From: Piromyces finnis finn
Taxonomy: Eukaryota; Fungi; Neocallimastigomycota
Length of the DNA stretch: 64,000 nt
Assembly (NCBI GenBank): GCA_002104945.1
Contig: MCFH01000007.1
Location: 186,001-250,000, forward strand
Direction: 5' to 3'
Within the stretch, counting starts at the first letter, position 1. Every line of letters begins with the position of its first letter. The translations under genes and the position numbers were made by a program. Below the pieces are notes generated by a model. It did not search any database. It saw only the letters and a list, made by a program, of their open reading frames with translations, and was not told the origin of the DNA. Positions 1 to 64,000 of this stretch are shown here, piece after piece.

Positions 1-618
1 AGTCGTCAAAATAGTCAAAGTCAACATCTTGGACAACAAGAACAAAATATTAACGATGATGTTAATAATAACTCAACCTTCCCACCATCATCAATATCAA
101 CTTCTCAAACTCAAGATCAACAACCCCAATCACAATCATCATCCAACAAAGAACAAAGACAAAATAATGGAAGATCACCTCAACATGCCAAGTTGATGAA
201 AACTTCCACAATGTTAAAAAGAGTTTATATTGATATTTTTTGTCGTTTAGCTAGTAATCTTCTTACCAAAATTATTACCTATCCAATTGATACTGTATGT
301 GTAAAACTTTTAACAAATGGTTCAAATATTAAACCTACCTATCGTCATGTCTCAAAACCTTCTTTCCCTCTATCTGATACCTATCCTCTTTTAAACAAGA
401 ATATTCATGGTTTTTGGAGTTGTTGTCAACATATCTATCAAACCAAAGGTATTCTTGGTTTTTATGAAAACTTTCTATATGGAATGGTACCTGAAATTAT
501 TTTCAATACTGTTATTTTGGAAATTACTTATTACGCTTCCAACTATATCTTAAAATACGTGGAATCTAAATATGAAATAATACCCAAATCTAAATATAAA
601 AATAGAAAAAAGAAATAA
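1..618 (+). CDS. Mitochondrial carrier (SLC25)-like protein, 3' part; frame open from base 1, gene begins upstream of the window
   Basis: Frame 1 is open from position 1 (SRQNSQSQ... Q/S/N-rich stretch) into ORF 193-618. It has a carrier-type Px[DE]xx[KR]-like motif (YPIDTVCVK) followed by GILGFYENF. The 3' end is uncertain. Confidence 0.5.
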   Translation, partial: SRQNSQSQHLGQQEQNINDDVNNNSTFPPSSISTSQTQDQQPQSQSSSNKEQRQNNGRSPQHAKLMKTSTMLKRVYIDIFCRLASNLLTKIITYPIDTVCVKLLTNGSNIKPTYRHVSKPSFPLSDTYPLLNKNIHGFWSCCQHIYQTKGILGFYENFLYGMVPEIIFNTVILEITYYASNYILKYVESKYEIIPKSKYKNRKKK

Positions 619-1622
619 GAAAAAAAAAAAAAGAAAGAAAGAAAAAGAGATAAATTAATAATAAAATATTACATAGGAAATATTTATAATAAATAAATTC
701 AATGAATAACAAGATATCACTATTTTATTTACTTAATACCGAACTACATATATAGAATATTAAATACTTTCACCTAATTTTAATAAAATATAAAAAAAAA
801 AAAATTTAAAAAAAAAAAAAATAAATGAATAAAAATATTATTTTATTTTATAAAGAAACAATAATATATATAGAAAAGGAATAATGAAAATTTTAAATAA
901 AAAAAAATAAAAAAAAAAAAATAATAATAACAATAAAAAATAAAATAAAATAAAAAAAAATATTTATCAAATAAGTAAATAATAATATTTTGATATAATT
1001 TTTAATGCTTATCCATTTTGATATTCTTTTTTTTTTTTATAAAAAAAAAAAGAAAAGAAAAAAAAAGAAATGCAAATATTAAATTTTGTAATGTGTATCA
1101 AAAGTAAAAGATTCATAAAAGAATTAAAGAAACCTTTTTTTATAACTTTGTTCCTTGCCCATTATATTACTATATTATTATTATTTATTCAAATTAAAAT
1201 TAAATATTTCAATAATATATTATTAAATTTGATAATAAATTTCATATTTATGATCCCTCTCCTTTACGAAAAAGGAAAAAACACTAAACCTTCAACTCTT
1301 TTTTAAAGAAAAATTTAAAATGTTATTCATTTTTTAAAAATTAGTATTATATTAAATAATACACAAGTTTATTTTTATTGTAATTGACTTTTAAAAATTA
1401 TTGGTATTGAAAAATACCGCTTAAATTATAATAATTGATTTAATCTTTAATGTATTATTCTATAAATTCATGGAAAAATATATTTTCAAAATAAAATTTA
1501 AAATGTAAAATTGATTATATTATTTTGCGCTTTGTAGTATGGAACCGTGTTTCATATATTTAAAGATGTTTTAATTTAAAACATTCTGCTGAAAATCATT
1601 ATTATTTTATAAAATGTCATTC

Positions 1623-2151
<529 letters not shown>

Positions 2152-4757
2152 TTAATTAGTTCTTTTTATTTAAAAATAAAATAAAATTATTCGTTAATTA
2201 AAATGAATACTACTCTTAATTTTTTTTTTTTTTATCTCAATGTATTTTATATATATAATTTATTATTTTTAATTATTCCAAATGATTCGTTTTTTTTTTA
2301 CTTTTATATGCAAATTTTTAAAATTAACTTACTTTAAAATTATTTATTATCCAATAAATAAAAAAAAATTATTAAAGAAAAAAAAATAGACTTCTCCTTT
2401 GTATTTATATATTTTTTTGGTATAATATAAATTAATATAAAGAACTAAATATGAAAAACCTTTAATATAATAATAATAAATAGATTATATTTTAATATAT
2501 TAATCAATACATTTTAAATATATGGAATAATTTATACTATTTTAAAAAAATATTTAAATATTCTAATAATTGATAATAAAAAAAATAATAAATTAATATT
2601 TTTGAATAGCATTACTATATATTAAATTCTATTTATTCTTATATAGGTTTTTTTTTAAAAAAAAATTGTTGTACGAGAAAAATAAAATAAATAGGGAAAA
2701 GAAGTTTTTTAAAAAAGGAAACTTTTGATGATTTATAAATTATCAATAAAAGATTATTTAACTATTCTAGTATAATCCATGAATAAATGAGGTTCATTGC
2801 TATAATATGGTATAGTTAAAGCTGATAATAATAATAATTATTATATTTCTTACTATAAGGCTATTATTAGTAAGAATAGAGTGTAATTAAAGTAAGTTAA
2901 AGAAGGACAATATCCAATCACAGGCATTGGATACCTTTTAATACTTCAATTGAACTTGTGATATACAATTCCTAATTAATAATAATAATAAAAAGTTAAT
3001 TTATAATAAATAATAAGCTAATAGCAATGAATTGTAAAAGTGTATATTGAATTAATTAATAATACTCTAATAATAACTATTAAAATAATAAATAAATCGC
3101 CATAAATTGTTGATAATTAATCAGTTTGATGAGTTAAATTAAAAATATATAATAAATATACTTTATAAATTTAATTTTTTCTTAAAAAGTTTTACATAAT
3201 ATGAAATAAAATATATAGACTGAAAAAAAAAAAAAAAACTATTCTTTACATTTAAAAAAAAAAAAAAGAATAAAAGTAAAATGTAATTGTAAATTTTTAT
3301 TAATTATTCTAATATTAATACTTGCTTTTTTTTTATTTTTATTTTATATTAAAAATAGAATTTAATGAAATTTTAAATTAAAAATTTTAAGTAGAATTGT
3401 AATAAAAAAAAAGTGATAATACTTCTTTATGTTGTAAAAAAAATAAAACTTAAGGGTAGAGTTTATTTTTAATAATAATTGAAGTATTTTTTTTTCTTTT
3501 AGAATTACAGAAATAATACAAATGATAAAATTTCACGTTACGATTAATATATCGATGACATCAATAGATCATATATAATGTTGAATCTTTAGTATCATTT
3601 TATTACACTAGATAAGAAAAACTAGAAAAAAGAAAAAAATGTATTTTAAAAAAAAATAAGCTGATAAAGATAAATTAAATATTTCTTCCTTTTTTTATAC
3701 TAATGTTACTCTTTACATTTCTTTTTTTTTTTATAAAAATTCATTTTATTATTATTATTTTCTTTCTTTAAAAAATAAACGGACAATAAAACTAAAAAAA
3801 AAAATTCTTTTCAACATTTTAAACTATTTTTTTGCCTAACATCTAGCAGAAATATTCAAATTCAAATATTTTATTAATAATAGTTTATGAAAAAAATTTT
3901 TTTCATTGTCCATTCTTTTTTTTTTATTAATTCCAACAAAAAATAAAAAATACTTTTGTAGAGATTAATGTACACAAAATTATAAAATCATGTACAAAAA
4001 AAATATTATTATTATTATCTAAATATTAAAATAAATGAATTATTAAAAAGCAATCCTATTTATATAAAGTTTTTTTTTACTATATTTTATAAAATAACAA
4101 ATTGTGAAATAAAAACTTTGTTCTATTTTTATACTTTTATTTAAGCATATATATATATATGAGATATCTTTTAAAAATGATAATGTAAAATTATATAAAT
4201 ATTAAATTTTGTAAATGTAACCTTTAATTTTTTACTTTTTTTTTTAAAAAAAAATATATTTAATCATTAAATATAAAAAATTATACATTAAAGTAAATAA
4301 ACAAATAAAAATTATTCTTCCTTTTTTATGTATATTCATTTGCAATACTTGAATATTTTAACTATTTGATAATAGAAAAAAACTTTTTAGAGAAACATTG
4401 TAAAACAACTCAAACTTCAAATAAAAAATAATAATAATTTAATAATAATTTAGTTGGAAAAATTTTATATTTTATAAATCCTAATTTAATTTTATTAATT
4501 AAAATCCAATTTATTAATTTTTATTTTCATCTATTTACTTTTTTTATCAAAAATTTTTTATCAAAATACAATTAAAAAATTACAAAATTGAAATTTCAAA
4601 TTTCAGATTTCAAATCATAAATCATATATACTTTAAATATGTTAAACAGGAAATAATATATTAAAAAATCTTCATCTTAAAGGCAAGAATAAAGTATAAA
4701 AAAAAGATTAAATTGAAATAACAAAGAAAAGGTATATTTTTAAAAATAAATACGTCA

Positions 4758-6081
4758 ATGCCAATAAAGTTATCAGATGAATTCACTTACAAAAAAATAA
4801 TAAAATTTACTTTACCTGCTATTCTTATGCAAGTAATTGTTGCAATATATGGAACAATTGATGGATTATTTCTTTCTAATTATACTGATGAAGATCAATT
4901 TGCAGCAGTAAATATTGCATGGCCTGTTATTAGTTTGTTTAATTTTATTGGGATAATGATTGGTAATGGTGGAAGTATCAAAAAAATTAGAAAAAAAGGA
5001 TAAAGAAAAAGCAAGAAGTTATTTTTCATTGTTTATTTATTTTGATATTATAATAGGAATAATACTTTCAATATTGGGTGAAATTATAATTAAGCCAATA
5101 TTTGTTTTAATGGGAGCGAAAGATAATATTTTAAGACATGCTGTTATTAATGGTAGGATTTCATTTATAGGTGTAACAGCAAATATTCTACAGAATACTT
5201 TTCAGTGTTTTACAGTAACTGCTGGAAAACCGAAAATCGGATTTATCATTATGTTATGTGCTGGTATTACAAATGTTGTTTCTGACTATATTTTAATCTA
5301 TAAATTAAATAAAGGAAATGTAGGATCAGCTGTTTCTGGATGTTTTGCTCAATTTGTCGGAGGTTTTTTACCATTAATTTATTTTTCATTCAAAAATAGT
5401 ACTGATTTATATCTTGGAAAAACTAAATTTAAAATAAAACCAATTTTAAAAGCATGCTTTAATGGCATATCCGAATTAATTAGTTATCTCTCAATATCCT
5501 TTGTTAATATATTATATAATTACCGATTATTAAAAATTTCAGGATCTGATGGTGTTAATGCTCATGGTATTATTTCCTTCTTTAGTTTATCATTCATATC
5601 TATCTTCTTGGGATTTGCTAATGGTTCCATACCCATTATCAGTTATCGTTATGGAGCTAAAAATATAAAAGGAATAAAAAGTGTACTGAAAAAAAGTTTA
5701 ATTATCGTTACGATAACATCTGTCATAATATTTCTTTTGACAGAAGGATTTTCTAGTTTATTAACTCGAATATTTATTAATGAAGATAATAATTTATATA
5801 AAATCACTCTTTTAGCGATTAGAATTTACTCTATATCCTTTGCTTTAATGGGATTTAATATTTATGGTTCAGCTTTTTTCACTGGATTAAGTAATAGTAT
5901 TTTATCAGCAATCATTTCTTGTTGTCGCTCATTACTATTTGAAATCATTATGATCTATACATTACCAGAATTATTTGGACTAAATGGTATATGGATGGCC
6001 CCATCTGTTGCTGAAGGAATAACCCTCATCATTACTTTAATTATCTTTTTCTTTAGTAATAAAAAATATAATTACTTTTAA
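4758..6081 (+). pseudogene. MATE-family efflux transporter, bacterial type, intronless, frameshifted near 4974
   Basis: ORFs 4758-5003 and 4960-6081 together align end-to-end with the intact paralog at 10190-11521. The GSALVSK codons read gga a gta tca, an 8-nt deletion. Confidence 0.8.
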
Positions 6082-6992
6082 TTAAAGTAATACTAGTATT
6101 ATATTCATAGCTATATTAATTTACAAAGATTTAAAAAGAAATATGTAAAAAAAAAGCCTAATTCTTAAATAAGTATTTAATTTAAAAGTACTTTTTATTA
6201 TTTTTAAAAAGTTAATACATAATAATTAACTTTTTATTCAAGGAGCTGCTTAGTTAGATGATGGATAGTATTAATTTGTTTGATTTGTGTTTGATGATAA
6301 CAAGAATTAGAATAAAATAGATAATACTATAATGCTAATAACTGATGTATATTTAAATGAGTTATCAAATAGTATCATGAATACTTATAGGTTTTGCTGA
6401 AACATCTTATACATCCTTGGCCAAAATTTTTTCTGGTTATGATAAAAAATTATATACCATTAATAATTATGGGATATAATATTTATGTCTCGTCTCTTTT
6501 TTTTTAAAAGTTTTTATAATAGAATTGTATTAATAATCCCTTTCAATTTTCAAAATGTTAGATTTCTGAAAATGGCATGATTTTCAATATACTAATATCT
6601 CTTTCTGTGATGCTTTTTAAAATTAAATAAAAATAAAGATCAATACTTTTTTTAATTTAAATATTAAAAAAAAAAAAAAAAAAAAAAAAGAAAACACTAA
6701 ATTTTTAATAATCATCTATAATCCTTAAAGTAGCCTTTATAATATTTATAATTGATTTATTTATCTTTATTATTATATTAGTAATTTTTGGTATATATGT
6801 AATATATAAAAATATTAAAGAAAAAATATTTTTATAAATTATTTCAAAATCCCTTTTAGATTTTAATTTATTTATTTATATATTGATATATATTTTTCAT
6901 TATTATTGTTGGTTTGTTTTTAAAAAAAAGAATATTAATACGACGATAGGGTATCATCTATTTTAAACACATTTATTGTTTGTTTGTTTTTT

Positions 6993-7458
6993 TTATGCTA
7001 TTATACAATCATTACTAGGATTTTTATTTCTGTTTCTTCCTTGTGAATTATTTGGATTCTATCGTTTTTAATATATATAATTAGTATATTTATTAATAAT
7101 ACTTAATAAAGAAAATATAAATAAATTTTATTATATATTTTAAGAGATAAATTAATTTACATTGCGTTGATCATCAAGAGATTGTTGTAATGCCCATGCT
7201 AATTGTTCATCTTCAGACATTTGACTCTATTAAAAATAAAAAAAAAAAGGGTATATTATAAGCCTTTTATTTTTACATCTTATTATTTACTAAATTATTG
7301 AACTAGTATTTACCAAAGTATGAATATTACTTCTTGGTGGAGTATATTTTCTTTTATTTAAGTTAGAGGTTGAAGAATTTGGAGTATTATTTTTTGATGG
7401 CTTTTTAACATTAACATTTCTATTTTTATTGTTTAATCATTTAATTAAAGTTTTTTAT

Positions 7459-7512
<54 letters not shown>

Positions 7513-8609
7513 TAATATATTAATATATTTATTTAATAAAATATATTGCTTATCATATTATAATAATATGAAAATAAAAAATACTTTAATGGGCAATTAT
7601 GATCCATATCCTATTAAATAATTAATTATAAAAAAAAAAGAGAGAGAGAGAGAGATTAATAATAAACTACTAAAAATTATGCTAGCATTTTTTCATTTTT
7701 TATATATTTAATATAACTGATATCAGCTTCAACTAAAACTAATAAAAAATAGTAAAAAAAAAAAAAAAACATACTAAACGATGCTTTATACAGAAACTTT
7801 TTTTGCATTTTGGACAAACAAATGGTATTAATTGAGCAGTTTTACAACCTTTATATTGACAAACTTTTTTCGTAGAGGTAGAAGTTGAAGTACCTGGATT
7901 AGGGCATCCATCATTAATATGTTTATTTACCTTATTAAGAGTAAATTATAATAAAAAAAATATTAACATTAATATTGCTGATAATTTAGGTAAATATATA
8001 TATAATTTTATAATATTTACTCTTATGTTTGGATCTTCATCTCTCTTTATGGGTACTATTTTTCCACATACTGGACATATAGTAGTATGAAAATCTTTCT
8101 TTTCAGTTGATTCTTTTTCACAATGATGATTCTCTGGTTTCCAATGTTCATGACTATTTAAATGTATTCCAATTATATTCAATTAAATAAATTAAAATAT
8201 TCGGGAAAATATATATACTACAAAATGGATCATTGTATAAATAAAATGTATATATATATTTACCAAAATACAAATTTACAATATTCACAAGTAAATGGAA
8301 GGAAATCTTCAAATTATATAAATATATAGAATTTCAATGTCAACATATACTTCTTTTTTTTTTTTTAAAAAAAAAAAATATTTTGAAATGTCTTAAAATA
8401 GTATAGTATTTATTCTTCAAGATTTACTTACCAAGTTGTTTACATTCCTTTAAGTGACATTGTTTTCCTGTTTAATGACAACAGTAATAATAATAGCATA
8501 CATTAATACATTGCTGATTGAATACATTTCAATTGATATCAATAAATACTATTAATATATAGTAATTCTATTAAATTAAAAAAAAAATACCTAAATCTGG
8601 AAATTCCAT
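6993..8609 (-). CDS. ZFAND2: AN1-type zinc-finger protein, ZFAND2/AIRAP(L)-like, multi-exon
   Basis: Spliced translation gives MEFPDLG/KQCHLKECKQL/DFLPFTCEYCKFVF/CHEHWKPENHHC...ICPVCGKIVP...VCQYKGC...CPKCKKSFCIKHR (two AN1 fingers), a UIM-like SEDEQLAWALQQSL and a C-terminal CIIA-stop. All junctions read are GT-AG. Confidence 0.9.
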
Positions 8610-9093
8610 TTTTTAGAATTTTATTAATATTAAATATTGAGGTAGAGTATGAGTGATATATTTATAAATATCGATGTTGTTTGTTATTTTATGTTGTACG
8701 ATAAATTATTTATTTACCGAAATAATTATATTTTCAAAGCTACTTCTCGACAAATAAGAAATTAACAAAATGTTAAAGTTTAAAAAAGAAAAAAAGATTG
8801 TTTTTTATATATAAAATTTTTTTTGAACTTTAATAAATAATAAATTAATAATAATTTATTTAATTAATAATAAATGATTTTATTATTATTAATTAAATAT
8901 TTTAGTTGTTGGAAATTAATAATAAAAATAAAGTAGAAAATTAAAGAAAAAAAAAAAGAAGGAAAAAGAAGAAAACCAAAAATTAATATTAATAGTTGCT
9001 GTTCAATAAGTAAAAACAACTTTTATATATTTTATTAATAACAATTTTTTCTAATTAGAATATAAATAGTTAATTACTAAATAGTTTGTATAT

Positions 9094-9132
<39 letters not shown>

Positions 9133-10189
9133 TTAACTTTTAATATATCTAAACAATAAAACTTTAATAAATATTTATAAATTAAATAGAGAAATAATGG
9201 TTTACGATTATTTTTTTATATATATTTAAATATATAAAACTTTCTATAACGAATTTCAATAATAATCTAACTTTACAATAATTAAAATATTTCTTGCATT
9301 ATTAATATTAAAACTAATTAGATTGCTTTTCATTAGCAATTATTATTCTAATCTTTTAATAAATTTACAAAGTGTACAATATCCACTTAAAATATATATA
9401 TGTAACTTTTATATTTAATAATAATAATAAAAGTAAAATTTATTTTTCTTTTGTATATTTCTTTTTTATTCCTACTTGTTATGTATTTAAATTAAACGAA
9501 TAATAAAAGTACAAAATTAATATCAATATCTATAATTTACAATTTGTAAAAATTATCTTATAAATGCAGTATTAATAAAATATTTTCTTTTTTTTATTTG
9601 TTTTCTTTTTCCTTTATAAAATCATGAATAGACGTTTACTAATATCGTAAAATTTACTAAGACATAAAAGGTGGAGTTTTTTTTGTCTTAGTAATAAATT
9701 TAATTTTTATTGAATAAAAAACTTTTTAATTTATAAAATAGATTTAATTTAAATAATATATTGATTATTAATATAATTCAATATACACTAATATATGAAA
9801 TATTTTAAACAATAAAAACTTTAAAAAATATATTTATAATTCTATATATAAATTTTTTTTTTTTTTTAAATATATATTCAAAAAAAAAAAAAAAAAAAAG
9901 AATATTTATAATGACTTTAATCTTTTAGTAAAATAAAAAGTTCAGAACAAGAAAAATAAAAAATATAAAGAAAATTTATTTATATATAATTTAACAATAT
10001 TAAAAATACTACCTTAAAAATATTTTAAAGATCTTACCCAAAAATTTACGAAGAAAAAGAAATAACAATAATCGCATTTCAAAAAGATTCTTAAGCTCAA
10101 CAATAAATCATTTTATTAATAATAAATTCCTATCAATATCAATTAATTATTATTTATATTCATAATAATATTATTATATTATTTTCAAA

Positions 10190-11521
10190 ATGGCTATAAA
10201 ACTATCTGAACACTTTAATTATACAAAATTACTCAGATTTACATTCCCAACTATCGTTATGATGATTTTCACTTCATTATATGGTATTGTGGACGGTATC
10301 TTTATTTCAAATTTTGCAGGTAGTGATCCTTTTGCTGCTGTTAATATTGCTTGGCCAATTGTAATGATATTCAGTACAATAGGGTTTATGGTAGGTACTG
10401 GTGGTAGTGCTTTGGTATCTAAAACCCTAGGTGAAGATAAAAAAGAAAAAGCAAAAAGATATTTCTCAATGCTTATCTATTTTGAAATTATTGCTGGCAT
10501 TATATTCGCTGTTATTGGTATTTTAGTAGTGAAACCAATATCTCAATTAATGGGTGCTAAAGACATAATTTTGGATTACGCCGTAATTTATGGTAGAATT
10601 TTATTTTATGCATTACCTGCCTTCATTCTTCAAAATTCTTTTCAAAGTTTTATGATAACTGCAGAAAGACCAAAATTGGGTCTGATTATTACATTAATAG
10701 CAGGTGTCACTAATATGATTCTTGATTTTGTTTTAATTTATTTATGTAAATTTGGTGTTGAAGGAGCTGCTTACGCTTCCGCTATAGGACAATATGTTGG
10801 TGGCTTAATACCTTTAATTTTCTTTATTCGTAAAAATAGTACACATTTACGTTTAGTAAAAACAAAAATTGAAATAAAGCCTGTTGCTAAAGCATGTTTA
10901 AACGGTTTATCAGAAATGATGATGAATATTTCTTTATCTTTAGTAAATATGCTCTACAATTATCAATTATTAAGAATTACTGGTAAAGATGGTGTTATTT
11001 CATACGGTATTATTATGTACGTTAGTTTTATTTTTGTAGGTACATTCCTTGGCTATTCCAATGGATCAGCTCCTATTGTTAGCTTCCATTTTGGTGCTAA
11101 AAATACTGATGAATTAAAGAATTTATTCAAACGTAGTTTAATTATTATTTTTTTGGGATCATTAATACTTACAGGTATTGCTGAAGTATCTTCTCCTCTA
11201 TTAGCAAGAATTTTTGTTGGTTACGATAAAGAATTGTATAAAATGACACTGAAAGCATTACGTATTTATTCAATTTCATTTATAATTATGGGATATAATA
11301 TATATGCCTCTGCATTTTTCACTGGTCTTAACAATGGTATTGTATCAGCAATTATCTCAGTTTTCAGAACTATAATTTCTGAAATTGCCATGATCTTCAT
11401 TTTACCAATATTCTTTGACTTAGATGGTGTATGGATGGCTGTTTCATTTGCTGAATTAATTTCATTAATTGTTTCTATAATACTTTTAATATTAAATAGA
11501 AAGAAATATCAATACTATTAA
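10190..11521 (+). CDS. MATE-family efflux transporter, bacterial (Firmicutes-like) type, intronless, 443 aa
   Basis: Intact hydrophobic ORF with two internal repeats. The N-terminus MAIKLSEHFNYTKLLRFTFPTIVMMIFTSLYGIVDGIFISNF...FAAVN is typical of clostridial MATE proteins. Confidence 0.93.
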   Translation: MAIKLSEHFNYTKLLRFTFPTIVMMIFTSLYGIVDGIFISNFAGSDPFAAVNIAWPIVMIFSTIGFMVGTGGSALVSKTLGEDKKEKAKRYFSMLIYFEIIAGIIFAVIGILVVKPISQLMGAKDIILDYAVIYGRILFYALPAFILQNSFQSFMITAERPKLGLIITLIAGVTNMILDFVLIYLCKFGVEGAAYASAIGQYVGGLIPLIFFIRKNSTHLRLVKTKIEIKPVAKACLNGLSEMMMNISLSLVNMLYNYQLLRITGKDGVISYGIIMYVSFIFVGTFLGYSNGSAPIVSFHFGAKNTDELKNLFKRSLIIIFLGSLILTGIAEVSSPLLARIFVGYDKELYKMTLKALRIYSISFIIMGYNIYASAFFTGLNNGIVSAIISVFRTIISEIAMIFILPIFFDLDGVWMAVSFAELISLIVSIILLILNRKKYQYY

Positions 11522-13660
11522 TGTTTTTATAACATACTAATAATATACCATAAATAATAGTACAAGTATCATTATTGAAAGTCATTATAATTTATTTATT
11601 TATTTATTAATCAACTACTAGAAATCTATTAGTTTTAGTATATTATTTTCAATACCATTAAATTGTTAATTGTGACAATTAAAATAAAAATATACATAAA
11701 TATGTATATAATATAATGTATGTTAAATAAAAAAAATATAAACTAAAGGAAAATATATATATTAATAAAAAAGAGTTTTTTTTTTTTTTTTCATCTTTAC
11801 TATTAATATTATATTTTTATTTTTAACTATTATTTATTTATTTATTTCAATAATACTAATAACTATTTTAAATATTATAAAATATATTGTATATTAAAAA
11901 ATCTTTACATTTTTGGAATAATGAACTGAAATAAATCTAATATTGACAAACTTTTATATGGAAGAATACAGTTATCTCCATTTAGATTATAATATCATTG
12001 ATATAAATTTATTTATTTCATCATAATAAGATTTTTTTTTCTTTTAGATTTAATATCTAATGAATAAACAGCAAATGCTTAAAATATAAATAAATATTTA
12101 ATCTCATAATTTATATAATACTGACTCTTATTTCTTATTTAGTCATTTATATTTTTTTTCTCTATATGATTTTTTAATTTTTTCGTTTATGTATTATAAA
12201 CAATTTAATATCTATAAATATTATTGAAATATTCAGTGTTATTTAAATATATATGTATAAGTATATATTATTTACCAAAGTACATAATTATTAAATTAAA
12301 TATTAAAATAACAAATAAAATATATTTACTTTCTTAGATATATTTATACTATTTATTTTATTTTCAATATAATATTATTTTTTAATGCTTATTTTTCCCT
12401 AATAAATTCATATTAAAAAATGATATTTGTATTTTTTATTCACGGAATTAAATCCACTATAAATAATGAGTCATGAAAAAAACAGCATTTAAATTTTATA
12501 ATTCAATAGTACGACAAATTTTACATATACATCTATATTAATTGAAATAAATTTAACATTTTTTAAATTTGTTTATTTATACAATGGATAGATTGTTATT
12601 TTGAATTTTTCTAATTTAATGCTGCCCTTTTTCCTCTTTTTTTTTTTAAAAAATAAAAAAGTATTTAATTTACTATATAATTAATAACTAATAAAATCTT
12701 AAATATAAAATATATAAAAATATATAATTCTTAAATTTTAATTAGAAAAAAATAATTAAATAATACTTATATAAAATTATATGTTTATTATAAGTAATTA
12801 TATATGTTAATTGAAAGTGGTTATTAATTTAAATTCAATTGTTTATTAAATAACTTTATTTATTTCTCTCTTTATTATTAATATTTAAAACAGTATATAA
12901 AATCTATAAAATATTTAATTATTATTTAAATATAAGCATCGTTTCATTATTACTACTCTTAAAATAATAATAATAATCAAATATTTAAACTTATTTATTT
13001 ATTTATAACATAAAATTGACAGTTTTTTAAAGTTTTTTTTTTTTTTTTTCATTTAATAATTAGTAAATTAAGGTTACTATAATATTAAAATAAAGTATGT
13101 GTAATTAAAGTAATGACTTTTATTAGTAGTAATATTATTATTAACAATAGGTATTGAAGTAGTATTGCCTTTATAATGATAGTAGAATAACCCAAAATTT
13201 TAATTACATTGTTTTTCCAAAAAAATTTATTTGTTTTTAAAAATAAAAATATTAAAATTAAAATTTTATGTTATTTTTTGTTTTTGTTTTTTCAAAAATA
13301 TATATGTATATTGATACATAAAATTATATAGTCTTATTTTTTTTATTTTTATTTCCCACAATACTAAAGAACAATAATAATTTATTATCCTTTTCTAAAG
13401 TTTATTAAAGCTAATAATTATTACAGAACATTTTAAATTATAAAATGAATGATAATCTTTAAATACATACATATATCAAATAATACCAAGTAAAAAAAAA
13501 TAATTTTCGCCATTGTATATTAGATAATAACACTATATGAAAATATATGAAAATAAAAAAACATAAAAAAAATCGAATTACAATTAAAAATAATTTTCAA
13601 TTTTAATAAATTATAGTAAATAAAAATATATATTTTTATTTAACTTCAACCTTTCATTTT

Positions 13661-13694
<34 letters not shown>

Positions 13695-13770
13695 GTTAAA
13701 AGTAAATAAGAATAATCCAAATAAATCGAAAGAACCAAAATATATATATTATAATTGAAGTATTGTTGAT

Positions 13771-16700
13771 ATGGTAGAAAACGCAGAAAACGAGGCAAGC
13801 ACGGATAATTTATATGATAATGATGAATCGGTATCACCAACATCAAATAATAATAAAAAAACTGAGAAAATATCACTATCTCCTCATGGCTATTTATCAG
13901 ATTTATTTTTTTTATGGGTTTTCAGGTTCATAAGATTATGCAAAAGCTTTGATGTAAATAATATTCAATTACTACTAGGAAAGACAGAAACAGCAAAATA
14001 TATGGGAAAAAAACTATATAAATCCTGGAGATATGAAATAGGATCTCATTCAAGGTATCATTAAAAAAATTATTATTGAACAATATAATTCTTATTACAG
14101 TTAGTTTAATATGAAGAATTATCGAAAATTTTAAAATAAGAAAATTGATACAAAAAAAGTTTAAAATTTAGCAAAAATAAAATGATATATTAATTAATTA
14201 TTAAGATTTTTTAATTAATACAGAAAAAAAATAAATAAATAAATTTCACTTCTTAATTTATTTAGAATGGACAATATAAAAGAAATACAAAGAATGGAAT
14301 TTTATAACAATTTTATAATAATATTCTAGATGGATTTTAAATTAAAATTTCATTAATGTTATATTAATCTTAAAATAATAAACATTTCTTTATCTTTCTA
14401 TTTAAAAAAAAAAAATAAATAAAAGTACATTGTACATTTTTCAATAATCATTATATTTTAAATTTTTATTATGTTTATTATTTTATTTATAATAACATCT
14501 TAAATTAAATACTATGCAGACAACCTTCAGTTTTGAGATCATTATTTCGAGTATTAGGTAAGAATTTTGCGTTATTGGCAATCTGGAAAGTATTTTGGAT
14601 TTTCTTTACATGGTGTGGTGCCTATTGGTTATTAAAGCAAAGTATTTTATATATTGAAAATTATCATGACCCTCAAAAAAAGAATGAACCTGAATATGCT
14701 GGACACTTATATGCATTAGGATTATTGATATCTTCAGTGATATCATCGATATGTTTTCACCAACTTTATATTCATGGAACAAAAATTGGTATTCAAGTAA
14801 TTATCTTAAAATTAAATACATATATCTATTTATATAAATACAATAATTAATAATTTTATATATTATTAAAAGAAAAAAAAAAATAAGTAAAATAATTATT
14901 ATATATCGAATTTTCATTAATCTTATATCATTTGACATAATAATAATAAATAACATTAAATAGGCTCGTGCAGGTTTAATGGTACTTATTTATCGTAAAT
15001 CTTTAAAACTAAGTTCATTATCGAATGGTATTGGAAATATTGTTAATTTAATTTCCAATGATTGTAACCGAGTAGCTGAAATTTGCATTAATTTCCATTT
15101 CCTTTGGTCTTCAGTCATTGAAGCTTTAAGTAATTTATACATTATATAATTAGATTTTTTCTTTAACAATATTAAATAATTTAAATTTTTTTCTAATATT
15201 ATTATTTTTTAATTTTTCATTTATTATAAAATAAAATAAATACAATTATCTTAAAACTACGAATATATTTCAATAATATTAACATTTCGAATATATAATA
15301 ATAGTTATTGTCATTATTGCATTAATAGAAATTGGATATTCAGCTTTACCAGCATTATTTATTATTATATTTGTCTTATTACCATTACAAATTTTTTTAC
15401 CAAAATATGCATCAACTACTTCACTCAAAACTACTTTTGCCGTCACAAAACGTGTTCAATTGATGTCAGAAATTTTAACAGTTATGCGTCTTATTAAGAT
15501 GTATGCATGGGAAAAATTCTTTGTAAAAAAAGTAAATGAGGCAAGAGAAAATGAAATGAATCTTATTAAAAAAGCGTTGCGTTATAAAACCATTAGTTTT
15601 ATGATTGTATTTACAGCACCAATGTTAACTACATTTTTATGCTTAATAACCTACCAAACACTAGAAAAAAAGCAAATGAAACCAGCTGTCACATTTACTA
15701 TTTTATCATTATTCAATACATTAAGATATCCGATGACTATGTTACCAACAGCTATTCGTAGTATTATTGGTATATTTCTATATATATATTATTATTATTT
15801 TTATTATTATTATTATTCTTACATAAAAATTACACATTCAGTAAATTATATAGTAAAATTATATAATAATTATCAATTAAAATAATTTTTGTTTATTGAA
15901 ATAAAATAAAATGTTTATTATATAATAATTATAATTATTTATTATTATATAATGATGGAATTAACATAATTAACAATCTATAAAATTAATACATCATAGG
16001 TGCACAAGTTGCATTTAAAAGATTAGATGAATTCTTTATTCTTCCAGAAGCTGAAGATTACATTAATTATGATAGTGGAAAAAATAAAGAAAATGTTATT
16101 GAAGTTGTATGTATAATCAGTAATATATAAAACAAGCTTAAAAAAATTCATATATATTTAAGTTACTTAATTAAAAATGATATACATAATAATCCAATTT
16201 TATTCATAACTAATATAAAATTAAAAAAAGGTTGATGGTTGTTTTGAGTGGCAAGGTTCTGAAAATCCAGCTATTAATAATATTAATTTAAATATTAAAC
16301 ATGGGCAACACGCTGTTATTATTGGTGATTTTGCATCTTGTTCTACATTAATAGCAGCAATTACAGGTCAGATTCGACTAGTATCAGGAAATATTGATAT
16401 TAATGGGTATGTGAATTTATACATTAACATATAATTATTAATTGAATTATATCTATAATAGTATCATATTGCATAATAAATCCGGCAATAAAAGAATTAT
16501 TAGTATACTATAGTAATATAATACTATTATACTATTTTTAATTATTAGATCAATTGGTTATATACCTCAAGAACCATGGATTATTAATGGAACTATACAA
16601 GATAATATTATTTTTGGGCAATCATTTAATGAGGAACGTTATAATAAAATCATTGATTTGTGTCTGTTATCTAGAGATATATCAATTTTCCCACAAGGAG

Positions 16701-19271
16701 ACAAGACAGAATTAACTGATCGTGGAGCAAATCTTTCCCCAAGCCAACGTCAAAAAATTTCAATTGCTAGATGTTTATATAATGAAGCAGATTTGATTTT
16801 AATTGAGGATTCATTTTGGTTAGAATATAAATTTTAGTATAAATGTTTTATAATCAATTAAAATTAAATTTATTGACTTGTATTTAAAAATTTATTTTGT
16901 TATAAATAGTGTTTTTGAACCTCAAGTTGCTAAATTATTATTTAAAAATTGTGTGAAAGAATTCTTAAAAGATAAAGCTATTTTGTTTGTCACACAACAA
17001 AGTCAAGTAAGTCATGAAATGATATTTTTATGGAATTTCCACTATCATTATAATAAATAATATCTAAAATAACTATATATTTATTAAAATAATAAGTTTT
17101 TACCTGAATGTGATACTATTATCATTATTGAAGATGGAGAAAGTATGTATTTTAATAATATATATTAATTTCATATATATAACAACATTTATAAAATATT
17201 TAAAATCAAAGAATTATAATATATTAATGATGAAAATTTCTTAACTCTATTTTTGATGAAAAAAAAAAAAAAAAGTTGTAGAACAAGGTAGTTTTGAGGA
17301 ATTAAAAGAAAGACAAGTTAGTTTTTCACAATTAGTTAATGATGAACAAATTGCATTAGATGATGAATTACTAGATTTCAATAGTAATGAAGAAGTTACA
17401 GATAGTCGTGCAAGATCTGTTCAAGAATATTTAGGTCTTCCAAGTGCAAATAATGGAGATATGACAATTCATCAACTAAATAATTTACAAGTAGAAGTCA
17501 CTGAAGCAACGATATCAAAAATTATAGAAAAGAATCAACGTTCAGTATTATCCGGTGCTCGTGTCTTATCAAATAATCAAGAAACTGTTCATAGAACAAT
17601 TGAACAAAATCAACTAACAATGCATAGTATTTTAGATATTGATGCAAATATAAATCGCCAAAATGAAACTGATATTACCTATAAATCAATGTACAAAAAA
17701 GCTTATATTAGTTATATAAAAAGTGCTATCGGTATACCCTTAACTATATTATTATTGATATTCTTTATTGTTGTACACTCCTTAAGATTTATTAGTGGTA
17801 TGAATTCAAATGAAAATGTTTTGTGTTTATAATATAAATATATTTATACTTATATAAGTTAATAATTAATCATTGTTAATACTTTCATTATAAAATTAAT
17901 AACTAAAATAACATATTTAATATTTATTAGATTATTGGTTAAAATACTTCATTGATAAAGATATGGACAATATATATTTATTAATTTATGCTGGTCTCAC
18001 TCTTGGTTTGGTTGTAGGAGCTATGATACGTGGATTTTTATTCTGTTCTGTTATTGCAAAGAAAAGTCAATCATTCCATAATGGAATCTTTAATGTAAGC
18101 ATATAAATAATCATGTTTTTTCTATTTTTTTATATTCATTTCAAAAATTCTATTTATATATATATATAATTAAAAAATATCAGAAAAATAATGATTAATA
18201 ACAATATATAATGTTTAAAAAAAAAAAAAAAAACATTTATTATAAAGTCTATTATGAGAGCACCAATGTATTTCTTTGATACAACACCATTAGGTCTAAT
18301 TTTAGCTGCATTTGCTAAACATTTGTATTTAATTGATGATTATCTCCCTGATACTATTTTCCAATTCTTACATTATTTCCCATTTATTGTTGGAACTGTA
18401 ATTATGGTATTAATTGTTGTTCCATACCTTTGGACTGTAATTATTGTCTTTATTTTTGCCGTTGTTGTCATTAGAACTTATTCTAGATTATCAGAGCATC
18501 GACTAGAACAATTAGAAAGTATGTATTTTTTTAATAATAAATAATAATAAGGATAATAATAATTAATGTATTTATTAATAAATAAAAAATTACAATTGGC
18601 ATTAGGTAATAGTAAAGCTCCATTATTTTTACATCTTTCAACCACATTGGAAGGTTTATTTAGCATTAGAGTTTATAGAACACAAGATAGATTTACCCAT
18701 TTGTACAAAACACTTGTTGATGAAAATCATAAAGCTCTTTTCTCTTTAATGTTTGGTAAAAATTAAATTTTATATATAAGAATTTATTTGAAAACTAAAT
18801 TTAGTTTCTTATTACTATTACTAATTATTTTAACTCATTTAATATTAATGTAGTTAAAACATGGGTTTCTTTCTATATTGATATTGTAGCATCAATATTT
18901 ATATATGTTGCCGCATTATTTTTAATATTATTTAAAGACTCCAACTTTTCTTTAACAGAAGTAACACCATCATCTACTGGTTTAGCTTTATCAAATGTAT
19001 TACAATTATTAGTCTTTTTACAATGGTTAATAAGAGCTATAAGTGATATTCATGGTGCAATGTATAGTTGCTCAACTTTAAGAATGTATACAGATCATGT
19101 TCCTTGTGAGGTAATATAGATATATAATGAATCATTATAATTATAATTGGTATTCTTAAACTGTATTAATATAATAAAATAAAAATAAAAGGCACCTGCA
19201 ATTGTAAACAGTAACAGACCACCAGAAGATTGGCCATCAAATGGAAAGGTAATAAAAAAGGAGAATACTAT

Positions 19272-19330
<59 letters not shown>

Positions 19331-19360
19331 TTTGATTCAATATAAATATTTAATACTATA

Positions 19361-19419
<59 letters not shown>

Positions 19420-20720
19420 AAAATATTATATATATAGATCGATTTTAGAAATGTTGTAGTAAGATATTATCAATATTCTATTGCAGTATTAAAAAACATT
19501 ACATTTAGTATTAGAGCTCATGAAACAGTTGGTGTGGTAGGAAAGAGTGGTATGTATCCTATATGTGATATTATTATATTATTTAAAAATTCTATTAATA
19601 ATAAAATCTTTCAATTTACCTTAAATAGAAAGTGGAAAAACAACATTAATGATGAGTTTATTAAGAATGGTAGAAGCTTCTGAAGGAAGCATATATATAG
19701 ATGGATTAAACATAAGAGATATGGGTTTACATGATATCAGAAGCCGTATAGCTATTATTCCACAAGGTTTTTTTTATATAATTTATTATTACAATTATTA
19801 ATTAATATGCAATTATTATAAACTTTAATTTAACTAATTTAATACTGACATCTGAAAAATGATGTTTAGAACCTGTACTATTTGCTGGTACTATTAGATC
19901 AAATCTTGATCCATTCGAAAGATTATCTGATAATGAAATATGGCAAGGTATACAATTATTAGACCTTTTTTTTATTTTTAATATTAAAATTATAATAGAA
20001 ATAGAAATTCTATAGTTTATGAATGCTAAAACTTAAATATTTTTATAAATTAATTAAGCCTTATCAGATGTGCATATTGCTGAGAGTATAGAGGAGATGC
20101 CATTAAAACTGGAAACACAGATTATAGGTATAATTTTAATATATTAATTGTATTATAGAATTGAATATTATATATATTAATATTTCGCTCTAAGATAATT
20201 TAAATTACTGAATTCTTAAATGATTAATAAAATAATTGAATTAAAAATTTTGAATTTTAGAAAATGGAAGAAACTTTACATTATCACAACGTTTATTATT
20301 TATGATCGCTAGGGCAATCTTATTAAATACAAAGATTGTCGTATTAGATGGTATATAAATAATACATATAAAAATGCATTAAATGCTTATAAAAATATAT
20401 ATATTCTCCTATATAGAATTTTTGTAACTTATTAAAACTATAAAATTATTAATTATTTTAGAGCCACTTGCTGCATTAGATTATGAAACAGGTGAATTAA
20501 TACAAAATACAATATGGAAATGTTTTGAAAATAAAACATTAATTATTATTGCTAGTCAATTAAGTCATATCATGAAAGCTGATAGAATTATGGTATTAGA
20601 AGGAGGTGTGTTTTAAAAGATAATAAAAATGTTTATTCCATTAAAATATTTTATTGCTATTTTAAAAATAAAAATACTTCACTACTATGATATTGTTACT
20701 AATTAGAATATATTATATTA

Positions 20721-20751
<31 letters not shown>

Positions 20752-21241
20752 AGGTCGTGTAACAGAATTTGATACACCTTACGGATTATTATCTAATCCA
20801 AATGGCTCCTTTACAAGAATCATAGAACAATCAGGTGATTTGGAAGCACAAAAAATAAAAAAAGATATTTTGTCAAAATTTATGCCACCTAAAAGCAATG
20901 AATCAGGATTGCATGTTATGTTTAAAGAAGATCCAAATCATGTTAGTAAACATGCTAATAAATTGAGTCAAAGTAGCAAACCACAATCAACACCAATGCC
21001 AAAATCATTAGAAAATGTATTTTATAATATTAGAAATAATTCTGAAACTATTAAAAACACCTCAAGTAGTTCCCAAAATACTGGTGGTTATACCAATTTA
21101 TTGAGTTTATATATTAATCCAAATGAGACAAAGGAAACTAAAGAGGAAAACAAACCAAAAACTCAAGAAGAAATTGAAAGAGATATCACTAATAGAAGAT
21201 CTGACGACTTTTTACGTGATAATAATATATTTATTGAATAA
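13771..21241 (+). CDS. ABCC/MRP-type ABC transporter (TMD1-NBD1-TMD2-NBD2, no TMD0), about 20 exons, degenerate nucleotide-binding motifs
   Basis: Exons encode ABCC hallmarks: [108 protein letters not shown]. Splice phases are consistent across the NBD exons checked. Confidence 0.93.
19269..19415. repeat. Adjacent intronic (TATT)n and (ATT)n microsatellites
   Basis: Perfect tandem arrays at about 19269-19333 and 19361-19415, in ABCC intronic sequence. Confidence 0.95.
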
Positions 21242-21618
21242 AACGTATATCCCTTTTTTTTCTTTTTACTTTTAATTTTTTTTCTTTATTAAACAAATAT
21301 TATTATAGAATAATAATAATAATATGAGTGTAATTATATATATGTTATTATATATAATACATTTAATTAATTATAATCAATTTTAATTTTTAATTTTATA
21401 TTATTAATATAATAGAAATTTCATTAACTTTACATACACATCTTTATAGAACATCAAAATAAAAGTATATAAAAATAACATAAAATTTTTTAATTATACA
21501 AAAAATATATATAACTATTTATTTAAATTTCAGTAAAAAAAAATTAATATTTAAAGTTTTAAAATTTCTTGTACTACAAATAATTTATATTAATATATAC
21601 AAATATAATACATTTAAA

Positions 21619-21668
21619 GTTTATTTAGTTATTTATTTATTTATTTAGTTAGTTAGTTAGTTAGTTAG

Positions 21669-21711
<43 letters not shown>

Positions 21712-21759
21712 TTCATTCATTTATTCATTCATTCATTTATTCATTTATTCATTCATTCA
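21619..21759. repeat. Compound tetranucleotide microsatellite (TTTA / GTTA / TTTA / TTCA blocks)
   Basis: The 4-bp period is maintained while the unit changes in blocks. Confidence 0.9.
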
Positions 21760-23004
21760 GTTAACAACTGGTATTATTATTTATATAAAAAACAATACTG
21801 TATAACATATATATAAGGAGTTGTGATATTTAAATATTAAATAAAAAAATATGATAAGTCTTTATACTTAAATATTTAATAAGTTGACAATGTAATAACT
21901 TAAAAGCTTAATATATTATAAATTTAAAAATAATAATAGCTTAATATAAAATACTTTTTTATATACTTAATATTTATAATCACTAATTTTTTTTTAAAAT
22001 ATGAAAGGGTTAAAAAAAAATTTCATATAAAAATATATTAAATTTAACAAAATATTTTAATTATCAAAAATTTAATTAAAAAATAAATTTATATTAAAAT
22101 AAATTTAAAAACGAAATTTATTAAATATAATTTTAATAACATTAAATTTTCTTTATCATCTATATTTTTTATATTATTTAAGAGGAAAAATATCATTTTT
22201 CAATATTTTTGCCTTATTAGAAATTAAAAAAAATTATAGTAATATATTTAATGTAAGCATTAGAAAAGTATTTTTATTTTGTCTCATAATAAACGATAAT
22301 GATTCTTATAATAATTAAATTAAATAAAATAATTATATTGAAAATAACTAAAAGTGAAAATATATATTTACATCTCAATATAAAACAATGAAAATAAAAG
22401 ATATAAAAGAAAAAGAGAGAAAGAGAGAAATAATATAATCACAAAATCAGTTATGAAAATTAATTTAATTTTAAATAATAAATTTTATATCAAATTATAA
22501 TGTAATAAAAATAAAATAAAAATTATCATCAATTGAAAATAGTAATGAATGAATTAATATCCATAACAATAATCTAGAATATAAATATATAATATATTTC
22601 TATATATGTTTATTTATAATAAGTAAATTGACATAAATATATAGCCATTGTATTAATTAAAATTAATTAAAACTTTTTGAAATATTTAACATTTTTTAAA
22701 AAAAAAAAAAAAAGAAAGAAAGAAATGTATAGCTACTATTAATAAAATAAAAAATATTATTTGAATAATTGAAACATACTATTTTAAAATAATTAAAATA
22801 TTTTTACTACTAATATTTTGAATCTTTTACTTAAATTATATAAATTGTTACACGTAATACTAATAATTAAAATTATACATTTTATTTATATACATATATA
22901 ATATTTCAATATGAAATAAAGTAAAATATAGTAAGAAAAAATAATAAAAGAAAGAATACCAAAATAAAAATTAATTATAATAATAAGTATTAAAATATTA
23001 CAAA

Positions 23005-25361
23005 ATGGACATGCAATCAGCTAGTAGCAGCAGTTCAGATTTATCTAGTACAAGACCTAGAATTCCTGATTATTTACTAGATACACCAATTTGTCAAGCA
23101 AAAAAGAAAATGAAATTAACAAAAGACCAAACTGGAACCATGCCAATTCAACTTCCAACTCAATGGAATCCAAAAGATAAATGTTCACTTTTAGAGTTAT
23201 CAAAAGGAAATTTAAGAGTTTCATATAATGGTAAATTTTATATAAAAATAATATTACTTGAAGTATTATACATAAAGACATATAAAAATCTAATTAAATC
23301 AATTAAATGTAAGGTACTGGTAAGACTGATGGTGATGCTGCTGCAGTCAGAGCTAATTATCCAATGCCATATCAATGTGGTTTATTTTATTTTGAAGTTA
23401 CCATTATTAATAAAGGTCGTAATGGGTAATTGTTAATGTTAATGTTAATGTTACATTAAAGAATATATAATTTATATATAAAATTTTAAATTGTAATTTA
23501 TATTAAAAAGTATTTATTTAAACTATATATAATTATTTAGTTATATCGGAATTGGTTTTTGTACCGCTTCCGTAGATTTAAAGAAACTTCCAGGTTAATA
23601 TTATATTTATTGATTTATTTATTAATTTATTCACTGATTTGTTTTTTAACTATTATTAACTATTATTAATGAATTGTGATTATATTATTAAATCAATCTG
23701 GTATTTATAATTACCCAAAAAAGGTTGGGAAAACTATTCATGGGGTTATCATGGTGATGATGGACATTCCTTCTGTTTCTCTGGTACCGGTAAAGCTTAC
23801 GGACCAACTTTCACAACTAAAGATACTATTGGTTGCTGCATTAATTTTATGGATATGACAGTTTTTTACACAAAGAATGGTGTTAATTTAGGTATTGCAT
23901 TCCGTGATATTAAAAATGATTATTTATATTTCCCAGCTATTGGTCTTAGAACACCTGGTGAAGTTGTTGAAGCTAACTTTGGTCAAAAGAAATTTAAGTT
24001 TGATATTGAAAATTGTATAAAGGTAATAGAAAAATTAATGTTAAAAAAAAAAAAAGTTATATATATATAATAAATATTATTTACAATTACTTATTTAATA
24101 TTATACAATTAATTTATATATTTCTCCATAAAAATATTTAAATACATATCACTAAAACATTATAAATCTATCCCACCTATAAATAATATAAATAATATTT
24201 ATTTGAATTGGATTTATTAATAAAATATTTAAATATAAATATAAATAATGTTGTAATTTATATGCAATCAGGAAGAAAAAGCAAAATTATGGCACTATAT
24301 TAATTCAATTGATTTACCAATAATAAAACCAGATTATTCTAATATAATAAATAATAATAAATCATCTAATGGATTAAACGAACTTGTTTTACAATATTTG
24401 GTTCACCATGGTTACAGTGAAACCGCTCAAACATTTTATAATAACGCTTTTGCTAAAAGTGACAAAGCTAATAAACAAAAAGAAGAAAATAATATGGAAG
24501 AATGCGATATTGTCGGTGCTGGTGGTTTGAGTGGAATTGCTAATAAAAGTAATGAAATGATTAATATGGAAAGTTTAAAGAATCGTCAACGTAAGTAAAT
24601 TTGTAGATCTTTATATAACAATTCTTAACTTTAGAAGAAATATATATAATGTTACAATAGATATGAAACAATTACTAATTATTAGTTTATCTAAATATAC
24701 ATATATATAATATACAAAATAAAATTAATATTTGAATTATGAAAATTTATTATAAAAAATGTTATGCTAAAATAAAAATAGGCATAAAAGACTTTGTTTT
24801 AAAAGGTGATATTGATTCTGCCATTGATTTAACCAATCGTTTATACCCAACTGTTTTGGAAAATAATGATATATTATTATTCAACCTTCGCTGTAGAAAA
24901 TTTATAGAAATGATCCGTAAGAATGAAGAATTAGATATTAGTACAGACACAATAGATGATGATGCTATGGATGTTGATGATGATAAAAGCAAAAATATAA
25001 GTCAAAAAATAATCGAAACAATGAAATATGGTCAAGAACTTCAGAATTTATATGGAGAAGACGAAAGAGATGAAATTAAAAATACTTTAACTGTAATATT
25101 AATAACATAATATTATATTAATCAGATATATTAAATTAATAATAATAATCTAACATTATAAAATCTCTAATCTCTATTCTAAAAATACTATACATTATAA
25201 TAGGAAACATTTTCTCTATTCGCATATGAACATCCAAATAATAGTGTTTTAGCATATCTTCTTGAACCTTCAAGGAGAGAAATCGTCGCTAACCAATTGA
25301 ATGTAGCAATACTTGGTATGTATATTTAGAAATTAAAAATAAAAATAATTATATTCTTTTT

Positions 25362-25432
<71 letters not shown>

Positions 25433-25579
25433 TATAACAAAATAGAATCACAAGGTGAACCAGCAAGTCCAGCAATTGAAACATTATATAGACAAAGTGC
25501 TGTAGCAGTAAGAGAACTTGTAAAATATAATGTAGGAGCAGCTGCATTCATCAATGTTAAAAAGGATTGTCTTATGTAA
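23005..25579 (+). CDS. RANBP9: RanBP9/RanBP10 (Gid1/Vid30-like) SPRY-LisH-CTLH-CRA scaffold of the GID/CTLH E3 ligase, multi-exon
   Basis: SPRY: [10 protein letters not shown]...AAAVRANYP...FYFEVTII...WGYHGDDG...[13 protein letters not shown]...[17 protein letters not shown]. LisH: [22 protein letters not shown]: GDIDSAI...[17 protein letters not shown]: [19 protein letters not shown]. Confidence 0.95.
25357..25433. repeat. Intronic (TTTA)n microsatellite
   Basis: Perfect tandem array in the last RanBP9 intron. Confidence 0.95.
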
Positions 25580-25643
25580 ATTTTCTGTATACAAATTTAT
25601 TATTGAATAAATAAAGCATAATTAAATATAAGAATTAATATAA

Positions 25644-25676
<33 letters not shown>

Positions 25677-26290
25677 TATGAACAAATAAAAAAAAAAAAA
25701 AAAATTAATGATAAAAATTAAATAATACAAATATATCATAAGATTCTTTGATTATATTATATTCATTATATTAAATTATAATAAATGTTTATATAAAATA
25801 AAAATTAAAAAAATAAAAATAAAAGTAAAAAAAAAAAATTACTATTATGTAATATTAATAAGAAACAAATAATCTATTTATACAATAAACACAATAAACA
25901 TAAATATTAATAAAGTTATTTTTCGAATTTATTAATTTACAATAATTTTTTTATTTTAAATAAAATTCATGCTTTCATCTCAATATTAAAAGAATCTAAA
26001 AAAAAAAAGAATATTAAAAAAAAAAAATAAAAATTAAATTACTTTATAAATATTTTTCTTAATATTTTAATATATATTAATTAATATTATGTTGTATAAT
26101 AAAATGTATATTATAAATAAAAGTTTATTATATATAGTATTAAATAATACTTTTTTCATTGTCAAAAAATTAATAATTTAAGTATTTATAAGAACCATTA
26201 AAATTATAATTTTTTTTTAATACAAAACAAAATTAAAAAAAAAAAAAATTAAAATTAAAATACTGAAGCTTTACAAATTATATAAATTAT

Positions 26291-29200
26291 TTATGTTTGA
26301 GAATTTTCTTCTTGGAAATTCTTAGTAACTTGGGTAATAGATTCTAATACAGCCACCAATTGGTCCTGATCATGGTATTTATTATTCCTTCTACTTCTTC
26401 TACTGTTCTTAAGTTTAGAATTATTAATATCGCTATAATATCCTATAGATTCACTACTTTCAGAAGATATAGTATTTGGTGCTGAGGTTGTTTGTATAAT
26501 ATTTTTTCTTGGAGATGATAAAGAAAACGGTAAGAAAGAAAGGCTATAATCAGTATTTATTGACGGTTTAACATCTCCAGTTAATTCACTTTTATTGTTA
26601 TTGTTATTAATTATAACTGGTTGATCTCGTGAAATATTAAAACTTAAATCTTCAAAAGTATCATTATTATTTGTATTTTTAGTTCCATGACTGAATCTTA
26701 TATCACTAGATAATCCATTTGATTTAATTTCATTAAATAACTTAACATTCTTATTGATTTTACCACTCAAGTTTGTATCTGAATTTCTTATCTTATTTCT
26801 ACTATTCTTTATTAAACTATCTTTAGATTTAGATAATTGTTGCTGGTTTAGAGATGAAATATATTCTAATGATTCAATTGACATTGTTGATGAAGATGTT
26901 GAAGTAGAAAAAGAGGATAAGAAAGAATTGTCATCTATAAAAGGACTTTTTCCTTTTATTTTATTTCTTTTAAATTTATTAGCTGTTAAAGAAAATATTG
27001 ATGTTGGCGAAGTTGGAATATTTACATTATTTTGATAGCTCTGCTTAATATTGATAGTATTTATTTGTAGATCTGAACTTGTTTCAGGTAAATATCTATT
27101 ATTGTCAACAGAAATTTCTTTTGAACTTGAAGCATTAAATAGCTTTACATCAATAATAGGAACATCATTATCATTAATTCTATTATGTTGATTATTATGT
27201 TGATAATTTTCTACTTCATTTTTTTCTTGATAATTTAATTGATCATTTTCAGTTATAGTATTTTTACTTTGATCTGATTGTTCAGTTTTCTCTCTATTAT
27301 TAGATAATTTTTTTATTATAGTTCTATTGTTTTTTACTGTATTTAAATAGTTCAAATTTCAAATATATATTAAAAAAATAAATAAAAATAAATTATTAAT
27401 TTTATTAGATTAATTAGTAAGAAAATGAGAAATATATCTTTTAAAAGATATATATAAACCATTATAATGATAACTTATAATATTTAATTTTTTTTTACCT
27501 GATTTCTCAAAATCATTATCATAAATTACTTTATTCAAAAAGGAATCCTTTAAATTTCGTATTTACAGTAAAAATATTAAAATTATGAATTATATATTAA
27601 ATTTATATTTATAAATATTATTATATGAACTATTTTTACATCATCAGTTTTACTTTTCTGACTTAATTCATCAGAGGAGTTATCACTCTAAATAATAAAA
27701 ATTATTAGTTATATATTAGTTATAGCCAAGTTAATAATATATGTAATATATGCAAACATTTCAATTTTAAATTATTATTTACTTTTCTTTTTCTATTTTA
27801 TTTTTACCTTTGATAAAAGGATTTCATTAATAATCTGTTTTTTATTCTCTAACGTTAGTTCCAATTCTTCAATTTTTTCCTTATAATCACTAATTTTTTT
27901 TTCATAATTCCCAATATCTATTAATTTAATATTTAATAATATTATTATATGATATATATTAATTAATATATTAACATAATAAAAAAAAGCTTACTTGTCC
28001 TATTGATATTTAAATTACTCTCTAACTCTGATATTTTAGTTCTTAATAAATCATTATCTGTATTTATCCTTTTTGACTCATTTGTCAGTGCTTCTATCGA
28101 ATGTTCTTGTTCAATAATCCTACTTTTAAGTTTTTCATAAAGATTATCTTTTGATTCTTCTAATTCCTATTTATATTCATAAATATTTATAATATTAATA
28201 AAAAAAATTTAAAAATACTTATATATTATTTACCTTTGATGATTTTTCTAACTGATATTGTTTTGTACGTTCAACAGCAAGCAAATTTTCAAATCTTTCT
28301 GATTTTAATTTCTACTTAGCATTACAATAAAATATTATTAGCATTTAATAAAAACAACTTTATGATTATTAATTATAATTGTACCTCTGATCTTAACTGA
28401 TTAATTAAAGCTTCTTTATCTGTTTCTAATCGTTTAATTATTTGATCCATTTGTTCATTTTCAGTTGATATTCTAGTATATTCTTTTTGTATTTCATCTT
28501 TAGTTCGATCTATCATTAAATTCAAATCTCGTGAAGAAACAACTTCTTTTATTAATTTTTCTTTATCTACTTCTAACTGTCTTATCTCACGGTCACTTGT
28601 TTGTAATGAACGATTTAGATCTATTAAACATATAAAGAAAATTAAATTTTATTGTTTCTATAATTTAAATAAAAATTCTTTTTTACCCTAAAAAAAAATA
28701 ATAATAATAAACAATTATAAAATCTAATTACTAGTAATTTGATTATCATAAGCTTGAGCATCCATCTTTAATTGAGCTATTTCTTTAGAATACTCTTTTA
28801 CCATTTGATTTAAATGATCCATTTGTTTTTTTTGTAATATTAATTCAACTCTATTTAATAAAACAACGATTATATTTAAATTATTATTTAGAATAATATT
28901 TATAAAAAATGAAATTAATATATATTAAAAGAGGAAAATATGTTTATCTTTATACCTTGCATTATTATTTTCCTCTGTCGAATATTTATAAGTTACATCC
29001 AATTTTTCATGTTCATTAATTAATTTCTTATATGAAAGCATAATTTGTTCTTTTTCTTGATCCTTTGTTAAAACTAATTGATCAAGATAATTAACCTTTT
29101 CAGTTAATATCTTAACTTCTTCATTCATTTCATTTCTTGAGTTTGCATACTATTTTTATTTAAAAAAAATAATAATAACAATAATAAATTACTATTTTTA

Positions 29201-31769
29201 ATTATTTATCTACAATATTATTAATCATTATATAATTAAAATTGTACATCAGCTAATTCATTATTTAATATTTGATTTTCTTTCGTTAATGATGCAACAT
29301 CAGCATTATTATTTCGTATTTCTTCCTCATATCGCTATATTAAACAATATTTTATATAAAATCAATTAAACCATTAAAATTTTATCTAAATTAAATATAC
29401 AATAAATTACTTGGCAGGTATTAATTAATTCATCATTTTCAGTTTTTAATTGACTTAATTGTCTTGATTGACTTATTACTTCTTTATCCTGTTCTGTTAA
29501 ATGAGATGTCAAAAGATCAATTTGATCACGTAAATTTATAAATTCTTGTTTCGATTTCAACTCATTATCTTTTAATGCTTGGATTAATTCTTGTTTTGAT
29601 ATATTAATATATATATAATTTTGATACTTTAATCATATACAATAATTAATATAAAAATTACATATTTTAATAAAATCTTTAAATACCTTCTAATTCAACG
29701 ATTTTTTCTGTTTTTTTATCAACTTCTATTTGAAATTCATCACGTTCATTATCTAATTCTTGTATAATAGTATTCTGCTGTTCAATTTTTCTCTCTAAAT
29801 CAACGTATTCTTTCTTATTTTTTGTATATTCTTCTTGTAAGTTTTCTAGTTGATTCAGTGCATCGTTTGCTTTATTTGAAGCAAGATCTACTTCTTCATT
29901 CTAATAAACATATAAATATTTCAAACTCTTTCAATATTATTGGAATAAACAACTTTAATCAAATCCTATAATATATAATATGAATAATTACGCTTTTTTT
30001 ATTCTTTTCTATTATATCATTAAGTTGTTGATTTAACTTTTCAATATTACTTTCTTTTTCTTTCATTTTTTTTTCATACAATTTAATTTCATTTTCAATA
30101 TTATTTATTTTTTCGACCATTTCATCATTTAATAATTGTTTATCTTTAATATCATTGTTCTTCCTATATTCATTAATATTGAAAGTATTTATTAACTATT
30201 ATAATTCATATTATTTAATTACTTTTCATTATTAAATATATATAACATTACATGCAAAGTTCATCTTCTAACTTTTTTATTTTAGTTTTAAATATATCAC
30301 AATCTTCTTCAATTTTCTTTTTTTCTTCTACTACTTTATTCAATGTCTCATTCATTTTATCCATTTTTAATTTTTGATCAGATATTGTATGAATAAAATA
30401 CTCATTACTATTATCAACATTTAAAATTTTTGTATTAACATTATTAATATTATCATTATTAGTTTGCTGGTTAATATTACCAATAAAATTATTATCAGGC
30501 GTATAATATTGATTCTTATGAAGAGTATCATTTTTAAATTTTTCAAATTCTTGAAGTAACTCGTTATTCTTTTTCTTTAAATTATCTCTCTCCCTTATTA
30601 ATGAATTACCATACTCTTTCATTTCATTGAATTCCTTATCAAATATTTTTATTGATTCTAAAAGTTTATCACGCTCACTGAAATTAATAATATTTCATTA
30701 TCAATATGTTATAATCATAATTAATAATATTATTATTAATTAATAGTTTTACTAAATATATATTTATATAAATTATAATAATAATAATAATAACCTTTTA
30801 ATTTTTTCATACTCTTTATTCTAAGAAAAAATAAATAAAGAATAAAATAAATATAAATAAAGTATCATATAATATGTAGTAATACAAATAATTTTAATTT
30901 TTTTATAAATTTTAAAATCTATTATTTAATAATTATAATGATAATAATAAAATATAAAAAAAAATAATAATGCTATATAATTTACATTTGGAAACATATC
31001 TATTTCTTTTGAGCTTTCCTTTTTTACTAAATTTATTAATTCTTGTGTTTGAGTTATATTTTGTTGTTTTAATGTCTGAAATAAATCTTTATATTTATTA
31101 AGTTCTTCATACGACTTATTTATTTTATTAATCTTAATATATATTTATATTTATATTTATATTATATTTATATTTATATTTATTTTGTTATTAATAATAA
31201 TAGTAATAATAATATATTCAATAATAATACCTCTGTTTTAAAAATTTCCTTTTCTCTATTTTGCTTCTCTATTTTTTCTTCTAATTCTTTTACTTGTTGC
31301 TTCAGAATCACATTACTATTTTCTAATAGGTTTATCTCTTGAATCTATATTTTATTTCATTAATAATTAAATTATTCTATGTACTATATTTAATAAAAGA
31401 AATTAATAATAATGTATAATAAATAATACATTTCTATCATTAATGGCTTTTTGAGATGTATTCAATTGTTCATTTATCTCCTTTTTAAGAGATTCTACTT
31501 CTTTCTCAAGTAAATTGTATTTTTTCTTAAATTCATTTTTTTCCACTGTTAAATCTTTTAAATGTTGAATTTATATAAAAATTTAAATATTAATATTTTT
31601 TATACTTATTTACTTATTATTTATATATTACATATTACATACTTTCATTTGATTCTTCTAAATCATTTAATGCTACTTTAGCATCTTCTAAATCTGCATC
31701 TCTATCATTTATTTGCCTCTTTAGTTCATCCAATTCTTGCAATAGCTAATATGTTAATTAGATGTTATT

Positions 31770-31819
<50 letters not shown>

Positions 31820-33899
31820 ACATGTTACAATATTAAAATATAATAGTTTAAATAATATTTAATTATTATATATAAAAATTTACTTTTGAATTTTGATCTT
31901 TTAAAATAGTAATATTTTGTTTTAATTCATGAGTATTATTTTTGCTATCTATATTAGATGATTTATTATCTTTTTTTTTTTTCTTTTCAAGTTTACTATT
32001 AAATTTTGAATTATTCAATGATTTTATTGGTTTATTCTCTACTATTATAGTAGGTATATCTCTCATATTTTCTGTTGGGGCTTTTTTAGGAGGAGGTGAC
32101 ATTACTCTTGTTTCTGTTAATTCTTTAACCATTGATTCAAATTTATTAATATTTTTCCCCAATTCAGCATTTTTCAGTTTCTCGTTTTTTAAATCATTTT
32201 CTAATACTTGTTTTTCATTATCTTGTTTAAATAAATATGTTTCTTTTTCTTGTTCCAAATCATCAACTTCCTATAAAATTGTAAAGTATTAATAATTATT
32301 ATTTAATATTGAAAGTCTTTTAATAAAACTATATAATATTATTAAAAACTACTTTTTGTAGTATTTGAACATGCTCTTGCCAATATTCAACTTGAATTTC
32401 TAATTCTTTTATTCTCTGGGAAGAACTAATTAGCCTTTCTTCTAATGATTTTTTATCCTCCTCATCATTAGCATCATCATTTTTCTTTGAAAATTCACTT
32501 AGATTATTCATTTTAGAATATTTTAAGTTTTGGCTCAATCTCTTAATTTCGATATCTCTCCTATTTAGCATATTCTTTAATGTATCGATCTTATAATTGA
32601 AATTTATTTAATTTATAATAATAATTCTTATCAATATTAAATCTCAATGATTACTAGTAATAATTTTTTCTTAAAATCATTATACCTCATTTTCAAAAAT
32701 TTTATTTTTCATTTTGTAATTTTCATTTGAATTTTCTAGATTTTTAATAATTTCTTTTGTTTGTTCTAGAGTATCAAAGATAATTGGATCTGGTTTTGGA
32801 TATATATCATGAGGTTCTTTCATTTTATCTTTCAATATTTACAAAAAACATTTTAATAACAAAATGAACTATTACAAATAAGAATATTGAAATATATATA
32901 TATATTAAATTAAATACCTAAACCAGTTTCAATATCTATAGTTTGAAGTCTTGAATATAAACGATCATCTGAAGCTGGAATCTTTGTGACATCTATATAA
33001 ATTATGAGTAATAATATTAAAATAGAATATATTTACAAAATGAAATAATTGAAATTAATATTTCTATATGTATAAATTATATATTCTTATATATTTTTAT
33101 TATATAAATAAATATATACTTCTAACATCTCCAGTAGTTAAAAGAACACCACTTTTTTTCAATATATCTTCTACTCTATTTTTCTCTGTTTCATTTTTTT
33201 TCTGTTCTTCATTAAGTTTGAAACGATACTGAGAAAGAACAAATTTTAAATCTTTAATTTCATTTTCGTATTTCCTTTTTAATTCCTGTAATTTCCTTTC
33301 TATTTCATTTTTACTATCTAATTCTTTAATTAATTGTTCATGAAGATTATTATTTTCTTCTATACATTCTCCTAATTCTTTATTTAATGGTTCAATCTTT
33401 AATTATTGTTGTTGTTGTTAATTTTAAATTATTTCAAAATTAATTAATTTAATTCCAATTAGTAAAATTAATAGTAATTCAATTTTATTAATTTAACATT
33501 AAATAAGTTAAAAAATATAACTTTAACATTTTAATAATTATATATATAAATAACATACTTGATATTGAATATTATCTTTTTTATATATTAAATTTTCATT
33601 TAGTGTTTTTAAAGACCGACATGACTGTGTTGTTTGGATTAAATCAGCTAAAAGTTTTTGAATTAATGGAATTGATTCATAATCAAAATGTTCAGTGTAA
33701 TCAAGTTGATTTAGTCTTATTTATTTATATGTACATGTGAATAAAAAATAAAATAAAATATAACAATATTATTAATAATAATAGTAGTATATGTAGTAGT
33801 AGTAGTAGTAATATATTTTATATAGATAGATAGATACCGTTGTCTTAAAAGTTGATAATTTTCTTCAACTAAATTATAATCTTTCGAAATTGCTGACAT
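26291..33899 (-). CDS. CEP135: CEP135/Bld10-like centriole cartwheel coiled-coil protein, many exons
   Basis: Spliced N-terminus MSAISKDYNLVEENYQLLRQR/LNQLDYTEHFDYESIPLIQKLLADLIQTTQSCRSLK...IEPLNKELGECIEENNNLHEQL matches the CEP135 N-terminal signature (YxxLRxRLDQLGY...PLVEKLxxDLxxTT...ENNxLxxxL). Long coiled-coil exons follow. Internal exon boundaries were not all resolved. Confidence 0.8.
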
Positions 33900-35616
33900 T
33901 CCATATGGTTTTATCAACTTATTTTATCTTTTAATTGAATTTAAGAAAAGAGACGAAATTTAATATTATTGTGAATTCTTTAAATGTATTAATTTTATCT
34001 TTCCTATATAAAAATTCTCAATTATAATTTTTTATACTTTTGCTATTACTGTCGTTTTTATTTTTATTATTGTTGTTATTAGTAAGTAAATTATTTTGAA
34101 AAATGTAACTTAACAATATTATTAATATTAAAATTATAATTTCAATTTAGAAAATAACATAAAACAAAATAATATTTTACAATATTTTTCTTTTTTAATT
34201 GATTATTATTACTTTAAAAATATACTATTACATAAATATGTTGTAATAAATAAAATAGAAATTAATATGATATTTATTATTACTTTTCTCTTATTTTATT
34301 CTCAATTATATTTTTGTCTTTAGTTTTAATCAAGTTAACTTTTAAGTTAAATCATTTTTATAAATTTATATATATTAATTAAATTGTCATTTAATTAAAT
34401 TCTAAACTTTAATTTTTAATATTTTTTTTAATCTTTTTTTACAATATAAAATTAATTTAATATAACCCTTAGTCTCTGAAAGGGTTAAGAAATTACATTT
34501 CAAATAAAAATATAAAAGTATTATTATTACATCTTTAATTAGTATTTTTTGGAATATAAGATATTAATAAATTATAATAAAAAGAAAGAAAGAAAGAAAG
34601 AAAGTATATAGAAAGAAAAAAGAAGAAAAAACTATATTTTTTTATAATATCTGATTTATCATTATTATTTACTATTTCTATTTTTACAAATAAATAATTG
34701 ATATTAAGATATTTTTTTAATTCAACTATTTATTACTCATTATTATTTATATATTTTTTCTAAAATATGTGTATGAAGAATGAAAATGACATTTAATAAT
34801 ATTTAACTTACTAAAATAAAATTTAAAAATAATCAATTATGTACATATTTAATATTAAATATAAAGAAAGAAAAAAATTAATTATAATCTTTAAAGAGTT
34901 TCAACTTTTTTTTCCTGTTTCAATAAAGCAAAGATAAATCACATTGATAAAATAATTTTTATAACATTTAATAAGAAATATTAAATTTAATATTGATATT
35001 AAAAATTAAAATAATAATACAATATCAATATTTATAAAATAATATTATGAAAATATAATAATATTAATATATATATTTTTTAACTATTTTTAATTAAAAT
35101 CACTTTTACAAAGTTTTTATTAATTAATTTTAAAACAGAAATTTGAATTTTTTAAGATAATTTTTTAAGTGACATATTCATATAGAGTATGATTTATTGG
35201 TAAAAATAAAAATGAAATAAAATTTTTTTGTAGTTTATTATGTAATAGGTTAGGGTAATTTTATTTTTTTATGATAATAGTTTTTAATTAAGAATTTGAT
35301 AGAAATTAGAATAATATGTTCCTTTTATAGTAATACTTTTTAAATTAAAAATATTAAAATTAAATTTCAAAGTTTAAATAATAAATGTTTATTTATTACT
35401 TAATTAGATCAAGTTCATTTTTAAAAATCAAGCATAAATCATACTAATAAAGAAATAAACATGTAATGTTGTATCAATTACATATATATTTTAATTAATC
35501 ACAACTTTAATAAAAATGTTTACATTTTATTTTTCTAACTAATGTGCTAGTTTTTCATTTAATTTTTTCTATATTAAAACATATATAAATTTTATTTACT
35601 ATTCATTATTTTATTG

Positions 35617-36270
35617 TTATAATAAAGTTTTTTTTTCCCCAAAATTAATAAACAAATATATTCCAAGTATGGCATTAAAGCCTACCGCAGAAAAAACACT
35701 AAATCTTTCAATAATACCAAAGTATTCTTTAGGTACTATTCCTTGACCTACAGCACCCACAAACATCATTATTAATGCTATAAATGCCAAAATACTAATT
35801 ATTCTTTCTTCAACTTTTTTAAATCCTGCAATAATAATACATATTAAAGATATAATTGATAGAAGAACTACTAATATTGTTACAATAATATGCATAATTT
35901 CTTGAAATGTTATAATGTCTTTTCCACTTTCGGAAAGAGGAAATGAACCATATCCAACATTTGAAATCCATTGCATTATTGTAAATATATATATTCCAAT
36001 TTTAAATATTTTAGAAAATTGTTTTTTTTCGGATATATGGATTGAAACACAACTACAACATACAACACTACAAACATTATATAAAGAAGCTATTCTGTTC
36101 CATGAAGATTTTGAAGGTGCATTGTCAGCAGAAAGATCACTAACTGCCTGCTTCTTCCAATTATATCCTGGATAATAAAAAGGCGAAATAATTACAGCTG
36201 CGGTATATGAAATAAGGGCTATCAGTCCGGAGAGTCCAAACCAATTAATTAGTGTTTTATTACAATTCAT
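35617..36270 (-). CDS. DUF998-family membrane protein, bacterial type, intronless, 217 aa
   Basis: Hydrophobic intronless ORF with YPGYNWKKQAVSDLSA, an internal His (MHIIVT) and C-terminal FGIIERF, as recalled for Firmicutes DUF998 proteins. Confidence 0.75.
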   Translation of the reverse strand: MNCNKTLINWFGLSGLIALISYTAAVIISPFYYPGYNWKKQAVSDLSADNAPSKSSWNRIASLYNVCSVVCCSCVSIHISEKKQFSKIFKIGIYIFTIMQWISNVGYGSFPLSESGKDIITFQEIMHIIVTILVVLLSIISLICIIIAGFKKVEERIISILAFIALIMMFVGAVGQGIVPKEYFGIIERFSVFSAVGFNAILGIYLFINFGEKKTLL

Positions 36271-37517
36271 TTTTTATAGTGTTTATTAATATAATTAATA
36301 ATTATTCTTTATAATTACTTTATTATTTAATTTCAAATGTTTTTTTTTTTTTTTTTTTTTTTTTAAAGAAAATTTGCTAATAATTATTGTTATTTATCTT
36401 AAAATAATTACACTTTTTTTAATTTTTCATATATATATTTTTTCATTTACTTAATAATAATAATTATAATACTAATAATACTATTCATAAATTCTGATAA
36501 TTATTATTAATCATTTTAATATATTATTTATTGGGTAATTTTTGATTATTTTCTAGAGTGTGATTGGACATTGATAGTAATCATACTTTTCCATATATTA
36601 CTTAATATATAATAAAATCAATTCAAATTAATAAAGTATTTTTTAACGTTTATTAAATGATTATAATACATATTTTATATATTCCTAATATTAATACTCT
36701 TTTTTAAATAATCAAATATATTACTTTATATTTTAATATATTTGATAAAATTATATAATGATCCAGTAATTATTATTTTAAAAATAAATATATAATAGTT
36801 TTTTTTTTTTTTTTTTTTTTTTTTTTCTTTACAAAAAAAAGTTTATAAAATATAACATATTTATTTATTTTTATTTGTGGGGTAAAGTAGAATGATAGTA
36901 AAATAATGTTAAATTAGAGATAAATGTGGTATTGAAAGGAAAGAAAAAAAATAATAATGATGATTAGAAAATGAATGTTATATAATTTTTTTCTAAAAAA
37001 AAAGGAATATAAAGTTACAAGTTGTAAGTTTATTATAAATAGTTAATAATTAATTATGTATTCTTATTGTTAAATGAATCGAATCTTTATTTATATATTA
37101 TAAAGAAAAAATAATATTTTAACTTAAAAGTATTGATTAATATAAAATAGGCGTAGTATATAAAAAATAATTAATATATTTTCTTAAATTGAAAATAATT
37201 AACTTTTTATTCCTTTTACATTAAACATAAATTTAATTCATTATTCTAATTGTATTTCATTATTATTTTTTATCTTTAAAATATATATCATATAATTATT
37301 TAATTCTTTATAAATCTTTTTATTTGTATTATTTTATAAATTTTATATGATATAAATATTAATAAACTTATTGTAAAAAATTATAAATCGAAATTGTAAT
37401 TAATATAAATATTTATTTATATTTGATTTTATTATTAATTAATATTTTATGATGTATCATTTTAGTATATTAATTATTAATTAAAAATTATTTATTTCTA
37501 TATAGTTTATATAAAAG

Positions 37518-40500
37518 ATGAGAACTGAAACTATTGTTTTACTTAAGGGTGATGGTATCGGTCCAGAAATCGTTACTGAAGCTCAAAAGGTTTTACAACT
37601 TGTTAGTGACGCTAGAAAGGAAGCTAACGGTTTTCAATTAGAATTTAAGGAAGAATTAATTGGTGGTATTGCTATTGACCAAACTGGTAAATATAATAAA
37701 TAATAATTAATATATTTATTTTAAAATTAAAAAATGTTATTTTGAATATGATTTTTTATTGCGTGATATGATAATTTTTAAAAAAATATGTTTTTTAAAA
37801 TTTTTGATGTTACATAATTTTTACTTAAGATTAAATGGGGATTAAAAATATGAATAATATAAATAGAATATTAAAGTATAAAAATATAATTATTTTTTAA
37901 ATAGGTTCACCATTACCAGAAAAAACTCTTAATTCTTGCTTAAACGCTTCTGCCGTTCTTTTAGGTGCTGTTGGTGGACCACAATGGCCACGCCCAGCTA
38001 CTCCAGAAAATCCAAATCCACCAAGACCAGAACAAGGTTTATTAGATATTAGAAAAAAGATGAACCTTTTCTGTAACATTAGACCATGTATTTTCCCATG
38101 TGAATCTCTTAAGCAAAAGAGTCCATTAAAGGAAGAAATTGTTAAGGATACTGAATTTATTGTTGTTAGAGAATTAACTGGTGGTGCTTACTTTGGTAAG
38201 CGTGAAGAAGAAAATGCTGAAGGTGTTGGTAAGTAAAAGTATGTAGTAAGATGCTTTAAATAAGCGAAACCAAAAATCTAATTTATACAAATTTATATAA
38301 TTTGTAAAATTTGGTATATTCTAGCTTACGATACTACTGTTTATTCTGTTCCAGAAGTTCAACGTATTACTCGTATTGCCGCTAAGCTTGCTCTTGCTCA
38401 TGAACCACCATACCCAATTATCTCTATTGATAAGGCTAATGTTTTAGCTTCTTCTCGTCTTTGGAGACGTGTTGTTACTGAAACCATTGAAAAGGAATTC
38501 CCAACTGTTAAGTTACAACATCAATTAGTTGATTCTGCTGCTATGATTATGGTTAAGAACCCATCAGCTCTTAATGGTGTTCTTTTAACTGAAAACATGT
38601 TTGGTGATATTCTTAGTGATGAAAGTAGTGTTATTCCAGGTAGTTTAGGTCTTCTCCCAAGTGCTAGTTTAAACGGTTGGGGTAAGGAAAGTAATGGTTT
38701 ATATGAACCAATTCACGGTTCCGCTCCAGAAATTGCTGGTCAAAATATTGCTAACCCAATTGGTACTATTTTATCTGGTGCTATGTTACTTCGTTACTCT
38801 CTTGGTCTTGAAAGAGAAGCTAAGGCTATTGAAAAGGCTGTTGCTAAGGTTTTAGATGATGAACAACACGGAGGTTTAAATATCCGTACTAAGGAACTTG
38901 GTGGTAATGCCACTACTACTGAAATTGGTGATGCTATTTGCAAGGCTCTTGCTGATGAATTAAACCAATTAAACATTGAAGATTATGCTGATAAGGTTGA
39001 AGTTGATAATGAAGGTCGTCTTGTTTTATCTTCCCTTAAATTCAAGCGTCGTCCAATGACTCTTTGTGAAAAGATTATTTGTAATTCTGCTATTGGTTTA
39101 CCAGCTCCATATGATGTTAAACCAGGAGATATGGTTTGTGTTAAGGTTGACTGGACTATTGCTTCTGAATTAACTTGGAAGGGTATGGAAAAGACTTATG
39201 ATGCTATGGGTCGTCCAGGTGTTAACCGTAACGACAGATTCTGGCTTGCTATTGACCACACTTGTGATCCATCTATTAACGATCAACCAAAGCCACAAGC
39301 TTTAATTGCTGCTTCTCGTCAAATTCAAAAGGAAGTTGGTATTAAGGATTTACACGGTCCAAATGAAACTATTCTTCACACCGATTTCTACCGTTACCGT
39401 GCTCTTCCAGGTCAAATGATTTGTGGTGCTGATTCACACTCTTGTTCCGCTGGTGCTCTCGGTAACTTCGCTGTTGGTCTTGGTGCTGCTGATGTTCTTA
39501 TGCCATTAGTTACTGGTGAAACTTGGTTCAAGGTTCCAGAAACTTGTGAAATTCGTTTTGTTGGTAAGCCAAAGTTCGGTATTACTGGTAAGGATATTAT
39601 TATTCACGTTCTTGGTGAATTAAAGAGAAATACTGTTGGTTTCGAAAGAGCTTGTGAATGGACTGGTCCAGGTCTTAAGTATTTAAGTTGTGATGATAGA
39701 TTTGCTATTGCTAACATGAGTACTGAATTTGGTGGTATTGCTGGTGTATTCCAAGCTGATGAAATTACTGCCAACTTTGTTGCTAAGCGTAGTGGTGACA
39801 ATGCTAACTACAAGGATGGTGCTCTTTACTTCCGTGCTGATGAAGGTGCTCAATACTCATCATCTCACATTATTGATTTAAGTAAGGTTGAATCAAGTGT
39901 ATGTATCTACCCAGCTCCAGATAACGTTTCACCAGTTGGTGAAGTTCTTGGTAAGGAATTAGATGGTTGTTTCATTGGTGCTTGTACTACTGCTGAAGAA
40001 GAACTTATTTTAGCTGGTCTTGTCCTTGAAGCTGGTTTAAAGAAGGGTTATGTTCCAGTTTGTAAGGGTAAGAGAAAGGTTACTCCAGGTTCTGCTTCTA
40101 TTTTAGCTAGACTTCGTGAACTTGGTCTTATTGACGTTTATGAAAAGGCTGGCTTTGAAGTTGGTGCTCCAGGTTGCAGTTACTGTTTAGGTATTGCTGC
40201 TGATCGTGCTGGTGAAGGTGAAGTTTGGTTATCTTCCCAAAACCGTAACTTCAAGAACCGTATGGGTAAGGGTAGTATTGGTAATGTTACTTCAGCTTCT
40301 TGTGTTGCTGCCTCTAGTTTCGATATGAAGGTTACTGATCCAACTGAATTACTTGAATCTATTGACAGAAACAAGTGGGAACAATTCCGTCAATTCAATG
40401 TTGTTAAGGGTGAAGATATTGTTATTTCTGAACCAAGACCAATTATTGCTAAGGCTGGTAGTAACTCTAATGTTGATAAGGTTGAATCTAAGAACGTTAT

Positions 40501-41080
40501 TATTAACGGTAAGATTCAACGTTTCGAAGATCACATTGATACTGATGCTATTATTCCAGCTGAATTCATGCCAGGTACATCCGATGAAGATTTAGGTACT
40601 CACTGTTTCCAATATGTTCGTCCAGAATTCCGTCAAAAGGTTAAGGAAGGTTCTACTGTTGTTGTTGCTGGTGTTGGTTTTGGTAGTGGTTCTTCTCGTG
40701 AAGAAGCTCCAAGAGCTCTTAAGGGTTCTGGTGTTCAATGTGTTATTGCTAAGAGTTACGCTTTCATTTATGGAAGAAACCAATACAACATGGCCTTATA
40801 TGGTATTATTATTAATGATGATGCCTTCTACGAAATTGCCACTGAAGACAAGGAAATCCACATTGATATTGCCAACAGAATCGTTAAGATTGATGGAAAG
40901 ACTTTCCCATTCCAATTAAGTAGTATGGAAGAAAAGCTTATTGAAGGTGGTGGTGTCACTGATCTTTACAGCAAATACAAGAACGAATTATTCAGAGTTA
41001 CTATTAAGCACGCTCTTGAAGCTGATCAAGAAAGAGCTTGCAAGAAGGCTTGCCTTGAAAATGACAACTTAAACTGGTAG
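37518..41080 (+). CDS. LEU2-LEU1: Fusion of 3-isopropylmalate dehydrogenase with an isopropylmalate-isomerase-like dehydratase (large + small subunit), 1082 aa; exons 37518-37686, 37905-38228, 38325-41080
   Basis: IPMDH motifs: [53 protein letters not shown]. These continue with no stop into [25 protein letters not shown] (three Fe-S Cys), [11 protein letters not shown], then the small-subunit motifs IDTDAIIP and FGSGSSRE. Exon sum is 3249 nt = 1083 codons. Confidence 0.95.
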
Positions 41081-41679
41081 ATTGTTTACCTCACAAATTC
41101 GCATAATAAATTAACCCACAAAAATCAAAATTTCATATGAAAGTAATAGTCTAAATTTTATAATATGTTTATTTTTTATATTGAAATACTAAATTAATTT
41201 TATAAACTTTTTAAGTAAGCAATTATTAAATTTAGAAATTGTTATTTTTAAGAATTATAAATTTATATATATTTTTTTTAAATTTTAACTTTTTATTTAT
41301 TTAAAAAATATTAATTATTAAAAAATTTGTTAGAAAAATAGAAAAAAGAATGTTAGAATAAAAAACAATAACATTTATTTGAAAAATTAAATTTTTTAAA
41401 AAATAATTTAGAATATAAATAAGATGAACTAAGAAAACGAAAAGTAAAAAAAAGAAAAAACTAAATATAAGAAAAGCCCTATTTTTAAATAATAAAATAA
41501 AAATCTTATAACTTTATAAAGATTGAAATAATAATAATGCAATAAATTAATTAATAAATAAATAAAAAAAAAAAAAAAAATAAAAAAAGTAGTGAAAAAT
41601 CTCTTATTTTCTTTTTTTTTTTTGAAGTTATTATAATTGTGTCAAATATGTGTGATCTTATTAGATTACATATAATAAT

Positions 41680-42055
41680 TCATGCCTTTTGCTATTGGCC
41701 AGCAATGGTCAATGTTCAAAAGGTTTGAAGCAACATCCAAGAGCGTCAATGCTGAAGAAACAGTAAGACAGGCCAGGAGGGCCAGCGCAACCAATGGAGA
41801 TCATAATTTTGTCCCATGATAAAATTTTGATCTTTGGCTCGGTGTCCCATTGGAAGTCAAATACAATTATTATACTTTAGTATGATAGTGGCTTTCTTAC
41901 TTTAATTAAAATTACTAGAATACATTATACCCAATTTTTATTCATTTGTGTTTATTTAAACATATTTTTTTTTATTTTTATTTTATTTTAATTTTTATAT
42001 TACATGTATTATAATTTTAATTAAATTAATAATAAAGTTTAAAATATTTGATGCC

Positions 42056-42088
<33 letters not shown>
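41680..42088 (+). mobile_element. 5'-truncated LINE 3' fragment with 30-nt poly(A) and 13-bp TSD
   Basis: Near-identical to the element 3' end (tcatgccttttgctattggcc...gatgccgtt(A)n). It is flanked by tacatataataat at 41667-41679 and 42089-42101. Confidence 0.92.
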
Positions 42089-42093
<5 letters not shown>

Positions 42094-42094
42094 A

Positions 42095-42660
42095 TAATAA
42101 TAGTAATAGTTCTAATGATCCAGTGAATATTAATGTGTATGATTATTTTAGTGTGTGAAATAAAATATTTAAATTCCTTCTTGGGGGAAGATGTTTTAAA
42201 AATATCAAATTACAATTCAAGGAATGGAAAGAATTTTGCAAATGTCAGACTTAATTTGGCAATGTAATAGCGGAACTATCATGCATTTTGTTATTGGCCA
42301 GCAATGGTCAATGTTCAAAAGGTTTGAAGCAACATCCAAGAGCTGAAGAAACAGTAAGACAGGCTAGGAGGGCCAGCGCAACCAATGGAGATCATAATTT
42401 TGTTCCATGATGAAATTTTGATCTCTAGCTCTGTGTCCCATTGGAAGTCAAATACAATTATTATACTTTAGTATAATAGTGACTACTTTAATTAAAACTA
42501 CTAGAATATATTATACCCAATTTTTATTCATTTATGTTTATTTAAACATATTTTTTTTTATTTTTATTTTTGTGTTTATTTCTAATTTTGTTTTTTTATA
42601 TCATGTATTATAATTTTAATTAAATCGATAAAGTTTAAAATATTTGATGCCTTTTAAAAT
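42095..42660 (+). mobile_element. Older, decayed 3' fragment of the same LINE family
   Basis: Aligns from atagtaatagttctaat...gtgaatattaatgtgtatgat through the 3' UTR to gatgcc, with stops and internal deletions. Confidence 0.85.
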
Positions 42661-42779
42661 AAATATTAGATTACATTATTAATTTGTGTTAAAAATTTTT
42701 CATTTTTTTTAGGAGTATTCTCACTAATGAAATATCTTAAATGACAGTGATTTTATTTATGAACGAAATTCATTTATTA

Positions 42780-43700
42780 GTTTTTATATTTATAAAAGAG
42801 ATTAAATATTTTGTTTAATGAATTATTAAAGATATTATTTGATTTATTCCTCCCATGTTCCATTACTCTTGGGTCAAAAAATCTTTCCTATTAGATAAGA
42901 AACTTATTAAAGTTGGTATTAGAAAATATTATTGGAAAATCAGTAGCCTTAATAATTGAAGTAAAGCATTTAGATATATTAACAACAAATTTCTTAATTT
43001 AAATCGCTTTATGCTTATTGATATGCTTATTGGTTTCAACATCACTTGAATTTAGGAATTTTTTGGAGATTTTAAAAAAAACTATCAGAATTGCTATTGC
43101 TAATAAATAGAACTATTCCTGACTACCCTCATGACTGCTCATGTTGCGGGTATGAATAATCTTTTCATTATTGGATATTAGAATGTTCTGTATTTTCTGA
43201 GCACAGAACTTTTTCACTTAGTTTTCTAGACGATCTTTTTGCTCTTTTTCATAATAAGTTAAGAATCAATTTATCACTTACTCCCCGAAATAGAAGTAAG
43301 AAAAACTATTTATAATTATATTTTTACTTTCCTTCTTGGTGGAACTTTAACTTATGATGAAGTACAAATCAATAAACCGGAACAAAGACATTTGAATGAA
43401 CAGCTTTATAGTTCATCAGAGTCTTATATTCCATATACAGGGTCTCGCGGCTTTTCTTGCTAAAATAATTCTTATCATAGTTCTATGAAGCTATTTTTTT
43501 GATAGATTTAGTGTGTCAACGTCGTATCGATATGGTAAAAGAACATTCTAAATATTCTGTATACAGATGTTTAATGTTAGTATTTCTTTGAATGAAAACA
43601 TTAAGGACTCATGGAAGAGCTTGGTGGACATCCTATTATCATCTATCATATCTAATGTTACCTCTCTTATATTTTATTTAATTTATTGGGTGGAGACTAA
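42780..43700 (+). mobile_element. Remnant of a related (sister-family) LINE, C-terminal region
   Basis: Translated pieces HYSWVKKSFLLDKKL..KYYWK, DCSCCGY..HYWILEC and TFLLGG parallel YTWCKSSRTLDKKL..NFYWK, YCPCCKC..HWLLDC and KFLLGG of the main element. Confidence 0.65.
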
Positions 43701-43769
43701 TCTCATACATTACAAATTTCGGAGTTCATCAAATTTTTAAGAATTTTAATAATAATTATATTTTATTTT

Positions 43770-44095
43770 ATAATTATATCTTTATATATATTATATTTTA
43801 ATTAAGCTAATATGATAGTAATAAAAGTTTTAAAATATTTACTGCCGTTAAAAAAATAAAAAAAAAAAAGCAAAATCTATCTATACATAGTAATCTATTT
43901 TAATTAAAATTATTTGAGTATAATGTACCCATTATTTATTCATTTATTTTTATTTTTGATTTATTTTAATTTTTAAATAGTATTTATAAAATATATATTA
44001 CAATATTTATTCATTCATGTTAATACATATACATATGTCAGAGTTTTAATTAAGATAACAATGATTTCAAAAATGTTTACTTGTCGCTTAAAAAA
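43770..44095 (+). mobile_element. Two short decayed LINE 3'-UTR/poly(A) remnants
   Basis: aaagttttaaaatatttactgccgttaaaaaa at about 43823-43870, and a second 3'-UTR-like stretch ending gtcgcttaaaaaa at about 44095. Confidence 0.55.
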
Positions 44096-44249
44096 ATAAT
44101 TATATATTTGTGTTTAATTTATTTTATTATAAGTTTATATAATACACAGTTAAAGGTTTCATAATATTTATTATTATAAAAAAATTAGTGAATAATAATG
44201 TGCACAATACAACTGTTATGGTTTATTTGATAGTTTTGTACTCATCTAT

Positions 44250-45420
44250 TATAGGTAATATTTTAATAAGTTATGTTCTTTAATTTATCAAATTTCAAAA
44301 TTAATATTAAATTTTGTTTCTATGCAATTAGTTCTTAATTCATAGATAACTAATAGAATTTCATACCTACTACACCACAACTTTATTTAGTTTTAATAAA
44401 ATATTTAGATTTAAGATATTAAGGAATTTAATGAGTTGTATGTATTTAAAAAGCTATGTTTCCATTTTTATATTCGATTTCAAAGTATTTGATATTCCAT
44501 TATTACCTGTAAAATAAAAATTAGTTTAGATTAGATGTAATGACATGAAAAAAAACTCAATTTATATTATTTTATGTCTAGTCGATTATATTCCTGAACC
44601 TAGAAAATAATATACAGCAAATTGAATGATATTCCTTGTAAAAAAGTCAAGAAACAGAAATGATAAAGTAGCATAAAACTTCTATTTGAAAGATTTCAGA
44701 AGAATGTCAATATATTTGAAGAAGCCAATATATTTCATAATGTTATGTTAGATCATCTAAAGTTTTTATATGGCGTCAACCAACTATTAGCTAAATCCAC
44801 AAAATTAATTTATCTAGTTTGTTCGAATTATCCACGTTATATGCGTATTAAATTAAAAATTTTAATATTAATTATTGATTGTTTCATATTTAGTGATACT
44901 TTATTAAAAGTAGTACTAAATATGAAACATTCAATATTATAATTATCTGGTCCAAATTTTCAATTATCATAGTAAAATACATATAATAGTTTTATTATTA
45001 ATACTAATAATATTAGCAATAGAAATAATGATAACAACAACAACAATAATAATAATAGCATTAGAAATAATAATGATAGTTTAAATAATAATAGAAATGG
45101 TGCTAATAATGTCAAGAAGGATAGTAATTTTGATTCATTTAAATTTGAATAATACCTTTAATTTTAAATAGTAATTTAATTATTTTAATTTGCACAAAAA
45201 ATTATTTAAATTTTTTCTTATAGATAAAAAGTTTTAATAATGTCAATTCAAGGAGGGAATGAAAAGATAAATAATATATAATATCATAGGACAGGTGAAT
45301 ACAAAGAACTTTTATATATATTGGACTATAACTAATATTTTATTATGAATTTCATTCTTTGAATGTTAATGTGCTTATTTTAAATAAAAAACTTCTGCTA
45401 TTGGCCAGTGGTAGGCATTA
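44250..45420 (+). mobile_element. Heavily decayed LINE remnant (post-RT region to C-terminus)
   Basis: Patches match the element: ttagttcttaattcatag..agaatttcatac, ttatgttagatcatctaaagttt..tatggc, an Asn-rich repeat, ttcaaggagggaatgaaaag, ttctgctattggccag. Confidence 0.6.
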
Positions 45421-45445
45421 GCCAATAAATAATATTTGATAAAAC

Positions 45446-45480
<35 letters not shown>

Positions 45481-47462
45481 TATTAATATATGTTTTTATC
45501 TTTTATATAGTAAAAATTATGAGATATGAAGAATATATATATGTATTTAATAGATAATAAAACAATTATTACTAAATAATGCAAAAACAATTGATTAATC
45601 TGAAAAAAAGTCAAAGTTTAATGAAAAAGATGTTAAAAAATTAATATAGTATTTATAATAGTGCGATATTGTTCAATATCAAAAAATAAAAAACAAAAAT
45701 TGTAATATTATTCAATGATAATTATTTATAATTGAATTAATTATTGCATATTATAGTAATGAAGTTCTTATTTTTTTTTTTTAGTAATAGATTTTTAGTA
45801 TTTTTATTTTTTTTGGTACTTTTAGATGAAAATTTTGAATGGTTTTTAATAGTTATGAGATATATTCTTGAAAGATAAAGTGTATATACTACTCATTACA
45901 TAATAAATATTAATAATATCTTAAAAAATTATTGAAAATATTATGCAATTAATACTGATTATATAAAGTAAAAACAAATCAATTACAGAGTAGCTTTTTT
46001 TTTTTTTTAACTATTTATTTGATAAAACTTAAGAAATATCTGAGAAATTATGTTCTCATGTGTTTCTAGTGGAGTAATGAAAATCTTTATGATTTTGAAA
46101 AGCTAATACTCATTTGAAAACTTTAATTTCATATTATAATGTAACTTTATTTTGCATGATAAATATAATAATTTTTATAATTTTTGCATATAAAAGGTTT
46201 TTTAAAAAAAAAGACTAAAAAAAATATTTATACTAATAAGCTATTTTATTTATTATAATATTTTTACTTCGCGTTATTATTTTTCATATACAAAATCTTA
46301 GAACTATGAAATTCTCGAAATATAAATAAAATTATTAATATAAATCTTCTGTATCTTCTTTTTTTGAGATATTTATTTTGATTTTTTAGATTTTGTATTG
46401 CTTAAATACTAAAAGAAATTTAATATATTTAATTAAAAAAAGAAATATAAAGTAAAAACAATATCTAGTAAATAATAGAAACATTAATAATATTTTTTTT
46501 TTTTGTTGAAATAATACGTTTATTTGAAAAAAAAAAAAAAAAAAAAAAAGAGTAGATTTAATAAAATTAATAATTATCTAATTATTTATTTGAATGTCTT
46601 ATTTTAGTAATAATAACATAACTATTATTTCCTAATTATAATACTTCTTTTTGACTTCAATATTGATCCTATTATTTTATTTTTGTTTTAAACTAAAATT
46701 TAAACCAACTTATATATACAATTATTATTATTTTTTTTTAAGATAAAATTGAATAATTGAATATTGAAGTAATAATTATATATAAAATAAGAAAGAAATC
46801 ATTATCATTTATTATATACATTTTATGAAAAATAGAATATAAATAATAAATTTAATAAAAGCCAAAAAAAGGTGACACAATGTAACTCATCCTTAAACTG
46901 AATTAATTATCAATTTCTTTATTATTTTTGTAAATAAAATGTATTTAAATAATTTAAATATTTTCATTCTTTAATGATTAAAACATTTATTATGAAAAAT
47001 TAAAATCAGTAATTTTAAGGATAGTATAAAATCAGAATACTATAGAAATAGTATATTTATCATTTTATATTAATTAAAAAAGCAAATTTTAGTATTTTTG
47101 TTTTTTATTTTTTTTAATTCAGAATATTAAAGCTTCTACAATTGAGAATATTATGTTTTAATTATAAACTCATAAATTAATATATAAAAAATTATAAAAT
47201 AAAATAAAAAAAAATCCACATTCATTTTTTAAATTAAAATATAAATAATTAGCAAAAAGAATAATGAAAAATGAAATAATAAATATTTTTATTTTTTTTG
47301 GTAATTATGCCATTAGGGTTAGATTTAAATCATTGATTAAATTTATTTTATTATAATTTAAAGTTTAAAAATTAAAAAATTTATTTTGATTTATTTAAAA
47401 TATATTAGTATATATATTATTTATTGAAAAATAATTGGTGGCTCATAGTTTTAGAATGTATG

Positions 47463-47472
47463 ATTGGCCAAT
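47463..47472. promoter_or_regulatory. Palindromic double CCAAT box upstream of RPL6
   Basis: Perfect palindrome ATTGGCCAAT about 50 bp upstream of a pyrimidine tract (47521-47542) that precedes the first splice donor. Confidence 0.4.
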
Positions 47473-47570
47473 TTAGGTGAGTTATATTGGAATTGAAGAA
47501 AAAGAAGTGAAGAATGAGTACCTTATTACCTCCTTCTCTTTAGTCATATTTAACGCTATAGTTATAATTG

Positions 47571-47777
47571 GTGAGTGAATGGATGTGTTAATGTTTTATG
47601 AAAATGAATTATTTTATTAATGAATGTGTTGTTTTAATGAATAAATGATGAATTTAATAAAAGTATATATATTATGTAATTTGTGTTTATAAGTAAAGAA
47701 TGATGAATGAATGTATATTAATATGTTATTAAATATATATTATATGTTTTTATAAAATATTAGTGGTTAGATATTAG
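47571..47777 (+). other. Predicted 5'-UTR intron of RPL6
   Basis: Donor G/GTGAGT at 47571, acceptor ATTAG at 47777, two bases before the ATG. Confidence 0.65.
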
Positions 47778-47779
47778 CA

Positions 47780-48699
47780 ATGGCCCACTCTCCACGTAAT
47801 AGCTTTTTGAAACCAGGAATCGCTCGTAAGTCCCGTTCTAAGACTTTCGGTCTTCACGCCCTCTACAAGAAGAACAAGGCCGCTATCGCTGCTGCCAAGC
47901 CAGAAGCTCCAAAGACCATCACCAAGACCGTCGGTGGTGCTAAGAACGGTAACACCAGAGTTGTTCCAGCTGTTAAGGCTCCACGCTTTTACCCAGCTGA
48001 AGACGCTCCAGTTCCAAAGGTTAACCGTAAGACCGTTGGTACCGCTACCCTCCGTAAGTCCATTACTCCAGGTACCGTTCTCATCATCTTAGCCGGTAGA
48101 TTCCGTGGAAAGCGTGTTGTTTTCTTAAAGCAATTAAGTTCTGGATTACTTCTTGTTACTGGTCCATACAAGGTTAACGGTGTTCCACTCCGTCGTGTTA
48201 ACCAAGCTTACGTTGTTGCCACTTCTACTAAGATTGAACTTCCAGCTGTCGCTGAAAACATCGATGACGCTTTCTTCCAAAAGAAGGCTGAAGTAAGTTT
48301 AAAATAATAAACTTGATATTATGTATAAAATGTGATTTAGATAATAGAAAATGTGTGATAGTATGATAAAATACTGTTATAAGCATTCGACAGGATGATA
48401 TAATTAGATACTTTTATGTATAAAAATTCAATATATATATGATAAATATTACAATTGGGAATATAAATTATATCATTAATATATAAGTATATATTAAATA
48501 AGTATGAAATATATTAACAAATTTAAATTTACTAATTTAATAAATATTATAGAAGAAGGATGCCGAAAGAGTTGCTGCCCAAAAGGATGTTGATGACAAG
48601 ATTCTTGCTGTTGTTAAGAAGACTCCTTTATTAAAGGCTTACCTTAACGCCAAGTTCACTCTCACCAAGGGTCAAACTGTTCACAACATGAAGTTCTAA
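47780..48699 (+). CDS. RPL6: 60S ribosomal protein L6 (eL6), 219 aa; exons 47780-48292, 48553-48699
   Basis: [65 protein letters not shown] and C-terminal KTPLLKAYL...MKF. GT-AG intron. Confidence 0.97.
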
Positions 48700-48899
48700 G
48701 CGAATTAAATTAAATTATTTAATGTATCATATAGTATTATGAGTAATAAATAAAACGTAAAAAATATTTATTATTAGTCTGAAGGTTTATTTATTTTTTA
48801 GTTGATTATTGAAATGATCGATGATTGTTATGTTTCAGAATTATTAACAATTCAAATGAAAGATTATAAAATATCATTAAACTATAATAGAAAAGTAAT

Positions 48900-49354
48900 A
48901 ATTTAAACTGCAATACAATTTAAAACGAAGTTCTTTATGATTATTCGAATGATTAATACAATTTAGCAATTAAGTGTTACCATGTATATGAAAGATATGA
49001 TATTTTGTAATAAAGTTTTATAAATAGAATTACATCAGTAATTAGTTATAAAAATGGTGGATCAGAAATATTAAATTGTTAGTTTTTGATAGTAACATTG
49101 TTTTCAAAGGTGGAATATTTATTAAAATAAAAAAAGCGAATTTTGAAGGCAATAATTGCAGTATAAAGTAAAAGATATTTTTTATGTTTTTAGTGGTAAT
49201 AAAAAATGTTAATGAAAGTTAATGAAAATTCTATTAATAATAGTAATATTCCTTTTTAGATAATTTAAATTTTTTGAGTAGTTATGTTAGAAATTTATAT
49301 AATAATTTAGTTAATAGTAATAGTTTTAATAATTCGGTGAATATTAATGAGTAT
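48900..49354 (+). mobile_element. Heavily decayed LINE remnant forming the left edge of the array
   Basis: Ends in aatttagttaatagtaatagttttaataattcggtgaatattaatgagtat, matching the element post-Asn region. The upstream part aligns only patchily, so the left boundary is approximate. Confidence 0.55.
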
Positions 49355-49363
49355 GCTAATGTC

Positions 49364-49390
49364 AAATTAGATGGACAATGTTGCAAGTGT
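49364..49390 (+). repeat. Two stacked target-site duplications
   Basis: aaattagatggacaat (49364-49379) recurs at 51629-51644. aatgttgcaagtgt (49377-49390) recurs at 50664-50677. Each right copy directly follows a poly(A) tail. Confidence 0.9.
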
Positions 49391-50633
49391 TTAGAAAATA
49401 CACGTGGTGCAAATCAAGTAGGACACTTGATAAAAAACTAAAGAAACATGGAGATGTTAAAGCAGTTAAAAACTTTTATTGGAAAGATCTCAAAGGGAAT
49501 TCAATCAAAGCGCAATATTATGATGATAATAAATTTATTGAAACTAAAGATTTTATTAAATTATGTTATGAATACCCAGAGTTTGCCTATGGCTTCTACT
49601 GGCTATTGAAAGCAAGAAGCGGATATAAGTTGGATGCTAGAGTTGCCAAAGCTGCTAAATTTGTTGATCCAATTTGTCCTAACTACTGTCCATGTTGCAA
49701 GTGTGGTGTTCAAAGTATTAAACATTGGTTATTAGATTGTCCAACATTTAGAGATATCCGTATTAAACATTATGATTCCATAGTCCAGCTATTAAATTTT
49801 TTCAGTCAACGTAATTCCAATAGTCCTATCAATAATAATGAAATTGATAATGTCAGTAGAGATAGCAATAACAGTAATAGTAATAGTAACAATAATAATA
49901 ATAACAATAGTAATAATAACAATAGTAGTAATAGTAATAATAGAAATAGTAATAATAACAATAGTAGTAATAGAAATAATAATATTAATAATGATAGCAA
50001 TAGTGAAGATAATAATTCTAATTTAGATAGTAATTTAGTTAATGATAGTAATAGTTCTAATAATCCGGTGAATATTAATGTGTATGATTATTCTAGTGTG
50101 TGCAGTAAAATATTTAAATTCCTTCTTGGGGGAAGAAGTTTTAACAATATTAATTACAATTCAAGGGAATGGAAAGAACTTTGTAAGCGTCAGATTCAAT
50201 CTGGTACTAATGAAGGAACACCATTCTTGACGGTAACCGCGGAACTTCTAACCAAAATCATGCCTTTTGCTATTGGCCAGCAATGGTCAATGTTCAAAAG
50301 GTTTGAAGCAACATCCAAGAGCGTCAATGCTGAAGAAACAGTAAGACAGGCCAGGAGGGCCAGCGCAACCAATGGAGATCATAATTTTGTCCCATGATAA
50401 AATTTTGATCTTTGGCTCGGTGTCCCATTGGAAGTCAAATACAATTATTATACTTTAGTATGATAGTGGCTTTCTTACTTTAATTAAAATTACTAGAATA
50501 CATTATACCCAGTTTTTATTCATTTGTGTTTATTTAAACATATTTTTTTTATTTTTATTTTTATTTTTAATTTTTTATTACATGTATTATAATTTTAATT
50601 AAATTAATAATAAAGTTTAAAATATTTGATGCC

Positions 50634-50665
<32 letters not shown>
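49391..50665 (+). mobile_element. 5'-truncated LINE copy A (youngest of the nest), intact C-terminal frame, 29-nt poly(A)
   Basis: Starts at ttagaaaatacacg, encodes the CCHC knuckle, Asn-rich tract and C-terminus (ORF 49378-50397), and ends gatgccgtt(A)n at 50637-50665. Confidence 0.95.
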
Positions 50666-50667
<2 letters not shown>

Positions 50668-51582
50668 TTGCAAGTGTGGAGATCAAAGTATTAAACATTG
50701 GTTATTAGATTGTCCAACATTTAGAGATATCCGTATTAAACATTATGATTCCATAGTCCAGCTACTAAATTTTTTCAGTCAACGTAATTCTAATAGTCCT
50801 ATCAATAATAATGAAAATGTTAATATCAGTAGAGATAGCAATAACATTAATAGTAATAGTAACAATAGTTGTAATAACAATAGTAATAGTAACAATAGTA
50901 ATAATAACAATAGTAGTAATAGAAATAATAATATTAGTAATGATAGCAATAGTGAAGATAATAATTCTAAATTAGATAGTAATTTAGTTAATGATAGTAA
51001 TAGTTCTAATAATCCGGTGAATATTAATGTGTATGATTATTCTAGTGTGTGCAGTAAAATATTTAAATTCCTTCTTGGGGGAAGAAGTTTTAACAATATT
51101 AATTACAATTCAAGGGAATGGAAAGAACTTTGTAAGCGTCAGATTCAATCTGGTACTAACGAAGGAACACCATTCTTGACGGTAACCGCGGAACTTCTAA
51201 CCAAAATCATGCCTTTTGCTATTGGCCAGCAATGGTCAATGTTCAAAAGGTTTGAAGCAACATCCAAGAGCGTCAATGCTGAAGAAACAGTAAGACAGGC
51301 CAGGAGGGCCAGCGCAACCAATGGAGATCATAATTTTGTTCCATGACAAAATTTTGATCTTTGGCTCGGTGTCCCATTGGAAGTCAAATACAATTATTAT
51401 ACTTTAGTATGATAGTGGCTTTCTTACTTTAATTAAAATTACTAGAATACATTATACCCAATTTTTATTCATTTGTGTTTATTTAAACATATTTTTTTTT
51501 ATTTTTATTTTATTTTAATTTTTATATTACATGTATTATAATTTTAATTAAATTAATAATAAAGTTTAAAATATTTGATGCC

Positions 51583-51631
<49 letters not shown>
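50666..51631 (+). mobile_element. 5'-truncated LINE copy B with 46-nt poly(A)
   Basis: Starts at tgttgcaagtgt within the zinc knuckle, has a shorter Asn tract, includes ORF 51017-51346, and has poly(A) at 51586-51631. Confidence 0.95.
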
Positions 51632-51633
<2 letters not shown>

Positions 51634-51835
51634 AGATGGACAATTCTCGAAATCTTTTGATGTGAAGAGAGGAGTCCGTCAAGGTTGCCTACTTTCTCCT
51701 ATTCTCTTTAATCTCTTTATTAATGATATATTTAAAGAGTGCGAAGATCTAGGAGTCAGTTTAGGTGACACTCAATGCTGTGGTGGACTTTTTGCAGATG
51801 ATATAGTTATTTGTGCTCCAACAAGAGGATGCTTA
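51632..51835 (+). mobile_element. Left piece of LINE copy C (RT motifs GVRQG to FADD); its first bases lie at 49355-49379
   Basis: Collinear with 55347-55550 of the full-length copy (6 mismatches in about 205 bp). It breaks off at ggatgctta. Confidence 0.9.
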
Positions 51836-54800
51836 TTCCTCTTGGGAACGTGCCTTCATTTATTTAATAAATGTAGTTTCTCAAGGGGGTCTACTCATGC
51901 TCATGGTACTGAGAGAGTAGGAAGAATTAAATCCAAGTATTGCGCAATGGATGCTTGGTTAGTCTTTAAGGGAAAATTATTAGGACTAAGCTCATGGTAC
52001 TGAGCGATTAAAAAACATTTATCCATCGAATTTAAGTATTTGATGAATAAGTTGAATGTTTGATATTCAGGTAAGTTTGTATAGTATTTAATTAGAAGAG
52101 TAATACATTTTGTTGCTGTATTTTTTCTTTTATTCATGTATTCATGTAGTACTACTCTTCTCTTGTAAGAATCCAATGTAGGCAACTTTAGCATTTGCAT
52201 TGTATTTTTATATTCATGTAGCTATTGTTGTATTGTTTCTTGTAAGAGACTGATTCACTCTACATCATGTAAAAATACTATTCACAAGCTTTCTGGTGTC
52301 GGCATTCTTGATTCAAATTTTTTACCAATTTAAATATTTAATGAAAAGTAAAGTCAAACAAGTTTAGTGTCAAAAAGCGAATCGAATTTACTAACAACAA
52401 ACCAAAACTAGAATTTTTAAAGAAAATTTACAACTAGAATTCAAAAAAAGAAACTTTAAACTTTAAACAAAGCATCGTAACAATTTTTGTACTATCCAGT
52501 ACTTTTAAGAAGAGAGAGAGAGACAGATTTTTTTCCATATACGTTATATTTATAATTTTTATTAGTATTTATTTTATATTCAATATTTTTTAATTAGAAT
52601 TAATTATCATGTCAGTCCTTTATATTAAAGATAAGAATTATATCAGACGTGGTACCCGGTCTTATGGTATCCCCTTAGATGATATTCGCTCCTTCTTTAT
52701 CCGTGGTATTCGATCATGGTCAGTAAATATGCTATGGGAAAAACTCGAGGTTATTCTAGAAGATAAATTTAATTCAGTTATTAGTGTTAAATATTTTCAG
52801 ACTTTCAATGATCACTTTTTCTTAGTCAAGGTTCATGGTTCATCGAAAGATTGTATTAAAATCTTACACATGTTAAAGAAGAAACTTTCAGTTACCTCAA
52901 TTTCCTTTTCAGCTCGTAGTAGAAGGAATCACAAATACACTTTTTCCACTCTCAAACGTAAAATTTTAGTTTCTAATAAACATCAACTTTCAATTCAACA
53001 ATCAATTCAACAATCAGTTCAACAATCTCATCAACAATCCGATCTTCAACAAGATCTTCAACAGGATCTTCAACAAGTTTCCCATCATGAAAATATTCCA
53101 GATCTACAGCAAACACAATTTCAATCTCAACATTCAACAATTAATTCTAATAGTTCTATCAACTCTGATAACAGTTCAATAGTTGATAGTTCTTCAGTCT
53201 CACAGCCATCTAGTAATAGTTCTACTTATTCCTCTGATGCATCATCCATTAATAACGATGACTTTAATAATAATAATAATAGCAACGATTCTTCCTCATC
53301 CAACAAGCCTGATAACTTTTCTTTTTGTCTTAGTTGGAACACCAATGGGTGGAATCACGAAAAGAGAGATAGTATTAGCTATTTCACAGCTATTTTCAAA
53401 CCATTATTTTTATGTTTCCAAGAAACTGGTAATGGTTCTGGATCGAATACAGATTATCCTTGTCGTGTTACTTTGCGAAACTATAGACACTTTTTCAAGA
53501 AAGCTGACGAATCAGTTCCTGGAATGAGAGGTTTATATTTAGGTTTTCACAATTCATGTCAAGCCTCACTTGAAAACTTCTCTGGAAAGTATATTATTTC
53601 TATTTATACTTTTAGTCTCTGGAATAGATTCAAATGCTCGATTGGAAATGTTTATATGCCTCATAGTCATCACAACATCTATGTTGATCATGCAAAGTTA
53701 GAAGTTCGCTTGTGGTTACAAACTCATTCATCCCATCCATCGATTCTTGTTGGTGATTTTAATATGTCTAAAGTAAAATTATCCAACTGGTTATCAACTA
53801 ATGGATTAGGAGATTGGGAAATTCTTCCGCTTAGAGGGTCGACTATCTCTTGGACTCGAGGTGATCAATCTTCCGACATTGACCATGCTCTTATCAATTC
53901 GAAGATGAAAGATCTTATTCACTCAGGATCATTTATAAATAATTTTTATCCTGTATCAGACCATAAGCCACTTCTTATTAATGGTAAAATTATTCCTATG
54001 GAAGATTTTTCTAATGACTTTAATGTTCCTAAGAAAATTCTGAAATGGAATAGATTAAAATGTATTGAGGAAAAGGAATCTATTCTCAGTCATAATAAAT
54101 TCCAAATTCTTTCAGCAAAATTCAACGATCCTAATGTTTCTACAGATGAACTTTCCAAAGAATTTACTTCAACTGCTTTTTCAATTGCAGACGAGCTCAG
54201 TATTACCTCAGCAAATAATGTTATAAAGTCTTCATTTCATATTTCACAACAAATTTTTAATCTTCAAAAAATCAAAATGAAGTTGTATAAGAGATTTAAA
54301 AAGAAAGAATTTATGATATAGATGAATTTATTAAAAGAATTAAAATCTACCGTAAGCTCATTGATTACATCCACAAAAGATGTAATGAATTTAGGAAGCA
54401 AGAATATCTTCATTGGATTAAAACAGGATGTGAGTATATGAAGAGTTATAATCCTAAGAAGGCCTGGAAATGGATCAAGAAAACTGCAAAAATTGGAAAA
54501 GATACTTTCTTTATTGCTCAACCAATTAAAAATAAAAATGGAGAATTAGTTGTTGCTACGGAAGAACAACTAGAAGTGTGGCATGATCATTTCGAAAAGC
54601 TTGCATCAGATCCAAGTGGTGTAAGTCTTGATTTGGAGCATTGGTATGAAGAACCAACGAATAAACGTTTTTCACTTCCTATGCTTGATGAGTGGGATAT
54701 CAACCAAGATGTTAGTATTGATGAAGTCAAGTCAGCTATCCTCTCTACTCCAAATTATAAAGCATCAGGTCCGGATGGTATTCCAATTGAATTTTACAAA

Positions 54801-57427
54801 GCATTAATTCCATCAAGTAATGGTTCTAATAATGCTACAGATAATAATTCTTCTGGCAATACCACTTCAGATAATGATGCTCATGGGTTAAATTTTATTC
54901 TTAAATTATTCAACCGTATTTGGGATGGAGATTTCCCCAACTCATGGAATGAATCCAGTATTGTTTCTATTCCTAAGAAGGGAGATTTGACAGATTGTGA
55001 TAACTATCGAGGTATATCACTTATCAATAATGGTATTAAGTTGATTTCCAAAATTGGCACCACTAGAATCTCAGAATATGGTCTAAAGGATAATTTCATT
55101 AGACCTGAACAATTTGGTTTTCGAAAAAAGGAAGAAAGTATCAGTCTTTTCATTTCAACCCAAGAAATATGCCGTAGACGTCAATTAGATAATAAAGAGA
55201 CATATTTGGCCTTTTTAGATCTCAGGAAAGCATACGATTCAGTCCCAATCGGTAATATTCTCCATAAATTAGATTATTTAGGAATCCGAGGTAAGAGTTT
55301 ACAATTTATCAAAAATTTATATTTAACATCTAAGGCTAATGTCAAATTAGATGGACAATTCTCGAAATCTTTTGATGTGAAGAAAGGAGTCCGTCAAGGT
55401 TGCCCTCTTTCTCCTATTCTCTTTAATCTCTTTATTAATGATATATTTAAAGAGTGCGAAGATCTTGGAGTAAGTTTAGGTGACACTCGATGCTGTGGTG
55501 GACTTTTTGCAGATGATATAGTTATTTGTGCTCCAACAAGAGGATGCTTAAAAAAGATGCTTAGAAGAGTTAATGAATGGGCATTGTATAATGAAATGGA
55601 ATTTGGTATCCAGAAATGTTCAACGATGGTGATTCGTCCTGAATCAATAGAAAATCAGAACAAGAGATATCCAACATTTTACTTAGCAGGACAACCCATT
55701 CCAACTACTGATTGTTATACTTATCTTGGTGTTCCATTTGATAAGAATCTGTCCCTTAAACCAGTTATTAAAACTCTTAATAACAAGGTTTTGAAAGGAC
55801 TTTTCTCAGTCAGTAAATTCTTAAGAAATCCTAATATTCCTATTCCTTTCAAAAAGCTAGTACTTAACTCACAAGTGATTAGCAGAGTTTCATACTTTGC
55901 ACCATTACTTGGATCCAACAAAGCTAGGTCTAGGATTGCTCAGAAGCATGTTAACAAAGGAATACGATGGGTTGCAGGAGTTCATAAAGCTGTATCGTTT
56001 ATATCTTTATATTCTATCTCAAAAGATTTGAATATTCCTCCATTGTCAGCCAAATGTGCGTTAGCTCAGGTTAGATGTTTTAACAAATGGAAAAACTCGA
56101 ATTGTATTATCTCACACCTTGTCAATTACATTCCTAAATTTAGAAAATACACGTGGTGCAAATCAAGTAGGACACTTGATAAAAAATTAAAGAAACATGG
56201 AGATGTTAAAACAGTTAAAAATTTTTATTGGAAAGATCTCAAAGGGAATTCAATCAAAGCGCAATATTATGATGATAATAAATTTATTGAAACTAAAGAT
56301 TTTATTAAATTATGTTATGAATACCCAGAGTTTGCCTATGGCTTCTACTGGCTATTGAAAGCAAGAAGCGGATACAAGTTGGATGCTAGAGTTGCCAAAG
56401 CTGCTAAATTTGTTGATCCAGTTTGTCCTAACTACTGTCCATGTTGCAAGTGTGATGTTCAAAGTATTAAACATTGGTTATTAGATTGTCCAACATTTAG
56501 AGATATCCGTATTAAACATTATGATTCTATAGTCCATCTATTAAATTTTTTCAGTCAACGTAATTCCAATAGTCCTATCAATAATAATGAAAATGTTAAT
56601 ATCAGTAGAGATAGTAATAATATTAATAGTAATAGTAATAATAGTAGTAATAATAATTACAATAGTAATAGTAACAATAGTAATAATAACAATAGTAATA
56701 ATAACAATAGTAATAATAACAATAGTAATAATAACAATAGTAGTAATAGAAATAATAATATTAGTAATGATAGCAATAGTGAAGATAATAATTCTAATTT
56801 AGATAGTAATTTAGTTAATGATAGTAATAGTTCTAATAACCGGTGAATATTAATGTGTATGCTTATTCTAGTGTGTAAAATAAAATATTTAAATTCCTTC
56901 TTGGGGGAAGAAGTTTTAACAATATTAATTACAATTCAAGGGAATGGAAAGAACTTTGTAAGCGTCAGATTCAATCTGGTACTAATGAAGGAACACCATT
57001 CTTGATGGTAACCGCGGAACTTCTAACCAAAATCATGCCTTTTGCTATTGGCCAGCAATGGTCAATGTTCAAAAGGTTTGAAGCAACAGCCAAGAGCGTC
57101 AATGCTGAAGAAACAGTAAGAAAGGCCAGGAGGGCCAGCGCAACCAATGGAGATCATAATTTTGTACAATGATAAAATTTTGATCTTTGGCTCGGTGTCC
57201 CATTGAAAGTCAAATACAATTATTATACTTCAGTATAATAATGGCTTTCTTACTTTAATTAAAATTACTAGAATACATTATACCCAATTTTTATTCATTT
57301 GTGTTTATTTAAACATATTTTTTTTTATTTTTATTTTATTTTAATTTTTATATTACATGTATTATAATTTTAATTAAATTAATAATAAAGTTTAAAATAT
57401 TTGATGCCGTTAAAAAAAAAAAAAAAT
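51836..57427 (+). mobile_element. Full-length non-LTR retrotransposon (APE endonuclease + RT + CCHC knuckle), copy D, with two 1-bp deletions
   Basis: APE: SWNTNG, FQETG, VGDFN, SDIDH, SDHKP. RT: SGPDGIP, NYRGISL, QFGFR, FLDLRKAYDSV, GVRQGCPLSPILFNL, FADD, YLGV. Knuckle: CPCCKC..HWLLDC. Poly(A) at 57412-57426. The 5' boundary is inferred from the break in copy C. Confidence 0.93.
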
Positions 57428-59282
57428 TTGTATAATGAAATGGAATTTGGTATCCAGAAATGTTCAACGATGGTGATTCGTCCTGAATCAATAGAAAATC
57501 AGAACAAGAGAGATCCAACATTTTACTTAGCAGGACAACCCATTCCAACTACTGATTGTTATACTTATCTTGGTGTTCCATTTGATAAGAATCTGTCCCT
57601 TAAACCAGTTATTAAAACTCTTAATAACAAGGTTTTGAAAGGACTTTTCTCAGTCAGTAAATTCTTAAGAAATCCTAATATTCCTATTCCTTTCAAAAAG
57701 CTAGTACTTAACTCACAAGTGATTAGCAGAGTTTCATACTTTGCACCATTACTTGGATCCAACAAAGCTAGGTCTAGGATTGCTCAGAAGCATGTTAACA
57801 AAGGAATACGATGGGTTGCAGGAGTTCATAAAGCTGTATCGTTTATATCTTTATATTCTATCTCAAAAGATTTGAATATTCCTCCATTGTCAGCCAAATG
57901 TGCGTTAGCTCAGGTTAGATGTTTTAACAAATGGAAAAACTCGAATTGTATTATCTCACACCTTGTCAATTACATTCCTAAATTTAGAAAATACACGTGG
58001 TGCAAATCAAGTAGGACACTTGATAAAAAATTAAAGAAACATGGAGATGTTAAAACAGTTAAAAATTTTTATTGGAAAGATCTCAAAGGGAATTCAATCA
58101 AAGCGCAATATTATGATGATAATAAATTTATTGAAACTAAAGATTTTATTAAATTATGTTATGAATACCCAGAGTTTGCCTATGGCTTCTACTGGCTATT
58201 GAAAGCAAGAAGCGGATACAAGTTGGATGCTAGAGTTGCCAAAGCTGCTAAATTTGTTGATCCAGTTTGTCCTAACTACTGTCCATGTTGCAAGTGTGGT
58301 GTTCAAAGTATTAAACATTGGTTATTAGATTGTCCAACATTTAGAGATATCCGTATTAAACATTATGATTCTATAGTCCAGCTACTAAATTTTTTCAATC
58401 AACGTAATTCCAACAGTCCTATCAATAATAATGAAAATGTTAATATCAGTAGAGATAGTAATAATATTAATAGTAATAGTAATAATAGTAGTAATAATAA
58501 TTACAATAGTAATAGTAACAATAGTAATAATAACAATAGTAATAATAACAATAGTAATAATAACAATAGTAATAATAACAATAGTAGTAATAGAAATAAT
58601 AATATTAGTAATGATAGCAATAGTGAAGATAATAATTCTAATTTAGATAGTAATTTAGTTAATGATAGTAATAGTTCTAATAACCGGTGAATATTAATGT
58701 GTATGCTTATTCTAGTGTGTAAAATAAAATATTTAAATTCCTTCTTAGGGGAAGAAGTTTTAAGAATATTAAATTACAATTCAAGGGAATGGAAAGAACT
58801 TTGCAAGTGTCAGATTCAATTTGGCACTAACGAAGGAACACCATTCTTAACGGTAACCGCGGAACTTCTAACCAAAATCATGCCTTTTGCTATTGGCCAG
58901 CAATGGTCAATGTTCAAAAGGTTTGAAGCAACAGCCAAGAGCGTCAATGCTGAAGAAACAGTAAGAAAGGCCAGGAGGGCCAGCGCAACCAATGGAGATC
59001 ATAATTTTGTACAATGATAAAATTTTGATCTTTGGCTCGGTGTCCCATTGAAAGTCAAATACAATTATTATACTTCAGTATAATAATGGCTTTCTTACTT
59101 TAATTAAAATTACTAGAATACATTATACTCAATTTTTATTCATTTGTATTTATTTAAACTTATTTTTTTTATTTTTATTTTTAATTTTATTTTTTAATTT
59201 TTTATATAACATGTATTATAATTTTAATTAAATTAATAATAAAGTTTAAAAACATTTGATGACGTTGAAAAAAAAAAAAAAA
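57428..59282 (+). mobile_element. LINE copy from mid-RT to poly(A), probable right piece of copy C
   Basis: Resumes at ttgtataatgaaatgg (element position about 55584), is near-identical to 55584-57426, and has poly(A) at 59268-59282. Confidence 0.92.
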
Positions 59283-59605
59283 TGTTCAAAAGAATTTAAA
59301 CAACAACCAAGAGCGTCAATACTGAAGAATCAATAAGACAGGCCAGTAGGTTAGCGAAACCAATGAAGATCATAATTTTATTCTCTGACAAAATTTGACC
59401 TATGAGGCTTAGTCCCATTGGAAGTTGGATACAGTTAATGTACTCAAGTATAATAATAGCATTTTTACATTAATTAAAATTAGAATATATCATTATATTC
59501 ATTTTTTTTTAATTCATATATAGTAAATTAAATTTATTTTTAAATTTTTATTTAAATATTAATAAAAATTTTAAAATATTTGCTGATGTAATAAAGAAAA
59601 AAAAG
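59283..59605 (+). mobile_element. Diverged short 3' LINE fragment
   Basis: tgttcaaaag...ccaagagcgtcaat.ctgaagaa...gatcataatttt...cccattggaagt, ending in an A-rich tail. Confidence 0.8.
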
Positions 59606-59639
59606 ATGATGATAATTATAATTCTTTTAATTTGAATAG

Positions 59640-59905
59640 TTTTTGTTTGCTTAAATAGTAATATAGTTTATAATAATTCTAATAATTCAATATTAAATAA
59701 AATTAATATATATTTTAGATTATTGGAGTGAATATTAATGTGTATAATTATACTAGCGTATGCAAGAAATATAAAAATTCCTTCTTAAGGGAAGAAGTTT
59801 TAGCAATAACAATTTAAAAGAATGGAATGAACTTTATATGTATCAAATTAAATAGGATAAGCACTTATAAAATATCTCTATTTCTGATGGTCATTCCAGA
59901 ACTTC

Positions 59906-59955
<50 letters not shown>

Positions 59956-60235
59956 TATTATGTTGTTGATTCTTAAATGATTTAAGCATAAATCAAGAGA
60001 TCAGTAGGGTTAGCGTAATCAATGGAGATTATAATTTTGTCCCATGATAAAATTCGACCTTTGTGGTCAAATACAATTGTTATACTAGTGGTCTTCTTAT
60101 TTTGATTAAAATTACAATAATACATTAAATTATACACATATTTTGCTCATTAAATCTATTTTTTAAATTTTTATTTTTAAAATATATATCATAATTCTAG
60201 CTAAAGTAATAAAGGTTTCCATTAAAAAATAACAT
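59640..60235 (+). mobile_element. Decayed 3' LINE fragment containing an (AAT)n expansion
   Basis: gtgaatattaatgtgtat, aattccttctt..gggaagaagtttt, aatggagat.ataattttgtcccatgataaaatt, and (AAT)n at about 59907-59955. Confidence 0.75.
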
Positions 60236-60324
60236 AAAAATTCTCTTGTATTAATATTTCTAGTATTCTAGTGCACTTGATTTAAATTTTATATACATAG
60301 ACTATTTAATTAAATTTATGATAC

Positions 60325-61520
60325 CGACTGTCCCAACTTATGGAATGAATCCATTATTATTTTTATTCCTAAGAAATTAAATTTGTTAGATTGAGATAAA
60401 TATTTTGGTATCTTATTTACCAATTGATACAAAGTAATTTTAAAAATTGCTACTACTAAAATTTCAAGATATATTATTAATAAAACTTTAATCAAACCAG
60501 AAACATGTTAATAAGGAAATATTATAAATATAATAGGTTGAGGTGTTTGTACAGCTGTATCATTTATATCTGTATGTTCTATTACAAAACTATTTATTAT
60601 TAACAAATGGAAAAGATTTAAATTAGGTCATTTTTTCTTATTCAGTTATATTTCTAAATTTAGAGAATATAGATAATACAGATTGAGTAGTACTTTAAAT
60701 AAAAATTAAAAGAAACATGGAAATGTTAAAGCAGTTATAAGCTTTTATTAGAAAAAACTTCAAAAGAAAATTAATTATAGTCCTTATGATAAAAACAAGT
60801 TTGAAGATGTAGAAATTATAGATTTTATTAAATTTTGTTATGAGCATCTTAAATATTCATATGGTTTCTAGTGATTATTGGAAGAAGGAAACAGATATAA
60901 ATTGGTTACTAAATTAGGTGATCCAGTTTGTCCGAATTACTGTGAAAATCAAAGAATCAAAGTATTCAACATTAGCAAAATATCTAATATCTAGTGATAT
61001 TGGTATTAAACATTTATAATTAATTATCCAAAATTTCAGTTTCTTATCAAAATTCATTTAAATAATTCTATTAATACTACTACTACTACTACTTTAATAA
61101 TAATAATAATAATTTGATGAATATTAATATAAATAATACAATCGTTATAGTATATGCAAAAAATATTTAAATTCCTTTTCGTGAAATAAGTTGTAATAAT
61201 AATAATAATTTAAGTGAATGAAAAGAACTTTTTAAGTGTCAAACTAAATCAGTCACTTATAAAGAATCTCCATTTTTAACAGTTAATATATATCTTTTTA
61301 CTAAAATCATGCCTTATGTTATTGGTCAATAAAATAGAAAATAGGCAATATTTAAATGGTTGAAGTAACAACCAAGTGTCGATACTGAAGAAATAGTTAA
61401 GAAAAGCCAGCGGAATCAGGGAAATAATGATATTCAAATTTTGTTTTTTGAGAATATTTGATCCTAACCTTTAGTTATATTGAAAGTTATACAATTATAC
61501 AATTATCAGTAGTGTAGTTT
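60325..61520 (+). mobile_element. Old, internally deleted LINE remnant (RT start to 3' end)
   Basis: cccaacttatggaatgaatcca..attcctaagaaa, aagaaacatgga.atgttaaagcagtta, gatccagtttgtcc.aattactg, ctaaaatcatgcctt. Confidence 0.75.
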
Positions 61521-62517
61521 AATCTTAATATTAAAATATTATATCCATTTTGATTTGTAATTCATTTTACTTTTTTTTTAATTTTAAATTTATTTTTTAA
61601 TTGAGCTTGTATATAATTCTGTTTAATAAAATAAATAATATAATAACTGTTTTAAAATATTTATTGCTGTTCAAATTTTTAAGGAAGAAAAAAAATAAAA
61701 TAAATGTTAATTTTTTGTATAAAAATGGGTTTAAATTTTTTATTAGAAAAAAGTAAATTTGTTTTTTTTTTAATTTTAATCTGCGATAGTTAATGTTCAA
61801 TAAATTTAAAACAATAACTGTGTTAATAATCGAGAGTGTAGATTAATATGGTGTTGTCCCAGAAGAGTATACTTTTCTTAACAATAACTTTTGAAATTTT
61901 TGAAAAGTAAATATATTTTAATATACGAAAGCTTTATTATGATTCGCTAAATCTTTTTAGTAATTAAACCCAGTAGTTTTTTTTTTTTTTTTTTAAATAA
62001 ATAGTATGTGATATAAATTATAATTTTTTAAAAATTATATCTTCTAATATTATCCAATGTGAACTTTTTAATAATAACATCATTTTTAATAAATTAATAA
62101 AAAGGAAAATGAAAAGGTAATTATGAAAAATTCTATACATTCCAAACTATAATATTAAATTAAATGTTCAACCTTTAATTATCTTCTAATAATTATCTCA
62201 AACATAATGTCAATTATGAAATTGGAAGGCAATATGGCATATTCTAATTTTTGTATAGAAAAAAATATAAACTAAATGTATTAGAAATATGTATGTAATG
62301 ACGAATAATATAAACAAAATAATTAAATGTACACTAATAAATGTATATGTAAATAAAATTTATTTTATTAAGTAAATATAAATAATAATGTGATTTCTTT
62401 ATTTACAAAATTAAAAATTTTTTTTTTTTCGAAATCTAAATTATTAATTTAGATAAGATTTAAGAATAGAAAAACGAATATTGTTTTTAATACAATTATA
62501 TATATTAAAACAATAAT

Positions 62518-63814
62518 ATGACTGATTATATACCAGTAGAAAAAAGTGAAAATAATTTAATTGTAGATGTTAATAATGAACCAGATTATCAACCTGATAG
62601 TTTTAAAAAAACATACAATAAAAAAGGAAATAGAGAAGGTTATATTACAATTGCTATTTCATTTATATTATGGACATTATTCTATAAACTCAGTTTAGTT
62701 GGTGGTGATTTAGGGTGGATAAAGGATCATTTATTCTTGATTGGTTCATTACTTTTTACATCTTTTCTATCATATAGTGTGATGCTTTGGAGAGTAGCAT
62801 TTTTGAGAATTTCAAAAAGATTAAAGCTACTTAGTTATTGTTTAATAATTTTTTCCCTTGTAGGATTTTTAATATATGATCATGGTGAACTTTTTGATTA
62901 CCATGGTATGTATAATTTTATGGTATTTTGTTTATTTGTTTTCATTGGAGATGGAATTGCTATCATTATATATTTTTGGTACAAATTATTTGGTAGAAAA
63001 AAGTTCATTATTTCGTTTACTTCATTTATTTTAATTATTGTAGTTATCTTAATTATTTCACTAAGACATTATATGAATATTTGGGGTAATGGTTATCTAA
63101 ATAAAAAAATTGAAGAAGGAGGGCAAAATTGTAAAGTTAGAAGACCAATTCCATGGTTTGATTTACTTCCAAGAGGTACACAGAACTTTTGGACTGGATC
63201 TCAAAGCTGTGCTAGAGAAGAAAAATTTGATGCTTTTTTTGATTCCACTGAAGAAAACAAATTAGTAGTATCTGGTTGTCCAAAAAGTGAAAAAATAACT
63301 TTTATGATATTACCTGAAACTCGTAATTTAACTTTCTATCAAAAGCAAGATGATATTTTTCGAGAATCAGTAATGAGCTTAGCGGAAGAAAAGATATATG
63401 ATTATACCGAGCCCATTAATCTTCCAGATATAGAAGCAGTATATATTACCTGTGGTGAACAAAGCAAATTAGTTACTCGTTTAGCTGGAAGAAGAGTTGA
63501 ACCACAGGTAGACAAAGTGCCAAAAGAAAAATTAAATGTTCTATTGATGTATTTTGATGCTGTTTCACGTAGACAGTTTTTCCGTAACCTTCCTAAAACA
63601 GTTAAAAAACTTGAAAGTCTAAATAATTCAGGTATCATGCATTTAAACCAGTTCTTCCGTTATGGTGTTATTGGTTTTAATACTAATAGAAATTCGTTAG
63701 GATTATTTGCCGGTGTACAATTAGAGAGAGGTAAAAAAGGTGTCCCAATTTGGGAAGATTATAGAAATCATGGATATGTAGCTGGTGCAGCTGATGATCA
63801 TTGTGAAGATTGGG
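62518..63814 (+). CDS. Multi-pass membrane protein with a DUF229/alkaline-phosphatase-superfamily domain, first exon; gene continues beyond the window
   Basis: About five hydrophobic segments in the first 190 aa, then LNVLLMYFDAVSRRQFFRNLPKT and GFNTNRN, typical of DUF229. A donor G/GTATGT at 63815 means ORF codons after 63814 are intronic. Confidence 0.7.
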
Positions 63815-64000
63815 GTATGTATATTATTATTATTTATCATTGTTTTATATTGAAATTATTACTAATTAAATATTTATTTATTTTTTTTTTCATATTTAAC
63901 ATTATTGCTCATTATTTTATTAATATCTTTAAAATATTATGCTTTCGAACCATTTATTTCAATCATATATATACGTTCAATTCATGATATAATTATATTA

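Follow-up and report, generated by a model that had tools for sequence, protein, structure and literature searches.

A LeuB-dehydratase fusion in the anaerobic fungus Piromyces finnis and its probable role in leucine biosynthesis

The gene at positions 37518-41080 on the forward strand of a 64,000-nucleotide stretch of Piromyces finnis DNA (the window) probably encodes a bifunctional leucine-branch enzyme located in the cytosol. It has three coding exons that together specify 1082 amino acids (total coding length, 3249 nt), and it joins a 3-isopropylmalate dehydrogenase (LeuB) to a dehydratase with large and small domains in one chain. The fusion is real and we found no published study of it, but it is not unique to Piromyces. 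In the mechanism that we propose, the C-terminal module ([4Fe-4S] large plus swivel domain) would form 3-isopropylmalate from 2-isopropylmalate through removal and re-addition of water, and the N-terminal LeuB module is predicted to oxidize and decarboxylate 3-isopropylmalate with NAD+ to yield 2-oxoisocaproate. Isopropylmalate dehydrogenases are dimers, and since LeuB enzymes are dimeric the fused protein would be expected to form a dimer that carries two isomerase modules. The cytosolic assembly machinery probably supplies the Fe-S cluster, and would do so by recognising a disordered tail ending in tryptophan. A kinetic benefit of the fusion, whether through proximity or through channelling of 3-isopropylmalate, is speculative.

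Results

One open frame and one spliced mRNA cover both enzyme halves

The original prediction described a single 1082-aa frame, and translation of the three exons bears this out, the product being identical to database protein P0001, the NCBI entry "3-isopropylmalate dehydrogenase [Piromyces finnis]" (100% identity for exon 3). All features described below lie on the forward strand. Coding exon 1 (37518-37686), which is present in a cDNA contig described below, encodes residues 1-56 plus one base and matches TIGR00169 positions 2-48. It is followed by intron 1 (37687-37904; 218 nt, GT..AG), whose joint is seen in the same contig, by coding exon 2 (37905-38228; TIGR00169 positions 51-147, 129 bits), by intron 2 (38229-38324; 96 nt, GT..AG), and by coding exon 3 (38325-41080; 2756 nt including the stop codon at 41078-41080), the last three also being backed by the contig. 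The start codon is the ATG at 37518; both the genomic sequence and the cDNA contig have an in-frame TAA two codons upstream of it, indicating that an N-terminal presequence is absent. Exon 3 is a single open frame of 917 codons that extends from the middle of the dehydrogenase to the end of the dehydratase, with Pfam matches to the C-terminal part of Iso_dh (160 bits), Aconitase (230 bits) and Aconitase_C (53 bits). Given that the flanks are AT-rich (13-25% G+C) and rich in stop codons and that the exons have 35-40% G+C, a chance open frame is excluded.

A contig of 3168 nt from sequencing run X4 spans 37505-40958 with no mismatches and no gaps, and both coding introns are spliced out at the predicted sites. 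The RNA label of the run is itself a guess, and we take the contig to be cDNA because the introns have been removed. Its loose 5' letters have their sole match in the window at 36853-36880, which marks a non-coding 5' exon of at least 28 nt; the contig further places a 5'UTR intron of about 625 nt downstream of 36880, closing at the AG at 37504-37505. One spliced mRNA, as represented by this contig, covers both enzyme halves. Sequencing of cDNA across the linker had been proposed as a check on the fusion, and the contig crosses the linker with neither a stop nor a gap; together with the 917-codon frame, it upholds the earlier statement that exon 3 runs uninterrupted from the C terminus of the dehydrogenase into the dehydratase. 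Among runs X1-X4, only X4 yielded a bridging contig. In runs X1-X3, 85-88% of the words were present, which is the share expected of a spliced mRNA, and the pieces were short and repeat-like. Four other runs yielded full-length cDNA contigs, also free of introns, of orthologues that are 88% and 83% identical.

The N-terminal half is a canonical LeuB

The LeuB domain, delimited by TIGR00169 and by motifs, comprises residues 1-377 (37518-38962, including both introns). Its TIGR00169 score is 460.4 bits against a cut-off of 353.2, with model positions 2-346 of 349 covered, and it scores 368 bits with the solved isopropylmalate dehydrogenase 3U1H and about 155 bits with homoisocitrate dehydrogenases. 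The motifs R-P-E-x-G-L-L, I-R-K, N-I-R-P, R-E-L-T-G-G-x-Y, D-K-A-N and G-D-I-L-S-D were found; in alignments to 3U1H and 2AYQ, the motif positions are residues 97-117, 144-154, 200-205, 232-238 and 253-264. By analogy with the Thermus enzyme, we take these to include the substrate arginines, the catalytic Tyr and Lys, the metal aspartates, and the Glu-x-x-Leu-Leu pocket for the isopropyl group. Judged by profile and motifs, the N-terminal half is a canonical, unambiguous LeuB that carries the hydrophobic-substrate motif. It shares the full-length TIGR00169 match with LeuB and yeast Leu2 and is 60-74% identical to free fungal LEU2 proteins; unlike those free-standing enzymes, however, the Piromyces LeuB makes up the first 377 residues of a 1082-residue protein.

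The dehydratase half is related to archaeal-type enzymes

The large (LeuC-like) Fe-S dehydratase domain covers residues 406-838 (39047-40345), as determined with PF00330, PRK00402, TIGR02086 and PDB 4KP2 (213 bits), and the small (LeuD-like, swivel) domain with its G-S-S-R-E motif covers residues 890-1040 (40499-40951; PF00694, TIGR02087, PDB 2PKP and 3VBA). The two are joined by a connector of low conservation (residues 839-889, 40346-40498), where pLDDT is 63-68 in parts. Both Pfam gathering thresholds were passed (PF00330, 230 bits against 28.7; PF00694, 53.1 bits against 22.8). The cluster cysteines C718 (39983-39985), C782 (40175-40177) and C785 (40184-40186), located by motif position, are invariant in 30 homologues, as are D475-H476, D534-S535-H536, N804-R805, R810 and S954-S955-R956. 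With large and swivel domains, cluster cysteines and catalytic residues all present, the dehydratase is complete, as had been predicted. The designation LeuB-LeuC-LeuD, in contrast, was right only in part: LeuB is joined to a large-plus-small dehydratase, but that dehydratase is not of the LeuC/LeuD type, its score with TIGR00170 (LEU1/LeuC type) being 144.3 bits, under the cut-off of 560.25.

The top-scoring large-subunit models were TIGR02086 (271.7 bits against 410.15) and PRK00402 (286.9 against 385), even though both scores are below cut-off, and the cut-off of TIGR02087, the archaeal-type LeuD/DmdB small-subunit model, was reached on exon 3 (117.2 bits against 108.95). The homoaconitase models were missed (TIGR00139, 182.4 bits against 529.9; NF040615, 231.4 against 550), and the substrate-recognition loop has no Arg. 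An aconitase identity was rejected, since the scores with the aconitate hydratase models were far under the cut-offs (TIGR01340, 139.4 bits against 825.35; PRK07229, 273.7 against 612). From these profile scores we assign the dehydratase half to the archaeal-type isomerase/homoaconitase-like clade and not to that of yeast LEU1/LeuC. Leu1 of Saccharomyces cerevisiae catalyses the reaction that we propose here, is cytosolic, and likewise has its large and small domains in a single chain, but it belongs to a different branch of the aconitase superfamily and is not joined to Leu2.

For the large and the small domain alike, the nearest solved structures are the Methanocaldococcus jannaschii homoaconitase (4KP2, 2PKP) and isopropylmalate/citramalate isomerase (4KP1, 4NQY, 3VBA). 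These share the cluster ligands, the G-S-S-R-E motif and the loop position with the Piromyces dehydratase, but they are heterodimers of separate subunits, with no tail and no dehydrogenase attached. The substrate-recognition loop, the position and role of which have been described (PMC7308503), corresponds to residues 903-915 (40538-40576; E-F-M-P-G) in alignments to 2PKP and 3VBA. The M. jannaschii homoaconitase has Y-L-R-T in the loop and the isomerase Y-L-V-Y, whereas the Piromyces protein has F-M-P-G, with Pro at the position of the carboxylate-binding Arg of 2PKP and the Val of 3VBA. In the 30-homologue alignment, nearly every member with a fused LeuB retains F-M-P-G. A Pro at this position is compatible with a hydrophobic substrate, but the F-M-P-G sequence differs from the loops of characterised isomerases and homoaconitases alike.

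Leucine-pathway genes and the substrate of the dehydratase

A census of the genome was made by six-frame search, with all counts being lower bounds. It identified three mitochondrial-type (TIGR01340) aconitases, one LYS4 (on contig C24; TIGR00139, 579.5 bits against a cut-off of 529.9) and the fused gene in the aconitase family, and an NADP-isocitrate dehydrogenase, a homoisocitrate-dehydrogenase-like gene and the fused gene in the Iso_dh family. LeuA is present. No locus in the six-frame census reached the cut-off of TIGR00170 (LEU1-type), and apart from the fused gene the census found no LeuB and no candidate for the isopropylmalate isomerase. A fusion of homoaconitase with homoisocitrate dehydrogenase, acting in lysine synthesis, was considered and rejected because LYS4 and a homoisocitrate-dehydrogenase-like protein are encoded by genes of their own and the first half of the fused protein is plainly LeuB.

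We infer the substrate of the dehydratase half from context only, and one could envisage that it acts instead on another 2-hydroxy-acid, such as citramalate, a longer 2-alkylmalate or an aromatic homologue, in a different route of 2-oxoacid elongation. This would imply that the leucine isomerase step is missing or is carried out elsewhere. The dehydratase half reaches no curated equivalog cut-off, its specificity loop is of an uncharacterised type, and free-standing paralogous clades with different loops occur in oomycetes, Mucorales and yeasts. Bacterial relatives, moreover, sometimes lie near Iso_dh- or LeuA-like genes; an Iso_dh-family neighbour was present at 14 of 80 bacterial loci and an HMGL-like neighbour at 17 of the 80, but these neighbours say little about specificity because they are only 25-35% identical to LeuB/LeuA. 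The gene neighbourhoods of the two closest bacterial relatives contained no leu genes. We consider another substrate unlikely, given that the enzyme to which the dehydratase is fused is unmistakably a LeuB and carries the hydrophobic-substrate motif, that the genome has LeuA and no second isomerase candidate in the census, and that anaerobic fungi grow in defined medium, a related anaerobic fungus having been grown in a completely defined one (PMC8561657).

The linker

Alignment of 30 homologues places the linker at residues 378-405 (38963-39046); the string of about 30 residues quoted in the original prediction is present and occupies residues 378-407. Between lineages the linker varies from about 0 to 30 residues, with almost none in Blastocladiomycota and Physarum. 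In the AlphaFold2 model (pTM 0.77), inter-domain packing is confident and the last dehydrogenase helix extends to residue 386. If the precursor were cleaved in the linker, a separate dehydrogenase and isomerase would result, and the variable length and sequence of the linker across lineages, together with K-F-K-R-R in Piromyces, would be in keeping with such processing. We judge this quite improbable: R-R-P forms part of the conserved N terminus of the dehydratase, in free-standing and bacterial relatives as well, some lineages are nearly linker-less, the Piromyces linker is predicted to be ordered (pLDDT 82-90), and the protein has no secretory-pathway signal that would expose it to a dibasic protease.

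The C-terminal tail

AlphaFold2 and the alignments show a C-terminal helix and a disordered tail (40952-41077) that ends in L-N-W (41069-41077), and pLDDT falls below 50 for residues 1070-1082. Almost all eukaryotic members end in W, and L is usual at position -2 (L-A/S/D/N-W); a tail with terminal L-x-W is absent from the 80 bacterial relatives. The targeting motif for cytosolic Fe-S assembly is a C-terminal [LIM]-[DES]-[WF], and the tail of S. cerevisiae Leu1, which ends in tryptophan, recruits the targeting complex (10.1101/2023.05.19.541488). Leu1 and the Piromyces protein both have a tail with terminal tryptophan; L-N-W fits the motif at L and W, and its Asn at -1 lies outside the published D/E/S set. 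The L-N-W tail is probably the signal by which the targeting complex of cytosolic Fe-S assembly would recognise the protein; with the lack of a presequence, it would place the fused protein in the cytosol.

Distribution and descent of the fused gene

The fusion is not peculiar to this fungus. A widespread and already described architecture would have counted against the original prediction, and the architecture search showed the first of these to hold: most fungal phyla outside Dikarya, and several protists, contribute to over 100 database clusters with this arrangement. Its carriers include chytrids, Blastocladiomycota, Zoopagomycota, Mortierella, Glomeromycotina, Neolecta, Fusarium, nucleariids, a choanoflagellate and Physarum. 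Some related proteins have a LeuA catalytic domain ahead of LeuB and the dehydratase, and in a Mortierella species the fused gene adjoins homologues of ILV2, ILV5 and ILV6; both observations favour a role in the leucine branch. Gene models of Catenaria and Dimargaris split the locus in two, even though no stop interrupts the reading frame at the junction.

In the LeuB tree, free LEU2 and fused forms are interleaved and do not form two old paralogue groups. Piromyces groups with chytrids (SH-aLRT 98), and both halves of the protein cluster with chytrid or other fungal sequences. The sister group of the eukaryotic dehydratase clade consists of bacterial dehydratases of about 650 residues (from Calditrichota, Myxococcota, Planctomycetota, Ktedonobacterales and others). 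These are 50-57% identical and likewise combine a large and a small domain in a single polypeptide, but they are not fused to LeuB, have the loop G-E/Q-F-C-H-L, and lack the terminal tryptophan.

Anaerobic fungi carry many bacterial genes, and the order of the domains is that of the bacterial leuB-leuC-leuD operon. A direct origin from such an operon is nevertheless not supported, and a recent transfer of it into anaerobic fungi, with fusion after arrival, is very unlikely, being contradicted by the grouping of both halves with chytrid and other fungal sequences, by three spliceosomal introns, and by closest bacterial dehydratases that are about 50-57% identical, tail-less and not fused to leuB. 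The fused gene is old and vertically inherited, with no recent transfer from rumen bacteria. Faulty assembly or gene modelling, or read-through of adjacent genes, is hardly credible as the source of the fusion. The locus is mis-modelled elsewhere, but in the opposite direction (the split annotations of Catenaria and Dimargaris), and such a reading is already refuted by the mismatch-free spliced cDNA over the junction and four independent cDNA contigs from relatives, along with the 917-codon frame and the more than 100 orthologous fusions.

Discussion

The AROM, His4 and Trp enzymes of fungi, which carry out consecutive steps of amino-acid pathways in one chain, have been characterised. The LeuB-isomerase fusion likewise places consecutive steps in a single chain, but no published biochemistry was found for it. 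We found no description of this fusion in the open-access full-text literature (including PMC2904702, PMC8262921 and PMC8880518), in which respect the expectation that it had yet to be characterised held for the literature searched.

The results taken together allow a broader reading, which we put forward tentatively and regard as somewhat less probable than an even chance: the fused gene may be the ancestral arrangement for leucine synthesis in fungi and their unicellular relatives, with an isomerase that would be non-orthologous to yeast LEU1, and free LEU2 may be a product of repeated fission. In that case fission would account for the free LEU2 of yeasts, mushrooms, Mucorales and many chytrids, with a LEU1-type isomerase taking on the other step. 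The anaerobic gut fungi would have retained the fused form only, one Fe-S-dependent chain performing both steps and perhaps passing 3-isopropylmalate directly from one to the other. Mortierella alpina, a relative of the fusion-bearing Mortierella, has a LEU1-type isomerase (PMC8880518), suggesting that the fused dehydratase may be redundant or otherwise employed in some fungi.

The textbook arrangement of separate LEU1 and LEU2 derives from Dikarya. Here the steps fall instead to one fused protein, whose isomerase half comes from a different branch of the aconitase superfamily, in a strict anaerobe and, it seems, in much of the early-branching part of the fungal tree. Pathway reconstructions that seek LEU1 would wrongly score the isomerase step as missing in such organisms, and the use of LEU2-style auxotrophic markers in anaerobic fungi or chytrids would need to reckon with a fused gene. 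A natural isomerase-dehydrogenase fusion is also a ready part for engineering 2-oxoacid chain elongation, and the fused gene offers a clean system in which to ask whether joining consecutive enzymes yields channelling. Finally, the interleaving of free and fused LeuB amounts to a dated series of gene fissions, one of them between two species of Mortierella.

Structure and expression of the fused gene

The fused gene (37518-41080, forward strand) has three coding exons, placed by sequence reading and open frames at 37518-37686, 37905-38228 and 38325-41080 and separated by introns of 218 and 96 nt, both GT..AG. Exon 3 (2756 nt) holds 917 codons in one unbroken frame, which encodes, in Pfam order, the C-terminal part of Iso_dh, Aconitase and Aconitase_C; the remainder of the Iso_dh domain is encoded by exons 1 and 2. 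The window is very A+T-rich, and G+C content climbed from 13-25% in the flanks to 35-40% over 38-41 kb. On re-reading, the original prediction was exact in its protein length (1082 residues), its third exon of 2756 nt and its linker sequence. A word-index protein search returned the NCBI entry P0001 (1082 residues, 100% identity over exon 3), and a local check showed that the three-exon translation is identical to it. The entry is named "3-isopropylmalate dehydrogenase [Piromyces finnis]"; the fused model is already public, under a name that conceals two thirds of the protein. Leucine genes are not clustered with the fused gene in Piromyces, and its nearest neighbours in the window are unrelated: a DUF998 membrane-protein-like ORF (35620-36270, reverse strand) and a ribosomal protein L6e exon (47780-48304, forward strand).

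Between 85 and 88% of the sampled words of 37450-41150 were present in four same-organism sequencing runs, which is the value expected with both introns absent. A 3168-nt contig from run X4 covers 37505-37685, 37904-38227 and 38324-40958 with 0 mismatches and 0 gaps, its exon joints being GT..AG, and because it covers the last of these segments without mismatch or gap it spans the linker (38963-39046) unbroken. That the contig derives from cDNA follows from the missing introns, the run's RNA label itself being a guess. The first 28 letters of the contig match the window only at 36853-36880, so that a non-coding 5' exon is followed by a 5'UTR intron whose terminal AG is at 37504-37505. This non-coding first exon and intron of about 625 nt (within 36853-37517) lie in extremely A+T-rich surroundings. 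An in-frame TAA two codons upstream of the ATG at 37518 makes an N-terminal extension or presequence impossible. Four further runs contain two orthologues (88% and 83% identical) whose full-length ORFs lie without introns on contigs of 3.3-3.7 kb; these are independent fused transcripts of related fungi.

Assignment of the two halves

By sequence, residues 1-377 are a canonical LeuB. The half scored 460.4 bits with TIGR00169 (cut-off 353.2), and 368 bits against a solved bacterial isopropylmalate dehydrogenase versus about 155 bits against homoisocitrate dehydrogenases. Its motifs are complete: the arginines for substrate binding, Tyr and Lys for catalysis, the aspartates for the metal and the Glu-x-x-Leu-Leu pocket.

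Judged from the sequence, residues 406-1082 make up an entire enzyme of the aconitase superfamily, composed of large domain, connector and swivel domain; the cluster cysteines (C718, C782 and C785) and catalytic motifs are invariant in an alignment of 30 homologues. The original prediction of a LeuB-LeuC-LeuD fusion was therefore right in seeing a complete Fe-S dehydratase, but not in its type, as the LEU1/LeuC type was rejected by TIGR00170 (144 bits, cut-off 560). The archaeal-type isomerase/homoaconitase families and PRK07229 scored best, each below its own cut-off, and among solved structures the subunits of Methanocaldococcus homoaconitase and isopropylmalate/citramalate isomerase lie closest. 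In the Methanocaldococcus enzymes specificity is set by a short small-subunit loop (Jeyakanthan et al. 2010, summarised in PMC7308503), which reads Y-L-R-T in the homoaconitase and Y-L-V-Y in the isomerase, whereas the aligned P. finnis loop reads F-M-P-G. Alignment to the homoaconitase showed that the P. finnis loop lacks the arginine to which a third carboxylate would bind; this would fit a hydrophobic substrate.

Probable place of the fusion in leucine biosynthesis

Six-frame searches over the whole P. finnis assembly uncovered five aconitase-family loci: three mitochondrial-type aconitases (TIGR01340), one LYS4 homoaconitase (579.5 bits, cut-off 529.9) and the fused gene. No locus in the assembly came near the LeuC model. 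Three Iso_dh loci were found, namely an NADP-isocitrate dehydrogenase, a homoisocitrate-dehydrogenase-like gene and the fused gene, together with a 2-isopropylmalate synthase of the bacterial/plant type. Given this census, and that a completely defined medium supports growth of a related anaerobic fungus (PMC8561657), the fused gene is the only visible route to leucine steps two and three. P. finnis, a strict anaerobe with hydrogenosomes, carries the three TIGR01340-type loci at C164:466560-467867, C130:11092-12374 and C157:121680-123262; the six-frame match of one of them contains an in-frame TAG or TAA, which may reflect an intron or a pseudogene.

In the fused protein, 3-isopropylmalate would be made by the C-terminal module and then consumed by the N-terminal LeuB module, possibly with channelling, and dimerisation would presumably occur through the LeuB half. 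An AlphaFold2 model (mean pLDDT 87.7, pTM 0.77) carries the final helix of the dehydrogenase on to residue 386 and gives the linker a pLDDT of 82-90, which suggests that the connection is ordered rather than a loose tether. A cleavage site in the linker is disfavoured, since the linker is nearly absent from Blastocladiomycota and Physarum in the homologue alignment and the R-R-P at its end is part of the dehydratase domain's conserved beginning. Residues 1070-1082 form a tail that is disordered in the model (pLDDT < 50) and terminates in L-N-W. Nearly all eukaryotic members terminate in L-A/S/D/N-W, and 80 bacterial relatives examined have other endings. According to published work with yeast Leu1, the cytosolic Fe-S assembly targeting complex recognises a C-terminal [LIM]-[DES]-[WF] tripeptide (10.1101/2023.05.19.541488). 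The L-N-W tail is likely such a signal, a prediction graded no higher because the P. finnis Asn at -1 lies outside the published [DES] set.

Distribution across eukaryotes

The fused architecture was found in chytrids, Blastocladiomycota, Zoopagomycota, Mortierellomycotina, Glomeromycotina, Endogonales and Neolecta, as divergent extra copies in Fusarium, Clonostachys, Penicillium and Aspergillus, and also in the sanchytrid Amoeboradix, the nucleariid Nk52, the choanoflagellate Salpingoeca urceolata, Physarum and Petalomonas. In the homologue alignment the F-M-P-G loop tracks the fusion. Catenaria anguillulae (L035:3833-7239) and Dimargaris cristalligena (L036:3762-7106), each annotated as two genes (Iso_dh and aconitase-family), are only apparent exceptions, because the junction frame is open in both and the public models therefore split a fused gene.

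Six four-part proteins of 1340-1573 residues (P0105, P0110, P0111, P0114, P0115 and P0120), one from the vampyrellid Leptophrys vorax and the rest from ENA and Logan contigs, carry a LeuA catalytic domain without its regulatory domain, followed by LeuB and the large and small dehydratase domains. A single chain thus carries the entire leucine-specific branch, ordered as in bacterial leuABCD; the loop of these proteins has an Arg (M-L-V-R-P or M-L-D-R-P), in contrast to F-M-P-G. Free-standing eukaryotic dehydratase paralogues (P0124-P0214) form separate tree clades, each with its own recognition loop: E-F-L-x-E-N in oomycetes, often in two copies, and I-D-K-C/M in Mucorales, Umbelopsis and some yeasts. 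Extra copies also occur in Aspergillus and Penicillium. Nearly all of these eukaryotic paralogues terminate in tryptophan and are therefore predicted to be cytosolic Fe-S enzymes. Single-chain relatives (about 650 residues, recognition loop G-E/Q-F-C-H-L) are encoded by at least 236 bacterial species representatives, from Myxococcota, Planctomycetota, Ktedonobacterales, KSB1, Calditrichota and Gemmatimonadota. Within 6 kb of the bacterial gene an Iso_dh-family gene occurred at 14 of 80 loci and an HMGL-like synthase gene at 17 (L037-L116), neighbours that hint at a 2-oxoacid elongation module.

History of the fusion

Trees of both halves were quick searches. The maximum-likelihood tree of the dehydratase half roughly tracks fungal phylogeny, with Piromyces among the chytrids (SH-aLRT 98) and the bacterial single-chain enzymes outside. 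The LeuB tree interleaves fused forms with free LEU2 from chytrids, Mucorales, basidiomycetes and yeasts, and a single clade of free LeuB forms, a group named post hoc, was rejected by the AU test (p about 1e-43). No aconitase-family neighbour accompanied the free chytrid LEU2 genes at the loci examined.

In Mortierella sp. GBAus27b (L029:1-10433), homologues of ILV2 and ILV5, an enoyl-CoA hydratase and a homologue of ILV6 precede the fused gene, and the locus forms a gene cluster for branched-chain amino acids. The syntenic site of M. alpina (L026:1468-7236) carries ILV5 and ILV6 along with a free LeuB of 90% identity, and no dehydratase remnant was found there. This suggests that the gene was recently split or truncated, a fission nearly caught in the act. 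M. alpina has a LEU1-type isomerase (PMC8880518), so with the fused gene in its relative both isomerase types coexist in the group.

Fungi commonly fuse consecutive biosynthetic steps, and both halves belong to well-known enzyme families. The fused gene is not a new-gene discovery, because its sequence was already public and automatically annotated; the LeuB-dehydratase fusion, the non-LEU1 lineage of its isomerase and its breadth across eukaryotes were not found in the open-access literature. The chemistry is ordinary, in an unstudied and evolutionarily informative arrangement.

Follow-up and report, generated by a model that had tools for sequence, protein, structure and literature searches.

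The LINE array at 49.1-61.7 kb of the 64,000-nt stretch of DNA analysed here (the window) is best read as a set of nested, co-oriented insertions made by target-primed reverse transcription. We propose, with a probability of roughly 0.68, that one abundant L1-like LINE inserted serially and in a single orientation into its own older copies, and that a preference for a landing word, ATGGNC^AWT, caused these copies to stack. The proposal is built on breakpoints, exact TSDs and relationships between copies that can be read directly from the window (Table 1), and on the likeness of three nick sites, which fall on the only three sense-strand ATGGNC^AWT words of the element, an observation that is new here.

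Self-nesting LINE arrays are known, such as those of Zepp in algae and Cnl1 in Cryptococcus; their origin at the nucleotide level is not understood, and at the present locus nested events that keep their TSDs intact form a clean series that can be dated. It suggests a simple cause, namely an APE endonuclease preferring a G+C-containing word that the element itself has in the RT gene and in the ORF tail, the genome being otherwise ~80% A+T. A word surviving each TSD-making insertion would give polar head-to-tail growth in harmless DNA and, if confirmed genome-wide, would explain why the fungus tolerates an abundant LINE family and give a fungal L1-like endonuclease a target specificity that can be tested. 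An earlier, sequence-only reading of the same DNA had described stacked TSDs and attributed them to a LINE able to recognise, or to nick again, the fresh 5' junctions of its own copies; that interpretation is partly supported, in that the stacked TSDs hold and the appeal to fresh junctions is not supported.

Table 1. Features of the array and of the second stacked pair in window coordinates; D-equivalent positions use the near full-length copy D (51838-57426) as ruler.
Feature	Position	Strand	D-equivalent	Identity to D	Remarks
8-mer of B's nick site, TGTCAAAT	41640-41647	+			15 nt upstream of G's nick
TSD of G, 13 bp, TATTAGATTACAT	41659-41671 and 42664-42676	+			two matches in window, 0.04 expected
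TSD of F, 13 bp, TACATATAATAAT	41667-41679 and 42089-42101	+
Copy F	41680-42088	+			young, 5'-truncated (last ~380 nt), pure A30 tail
Copy G	42094-42663	+			old, 5'-truncated, decayed A tail; first 8 nt also at 41672-41679
Relic Y	49151-49360	+	56652-56866		old fragment of the Asn-rich C-terminal ORF part
X, 5' stub	49355-49379	+	55335-55359	100%
TSD of A, left copy, 13-14 bp, AATGTTGCAAGTGT	49377-49390	+			5' stub of B (first 11 nt) at 49380-49390
Copy A	49390-50665	+	5'-truncated at 56139	94.8%	A29 tail
TSD of A, right copy	50664-50677	+			copy B directly after
Copy B	50666-51631	+	5'-truncated at ~56441	91.7%	A46 tail
TSD of B, right copy	51629-51644	+			start of X segment C
X, segment C	51629-51835	+	55344-55550	97%
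TT filler	51836-51837	+			directly before copy D
Copy D	51838-57426	+			near full-length, A15 tail; 5' end CCTCTTGGGAAC at 51838
ORFs of D	APE 52609-54321, RT 54438-56846	+			different frames
X, segment E (rest of X)	57427-59282	+	55584 to end	97-98%	A15 tail
Relic Z	59281-59607	+		~74%	old copy
Relics W and V	59612-61690	+		63-73%	older still, head-to-tail

The element and its host

The window has a G+C content of ~20%, the closest relatives of its RT ORF reach 71% identity, those that are named being from Orpinomyces, Anaeromyces and Neocallimastix, and the host is an anaerobic gut fungus of the Neocallimastigomycota. The element is an L1-like LINE with an APE endonuclease, an RT and a poly(A) tail. 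An APE-type endonuclease domain (PF03372, E 1e-6) was placed by Pfam at residues 241-452 of the 570-aa ORF, and an RT domain (PF00078, E 3e-34) in the ORF that follows it. Among solved structures the best PDB match of the RT is human L1 ORF2p (E 1e-32, against 5e-18 for R2), a comparison that covers PDB entries. The L1-like features of the element are poly(A) tails of A15 to A46, five different 5' ends and TSDs of 13, 13, 13-14 and 16 bp, within the ~7-20 bp expected of such elements; at the 3' end, GATGCCGTT gives way to a pure A run.

Contigs from four Logan runs, one of them a DNA run of the same organism, were compared with the window, and many contig joints run to 51838, the 5' end of D. 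The family is clearly very abundant in the genome, the summed word depth (a sum over contigs and not a copy number) being 2-6 x 10^5 over the element against ~180-200 in adjoining unique DNA. A metagenome scan for the 3' end of the element with poly(A) returned 0 hits, one for its 5' end returned a single chance match on a G+C-rich, apparently unrelated contig, and an exact look-up of three proteins of the window gave no match. The window was also compared with itself by blastn, a comparison that is noisy in A+T-rich DNA. No family tails or SINE copies are present in the window besides F, A, B, D, E and one old copy, and none is on the minus strand.

Nested copies at 49.1-61.7 kb

Three distant parts of the element are joined end to end at 49355-49395, exactly as the sequence-only reading had quoted them. 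The 16-mer AAATTAGATGGACAAT at 49364-49379 recurs at 51629-51644, directly after the 46-nt A run of B, its only further copy being at the native site, 55344, in the full-length copy; the 14-mer at 49377-49390 recurs at 50664-50677 only, directly after the 29-nt A run of A. The shuffle expectation is 0 for both. The TSD of A is exact and spans the first 11 nt of B, in agreement with the earlier claim that A had inserted across B's 5' junction. The companion claim that B had inserted into a copy C is right in describing a real, TSD-flanked insertion into an older copy, but C is not a separate copy and forms part of the body of X.

In fact, C ends at D-equivalent 55550 and E restarts at 55584, the two being collinear across a 33-nt gap; both belong to D's subfamily, and E carries the one-base deletion (a frameshift) that D has in its ORF tail. 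On account of this collinearity, the common subfamily and the D-like deletion of E, the segments 49355-49379, 51629-51835 and 57427-59282 are assigned to one older copy, X. Within it, B is nested with a 16-bp TSD and D with a 33-bp target deletion and no TSD, while A is nested in B's first 11 nt, its own 13-14-bp TSD starting in the last 1-3 nt of B's TSD. The 5' stub of X holds the left copy of B's TSD (49364-49379) together with the landing word ATGGACAAT (49371-49379). At its left the stub overlaps the end of relic Y by 6 nt, GCTAAT; Y is 69% identical to D overall and 86% over its last 70 nt. Segment E resumes directly after the word ATGGGC^ATT, and relic Z, which X abuts beyond its tail, begins with AATGTTCAAAAG, corresponding to the right half of ATGGTC^AATGTT; Y and Z may derive from a single old copy that has lost ~200 bp. 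Copy A retains the tail part of the ORF intact. TSDs were also sought around the older relics P1-P3, Z, W and V and none was found, these relics being too decayed.

The array lies between a ribosomal-protein-like ORF (47780-48307) and a further ORF (62518-63987) and, with ORFs adjoining it on both sides, is interstitial, as had been stated earlier. Between 41.6 and 61.7 kb there are 12 or more LINE fragments, all of the same orientation (+).

At 49355, 49390 and 51835 the family contigs part from the window and go on with native element sequence, which makes these three positions genuine breakpoints when set against the family. How the pieces at 49355-49395 follow one another is known from the assembly alone: the unique contig ends at 49349, short of the junctions, and among the Logan contigs of the four runs, which break at repeats and skip A runs, none spans the junctions or displays an intermediate allele. 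A mis-join of long reads, or an unequal exchange between copies, might have created this order, given a family so extremely abundant that short-read contigs break at its edges, and given junctions that have no spanning read. Such an accident, however, would not yield two exact, properly nested flanking repeats of normal TSD length, nor would it make the arrangement recur at 41.6 kb, where the DNA is partly unique, and we regard it as most improbable.

The TSDs are real and are stacked last-in-first-out, serial insertion being the most economical reading, and the five nested insertions (A, B, D, X and F) are all on the + strand. Under serial insertion, the old relics Y, Z, W and V would already have been in place when X inserted into relic Y/Z. 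B would then have entered X at AATGTC^AAAT, generating its 16-bp TSD, and A would have followed at ATGGAC^AAT in the upstream copy of that TSD, its own TSD covering B's first 11 nt. D would have entered X at ATGGGC^ATT with the 33-bp deletion, either before or after B and A. An insertion of B into the poly(A) tail of A was also considered and was rejected, as it requires an 11-nt filler matching the start of B by chance.

A second stacked pair at 41.6 kb

Copy F on copy G is an independent case, arranged just as A is on B. The TSD of F is made up of 5 nt from the end of G's TSD and the 8 nt with which G begins. F is 97.7% identical to D and 99.5% identical to B, and G is ~91-94% identical to A, B, D and F, with indels. 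As G is old and F is young, the two are separate events, and since F hit an old junction, freshness of the junction is not required. The 8-mer found upstream of G's nick is the single + strand copy of that word outside LINE sequence in the window. A 28-nt TSD for G, beginning at TGTC^AAAT, was rejected because an extra deletion would be needed, and retrotransposition of F and G as one unit was rejected on the grounds that there is no promoter and that the copies differ in age.

This pair bears on whether the stacked scar could stem from one complex integration, in which the RT would jump from the end of an RNA to the next poly(A) and the inner TSDs would be footprints of aborted 13-bp pairing between cDNA and the top strand. 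Template jumping is known for LINE RTs and is mentioned in PMC2718515 and PMC11371274. Its simple form does occur in the group: at 9911-11161 of L002, from the relative Anaeromyces robustus, an A41 run connects two distinct 5'-truncated LINE tails, and this pair lacks an internal TSD and is enclosed by one duplication of ~82 nt. Copies A and B are, in addition, near in age (97.3% identity). Simple template jumping is nevertheless inadequate for the array, as the sequence-only reading had argued, for it leaves the 11-nt recurrence of B's start unexplained, and what can reproduce the pattern on paper is a single event with template jumps plus aborted pairing. Such an event demands that F and G be of equal age, whereas G is ~8% diverged and its tail has decayed, and F hardly differs from B and ends in a pure A30; the normal TSD length of the inner repeats and the position of A's nick on a cognate word (~0.3%) would both be coincidences, and the placement of B in X would require 9 nt of cDNA to be trimmed. 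One complex integration is consequently considered highly unlikely. The last-in-first-out nesting, the normal TSD length of the inner repeats and the age gap between F and G argue for separate insertions, and the TSD lengths are uniform, as separate staggered cuts would give.

A candidate landing word

Each bottom-strand nick is written here as ^ on the top strand. The nicks of A (GATGGAC^AATGTT), of D into X (AATGGGC^ATTGT) and of X into Z (AATGGTC^AATGTT, the left half inferred from family sequence and the right half seen in Z) are exactly the three sense-strand ATGGNCAWT sites of D (55351, 55577 and 57058); there is 1 antisense site in D, and even the shorter TGGNCA has only 5 occurrences on its sense strand. 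The nick of B (AATGTC^AAAT) is near-cognate, and those of G (GATCT^TATTAG) and F (TTAGAT^TACAT) have no match to the word. The resulting proportions, 3/6 cognate, 1/6 near-cognate and 2/6 non-matching, refer to a word derived post hoc from these six events in one window, with one half-site inferred. In a motif-free permutation, in which four random sites were drawn in D and the best triple of identical columns was scored, 9 of 13 identical columns were reached in 2 of 200,000 trials (P ~1e-5). Among full-length 5' junctions outside the window, recovered as contig joints, one of four has a cognate word exactly 13 nt upstream, against a background of 0.7% per position. The left edge of the relics at 43.6 kb was examined as a further candidate for the landing word and was rejected, the word lying inside the relic.

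Based on these sites, we infer that the endonuclease or RNP prefers ATGGNC^AWT, and near-cognates such as TGTC^AAAT, though not exclusively; compared with the sequence-specific APE LINEs of the R1, TRAS and Tx1 type, this is a preference at most. The word lies mostly upstream of the nick and its remainder falls in the TSD, so that an insertion would leave it intact on the 5' side and destroy it on the poly(A) side. The surviving 5' word could be hit again, which would lead to head-to-tail growth with newer copies placed 5'. A is found at the 5' end of B because the word ATGGAC^AAT, 13 nt downstream of B's nick, was included in B's TSD, of which A used the upstream copy. The stacked scar would accordingly be a by-product of two words 13 nt apart in the RT gene and of a 13-16-bp stagger, and not of junction sensing.

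The proposed recognition of fresh 5' junctions is not supported, on several grounds. The nick of A falls on an RT-gene word of X contained in B's upstream TSD, the same word marks two other nested insertions away from junctions, the lower copy of the second pair is old (~92% identity, decayed tail) and its upper copy young, and in other parts of the genome contig joints reveal full-length copies that sit inside the element at several internal points. A broader explanation is that the RNP, or sense RNA paired with the antisense strand, nicks where homology ends, at the 5' junction of any older copy, which would likewise produce co-oriented arrays growing on their 5' side. It agrees with the location of three of the five nested events at -5 to +9 nt from an older 5' junction (A on B, F on G and B in X), with a site of F that has no landing word, and with fragments that over 20 kb are all co-oriented and mostly abut head-to-tail. 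Against this, the cognate word fully accounts for A's nick, the insertions of D into X and of X into Z are internal and on cognate words, the full-length copies seen in contig joints are nested internally as well, and junction-proximal events number only three; moreover, we know of no APE-type LINE that senses junctions. We consider this explanation unlikely.

The preference for a landing word, which we favour, meets some contrary observations of its own. F's non-cognate nick sits 5 nt from the 5' junction of G and B's nick only 3-9 nt from that of X, and three of the five nested events fall no more than 10 nt from the 5' junction of an older copy, a fraction above the prediction from the word alone. 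Furthermore, the 3:1 sense:antisense ratio of the word does not fully explain the uniform orientation of the 12 or more fragments. It is conceivable, if quite unlikely, that beyond the word the RNP is guided to the 5' boundary of existing copies, old or new, for instance through pairing of sense RNA with the antisense strand and nicking at the end of the homology. If this were true, it would represent an RNA-homology-guided targeting mode of an APE-type LINE, with polar growth that places the newest copy 5'.

Comparison with known systems

The locus belongs with the self-nesting LINE arrays and is set apart from them by its interstitial site, its shifted second nick and its candidate word. The L1-clade LINE Zepp of Chlorella and Coccomyxa, and ZeppL of Chlamydomonas, are described as inserting into their own copies, which results in clusters and tandem arrays where 5'-truncated 3' ends predominate (PMC8226300, citing Higashiyama 1997; PMC3446292). 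As in Zepp, new copies are found here inside older copies of the same family, co-oriented and in arrays rich in 3' ends; Zepp, however, forms one, probably centromeric, cluster per chromosome, whereas the present array is interstitial and adjoins genes. In the literature covered, no landing word is reported for Zepp. Cnl1 of Cryptococcus neoformans is a fungal non-LTR element that forms large arrays of full-length and fragmentary copies, these arrays being subtelomeric and their dynamics attributed partly to recombination (10.1101/2021.08.11.455996). The element described here is likewise fungal and forms arrays, but these are interstitial and not subtelomeric; no junction-level TSD anatomy for Cnl1 was found in the text searched of the same source (10.1101/2021.08.11.455996).

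Tail-to-internal tandems of non-LTR elements were shown by McGurk & Barbash to arise from two independent insertions at one locus, which place a TSD inside the tandem junction and are favoured at sites matching the preferred target (10.1101/158386). Tandems of R1 and dimers of the P-element, double insertions at one preferred site, can be likened to the locus studied here. Nevertheless, a same-site double insertion reuses the cut and has a whole TSD between the copies, whereas at this locus the second nick is displaced by 8-13 nt and what is left of the first TSD between the copies is 1-3 nt (A/B) or 5 nt (F/G).

Polar head-to-tail arrays with variable 5' truncation are also formed by HeT-A, TART and TAHRE of Drosophila; in contrast to these elements, which are added terminally and without TSDs, the present copies are interstitial and have clear 13-16-bp TSDs. 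With human L1 the element shares an APE and an RT, poly(A), 5' truncation, TSDs of 13-16 bp and microhomology or filler at the 5' junction. The nick consensus of human L1 is TTTT/AA, whereas the nick described here comes after a C that belongs to a G+C-containing word, the genome itself having ~20% G+C. The element further differs from human L1 in having its APE and RT ORFs, as seen in D, in different frames and in carrying a 122-bp monomer at its 5' end.

Discussion

Copy D, the near full-length member of this L1-like LINE family, bears a single 122-bp monomer at its 5' end (51838-51959). In nine contigs from DNA and one from RNA the sequence jumps back 122 nt, from 51959 to 51838, with GC joining both sides, and therefore other copies of the family carry at least two such monomers at their 5' ends. 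The 5' ends of full-length copies begin at CCTCTTGGGAAC, with 1-2 filler bases. In copy D the APE ORF (ending at 54321) and the RT ORF (starting at 54438) lie in different frames. A comparison of the copies also revealed a one-base deletion common to D and to E, the latter being the rest of the older host copy X: both read AATAACCGG, while the 5'-truncated copies A and B read AATAATCCGG. As a consequence of the deletion, the ORF stops about 100 codons short of the usual stop of the family. Because the same deletion is found in both copies and the ORF ends early, either the lesion was passed on within a subfamily or that ORF tail is dispensable.

Location of the shared deletion and of the Anaeromyces robustus locus
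Feature	Position	Remark
Shared one-base deletion	56830-56850 (D); 58675-58695 (E of X)	Absent in A and B
LINE tail and adjoining chimeric LINE pair	L002 (A. robustus contig MCFG01000088) 9799-11247	

All LINE fragments in 41600-61700, namely the truncated copies F, G, A and B, the relics at 43.6-45.3 kb, Y, Z, W and V, and copies X and D, lie on the + strand, as do the adjoining ORFs 47780-48307 and 62518-63987. The transcript contig of a ribosomal-protein-like gene stops at 49059, approximately 90 nt upstream of relic Y. At 56436-56441, the 5' truncation point of copy B is 4-6 nt away from an antisense version (TGTCCA on the + strand) of the landing word, the candidate preferred nick site ATGGNC^AWT, a closeness that may be coincidental.

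Regarding occurrence elsewhere, a gut metagenome from 2024 (run X11) contains a contig that differs at one position from the 541 nt of copy B at 50943-51483, and a second metagenome (X9) likewise contains pieces; thus, the family, or its host species, occurs in independent gut samples. In A. robustus, a LINE tail of 29 nt, which has an A24 run and a 14-bp duplication, TTAATTGAACAACT, is adjoined by a chimera of two different LINE 3' parts. The duplication enclosing this chimeric pair is about 82 nt long and takes in the older 29-nt tail; accordingly, long duplications and template-jump chimeras exist in a related genus.
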